Of a stretch of 10,904 nucleotides of DNA, positions 1 through 10,904 are shown one piece after another. The stretch lies in contig JBJOHD010000141.1 in assembly GCA_046047875.1 (NCBI GenBank), positions 1 through 10,904 on the forward strand, given 5' to 3'. The stretch comes from Pseudomonadota bacterium. GTDB taxonomy: Bacteria > Bdellovibrionota_C > UBA2361. A program made the position numbers and the translations under genes. A model generated the notes under the pieces. That model ran no database searches and had not been told where the DNA came from. It saw only the letters and a list, made by a program, of their open reading frames with translations. How positions within the stretch are numbered: position 1 is the first letter of the stretch; each line of letters opens with the position of its first letter.

Positions 1-973
1 ACGACTCTATCGATAGATACCGACTCGACGCACGACGCCGCGCCACACTCGGGAGCGTCAATGTCCCCACGGCAAGCATTCGGAGCAGCATGAGATCGAG
101 CGCCGCTCCTGTCACCGGATAGGTCCGGCAGCTCCGACTAAAACCGGGGAACCATACATTTACTAATCCGTCGCGCTCACTGAGCTCGGCCACCGCGATG
201 AGGTGGTCGGCGAGCTCCGCAGCATCAGCGAATCGATCGAGCGCGGTGCAAAAACTCTGCCCCATCCCGGTCGAATTGACCGCGGTCAACGCTGAGAAAT
301 CACGGCACGCCCTCAGGCGGCTAATCCCCGCTTCGCGGAGGCGGCGTACCACCTCGGTGAGGGTGAGGTTTTCAAGAGCAGCGCTCCGCCTTCCGTTTGC
401 ATGCAGCCAGGCGAGGATATCCTCCGCTGCTGGACCGACTAAAGTGAGCCCCGGCCGAGCTTTCGCTATCTCAGCGATTCGCTCCTCAAGTCCGTCTCCG
501 AGCCGCCGCAAATCGATCTCATCGAGGAGAACCTCAAGGGCTGGATGCTCGATCTGGGACAGATAGAGAGCTGGGTCGTGGAGTTCGCCGCCAAGAGATA
601 ACGCGAGGATCGGGGTCGGTGCTACCTGAGCGGAGGCGTGAGCTCCCAGCTCAACCAGCTTCATTAAGACTGAGAGAGGAGCGCGTGTAATGAGCCGCTC
701 GATCTCACTTCGCTCGAGCCTCTTTCGATGAATCACCCGCTCCCGAGTCTCGTTGAATCCGAGCTGTTTTAAAGCACGCTCGGCGAAATCATGGGTAGGA
801 ATCGGGACAGGGAGACACCCGAGGGTCTGCACCGAGACCCGCTCTCCACCGACTATCCCGAATCGCGCGAGTTTGCCCACGCAGTTTTTCCTCAGTCGGG
901 GATAAATCCCCAGCAAAAGCTCGGATGACTTCCAGGGCTCAACATCCCCCCCTCCGTCGATCCGAACGAACAT
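1..973 (-). CDS. Hypothetical protein, partial: N-terminal ~324 aa visible, 3' end runs off the left edge. Not in the ORF track because it is partial.
   Basis: Manual reverse-complement translation gives an uninterrupted frame from the ATG at 971-973 (minus) to position 1: MFVRIDGGGDVEPWKSSELLLGIYPRL...LDLMLLRMLAVGTL. An in-frame TGA lies ~20 codons upstream of the ATG, and an alternative GTG start is at 1001-1003. Amino-acid composition is normal, whereas the plus-strand ORF 198-566 is Arg/Ser-rich antisense-like. No family was recognised by eye (no radical-SAM CxxxCxxC motif, no MqnA/MqnD motif). Confidence 0.55.
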   Translation of the reverse strand, partial: MFVRIDGGGDVEPWKSSELLLGIYPRLRKNCVGKLARFGIVGGERVSVQTLGCLPVPIPTHDFAERALKQLGFNETRERVIHRKRLERSEIERLITRAPLSVLMKLVELGAHASAQVAPTPILALSLGGELHDPALYLSQIEHPALEVLLDEIDLRRLGDGLEERIAEIAKARPGLTLVGPAAEDILAWLHANGRRSAALENLTLTEVVRRLREAGISRLRACRDFSALTAVNSTGMGQSFCTALDRFADAAELADHLIAVAELSERDGLVNVWFPGFSRSCRTYPVTGAALDLMLLRMLAVGTLTLPSVARRRASSRYLSIES

Positions 974-1250
974 GTCCCAGCAGCAGTCGAAGGTTCTCCT
1001 CACCCAGGGAAACCACCGCCTCCGGAGCCAGCTTAAATTATCAATTCACCCACACGCGTGTGCCCCCGAGCGCTCCCGAAAGGAGACGCCGAGCACTAAG
1101 AACCGTACAACGAGAAAACGCTACAGCACGAAAGAACGCTGATGCAGAGAAAGACCCCTGCTCGCTGAGAGCCGACTAACAAGACGTCATGGCCCCTAAG
1201 GATTCCAAGAAGATAGCAAAGCGAGCAACGCTAGGCAACGGCGAGGTGCA

Positions 1251-1961
1251 TCAATCAGAGAGGTCCCGAGTCCCCTCATAAATATAAGCGATTCCGCCAC
1301 TCAAAGGGTCGTAGCGGGTAGCCGAAAACCCCGCCTCTCTGAGGATTACCTCGAAATCCCCCCCAGACGGGAACGCCTTGGCGGTTTCCGGAAGATAGGT
1401 GTACGCCGAGCGATTGCCTGTGAGAAGCCCCCCGATCCACGGCATCAACATCCTCGAGTACCAATTATAAACCGCTCGAAAGGGGGCCCACGTCGGCTGA
1501 CCGAATTCGAGGATGACGAGCTTTCCCCCCGGAGCGAGTACCCGGCGGATCTCTTTGAGCCCACGCCGGAGGTCTTCGAGGTTACGAACACCGAAGGCGA
1601 CCGTTACCGCCGTAAAGGTTCGATCGGGAAACGGCAGATTGAGCGCGTCGCACTGCACGAGAGGCGCAGCCGATCTCCCCCTCTCCCGCCCCCGCTCAAG
1701 CATCGGCAGACAAAAGTCGCCCCCCACCACACCGGTCACGCGACGCTCGAGAAGGGGCAAAAGATCGCCCGTTCCGGTGCACAGATCGAGCACCGGACCA
1801 GCACCGCGGGGCACCCGTCTCACCACCAGGTGTTTCCACAGATGATGAATCCCCAGGCTCAGTACCGAGTTAGTAAGATCGTACCGAGCGGCGATAGAGC
1901 CAAACATCCGTTGAACTTCGGAGCCAATAACCCGCGGAGTGGAGGTGGAAGAGGTTTCCAT
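1251..1961 (-). CDS. menG: Demethylmenaquinone / ubiquinone C-methyltransferase (UbiE/MenG family, class I SAM methyltransferase). The start is uncertain: ATG at 1959-1961, or GTG at 1995-1997 as in the ORF track.
   Basis: Translation shows UbiE/MenG hallmarks: FGSIAARYDLTN (the F..IA..YD.MN motif), LDLCTGTGD (the SAM-binding GxGxG motif), VRNLEDLRRGLKEIRRVLAPGGKLVILEF and GNRSAYTYL. Length is ~236-248 aa. TGA stop is at 1251-1253. Confidence 0.88.
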   Translation of the reverse strand: METSSTSTPRVIGSEVQRMFGSIAARYDLTNSVLSLGIHHLWKHLVVRRVPRGAGPVLDLCTGTGDLLPLLERRVTGVVGGDFCLPMLERGRERGRSAAPLVQCDALNLPFPDRTFTAVTVAFGVRNLEDLRRGLKEIRRVLAPGGKLVILEFGQPTWAPFRAVYNWYSRMLMPWIGGLLTGNRSAYTYLPETAKAFPSGGDFEVILREAGFSATRYDPLSGGIAYIYEGTRDLSD

Positions 1962-1997
1962 AAGGAGCTTATACAGGATCACGGGAAACGTTACCAC

Positions 1998-2078
1998 TCA
2001 CGGCCGATTCGATTTGGTTCAGTTCACCCCCCCGATGTGGTAGATTCCCCGCATCTCGGCCCCTTGATGGAGTTTCGT
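1998..2078. promoter_or_regulatory. Divergent intergenic region between menG (minus) and the dehydrogenase gene (plus). GGAG Shine-Dalgarno at 2069-2072 sits 6 nt upstream of the ATG at 2079. A weak -10-like TAGATT is at 2041-2046.
   Basis: An 81-bp non-coding gap separates two divergently oriented genes. The SD was seen directly. The promoter hexamers are weak matches only. Confidence 0.3.
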
Positions 2079-4538
2079 ATGGTTTCCGATCGCCTCCCCT
2101 CCCACGCCCGCGTCGTCGTCATCGGCGGGGGCATCATCGGCTGCTCGGTGGCGTATCATCTCGCCAAAATGGGCTGGAAGGATGTCGTCCTCCTTGAGCG
2201 CGACAAGATTACCTCCGGCACGACGTGGCACGCCGCGGGGCTTATGGTCACCTTCGGCTCAACCTCAGAGACCTCGACCGAGATCCGCAAATATTCGAAG
2301 AAGCTCTATCAAGAGCTGGAGCGCGAGACCGGCCAAGCCACCGGGTTTAAACCGGTAGGATTCATCGAAGTCGCAGCGGATGAGGATCGTCTTGAGGAAT
2401 ATCGCCGGGTCGCCGCCTTCAATCGATTTTGCGGGGTGGATGTGGCGGAGATATCCCCTGCCGAAATCTCAGCGCTCTTTCCATACGCTCAAGTCGACGA
2501 CCTTCTCGCCGGATTTTACGTCAAAGATGACGGGCGGGTGAACCCGGTCGATGTCACGATGGCTCTTGCCAAGGGGGCACGGCTTCACGGCGCGCAGATC
2601 CTCGAAGGGGTCCCGGTGAGCTCAGTCCTCCGTCACAACGGAGCCGTGACCGGAGTGGCTACCCCGCTCGGCGAGATACGGGCGGAATACGTGGTGAATT
2701 GCACCGGGATGTGGGCGCGACAGCTCGGCGAAGAGCTCGGTATCACCATCCCCAATCAAGCTGCGGAGCACTACTACCTTATTACCGACGATATCCCGGG
2801 GATCCCCCGAGATCTTCCAGTTCTGGAGGACCCCGCTTCGTACGGATACTACCGCGAAGAGGTCGGAGGGCTGATGATCGGGCTTTTCGAACCGGTTGCA
2901 GCACCGTGGAAACTTGAGGGCATCCCCAACGATTTTTCGTTCGGCGACCTTCCACCTGACTGGGATCGGATGACCCCCTTCCTTGAAAAGGCGATGGCGC
3001 GGGTGCCGGCCTCGCTGAGCGTCGGTATTCGGAAGTTTTTTTGCGGCCCCGAGAGCTTCACCCCTGATCTCCGACCGATAGTTGGCGAAGCTCCTGAGCT
3101 GAAGAACTACTTCGCAGCGGCCGGGATGAACTCGATCGGGATTCTGTCTGCGGGGGGGCTCGGTCGCGTGCTTGCACACTGGATCATAAACGGCGCTCCC
3201 GATGTAGATGTGACCGGTTTTAATATCGACCGCTTCCACCGTTATCAAGCGAACCGCGCCTATCGGCGTGAGCGAACGATCGAATCGCTCGGACTCGTCT
3301 ACAAATGCCACTATCCGACAAAGACCGCTGAGACCGCACGGGACGCAAAGCGTTCTCCGTTTCATGAGCGACTCAAAAAAGCCGGCGCATTCTTTCGAGA
3401 TGTGAGCGGCTGGGAGAGCCCCGACTGGTACGCCCCCTCTGGGAGCGACCCGCGGGTAGAGCGACTTTCATGGGGCCGGCAGAACTGGTTCCCGTACTGG
3501 GCCGCGGAGCACCGCGCCGCCCGCGAGGGAGCGATCATCATGGACATGAGCTTTATGTCGAAGTTTCTTGTTCAAGGGCGGGATGCGGGGCGGGTGCTCG
3601 ATTACGTCTCTGCAAATAAGGTAAACGGTCAGATCGGCGTTATTACCTACACCCAATGGCTGAACCATCACGGAAAGATCGAAGCCGACCTTACCGTAAC
3701 GAAGCTTGAGGAGGATCGTTTCTTGGTGGTGGTCACCGATACGATGCATCGGCACGCCGAGACCTGGCTCAAGCGACACATCCCCGAGAGCGCCCACGCC
3801 TTCGTGACCGATGTGACCTCCGGGTTTGCGCAGTTAAACGTACAAGGGCCGCGAGCACGCGAGCTTCTTCAGTCGCTTACCACCGCGGATCTCTCGAACG
3901 AAGCGTTTCCATTCCGAGCAGCTCGAGAGATCGACATCGGCTTCGCACGGGTACTGTGCATCCGTATCACCTATCTTGGAGAGCTGGGCTATGAGCTCTA
4001 CATCCCCGCCGAGCAGGCTGTGCATGTGTACGATCTCATCGTGGAGGCGGGTCAGCGGTTCGAACTCCGTCACGCCGGCCTCAAGGCGCTCTCCAGCCTC
4101 AGGATGGAGAAGGGTTACCGCGACTATGGACACGATATCGATAATACCGATGATCCGTTCGAGGCGGGGCTCGGATTTGCAGTGGATCTAAAACGCTCCG
4201 AAGATTTTATCGGTCGGGCGATGGCGGAACGATCCAAGGCCAACGCTCCCTACAAGCGGCGCCTCGCTCAGCTCCTCGTTCTCGATCCCACACCCCTTCT
4301 CTTTCACGCCGAAGTGGTCTTTCGAAACGGTGCGGCGGTCGGTTATGTGCGGGCGGGGTCGTACGGTCATACGCTCGGCGGTGCGGTCGGTCTTTTCATG
4401 ATCGAAGCAGGCGAGCCGATTAACCCAGCGTATATCGAGCAGGGTGCTTGGGAGGTTGAGGTCGCGGGGAAACGGTATCCGGCGCGGGTATCGTTGAAAC
4501 CGCTCTACGATCCCGAGATGCAGCGAATCAAAATGTAG
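2079..4538 (+). CDS. Dimethylglycine/sarcosine dehydrogenase-family enzyme: an N-terminal FAD-dependent oxidoreductase (DAO) domain fused to a C-terminal GcvT-like folate-binding aminomethyltransferase domain, ~819 aa.
   Basis: The N-terminus has a Rossmann FAD-binding motif, ARVVVIGGGIIGCSVAYHLAKMGWKDVVLLERDKITSGTTWHAAGLM. The C-terminal half has a GcvT-like region (YWAAEHRAAREGAIIMDMSFMSKFLVQG, LGELGYELYIP). The ORF-track start at 1830 overlaps menG on the opposite strand. The ATG at 2079 (alternative 2067) is preceded by GGAG and gives the ~10-residue lead-in to the GGG motif typical of the family. TAG stop is at 4536-4538. Confidence 0.9.
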   Translation: MVSDRLPSHARVVVIGGGIIGCSVAYHLAKMGWKDVVLLERDKITSGTTWHAAGLMVTFGSTSETSTEIRKYSKKLYQELERETGQATGFKPVGFIEVAADEDRLEEYRRVAAFNRFCGVDVAEISPAEISALFPYAQVDDLLAGFYVKDDGRVNPVDVTMALAKGARLHGAQILEGVPVSSVLRHNGAVTGVATPLGEIRAEYVVNCTGMWARQLGEELGITIPNQAAEHYYLITDDIPGIPRDLPVLEDPASYGYYREEVGGLMIGLFEPVAAPWKLEGIPNDFSFGDLPPDWDRMTPFLEKAMARVPASLSVGIRKFFCGPESFTPDLRPIVGEAPELKNYFAAAGMNSIGILSAGGLGRVLAHWIINGAPDVDVTGFNIDRFHRYQANRAYRRERTIESLGLVYKCHYPTKTAETARDAKRSPFHERLKKAGAFFRDVSGWESPDWYAPSGSDPRVERLSWGRQNWFPYWAAEHRAAREGAIIMDMSFMSKFLVQGRDAGRVLDYVSANKVNGQIGVITYTQWLNHHGKIEADLTVTKLEEDRFLVVVTDTMHRHAETWLKRHIPESAHAFVTDVTSGFAQLNVQGPRARELLQSLTTADLSNEAFPFRAAREIDIGFARVLCIRITYLGELGYELYIPAEQAVHVYDLIVEAGQRFELRHAGLKALSSLRMEKGYRDYGHDIDNTDDPFEAGLGFAVDLKRSEDFIGRAMAERSKANAPYKRRLAQLLVLDPTPLLFHAEVVFRNGAAVGYVRAGSYGHTLGGAVGLFMIEAGEPINPAYIEQGAWEVEVAGKRYPARVSLKPLYDPEMQRIKM

Positions 4539-4541
4539 CCG

Positions 4542-4916
4542 TCATGCGGCTCGCTCACGGGGGCCGCCCGGCGCCTGTTCACCACCCCGCATCACCACCT
4601 GAGTTGTATGGCGCTCTGGGGCCAGCCCCTGAAGGAGCACCTCAAGGGCTCGCTCGACCTCGCCCCCGCACATTAAAACATCGAAGCTCACGTACCCGTC
4701 CTCCGGCCATGAGTGGAGTGCCACATGGGACTCAGCGAGGAGCACGAACGTGGTCACCCCGTGCGGAGAAAATGTATGGGTCTTTGATTCGAGTACGGTG
4801 GCCCCTGCTGCCGCCGCGGCCTCACGTAAAAGCGCCTCGAGGCGGGGGGCCGAATTCGAGATCTCCGATGACACACCCCAACAATCGACCAAAATATGGC
4901 TCACACGCCGCTGCAT
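4542..4916 (-). CDS. speH: S-adenosylmethionine decarboxylase proenzyme, class 1 pyruvoyl-dependent (SpeH/SpeD-like), ~124 aa from the ATG at 4914-4916. The ORF track extends it to a TTG at 4995-4997.
   Basis: The diagnostic autoprocessing motif is VLLAESHVALHSWPEDGYVSFDVLMCGG, matching the AESH(I/L)(S/T)IH(T/S)(W/F)PE core of small bacterial AdoMetDC. The predicted pyruvoyl-forming Ser codon is at 4728-4730. N-terminus MQRRVSHILVDCWGV aligns with the MxxxGRHxxxELxGC start of Bacillus-type SpeH. The 27 extra codons back to the TTG have no homologous counterpart. Confidence 0.88.
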   Translation of the reverse strand: MQRRVSHILVDCWGVSSEISNSAPRLEALLREAAAAAGATVLESKTHTFSPHGVTTFVLLAESHVALHSWPEDGYVSFDVLMCGGEVERALEVLLQGLAPERHTTQVVMRGGEQAPGGPRERAA

Positions 4917-5061
4917 CGCCCGCTCACTTTGACGAGATATGAAAACTGATTGGAGCAAATACCCCTCTATGCTAGAAGTCTCTCTAACCGGAGACAAGGA
5001 GAATCAGCTCCAGCTCCACTTCTCGTGGCGTTTTCTAAACGATACTATTTTCGCAAGGCCT
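4917..5061. promoter_or_regulatory. 145-bp divergent control region between speH (minus) and the SPFH operon (plus). It contains the tandem direct repeat CAGCTCCAGCTCC (5005-5017), a TTGACG hexamer at 4929-4934, and AAGG at 5055-5058 just upstream of the ATG at 5062.
   Basis: This is the only sizeable non-coding gap in the right half. Both flanking genes start here and diverge. Hexamer matches are weak and no operator palindrome was identified. Confidence 0.35.
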
Positions 5062-6060
5062 ATGAGCATACTCGGTTTTATCGGCAAACAGTTTATCGAT
5101 GTCATTGAATGGACTGAGCCAGGTGACGGAATCCTCGCTTTTCGGTACCCGATGCGCGATCAGGAGATTCAAAATGGGGCCAAACTGACGGTGAGAGACA
5201 CTCAGGCTGCGCTCTTCGTCAACGAGGGCAGAGTAGCAGACCTCTTCGGCCCGGGACTTCACACCCTGACGACGAACACGCTGCCGATAATGACGAACCT
5301 GCAGAATTGGGATAAGGCCTTCGCCTCACCGTTTAAGTCCGATGTCTATTTCTTTAGCTCTCGGCTCCAACTCGACCAAAAATGGGGCACCGCTACACCT
5401 ATCACCGTCCGAGATAAGGAATTCGGGGTGCTCCGTATCCGAGCCTACGGGAACTTCTCATATCATGTAGCTGATCCGAAAACATTCTATCTCAAGGTAT
5501 CGGGCACCCGCGATGTCTTCCGAACAGCGGATCTCGATGGACAGCTGAAATCACAGGTAGCGACGGCGCTCGCGACGATGCTTGGGGCGAGCGACTGTGC
5601 CTTTATCGACATGGCAGCTAACCAAGCGAATTTCTCCGCCGCCCTCGGCGAGGCGGTTGCGCCGACCCTCACCCAATTCGGTCTCGCCCTTGATGGTTTT
5701 CAGGTTGAAAGTATCTCCCTGCCAGCGGAGCTCGAGAAGCGCCTCGACGAGCGCGCGATGGTCACGATGGTGGGCGGGCTGCGACAGTACGCCCAGTTTC
5801 AAGCGGCATCAAGTATTCCAGAAGCTGCAGCTAACCCAGGCGGGGTCGCCGGCGCCGGGGCTGGCATTGGTGCAGGTCTCGCGATGGGGCAGATGATGGC
5901 GCAGTCACTCGGAGTCGGCGCTCCCGGAGGCAGCGGAAGCGCCTCGCCAGGCGAGAATCCGCTCGAAACGATTGAGAAACTGCACGAACTTTTTAAGAAA
6001 GGCATGCTCTCCGAGAGTGAGTTCACCGCGAAGAAAGCGGATCTCCTCAAAAAGATATAA
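5062..6060 (+). CDS. SPFH/Band-7-like protein (Band_7_1-type, YdjI-like) with a Gly/Ala-rich linker and a C-terminal SHOCT-like oligomerisation domain, ~332 aa.
   Basis: N-terminus MSILGFIGKQFIDVIEWTEPGDGILAFRYPMRDQEIQNGAKLTVRDTQAALFVNEG matches the remembered start of Band_7_1 proteins (M..F.FIKKQFIDVIEW...YRYPM.D.EIQNGA.L.VRE.Q.ALFVNEG). The low-complexity stretch AAANPGGVAGAGAGIGAGLAMGQMMAQSLGVGAPGGSGSASPG lies at ~5821-5958. The C-terminus LETIEKLHELFKKGMLSESEFTAKKADLLKKI (5959-6057) fits the SHOCT pattern L..L..L...G.IS.EEF...K..LL. The ORF-track start at 4939 adds 41 residues with no counterpart and would leave only 22 bp to speH. Confidence 0.8.
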   Translation: MSILGFIGKQFIDVIEWTEPGDGILAFRYPMRDQEIQNGAKLTVRDTQAALFVNEGRVADLFGPGLHTLTTNTLPIMTNLQNWDKAFASPFKSDVYFFSSRLQLDQKWGTATPITVRDKEFGVLRIRAYGNFSYHVADPKTFYLKVSGTRDVFRTADLDGQLKSQVATALATMLGASDCAFIDMAANQANFSAALGEAVAPTLTQFGLALDGFQVESISLPAELEKRLDERAMVTMVGGLRQYAQFQAASSIPEAAANPGGVAGAGAGIGAGLAMGQMMAQSLGVGAPGGSGSASPGENPLETIEKLHELFKKGMLSESEFTAKKADLLKKI

Positions 6061-6066
6061 TCTCCG

Positions 6067-6690
6067 ATGCAACGCATACCGTGCCCACAGTGTGGTGCTG
6101 AGGTCGAGTTCACCTCGAGGTCCTCGGTTTTTTCGGTATGCCGCTACTGCTCGAGCACCCTGCTCCGAAGCAGCTTTGATGTACGTCTCCTCGGCCAGAT
6201 GGCCGCGCTTCATGAAGATCCGACCGTCTTTCAACTCGGCACTACCGGAGTTTACGACAACGACTCATTCGAGCTTATCGGCCGAGTACAAAGGCGCTGG
6301 TCGGGGGGGATGTGGAACGAATGGCATATGTTTTTCGGCGGCGAGAGAAGTGCGTGGCTGGCGGAGGCTCAGGGCTTCTTGATGGTAAGCTCGCTCCGGC
6401 CGGTCGCGGCGCCCGACGAATCCACACTTCGCATCGGCGCCCGAATCGATATCGACCGTGTCGTTTTCACGGTAAAAGATATCAAAGAGGTACTTGCAAG
6501 CTTCGCCGAGGGCGAGCTCCCCTTTGCTGCCGAGCAAGGGTCGAAGATGCGCAGCATCGACCTCACGGGACCGGGGCGCTTGGTGGCAACGCTCGGATAT
6601 AGCGAGGGCGGTGGCGAGGTATACATCGGCGAGATAGTCGAGTTCTCGGAACTTCAGTTTAAACGAATGCGGGAATTCAATGGCTCGTGA
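6067..6690 (+). CDS. Zinc-ribbon protein with a DUF4178-like body (YdjG-like), 207 aa.
   Basis: N-terminus MQRIPCPQCGAEVEFTSRSSVFSVCRYCSS carries a CxxC...CxxC C4 ribbon at codons 6, 9, 25 and 28 (nt ~6082-6153). The remainder is soluble with W-rich motifs (WSGGMWNEWHMFFGGERSAWLAEAQGFLMV) and is paralogous to the next gene. It lies 6 nt after the SPFH stop. Size falls in the range remembered for DUF4178 proteins. Confidence 0.7.
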   Translation: MQRIPCPQCGAEVEFTSRSSVFSVCRYCSSTLLRSSFDVRLLGQMAALHEDPTVFQLGTTGVYDNDSFELIGRVQRRWSGGMWNEWHMFFGGERSAWLAEAQGFLMVSSLRPVAAPDESTLRIGARIDIDRVVFTVKDIKEVLASFAEGELPFAAEQGSKMRSIDLTGPGRLVATLGYSEGGGEVYIGEIVEFSELQFKRMREFNGS

Positions 6691-7945
6691 ATCGCCGTTC
6701 ATAAAGCCCTTTCTCTGTCCCGCTTGTGGGGCGCCGCAGACCATCCGTGCGCTCGGCAAAACTATCGAATACAGCTGCACAAGCTGTGGCTCCCTCATCG
6801 ATATCACCGCGGAGCCGTTCTCAGTTCTCGCCGCCGCGGCGAACGCCCGTGCTCACGAACCGAAGATCCCCCTCGGCCAACGGGGAATGCTGCAGGGTAT
6901 CGCCTTTGAGTGCATCGGTTTCATGATCCGTACCGATCCCTCGCTACAATATCCGTGGGAGGAGTATCTTCTTTTTAATCCGTATCACGGATTTCGGTGG
7001 CTCATAACGATGAACGGTCATTGGAACTTTGTTACTCCGGTGTTCGGCCTCTCAGAGACACCGGAGGAGGACGTCTTAACCTACGAGGGACGAACGTACT
7101 CTATATTCTTAAGAGACTCCGCTATCGTACAGTACGTACAAGGTGAGTTCTACTGGCAGGTAAAGGTCGGCGACAGGGTCAACGTTCGGGAGTATATATC
7201 CCCGCCGTTTACACTTTCAGTCGAAGTGGATGAAAACGAACAGAACTTCGCCCACGCTGAGTATCTCCAGCATTCCGAGGTTGAAACCGCTTTCGCTCTG
7301 GAACCGAAGTCGCTACCGCAGCCGAGCGGGATCTTCCCGAATCAACCCTCACCCCATCTCCACAATCGCTTCTTTTACGTTATCGGCACCCTCGTGGTCC
7401 TCCCCCTTCTTTTCGTTATTCATTTCATGCTCCAGCGACCGCCCGAACCGGTCACCGCAGTGTCGGGCACCGCATTCCCCGGAACTTCTCCCTCCCCCCT
7501 AACGACAGAGACGGTTGAGTTTTTAGACCACGGAAACCTTGGATTTCTCCTGCAGAGTCCCGTTCTAAACTCATGGGTGGACGCAGAGATAGGGATAGTG
7601 AACGCCGACACCGGCGCCACCACCGAGACATCAGTGGGAGTTTCGTACTTCCACGGCCTCGAAAGCGGGGAGCGGTGGAGCGAGGGCTCAACAACAAGCG
7701 CCGTCACGGTGGGTGATATCCCGTCTGGTCGGTATTATTTTACCGTCCAAGCGACTAACGGAGCCTCGCCGTCTCAAAAAGCGCCTCAACCGTTCAGCCT
7801 CTCGATTAGACGACATGTTTCGTATTTGAGTAATTTATTCCTCGCGATTGTAGTAGCCTGTCTCCCCCTCGCCTTGAATCTCCTCCGAGGAATCAGCTTC
7901 GAAAGTCGGCGGTGGAATAATTCAACCGAAACAAACTCGGGTTAA
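6680..7945 (+). CDS. Zinc-ribbon / DUF4178-like paralog extended by two TM helices flanking a ~130-aa extracytoplasmic domain, 421 aa.
   Basis: C4 ribbon FLCPACGAPQ...YSCTSCGS at codons 13, 16, 33 and 36 (nt ~6716-6787). Residues ~75-200 parallel the upstream gene: FECIGFMIRT versus FELIGRVQRR, and YPWEEYLLFNPYHGFRWLITMNGHWNFV versus MWNEWHMFFGGERSAWLAEAQGFLMV. Hydrophobic helix FFYVIGTLVVLPLLFVIHFML spans ~7370-7432. A Ser/Thr/Gly-rich beta-looking domain spans 7433-7825. A second helix YLSNLFLAIVVACLPLALNLL spans ~7826-7885, followed by a short basic tail. The start overlaps the previous stop (ATGGCTCGTGA at 6680-6690). Confidence 0.7.
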   Translation: MARESPFIKPFLCPACGAPQTIRALGKTIEYSCTSCGSLIDITAEPFSVLAAAANARAHEPKIPLGQRGMLQGIAFECIGFMIRTDPSLQYPWEEYLLFNPYHGFRWLITMNGHWNFVTPVFGLSETPEEDVLTYEGRTYSIFLRDSAIVQYVQGEFYWQVKVGDRVNVREYISPPFTLSVEVDENEQNFAHAEYLQHSEVETAFALEPKSLPQPSGIFPNQPSPHLHNRFFYVIGTLVVLPLLFVIHFMLQRPPEPVTAVSGTAFPGTSPSPLTTETVEFLDHGNLGFLLQSPVLNSWVDAEIGIVNADTGATTETSVGVSYFHGLESGERWSEGSTTSAVTVGDIPSGRYYFTVQATNGASPSQKAPQPFSLSIRRHVSYLSNLFLAIVVACLPLALNLLRGISFESRRWNNSTETNSG

Positions 7946-7968
7946 GGAAGAGCGAGGAGGGTGAATCG

Positions 7969-8100
7969 ATGCGCGAATTCGTAGTGATAGTATGGATCGG
8001 AGTTGTCGTTTGGTTTGCTCAAGCGACGTATTACGAGAAGACGGCGCTCTCCCTTATGCCGAAGTTTTTTCGGACAGGCTCAGGTTTTCAACACAAATAG
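7969..8100 (+). CDS. Unannotated small membrane protein, 43 aa, single predicted TM helix.
   Basis: Strong Shine-Dalgarno GAGGAGG at 7954-7960, 8 nt before the ATG at 7969. Manual translation gives MREFVVIVWIGVVVWFAQATYYEKTALSLMPKFFRTGSGFQHK with a TAG stop at 8098-8100. It sits in the operon 23 nt after the previous stop and 20 nt before the next start. It is below the ORF-track size cut-off. Confidence 0.55.
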   Translation: MREFVVIVWIGVVVWFAQATYYEKTALSLMPKFFRTGSGFQHK

Positions 8101-8120
8101 GAAGTTAATCGGAGGAATTT

Positions 8121-8330
8121 ATGCTTAATTCATCGACGATGATCTCTTCGCTGGTTTACTCGCTGGTTGGAATGGTGACGTTCGTGTTCGGATTTTGGCT
8201 CTTCGACCGCCTCACCCCCTACAAACTTTGGGAAGAGATCGTTGAGCACAAGAATGTAGCGCTCGCAATCGTTGTCGGCGCCGGCGCTATCGCGCTTGGC
8301 CTGATCATCGGCTCGGCAATTCACGGATAG
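8121..8330 (+). CDS. DUF350-like small inner-membrane protein (YjfL-like), 69 aa, two TM segments.
   Basis: Sequence is MLNSSTMISSLVYSLVGMVTFVFGFWLFDRLTPYKLWEEIVEHKNVALAIVVGAGAIALGLIIGSAIHG. The central motif LTPY...EEI.E.KN.A.A between two hydrophobic helices is what I recall as the DUF350 signature. GGAGG SD at 8111-8115 lies 5 nt before the ATG. Confidence 0.7.
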   Translation: MLNSSTMISSLVYSLVGMVTFVFGFWLFDRLTPYKLWEEIVEHKNVALAIVVGAGAIALGLIIGSAIHG

Positions 8331-8338
8331 TTGAATCG

Positions 8339-9835
8339 ATGGACGCCGTTCTTCTCGCCTCGGTGTTTATCGTCGCTACGTGCGGACTCGTCTATGAGCT
8401 TGTCGCAGGAACGGTAGCAAGCTATCTTCTCGGCGATTCGGTCACCCAATTCTCGACTGTCATCGGGACCTACCTGTCAGCGATGGGTGTTGGGTCGTAC
8501 CTGGCGCAATTCGTGAAAAGGAGGCTCCTCGAAACTTTTGTTCGGATCGAGATCGTTCTGGCGCTTATCGGCGGAACTTCTGCGACCCTGCTCTTCCTCA
8601 CCTTCGAGTTCGTTACCTCGTTCCGTTTGGTTTTGTACGGACTCGTCTTCGTCATAGGGATGTTCGTTGGGCTGGAGATTCCCCTCTTGCTCCGAATCCT
8701 GCGAGACCGCATCGAGTTCAGCGCGCTGATATCCCGGGTGTTAAGCTTTGACTACCTCGGCGCTCTCGCGGCCAGCGTTCTCTTTCCCCTCATACTGGCC
8801 CCCCAGCTCGGACTTGTGCGAACAGCGTTCCTCTTCGGTCTGATGAATGCTGCGGTCGCGTTATGGGTGCTGGCGGTGCTGGGTGACCGACTTCCCTCTC
8901 GCCGTGCGCTCGCCGCCTCAGCTTGGGTAGTCTTTGCGCTGCTTCTTGGAGGGTTCATCGGTTCGAATTCCTTGGTGGCATTCGCCGAGGCGGGGATTTA
9001 CGCAGACCCGGTTATCTATGCTAAAACCACTCCGTACCAGCGGATCATCCTCACTAACTCCCCCCGGGAGACTAAGCTTTTTCTCAACGGAGCTCTCCAA
9101 TTTAGTTCGCGTGACGAATATCGATATCATGAGGCGCTCGTCCATCCTGGCTTAAGCGCGATTAAAGACCCCCGACGGGTGCTGATCTTGGGCGGAGGCG
9201 ATGGCCTCGCCGCCCGGGAGGTGCTGCGCTACCCCACGGTTGAGGCGATCGTGCTCGTCGACCTCGACCCGGCGATTACCGACCTCTTTCGCTCAAGCGA
9301 ACTCCCTCGCTCCCTTAACGACGACGCCTTAAATTCTCCGAAGGTCACTGTGATTAACGCGGATGCCTTCCGCTGGCTCAAGGAGTATAACGGCCCCTCG
9401 TTTGACTTCATTATCGTCGACTTCCCCGACCCTACTAATTTCTCCCTCGGAAAACTCTATACAACAACTTTCTACCGTTCGGTAAAACGGGTAATGGGGC
9501 CTCAGAGCCGTGGCGTGATTCAAAGCACCTCACCGCTTCTCGCTCGACGCTCCTTTTGGTGCATCCACAATACCGTGGCATCGATCGGAGTCACTACCCT
9601 CCCCTATCACGTCTATCTTCCCTCGTTTGGCGAGTGGGGCTTCGTTCTTTTTACCTCCGATCCCAGTCCCTTTTCCCCCACTTTTCCCCCGAACCTCCGC
9701 TTCATCGACGCCGAAACTTTCTCGGTGATGCGCCGCTTCGCGCCCGATATGTCGCAGCTTCAAACTGAGATAAATCGTCTCGATAATCAGATCCTGGTCT
9801 CATATTACGAGAACGAGTGGTCGGAGTACTTATGA
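8339..9835 (+). CDS. speE: Membrane-anchored polyamine aminopropyltransferase: spermidine/spermine-synthase catalytic domain fused to an N-terminal ~210-aa polytopic membrane domain, 498 aa.
   Basis: The C-terminal half carries SpeE catalytic motifs: RVLILGGGDGLAAREVLRY (GGGDG at ~9191-9205) and DFIIVDFPDPTNFSLGKLYT (~9404-9433, the D..D.P amine-binding segment), plus PYQRIILTNSP near the domain start. The N-terminal 8339-~8975 encodes ~7 hydrophobic helices (for example IVLALIGGTSATLLFLTFEFV and VLFPLILAPQLGLVRTAFLFGLMNAAVALWVLAVLG). It starts 8 nt after the DUF350 stop. Confidence 0.85.
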   Translation: MDAVLLASVFIVATCGLVYELVAGTVASYLLGDSVTQFSTVIGTYLSAMGVGSYLAQFVKRRLLETFVRIEIVLALIGGTSATLLFLTFEFVTSFRLVLYGLVFVIGMFVGLEIPLLLRILRDRIEFSALISRVLSFDYLGALAASVLFPLILAPQLGLVRTAFLFGLMNAAVALWVLAVLGDRLPSRRALAASAWVVFALLLGGFIGSNSLVAFAEAGIYADPVIYAKTTPYQRIILTNSPRETKLFLNGALQFSSRDEYRYHEALVHPGLSAIKDPRRVLILGGGDGLAAREVLRYPTVEAIVLVDLDPAITDLFRSSELPRSLNDDALNSPKVTVINADAFRWLKEYNGPSFDFIIVDFPDPTNFSLGKLYTTTFYRSVKRVMGPQSRGVIQSTSPLLARRSFWCIHNTVASIGVTTLPYHVYLPSFGEWGFVLFTSDPSPFSPTFPPNLRFIDAETFSVMRRFAPDMSQLQTEINRLDNQILVSYYENEWSEYL

Positions 9836-10904
9836 GCGGTACACCGTTCTCCCGTCGTCGTTTCATCGCAGGGGGACTCGGTTCGCTCGCCGCTTTCAGC
9901 GGCGTAACGAGGCTGAACAGCTCTGAGGTGCCGGTGGTTCCGAGTGTCATCCACGGTGCGACACACCGGGTGGGGCACCTTCTCAGATCGGTTACGCCGC
10001 TCCCGCCCCCGTCGACTCGCCGCAGCACCCGAGTGGCTATCGTCGGAGGCGGTATCGCCGGGTTATCAGCTGGATGGTGGTTATCCCGCAATGGCTTTCA
10101 CGACTACATCGTTCTGGAACTTGAGGATGCTCTGGGGGGAACTGCGCTAAGCGGTGAGAATTCGATAACACCCTTCCCCTGGGGTGCCCACTATGTGCCG
10201 ACACCCGGCAAAGATGCTCGCTACGTCCGAACTTTCTTTGAAGAGATCGGTGCGATTACAGGCTACGACGACTCCGGCGAACCGACCTACGATGAATTGA
10301 TGCTATGCGGCGCTCCCGAGGCCCGTCTTTTCATCCACGGTCGATGGCAAGAGGGGCTTCTTCCCGCAACCGGACTCGCTCACCGAGACTCGGCTGAGCA
10401 GGCGAGATTCTTCGCCCTGCTTGACCGGTTTCGTAGTGCGATCGGTTCTGACGGACGACCCGCATTCACGATACCGGCTCATCTATCCTCCCGCGATCCT
10501 GAGTACCGTCGGTTTGATAGCATCACCTTTGCTGAACTGATGCGGCAGTGGGGACTCTCCTCTCCTTATTTAAATTGGTATATCGACTACTGCTTCCGCG
10601 ATGACTTCGGTGCCCTCAGCACACGTATATCTGCCTGGGCCGGACTGCATTACTTCTGCGCTCGGAGCGCTACAGGGTCGAACGGGCGGGAGCTCCTTCT
10701 CACCTGGCCGGAGGGAAATGGATTCCTCGTAAAGGAACTCCGGCGCCGAATCAGCGGGGAGATACTCACGCAAACACTCGTTACGGGGATAATCCCGACG
10801 AAAAATGGGGTCGCAGTCGAGTTCCTCGACCTGAAGAGAAGCTCCCGGGGAGCGCTTGATGTTGAGGCAGTAGTCTACGCTGCTCCGCGATTCACCGCTC
10901 CGTT
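9832..10904 (+). CDS. Tat-signal FAD-dependent oxidoreductase (amine-oxidase-like), partial: C-terminus off the window, ≥357 aa.
   Basis: The ATG at 9832 overlaps the speE-like TGA (ATGA). GGAG lies 5 nt upstream. The N-terminus MSGTPFSRRRFIAGGLGSLAAFSG is a twin-arginine (S-R-R-x-F-L/I) signal followed by an h-region. The dinucleotide-binding motif RVAIVGGGIAGLSAGWWLSRNGFHDYIVLELEDALGG (~10036-10140) is typical of FAD amine oxidases and renalase-like proteins. The frame stays open to the window end. Confidence 0.75.
   Translation, partial: MSGTPFSRRRFIAGGLGSLAAFSGVTRLNSSEVPVVPSVIHGATHRVGHLLRSVTPLPPPSTRRSTRVAIVGGGIAGLSAGWWLSRNGFHDYIVLELEDALGGTALSGENSITPFPWGAHYVPTPGKDARYVRTFFEEIGAITGYDDSGEPTYDELMLCGAPEARLFIHGRWQEGLLPATGLAHRDSAEQARFFALLDRFRSAIGSDGRPAFTIPAHLSSRDPEYRRFDSITFAELMRQWGLSSPYLNWYIDYCFRDDFGALSTRISAWAGLHYFCARSATGSNGRELLLTWPEGNGFLVKELRRRISGEILTQTLVTGIIPTKNGVAVEFLDLKRSSRGALDVEAVVYAAPRFTAP

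Follow-up and report, generated by a model that had tools for sequence, protein, structure and literature searches.

This locus raises the question of why enzymes of polyamine-type chemistry should be encoded among membrane-scaffold proteins, and whether all of these products serve one process. The window (the whole stretch of DNA that was analysed, 10,904 nucleotides, from a MAG from Pseudomonadota) contains a tightly packed cluster in which speH is divergent from a seven-gene operon. In order, the operon encodes an SPFH-SHOCT protein, two zinc-ribbon DUF4178 proteins, a 43-aa microprotein, a DUF350 protein, a seven-transmembrane (7TM)-aminopropyltransferase, and a flavoprotein with a Tat signal. 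We lean towards the view that this is a widespread bacterial envelope cluster, in which SpeH, the membrane aminopropyltransferase, the exported flavoprotein, and the scaffold or sensor proteins act jointly. Two earlier papers describe this cluster, and the window is one more copy of it. Its features are as follows.

4542–4916, minus strand: speH, class 1b pyruvoyl S-adenosylmethionine (AdoMet) decarboxylase proenzyme, 124 aa from Met28 (PF02675, TIGR03330)
4917–5061, no strand: divergent intergenic region, as given by the corrected starts; presumed promoter region in both directions
5062–6060, plus strand: SPFH/Band-7 protein of the Band_7_1 type, 332 aa from Met42, with a linker rich in Gly and Ala and SHOCT at its C-terminus (PF13421, PF01145, PF09851)
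6067–6690, plus strand: zinc-ribbon and DUF4178 protein 1, soluble, 207 aa (PF13785, 44.4 bits)
6680–7945, plus strand: zinc-ribbon and DUF4178 protein 2, 421 aa (PF13785, 60.1 bits; weak Zn_Ribbon_TF match)
7969–8100, plus strand: microprotein gene, 43 aa, with one N-terminal transmembrane helix and the tail ...FQHK (ORF listing and conserved slot)
8121–8330, plus strand: DUF350 (YjfL-family) two-helix membrane protein, 69 aa (PF03994, 63 bits)
8339–9835, plus strand: 7TM-aminopropyltransferase fusion, NCBIfam PRK03612 (NF002956, PF01564, AlphaFold2)
9832–10904, plus strand: flavin amine-oxidase-like protein with a Tat signal, first 357 aa present, 3'-truncated (PF13450, PF01593)

Within the operon, intergenic gaps are 6–23 nt and two pairs of genes overlap: the gene for DUF4178 protein 2 shares 11 nt with the preceding gene, and the aminopropyltransferase stop and flavoprotein start overlap as ATGA. 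The longest open reading frame of speH extends to 4997 and that of the SPFH gene begins at 4939. The true starts are likely Met28 of SpeH (4916) and Met42 of the SPFH protein (5062), which match gene calls of 122 aa and 330 aa, respectively, in a syntenic relative, L086; with these starts, the two genes do not overlap and lie ~145 bp apart. A scan of 4917–5061 for the sigma-70 consensus gave nothing above shuffle expectation. The flavoprotein gene is interrupted by the contig end, so that downstream content is outside view, and this copy of the cluster lacks its 3' end only. All genes named in an earlier, sequence-only reading of this DNA were recovered at or near the positions it gave, with scores above curated cut-offs; the divergent arrangement that it described is borne out by gene positions and strands, and the translational coupling of aminopropyltransferase and flavoprotein by the ATGA overlap.

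SpeH scored 109 bits against PF02675 (AdoMet_dc) and 107.5 bits against the equivalog TIGR03330 (cut-off, 75.65). Aligned to T. maritima 1TLU and Aquifex 2III, it retains the Glu-Ser self-cleavage site, His68, and Cys83, and the Glu-Ser and His are invariant in 40/40 operon-linked SpeH sequences. Judged by its sequence, the window SpeH is an AdoMet decarboxylase (AdoMetDC) with its catalytic residues intact, as the earlier reading presupposed. A point against our reading is that AdoMetDC homologues can neofunctionalise to arginine or ornithine decarboxylases (PMC10407285).

The fusion comprises a seven-transmembrane domain (residues 2–207) and an aminopropyltransferase domain of the spermidine-synthase fold (about 225–498), and scored 650.9 bits against NF002956/PRK03612 (cut-off, 472) and 123 bits against PF01564 (Spermine_synth). 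Its AlphaFold2 model has a mean pLDDT of 88.4 and seven transmembrane helices. The top sequence and fold matches, over residues 224–447, were Thermus thermophilus SpeE (1UIR, 3ANX), which is a triamine/agmatine aminopropyltransferase, a plant thermospermine synthase (6BQ2), and Pyrobaculum SpeE (7XIF), with a Foldseek E-value of about 1e-15 for 1UIR, 6BQ2, and 7XIF. The motifs YHE, GGG(D/E)G, and D-x-x-D-P are common to these proteins and the fusion, whereas the former are soluble, lack a membrane domain, have known polyamine substrates, and are 26–30% identical to the fusion. YRYHE, GGGDG, D310, D342, and D361-x-P-D364-P are invariant in 55 homologues, and the motifs align with those of T. 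thermophilus SpeE; the dcAdoMet-binding and catalytic residues expected of a SpeE-type enzyme are therefore intact. The further claim that the system makes a polyamine is weakened in its ordinary sense, since portions of PMC12803844 report experiments that exclude the bacterial fusion proteins from spermidine or spermine biosynthesis. The same membrane-protein/APT-like architecture occurs in a fungal fusion, the "spermine synthase" of Pyricularia oryzae, a eukaryotic protein encoded outside any operon; according to the same portions, which dispute the part in making spermine that had been reported for it, its sole non-fungal homologues are the bacterial fusion proteins (PMC12803844).

The flavoprotein (MSGTPFSRRRFIAGG...), whose full-length homologues are about 540 aa, scored 43.6 bits against PF13450 (NAD_binding_8) and 26.6 bits against PF01593 (Amino_oxidase; cut-off, 19.8). 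Its N-terminus reads FSRRRFIAGG, and a twin-arginine (Tat-type) motif is present in 45/59 full-length homologues, often followed by a lipobox-like Cys, in agreement with the export signal that had been proposed for this FAD enzyme. A conserved G-x-I-x-G-A-x(4)-G-H-x-L-R segment precedes the FAD site in the operon flavoproteins. The AlphaFold2 model of a homologue, P0124 (pLDDT 89.8), had monoamine oxidases, putrescine oxidase, and the spermidine dehydrogenase SpdH as its best fold matches, with an E-value of about 1e-24 and a query-normalised TM-score of about 0.64 against amine oxidases (Foldseek). MAO A/B, Rhodococcus putrescine oxidase, and Pseudomonas SpdH have the two-domain FAD amine-oxidase fold in common with the operon flavoprotein, which differs from them in its Tat signal, the frequent lipobox Cys, and the extra conserved segment. 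Two observations count against our reading: identity to characterised amine oxidases is 15–19%, and protoporphyrinogen oxidase is also among the fold matches, so that the amine substrate class is putative.

The SPFH protein scored 239.9 bits against PF13421 (Band_7_1) and 56 bits against PF01145, and its SHOCT domain scored 30.3 bits against PF09851 (cut-off, 27); a hydropathy scan found no transmembrane segments in it. Both DUF4178 proteins begin with a CxxC...CxxC ribbon at the N-terminus (CPQCG...CRYCS in protein 1). Protein 2, the orthologues of which are 420–480 aa, has two transmembrane helices (233–251 and 387–405 in the hydropathy scan), predicted to bracket a domain of ~135 aa outside the cytoplasm. 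Two transmembrane segments are also predicted in the DUF350 protein, whose match covers half of PF03994 (positions 3–66 of the 133-position model).

The fusion protein occurs in at least 598 species-level genomes, and synteny was counted in 49 species-level loci from many phyla with enough flanking DNA. The order and strand of the DUF4178, DUF350, aminopropyltransferase, and flavoprotein genes are kept in 43 of these loci, a linkage far beyond chance across so many phyla. The slot of DUF4178 protein 1 is kept, or fused to the next gene, in 43/49 loci, and the DUF350 gene is immediately 5' of the aminopropyltransferase gene in 43/49. SpeH lies within 10 kb in 34/49 loci (on the same strand in 32 of the 34), and an SPFH gene is upstream in 22/49. 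The gene-order conservation and co-occurrence within 10 kb that the sequence-only reading anticipated were thus observed; the absence of SpeH within 10 kb in about 30% of the loci counts against our reading. The core order is repeated in Pfam-labelled neighbourhoods of Bacteroidota, Verrucomicrobiota, and Bdellovibrionota, and the entire window layout in a 76%-identical relative. PspA had no matches across the 85 loci fetched (L001–L085), and neither PspA nor CesT/Tir is encoded in the window itself.

Li, Kurihara, Kim, Liang, and Michael reportedly described, in 2019, gene clusters, widespread in bacteria, in which a membrane-protein/SpdSyn-like fusion accompanies AdoMetDC and DUF350, and reportedly showed that the bacterial fusions make neither spermidine nor spermine. 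The AdoMetDC of those clusters is of class 1b, as in the window, and the fusion likewise joins a membrane domain at the N-terminus to a spermidine-synthase-like domain at the C-terminus, with the DUF350 gene clustered alongside. Ravi et al. (2024; PMC11237479), who credit the AdoMetDC linkage to Li et al. (2019; Biochem J 476:2579), report in the portions of their paper available to us operons that combine DUF350 and DUF4178 with a 7TM spermine-synthase-like protein, and a Band-7/SHOCT variant with AdoMetDC and a polyamine oxidase; the membrane domain is called "transporter-like". The suggestion that the unit was functionally undescribed must therefore be withdrawn. According to these portions, the linked genes that such operons have in common with the window are those for the 7TM-aminopropyltransferase, DUF350, DUF4178, Band-7 with SHOCT, AdoMet decarboxylase, and "polyamine oxidase". 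The published Band-7 variant is reported to have two transmembrane helices before SHOCT, whereas the window SPFH protein has none. PspA-CesT/Tir operons, for example Shewanella oneidensis SO_3765, are described there as containing the 7TM spermine-synthase-like, YjfL/DUF350, and DUF4178 proteins (PMC11237479); the window analysis turned up neither the Ctha_1186 lipoprotein nor the RHH regulator that belong to the Shewanella type. In the available portions of the published operon descriptions, we found no mention of the Tat motif, the His-Lys microprotein, or the positive-inside pattern.

Like the window, the membrane-stress operon pspA-ydjGHI (samGHI) of Bacillus subtilis encodes zinc-ribbon membrane proteins and an SPFH protein, YdjI, which we take to be a PF13421 member like the window SPFH protein; unlike the window, it is without polyamine enzymes. 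YdjI connects PspA with the membrane (PMC8581546; PMC10936438). The parallel drawn earlier with E. coli yjfIJKLMC, where DUF350 (YjfL), a polyamine-type enzyme, and a membrane-stress scaffold occur together as in the window, holds: passages of PMC11237479 report a PspA/CesT dyad, an ATP-grasp glutathionylspermidine-synthetase-like ligase, and YjfL/DUF350 at this locus, and treat it as a third group with the same theme. Its enzyme is that ligase and not an aminopropyltransferase, its scaffold is PspA/CesT and not SPFH, and those passages make no mention of an AdoMetDC or exported flavoprotein.

Under the reading that we favour, cytoplasmic SpeH would convert AdoMet to dcAdoMet, and the 7TM-aminopropyltransferase, at the inner membrane, would pass its aminopropyl moiety on to an acceptor amine. 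This acceptor would not be putrescine, to judge from a second-hand and partial account of published experiments on bacterial homologues. The flavoprotein would be loaded with FAD in the cytoplasm, exported by Tat, and would oxidise the product or a related amine at the periplasmic face. The SPFH-SHOCT protein, two DUF4178 proteins, His-Lys microprotein, and DUF350 protein would form a membrane scaffold or sensor part, a role that the PspA-CesT/Tir dyad may fill in other lineages.

The topology of the fusion bears on this scheme. With the seven helices of the AlphaFold2 model, the chain starts on one side of the membrane and has its catalytic domain on the other, and mean Lys+Arg is 7.5 in loops 2-3, 4-5, and 6-7 vs 2.1 in loops 1-2, 3-4, and 5-6, with the bias in the same direction in 85/85 homologues. 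By the charge rule and this predicted model only, the aminopropyltransferase domain is predicted to face the periplasm, which conflicts with simple access to cytoplasmic dcAdoMet and so counts against our reading. It is possible, though we give the idea limited credence, that the chemistry is instead extracytoplasmic: the aminopropyltransferase domain and flavoprotein would both be periplasmic, the seven-helix domain with its acidic intramembrane residues would pass dcAdoMet across, and the acceptor would be an envelope component or the microprotein. Besides the topology, the export and translational coupling of the flavoprotein, the predicted outside domain of DUF4178 protein 2, and the membrane-domain residues E20, D33, E113, and D138, invariant in the 55 homologues, point in this direction. 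However, dcAdoMet synthesis is cytoplasmic, the topology comes from a rule and a prediction, similarity to MFS transporters is weak (3/55 members), the orientation of the microprotein is ambiguous, and no enzyme that depends on AdoMet or dcAdoMet is known to us to work outside the cytoplasm. Unlikely in our judgement is an MprF-like modification, in which a cytoplasmic domain would aminopropylate an amine lipid (e.g., phosphatidylethanolamine), the seven helices would flip the lipid outward, and the flavoprotein would remove or remodel the modification. The analogy is with MprF/AcvB, AcvB being a periplasmic hydrolase that acts on lysyl-phosphatidylglycerol, and it suits the highly conserved fusion of a polytopic membrane domain to a C-terminal transferase with an exported partner enzyme encoded directly 3'. 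The charge-rule topology argues against it by predicting a periplasmic catalytic domain, as does the retention of both D-x-x-D-P active-site aspartates, which in spermidine synthases help to bind a diamine-type acceptor. The operon linkage of membrane-remodelling scaffold proteins, in the available text of PMC11237479 and PMC8581546, would also fit a lipid substrate.

We think it quite improbable that SpeH works with a membrane-anchored SpeE simply to supply the cell at large with spermidine or some longer polyamine, next to unrelated neighbours. The NCBI family name is "polyamine aminopropyltransferase", the fusion has the full catalytic residue set of true aminopropyltransferases, and the nearest solved relatives are triamine/agmatine and thermospermine synthases; yet the bacterial fusions are reported as uninvolved in spermidine or spermine biosynthesis and the aminopropyltransferase-like domain of the fungal homologue yielded neither polyamine in E. 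coli (portions of PMC12803844), and housekeeping synthesis would not be expected to be tied so strictly, in 43/49 loci, to an exported oxidase and to DUF350 and DUF4178. Very little credence attaches to polyamine uptake and catabolism, whereby the seven-helix domain would import or sense polyamines, the flavoprotein would degrade them, and the aminopropyltransferase domain would be a ligand-binding regulator. Such a role would accord with a flavoprotein fold nearest putrescine oxidase, bacterial monoamine oxidase, and spermidine dehydrogenase, and with the "transporter-like" label given in part of PMC11237479, but full conservation of catalytic and dcAdoMet-binding residues argues for catalysis, and 34/49 loci show an operon-level link to the enzyme that produces dcAdoMet.

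The microprotein gene is the seventh gene of the operon and was absent from the sequence-only reading. Its slot holds a 43–60 aa open reading frame with a transmembrane helix and a tail of His-Lys-stop in 54/64 loci, against a background in which only 0.8% of short open reading frames in the surveyed loci end in His-Lys-stop. In L086, the microprotein is annotated as a gene, and the His-Lys is retained there even though its codons have changed synonymously and the stop codon differs.

All of the genes named in the sequence-only reading are present in the window, as judged from the ORF list together with Pfam and NCBIfam scans. The window spans a whole 10,904-bp contig, which belongs to a metagenome-assembled genome (MAG) with the label Pseudomonadota bacterium, and its genes are arranged as follows.

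Genes of the window (coordinates, strand, description)
1251-1997, minus strand: UbiE/MenG-type methyltransferase gene, upstream
~2080-4538, plus strand: DAO-FAO_M-GcvT gene, dimethylglycine/sarcosine-dehydrogenase-like, convergent with speH, 3 nt between the stop codons
4542-4916, minus strand: speH, class 1b AdoMet decarboxylase proenzyme (PF02675, TIGR03330)
5062-6060, plus strand: Band_7_1-type SPFH protein, SHOCT domain at the C-terminus (Pfam scan)
6067-6690, plus strand: soluble zinc-ribbon/DUF4178 protein (Pfam scan)
6680-7945, plus strand: second zinc-ribbon/DUF4178 protein, with two transmembrane helices (Pfam scan and helices)
7969-8100, plus strand: 43-aa microprotein (ORF list)
8121-8330, plus strand: two-helix DUF350 protein (Pfam scan)
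8339-9835, plus strand: 498-aa 7TM-aminopropyltransferase, a fusion of membrane and spermine-synthase domains (Pfam/NCBIfam)
9832 to contig end, plus strand: flavoprotein with NAD_binding_8/Amino_oxidase matches (Pfam scan)

The operon lies on the plus strand, divergent from speH, with 6-23 nt between genes and two overlaps in the ORF list; the stop codon of the aminopropyltransferase gene and the start codon of the flavoprotein gene overlap as ATGA. When the longest ORFs are taken, speH (start 4997) and the SPFH gene (start 4939) overlap head to head. Based on alignments, and on the 122-aa and 330-aa gene calls in L086, a syntenic close relative, the true starts are most likely Met28 of SpeH and Met42 of the SPFH protein, so that the divergent genes would be ~145 bp apart (4917-5061), with no overlap. 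A promoter scan gave 3 promoter-like sites (2.7 expected), and a scan for terminator-like sites gave 10, all of them weak (6.1 ± 2.1 expected); these counts were uninformative. L086, which is 76% identical, has the layout of the window throughout, with the UbiE and DAO-GcvT genes also upstream. Synteny of these two genes was found in L086 only, and they are missing from the Pfam-labelled gene lists of five other fetched loci (L001, L002, L004, L005, and L087). They were therefore left out of the system, and are probably unrelated to it.

In 2019, Li and colleagues reportedly found a class 1b AdoMet decarboxylase (AdoMetDC) accompanied by a membrane-protein/SpdSyn-like fusion in thousands of genomes, clustered with DUF350. 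Organisms with the fusion cluster are said to lack spermidine, and the fusion protein is said not to complement an E. coli speE mutant. The cluster is also treated by Ravi et al. 2024 (PMC11237479), a paper that cites Li et al. 2019 and describes Shewanella oneidensis operon genes together with a PspA-CesT/Tir dyad. The suggestion in the sequence-only reading that the gene set appeared functionally undescribed is thus overturned by its publication in 2019 and 2024. The functional sketch offered there agrees with proposals made by specialists, and the E. coli yjf theme raised in it corresponds to a group around a glutathionylspermidine-synthetase-like ATP-grasp enzyme (PMC11237479). As in the published cluster (Li 2019; Ravi 2024), the window has a seven-helix domain N-terminal to the spermine-synthase-like domain, and DUF350 and DUF4178 within the operon. 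It also has the elements of a variant outlined by Ravi et al., in which a Band-7 plus SHOCT protein replaces PspA-CesT/Tir and is accompanied by AdoMetDC and a polyamine-oxidase-like gene. However, the Band-7 protein of that variant, as described there, carries two transmembrane helices before the SHOCT domain, which the window SPFH protein does not. We conclude that the window holds a further member of a cluster already described, whose biochemical role is still open. In the literature, we found no functional work beyond Li 2019 and Ravi 2024 on DUF350, DUF4178, membrane aminopropyltransferases, or mycobacterial Rv2597-Rv2601.

The phage-shock-protein (Psp) system in the strict sense has a PspA/IM30/ESCRT-III protein, whereas Pfam and NCBIfam scans matched none of the window proteins to this family. 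A phmmer search with E. coli PspA, for which the query was approximate and the sensitivity limited, likewise gave no match in the 85 loci L001-L085. In B. subtilis, the SPFH analogue YdjI tethers PspA to the membrane (PMC8581546). A role in anti-phage defence was also considered, and was rejected because PADLOC returned only mad2 (a generic methyltransferase fold, 55.8 bits) and a FAD-motif match.

Database homologues of the fusion protein number more than 8,000, with 52-60% identity across phyla among the matches listed, which argues for a strongly selected function. A scan with one genome per species identified at least 598 species-level carriers, from which 80 loci were drawn and annotated with iterative profiles that started from proteins of the window. 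These loci came from Alpha-, Beta-, Gamma-, and Deltaproteobacteria, Verrucomicrobiota, Acidobacteriota, Bacteroidota, Melainabacteria, Nitrospirota, Nitrospinota, Leptospiraceae, and others. Among the cultivable carriers are Asticcacaulis benevestitus, Labrys okinawensis, Pleomorphomonas oryzae, Pedobacter spp., and Dechloromonas sp. ARDL1. Flanking DNA of at least 4.5 kb on the upstream side and 3.5 kb on the downstream side was available for 49 loci, and 43 of these preserve the succession DUF4178, DUF350, aminopropyltransferase, and flavoprotein, with all four genes on one strand. Gene order is therefore kept across phyla, contrary to what would have refuted the sequence-only reading, and this synteny rules out chance adjacency. 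The core order is repeated, under independent Pfam labels, in Pontibacter, a Verrucomicrobiaceae MAG, and a Bdellovibrionaceae MAG. SpeH lies within 10 kb in 34/49 loci, in 32 of them on the operon strand (before DUF4178 or after the flavoprotein) and in 2 of the 34 divergent, as in the window, and an SPFH gene is found in 22/49. In the remaining 6/49 loci (L009, L016, L027, L030, L061, and L070), the aminopropyltransferase stands alone, with no DUF350, DUF4178, or flavoprotein nearby; several shorter loci (e.g., L007 and L011) are similar. As a rule, these lone aminopropyltransferases are longer proteins (520-570 aa, judged from the longest ORF).

The window fusion protein scored 650.9 bits against NF002956/PRK03612 (cut-off 472) over residues 2-497, and therefore falls in an existing named family. 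Its DEYRYHE and GGGDG motifs, D310, D342, and D361-F-P-D364-P match the motifs of T. thermophilus SpeE upon alignment, and the dcAdoMet-binding or catalytic residues Y263-H264-E265, G285-G289 (GGGDG), D310, D342, D361, and D364 do not vary among 55 homologues. The protein as modelled by AlphaFold2 (mean pLDDT 88.4) has seven transmembrane helices (residues 2-31, 34-56, 63-89, 95-122, 127-157, 159-184, and 188-207), with which the hydropathy profile agrees, followed by a spermidine-synthase fold that includes the N-terminal beta-hairpin domain. Foldseek matched the model to 1UIR, 6BQ2, 7XIF, and 1INL, with target-normalised TM-scores of 0.72-0.81, the best structural matches being T. thermophilus triamine/agmatine aminopropyltransferase, plant thermospermine synthase, and Pyrobaculum SpeE. 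The likeness of the membrane domain to MFS transporters is too weak to use: MFS_1 matched the window protein at E = 0.0058 (16 bits, below the cut-off of 33.4), 3/55 homologues only had MFS matches at E <= 0.1, and the score against NF037959 ('fused MFS/spermidine synthase') was 18.9 bits, below its cut-off of 40.

SpeH scored 109.2 bits against PF02675 (cut-off 25) and 107.5 bits against the equivalog TIGR03330 (cut-off 75.65). When its segment LLAESHVALHSWPE...LMCGG was aligned to those of T. maritima 1TLU and Aquifex 2III, the Glu-Ser self-cleavage site (S63 in T. maritima), His68, and Cys83 were all found to be kept. By family and residues, the window SpeH belongs with the class 1b pyruvoyl AdoMet decarboxylases, and AdoMet is its presumed substrate. 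The SpeE-like and SpeH-like proteins thus both have intact catalytic residues, the absence of which had been named as grounds for abandoning the sequence-only reading. Among 40 operon-linked SpeH sequences (that of the window and 39 from related loci), the Glu, Ser, and His are kept in all, and the catalytic Cys (C83 in T. maritima) in 28, including that of the window. The other 12 have Ser in place of C83 (motif FLSNY), while retaining the Glu-Ser site and the His; they come from L021, L023, L029, L031, L033, L039, L042, L052, L058, L079, L081, and L082, which are Bacteroidota wherever the taxon is named. The change may indicate altered chemistry or activity in these proteins. Neofunctionalised AdoMetDC relatives, SpeDA/SpeDC, act on arginine or ornithine rather than AdoMet, according to PMC10407285.

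Only the first 357 residues of the flavoprotein are held in the window. This fragment scored 43.6 bits against PF13450 and 26.6 bits against PF01593 (cut-off 19.8), and full-length homologues scored 38.9-49.8 bits against PF01593 across all 443 model positions (1-443). The best NCBIfam match was partial (PigB, 61 bits against a cut-off of 850). In sequence comparisons of full-length homologues with solved structures, matches were limited to the FAD-binding N-terminus, and we therefore turned to structure prediction. For this we took a full-length homologue with 48% identity, whose predicted structure (pLDDT 89.8) was nearest to monoamine oxidases A/B, Rhodococcus putrescine oxidase, a bacterial monoamine oxidase whose solved structure contains putrescine, cyclohexylamine oxidase, and Pseudomonas spermidine dehydrogenase (Foldseek E ~1e-24, TM-score ~0.64, identity 15-19%), with protoporphyrinogen oxidase lower among the matches. 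Given these fold matches and identities, the description 'amine-oxidase-like' is justified at the level of the fold only.

The flavoprotein carries a signal motif of the twin-arginine translocation (Tat) type. Its N-terminus contains FSRRRFIAGG, and the signal region, FSRRRFIAGGLGSLAAF, has an S/T-R-R-x-F-L-K-like motif and a hydrophobic stretch. A twin-arginine motif precedes the FAD site in 45 of 59 full-length homologues from the fetched loci, often with a lipobox-like Cys after it, and we regard putative export of the flavoprotein as a trait conserved in the system, judging from these signal sequences. The text of Ravi et al. 2024 (PMC11237479) available to us makes no mention of the twin-arginine signal. 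A single Arg occurs in the signal of the Melainabacteria (Obscuribacterales) proteins and a few other homologues. The SRxxFLK form was noted in L024, L028, L041, L044, L051, and L084, which are Obscuribacterales and one unclassified isolate (L044), and continued use of Tat by the Obscuribacterales flavoprotein is questionable on this basis.

Between the second DUF4178 gene and DUF350 lies a 43-aa ORF (7969-8100, plus strand) preceded by a Shine-Dalgarno sequence. The encoded microprotein, MREFVVIVWIGVVVWFAQATYYEKTALSLMPKFFRTGSGFQHK, combines a single transmembrane helix with a tail that finishes in FQHK. An ORF of 43-60 aa takes up this position in 54 of 64 loci, across phyla, each with one transmembrane helix, a Gly/Ser/His-rich tail, and a His-Lys-stop end. 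By comparison, 0.8% of all short ORFs of those loci end in His-Lys, the true cases counted in. The L086 orthologue keeps His-Lys despite synonymous codon changes and a different stop codon. Pfam and NCBIfam scans matched no family model to the microprotein, and a profile built from its relatives gave a marginal score against the window sequence (E = 0.009, in a one-sequence search space), so the case for homology is based on position, architecture, and the C-terminal His-Lys. We speculate that the C-terminal lysine could be a ligand, or even an aminopropyl acceptor.

The orientation of the fusion protein was assessed from the charges in its loops. In the membrane domain (8339-8960 in the window), the mean number of Lys plus Arg is 7.5 in loops 2-3, 4-5, and 6-7, as opposed to 2.1 in loops 1-2, 3-4, and 5-6, and the bias runs in the same direction in 85/85 homologues (L001-L085). 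An odd number of helices, seven, would put the N-terminus and the catalytic domain on opposite sides of the membrane, and the positive-inside rule would therefore place the N-terminus in the cytoplasm and the aminopropyltransferase domain in the periplasm. The catalytic domain is thereby predicted to share its side of the membrane with the invariant GDSVTQFST loop and the Tat-signal flavoprotein.

Several explanations could account for these features. Bacterial fusion proteins of this kind have been reported to be uninvolved in spermidine or spermine synthesis (PMC12803844, citing Li 2019), so that decarboxylated AdoMet (dcAdoMet) would be spent on some other acceptor at the cell envelope. In the explanation that we favour, SpeH would supply dcAdoMet, the fusion protein would move the aminopropyl group to a non-putrescine acceptor at the inner membrane, and the Tat-signal flavoprotein would act from the periplasm as an oxidase of the product or of a related amine. 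The SPFH-SHOCT, DUF4178, and DUF350 proteins and the microprotein would make up a scaffold or sensor at the membrane, in the part that the PspA-CesT dyad plays in sister operons. Ordinary polyamine synthesis, to which the spermidine-synthase fold and complete active site might point, appears quite improbable beside the reports on spermidine and spermine. We consider polyamine uptake with catabolism, which would draw on the amine-oxidase-like fold next to a membrane protein, to be highly improbable for a cluster that so often includes SpeH.

The main rival is that aminopropylation takes place outside the cytoplasm. The loop charges and the exported flavoprotein speak for it, but such a location is unexpected for an enzyme using dcAdoMet, which is cytoplasmic. 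Since the periplasmic placement is based on a charge rule and a predicted model, we do not regard it as the best explanation, and hold it to be possible but doubtful. An extended form, in which a periplasmic aminopropyltransferase domain sits beside the Tat-exported flavoprotein, the seven-helix domain carries dcAdoMet across the membrane, and the aminopropyl group goes to an envelope molecule or to the microprotein's invariant C-terminal lysine, seems to us unlikely. An MprF-like modification of lipid head groups, with a periplasmic enzyme removing the group, would also bring together a multi-helix enzyme and an exported partner, and is in our judgement distinctly unlikely. If the periplasmic reading were true, it would be, to our knowledge, the first transfer of an AdoMet-derived group outside the cytoplasm, and an acceptor lysine in the microprotein would possibly be a new post-translational modification.

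Knowing the acceptor would reveal a new use of dcAdoMet, give DUF350 and DUF4178 a function, and explain the recurrent link of polyamine-type enzymes to PspA/SPFH membrane-maintenance modules. The window itself contributes one more member of a described class. The Tat signal, the predicted outward-facing catalytic domain, and the conserved His-Lys microprotein, none of which is mentioned in the literature on the cluster in so far as its text was available, make the question experimentally testable, the last two being leads worth testing.

There are no NCBIfam models for the SPFH, DUF4178, DUF350, microprotein, and downstream His-rich proteins. The last of these is a multi-pass membrane protein of ~365 aa with conserved histidines, encoded directly after the flavoprotein gene in 32 loci (e.g., L001 13366-14451 and L005 5684-6766). 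It has the motifs DVxHVxST, HFxRQQYGF, NVVSHGIPY, and THYxLDGFIW, and matched nothing in Pfam or NCBIfam; the window contig ends before the position of this gene. A single fused protein of 630-740 aa replaces the DUF4178 pair of the window in Verrucomicrobiota, in several Betaproteobacteria, and at a few loci from other phyla (L002, L013, L026, L039, L045, L048, L053, L055-L057, L059, L065, L068, L069, L074, L079, L080, and L085). Finally, in Solitalea agri (L029, ~6400-10000), the DUF4178-microprotein-DUF350 module is duplicated in tandem before a single aminopropyltransferase gene.

Follow-up and report, generated by a model that had tools for sequence, protein, structure and literature searches.

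The SPFH gene and the two zinc-ribbon/DUF4178 genes that follow it are best read, with a probability of about 0.6, as the scaffold and anchor sub-module of a conserved eight-or-nine-gene aminopropyltransferase operon, with the SPFH protein in the slot of PspA. This reading draws on gene content and order, conservation, predicted topology and the local absence of pspA, all observed in the window (an entire 10.9-kb contig of 10,904 nucleotides; Table 1) or in related loci. The initial annotation had delimited a cassette of three genes. Its gene boundaries, the 6-nt gap between the SPFH and DUF4178a genes, the 11-nt overlap between the DUF4178a and DUF4178b genes and the tight, co-directional packing all held, but the run of genes continues in the same window into DUF350, a membrane-fused spermidine synthase (SpdSyn)-like aminopropyltransferase and an amine oxidase, and AdoMetDC diverges upstream. 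A promoter and terminator consensus scan of the locus gave counts no better than those of shuffles and no internal terminator signal, and the divergent region contained weak inverted repeats only.

Table 1. Features of the locus in window coordinates, with the basis of each assignment
Feature	Position	Strand	Description	Basis
AdoMetDC (SpeD)	4542..4997	-	Class 1b S-adenosylmethionine decarboxylase, divergent from the operon	Pfam, NCBIfam
AdoMetDC/SPFH intergenic region	4917..5061	.	Divergent region, presumed promoters	Position only
SPFH protein gene	5062..6060	+	Band_7_1 (residues 27-233), linker (about 255-290), SHOCT (303-329)	Pfam
DUF4178a gene	6067..6690	+	Soluble C4 Zn-ribbon + DUF4178	Pfam, ribbon conservation, match to fused P0178
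DUF4178b gene	6680..7945	+	Membrane C4 Zn-ribbon + DUF4178	Pfam, alignment, AlphaFold2, hydropathy
Micro-ORF	7969..8100	+	43 aa; N-terminal hydrophobic anchor or signal, tail ...QHK	RBS, conservation
DUF350 gene	8121..8330	+	YjfL-family 2-TM membrane protein	Pfam, hydropathy
Aminopropyltransferase gene	8339..9835	+	Multi-TM (6-7 segments) N-terminal domain + spermidine-synthase-like aminopropyltransferase	Pfam, NCBIfam, motifs, topology
FAD oxidase gene	9832..10904	+	FAD amine-oxidase-like protein, twin-arginine signal MSGTPFSRRRFIAGG...; incomplete at contig end	Translation, Pfam

Pfam searches matched all of the families that had been proposed for the trio (Band_7_1, SHOCT and DUF4178). The SPFH protein scored above the gathering cut-offs both for Band_7_1 (PF13421; 2.1e-71, 240.3 bits versus a cut-off of 24) and for a bihelical, C-terminal SHOCT domain (PF09851; 2.7e-7, 30.5 bits versus 27). 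The deposited annotation begins at 4939 and gives 373 aa; the start at 5062 is preferable because homologs of 327-335 aa align from residue 1. No Kyte-Doolittle segment was found at a threshold of 1.6, and the hydropathy peak of 1.02 lies in the Gly/Ala-rich, weakly hydrophobic linker, which points to a soluble protein without an N-terminal anchor. A search of PDB sequences with this protein returned no match. At least 7933 homologs and at least 583 species-level relatives were found. The SHOCT fusion had been taken for an atypical architecture and turns out to be the usual C-terminus, present in 113 of the best 120 homologs by precomputed annotation; in acidobacterial orthologs from the same operon a YdjI-like Zn ribbon replaces it.

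Both downstream proteins carry DUF4178 (PF13785), at 2.3e-11 and 44.4 bits for DUF4178a and 3.3e-16 and 60.1 bits for DUF4178b, each versus a cut-off of 25, with an additional weak TFIIB-type Zn ribbon in the latter. The paired CxxC motifs are kept in 40/41 DUF4178a orthologs (CxxC-x15-CxxC) and 37/38 DUF4178b orthologs, and C13, C16, C33 and C36 of DUF4178b are invariant across an alignment of 87 homologs. Compared directly, the two proteins share 27% identity (E=0.002), and each cross-matches the opposite half of a fused homolog (6e-6 and 3e-9), so that, as judged by sequence, their paralogy is real but distant. The initial proposal of a duplicated pair with one soluble and one membrane-anchored member thus agrees with Pfam, the cross-matches and hydropathy, at a large divergence: DUF4178a has zero hydrophobic segments and DUF4178b has two (233-251 and 387-405). 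An AlphaFold2 model of DUF4178b (pLDDT 92.6, pTM 0.81) places helices at 230-251 and 383-413, confined to the TM segments, and predicts a cytoplasmic ribbon and beta domain, TM1, a periplasmic beta-sandwich and TM2, the globular domains being all-beta and jelly-roll-like. Fold searches with DUF4178 retrieved generic beta-sandwich matches only and therefore gave no functional clue. DUF4178a corresponds to the N-terminal half of the fused homolog P0178 (39% identity, 4e-46) and DUF4178b to its C-terminal half (34% identity, 9e-76); a natural fusion of this kind was modeled with a pLDDT of 81 and a pTM of 0.68. The two genes are fused in unchanged order in 20/52 loci (~40% of lineages) and in many database proteins, which argues that both work as one unit.

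The enzyme genes around the trio were assigned by Pfam, NCBIfam and motif content. AdoMetDC matched AdoMet_dc (1.7e-31) and TIGR03330 (107.5 bits versus a cut-off of 75.65), and its translation contains the self-processing-type motif LLAES/HSWPE. Its true start is likely the ATG at 4916 (MQRRVSHILVDCWG..., 124 aa), and the homolog in locus L001 has 122 aa. The DUF350 product (3.9e-17) has two TM segments by hydropathy. The aminopropyltransferase matched Spermine_synth (1e-35), weakly MFS_1, and NF002956 (650.9 bits versus a cut-off of 472), with GGGDG and DFPDP motifs in its translation. Seven TM segments would place its SpdSyn domain in the periplasm, six in the cytoplasm. The oxidase matched NAD_binding_8 (3.7e-11) and Amino_oxidase (4.6e-6), and an RR motif is present in 38/46 of its homologs.

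This gene content is conserved. Among 54 homologous loci at species level whose downstream DNA extends for at least 6.5 kb, DUF4178 is encoded in 52/54, DUF350 in 50/54, the fused SpdSyn in 52/54 and the FAD oxidase in 51/54. Precomputed Pfam annotation gave the same operon order in six independent loci (L001, L003, L005, L087, L089 and L090), and hosts include Bdellovibrionota, Melainabacteria, Burkholderiales, Acidobacteriota and Verrucomicrobiota. The divergent AdoMetDC arrangement recurs in L001, L089 and L090; the decarboxylase is of class 1b here and of class 2 in L003. In a Nitrospirae locus (L088), SPFH and DUF4178 genes occur together without polyamine genes, and this co-travel argues that the two proteins are partners.

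Between the DUF4178b and DUF350 genes lies a micro-ORF preceded by a GGAGG-type RBS, and a gene is called at its position in the same six loci. Lys is the last residue in 26/26 aligned copies of its tail (His-Lys in 20/26), and a Lys-ending, membrane-anchored tail, either as a micro-ORF or fused, is found in 65/65 loci; in Burkholderiales it is fused to the DUF4178 protein. The fused Cys-rich/Gly-rich tails were also considered as DUF1190 (YjfM-like) domains, an assignment rejected after a phmmer search of all locus ORFs with Escherichia coli YjfM gave no match below E=0.8 and none in the tails. A speculative idea, which we consider improbable, is that the Lys-ending tail, anchored in the membrane and facing the periplasm, might serve the aminopropyltransferase as its missing acceptor or carrier, with the side chain of its C-terminal Lys aminopropylated and SPFH and DUF4178 acting as the scaffold. 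If true, the aminopropylated Lys would be a spermidine-like group on a peptide, a product similar in kind to that of YjfC of the sister operons, and would account for the 'polyamine-independent role' of AdoMetDC.

The absence of pspA/IM30 from the 10.9-kb contig, claimed in the initial annotation, was borne out by a three-seed PspA HMM, whose best hit in the window (E 0.17) fell on an antisense ORF. The same was seen within 10 kb on either side of 86 related loci (best E 0.21), and PF04012 was absent from the precomputed Pfam annotation of seven neighbourhoods (the six syntenic loci and L088). Sister operons suggest what may take its place: there a CesT/Tir-PspA dyad accompanies the enzymatic core, and SPFH would occupy that slot here, so that PspA would not be required in cis. 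In the arrangement that we favor, the nearby AdoMetDC would supply decarboxylated AdoMet, and the soluble SPFH protein would oligomerise on the membrane's inner face, where a heterodimer of the two ZnR-DUF4178 proteins would retain it, similar to the hold of YdjG/YdjH on YdjI in Bacillus. This assembly may then organise or gate an aminopropyltransferase/DUF350 machinery that would modify, at the membrane, an acceptor other than putrescine, while the flavoenzyme and the beta-sandwich of DUF4178b, both periplasmic, would work on the outer face. Contact between SPFH and DUF4178, together with any effect on the enzyme, we infer from gene order and fusion.

The trio could instead be a self-contained envelope-stress sensor or scaffold of the YdjGHI type, either PspA-less or dependent on a distant PspA and functionally separate from the polyamine-type genes. 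Several points speak for this: Band_7_1 is the YdjI family (26% identity, E 2e-30, with an approximate YdjI query), the Zn ribbon of the acidobacterial SPFH orthologs is as in YdjI, a soluble Band_7_1 SPFH protein stands beside a partner with a Zn ribbon and TM segments as YdjI does beside YdjG, and the dyad in L088 lacks polyamine genes. Membrane recruitment of YdjI depends on YdjG/H (Scholz et al. 2021), and PspA-independent roles of YdjGHI/SamGHI are the subject of a 2026 preprint. However, TPM_phosphatase (YdjH) was found neither among the window proteins nor in the annotated neighbourhoods, and the equation of YdjG with DUF4178 in the initial annotation is not supported, as YdjG is described in the literature as Zn ribbons, an NTF2-like domain and a TM segment whereas the DUF4178 model is all-beta. 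As the trio is moreover joined to DUF350, SpdSyn and oxidase genes in 50-52/54 loci, we regard a separate sensor as unlikely.

A plain spermidine biosynthesis operon (SpeD and SpeE) beside unrelated membrane genes would explain why AdoMetDC and SpdSyn exceed NCBIfam equivalog cut-offs and keep catalytic-type motifs. It is a decidedly improbable account, since the SpdSyn domain never occurs without its 6-7 fused TM segments and always lies between DUF350 and the Tat-signal oxidase, co-varying with SPFH/DUF4178 across phyla, and since a polyamine-independent role is indicated by Ravi et al. (PMC11237479) as well as by the title of the 2019 paper of Li et al. A role of the SPFH protein in a module for anti-phage defence, or in one carried as cargo by a mobile element, is hardly credible: nothing specific speaks for it beyond the uncharacterised state of SPFH and Zn-ribbon proteins, PADLOC gave no match for the trio or DUF350 and a generic methyltransferase-fold match only for the SpdSyn domain, the flanking genes are housekeeping ones (UbiE and DAO-GCV_T by Pfam) with no integrase or repeats seen, and operon synteny extends across phyla.

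Contrary to the initial annotation, a cassette of this kind has already been described. Ravi et al. 2024 (mSystems, PMC11237479) report that some PspA operons are polyamine-linked and that in one variant of these Band-7, 2TM and SHOCT replace the CesT/Tir-PspA dyad and are accompanied by DUF350, AdoMetDC and polyamine oxidase; the variant is given a single sentence, with no example in the supplement text, and the AdoMetDC linkage is credited to Li et al. 2019 (Biochem J 476:2579). The window cassette is therefore a further, functionally unsolved member of that variant, not a new kind of system, and belongs to an operon that is widespread, described and still uncharacterised; in literature on DUF350, Rv2597-Rv2601 and yjfL/M/C/K, we found no functional study of it. 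What is new here is that gene fusions and co-travel define SPFH and ZnR-DUF4178 as a unit, that PspA and SPFH are proposed as alternative partners of one enzymatic core and, speculatively, that the invariant C-terminal Lys tail is a concrete acceptor candidate. With close relatives in at least 583 species-level genomes from at least five phyla, the cassette appears to link an SPFH protein that organises membranes with an aminopropyltransferase, which makes it of interest for both envelope biology and polyamine biochemistry.

Several known systems resemble the cassette in part. It shares a multi-TM SpdSyn fusion linked to AdoMetDC and DUF350 with the cluster of Li et al. from 2019, whose study reportedly focused on the enzymes rather than on SPFH/DUF4178; the fused SpdSyn reportedly does not make spermidine. 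With the variant of Ravi et al. it has in common Band-7/SPFH with SHOCT instead of CesT/Tir-PspA, together with DUF350, AdoMetDC and the oxidase, whereas the paired or fused ZnR-DUF4178 proteins and the micro-ORF are absent from that description and the SPFH segment corresponding to '2TM' is only weakly hydrophobic here. The Shewanella oneidensis SO_3765-type operon (lipoprotein, DUF350, TM-spermine synthase, CesT/Tir, PspA, DUF4178 and RHH; Ravi et al. 2024, PMC11237479) likewise brings DUF4178 together with DUF350 and a TM-fused spermine synthase and encodes a small exported protein just upstream of DUF350, but has the PspA-CesT/Tir dyad in place of SPFH-SHOCT and a single DUF4178 protein, a Zn-ribbon pair not being reported. 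E. coli yjfIJKLMC also joins DUF350 (YjfL) to an enzyme that conjugates polyamines and to a protein of the membrane-remodelling type; these are the ATP-grasp peptide-spermidine ligase YjfC and the PspA-family YjfJ, with no aminopropyltransferase, and no similarity of YjfM to the Lys-ending tails could be detected. In Bacillus subtilis pspA-ydjGHI (samGHI), the Band_7_1 SPFH protein is likewise soluble and has a linker of low complexity followed by a small C-terminal module, and the same operon encodes a Zn-ribbon membrane protein that is known in Bacillus to recruit YdjI. The cassette differs from this operon in lacking pspA and the TPM-domain YdjH, in ending its SPFH protein with SHOCT rather than a Zn ribbon, in having a DUF4178 beta-sandwich where an NTF2-like domain is reported for YdjG, and in being tied to aminopropyltransferase genes.

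The ORF table placed the three-gene module, an SPFH protein followed by two DUF4178 proteins, at the coordinates of the initial annotation, with all three genes co-directional, a 6-nt gap before DUF4178a and an 11-nt overlap between DUF4178a and DUF4178b. Pfam profile search agreed with the Band_7_1, SHOCT, zinc-ribbon and DUF4178 families assigned there, the SHOCT match exceeding the Pfam gathering score. The deposited SPFH annotation (373 aa, start 4939) is inferior to the start at 5062 that had been read from the DNA and is favored by homologs. In the divergent AdoMetDC gene, the ORF reaches a TTG at 4997, and an ATG at 4916 (124 aa) agrees with homologs; the over-long forms of the SPFH and AdoMetDC ORFs (4939–5061 and 4917–4997) would overlap head to head.

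Features of the cassette in the window (nucleotide positions, or residues where stated)
Feature	Position	Strand	Evidence or remark
AdoMetDC, class 1b	4542–4916/4997	−	Divergent, upstream of SPFH gene
Protein 1, SPFH	5062–6060	+	Band_7_1 2.1e-71, C-terminal SHOCT 2.7e-7 (Pfam)
Protein 2, DUF4178a	6067–6690	+	DUF4178 2.3e-11 (Pfam)
Protein 3, DUF4178b	6680–7945	+	DUF4178 3.3e-16, weak TFIIB-type zinc ribbon (Pfam)
Protein 3, modelled layout			Residues: ribbon 9–51; all-beta domain 68–196; TM1 230–251; second beta-sandwich 256–378; TM2 383–413 (AlphaFold2)
Micro-ORF, 43 aa	7969–8100	+	Unannotated; good RBS
DUF350 protein	8121–8330	+	
SpdSyn, 498 aa	8339–9835	+	6–7 hydrophobic segments and spermidine-synthase domain; Spermine_synth 1e-35 (Pfam)
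FAD amine-oxidase-like gene	9832–10904	+	Overlaps SpdSyn stop; cut by contig end

Both DUF4178 proteins start at the N terminus with CxxC-x(15–16)-CxxC, which is kept in 40/41 and 37/38 orthologs of other genomes, and the four ribbon cysteines of DUF4178b are invariant in an alignment of 87 homologs. Judged from their sequences, the two are distant paralogs, with 27% identity in direct comparison (E = 0.002) and cross-matches to opposite halves of a fused homolog (6e-6 and 3e-9). The proposed division into a soluble and a membrane-anchored copy was borne out by a hydropathy scan, which found no hydrophobic segment in DUF4178a and two in DUF4178b. According to a confident AlphaFold2 model of DUF4178b from 87 sequences (pLDDT 92.6, pTM 0.81), the second beta-sandwich must face the periplasm. 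No TM segment was found in the SPFH protein, whose Gly/Ala-rich linker reaches a Kyte–Doolittle peak of 1.02.

The module had been taken to end at 7945; the operon in fact continues through the micro-ORF, which is genuine, to the DUF350, SpdSyn and oxidase genes. SpdSyn, a TM-fused spermidine-synthase-like aminopropyltransferase, matched NCBIfam NF002956 with 651 bits and carries visible GGGDG and DFPDP motifs. The oxidase has an N-terminal twin-arginine (Tat) signal, SRRRFIAGG, and the RR motif recurs in 38/46 homologs, which together imply a periplasmic flavoenzyme.

Since the window takes up a whole MAG contig of 10,904 bp, relatives were used to judge gene context. In seven independent neighborhoods for which Pfam was precomputed (L001, L003, L005, L087, L088, L089 and L090), the common order is Band_7_1(-SHOCT), DUF4178, DUF4178, a 43–48-aa ORF, DUF350, Spermine_synth and FAD oxidase, with the polyamine genes absent from L088. 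The AdoMetDC gene varies in place, lying at the 3′ end, divergently upstream (the window, L001, L089 and L090) or between the SPFH and DUF4178a genes (Acidobacteria). With each GTDB species represented by a single genome, a search gave at least 583 SPFH relatives, and the ORFs of 80 of these loci, from Bdellovibrionota, Oligoflexia, Melainabacteria, Burkholderiales, Nevskia, Acidobacteriota and Verrucomicrobiota, were searched with the window proteins. Where 6.5 kb or more of downstream DNA was available (54 loci), DUF4178 was present in 52, DUF350 in 50, the fused SpdSyn in 52 and the oxidase in 51; the two exceptions are a stand-alone SPFH copy and one that has an AdoMet_dc-like gene behind it. 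It is very likely that the trio belongs to this conserved cassette.

Around this core, a multi-TM protein of ~370 aa, matched by neither Pfam nor NCBIfam, lies 3′ of the oxidase in 18/54 loci (Bdellovibrionota and Melainabacteria; for example L003, L008 and L005 16555–17664), and L003 encodes a class 2 ('eukaryotic-type', PF01536) AdoMetDC at 17739–18593 where other loci have class 1b. The left flank of the window (UbiE methyltransferase and DAO-GCV_T dehydrogenase) is kept with the cassette only in the closest relative, L001. The DAO-GCV_T gene (1830–4538, +) is probably over-called at its GTG 1830 start, which gives 902 aa versus 819 aa in L001. A 348-aa ORF (2–1045, −) extends past the left end of the window, inside which it has no start codon, and its L001 counterpart has no Pfam match. 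Neither gene is linked to the cassette.

The reported lack of pspA held in the window and around the related loci. A PspA/IM30 HMM was built from three seeds: E. coli PspA (checked residue for residue against PDB 4WHE), Synechocystis Vipp1 (from a PDB alignment) and B. subtilis PspA. It found no match in the window (best E 0.17) or in 86 loci of ±10 kb (best E 0.21), so a canonical pspA just outside the window in the same operon is very unlikely. PspA_IM30 and TPM_phosphatase are likewise absent from the precomputed Pfam of all seven neighborhoods.

DUF4178a and DUF4178b form one gene in 20/52 loci, and many database proteins are likewise fused; the natural fusion P0178 matches DUF4178a (39% identity, 4e-46) and then DUF4178b (34% identity, 9e-76). 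Such fusions are Rosetta-stone evidence for joint action of the soluble and the membrane paralog as one unit. Persistence of SPFH and DUF4178 together at L088, without the polyamine genes, supports a direct partnership between them. The SHOCT fusion, considered atypical in the initial annotation, is the commonest C-terminal version, found in most lineages and carried by 113 of the 120 best SPFH homologs. It is replaced by Zn_Ribbon_1 in the same operon of Acidobacteria (L057 10001–11014) and by GYF_2 in a Nitrospirae MAG (L088 8908–9993), so this module is interchangeable.

Micro-ORF copies, which occupy this position in many phyla, have a basic and then hydrophobic N terminus, and Lys is the last residue in 26/26 aligned copies (His-Lys in 20/26). 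In Burkholderiales and Nevskia the micro-ORF is missing; there, a Cys-/Gly-rich tail ending in GGHK comes after the single TM of the fused DUF4178 protein. Of 65 loci with DUF4178 and DUF350, the micro-ORF occurs in 38 and the fused tail in the other 27, each locus having exactly one of the two. Fusion to the DUF4178 protein fixes the Lys-ending tail as extracytoplasmic. In the SpdSyn TM domain, Lys/Arg cluster in alternate loops (2–3, 4–5 and 6–7; 60 homologs). A topology with seven membrane-spanning segments would place the catalytic domain in the periplasm, next to the Lys-ending tail and the Tat-exported oxidase, an unexpected location for an enzyme that uses dcAdoMet. A 6-TM SpdSyn with a cytoplasmic catalytic domain is possible, because segments 2 and 7 are weak in the same analysis. 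That the tail with the invariant C-terminal Lys is the aminopropyl acceptor seems improbable; if true, the product would be a peptide-borne spermidine-like group, analogous to YjfC products.

We infer, with a probability of about 0.6, that the trio is the scaffold and anchor, on the cytoplasmic face, of an aminopropylation machine, with SPFH occupying the slot held elsewhere by PspA-CesT/Tir; this is the best-supported mechanism. Li et al. reportedly found such AdoMetDCs active, and the membrane-fused SpdSyn is said to make no spermidine. Their work is cited by Ravi et al. 2024 (PMC11237479), who already describe this cassette, which had been presented as possibly new. In their polyamine-linked operons, exemplified by Shewanella SO_3765, a CesT/Tir-PspA dyad is joined by a lipoprotein, DUF4178, DUF350 (YjfL) and a 7TM-fused spermine synthase; the present cassette corresponds to their variant with Band-7, 2TM and SHOCT instead of the dyad, accompanied by AdoMetDC and a polyamine oxidase. 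The initial annotation is thus confirmed in every particular of observation and partly supported in interpretation, and the system is of a known kind.

The proposed kinship with Bacillus ydjGHI stands for its SPFH component. Scholz et al. 2021 show that YdjG/YdjH bring YdjI, itself a soluble Band_7_1 protein, to the membrane. A YdjI query whose ends agree with the primers of that study aligned along the entire SPFH domain with 26% identity (E 2e-30), and the zinc-ribbon C terminus of acidobacterial orthologs reproduces YdjI architecture. Other features speak against it: the cassette has no TPM/YdjH gene, and its DUF4178 is all-beta in the AlphaFold2 model, whereas YdjG is described as Zn ribbons and an NTF2-like domain (PMC11237479). 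DUF4178 structure searches returned generic jelly-roll/beta-sandwich folds alone. In E. coli, the sister operon yjfIJKLMC contains genes for a PspA-family protein, for DUF350 and for YjfC, which is now annotated as a peptide-spermidine ligase (Pederick et al. 2023, cited in PMC11762307).
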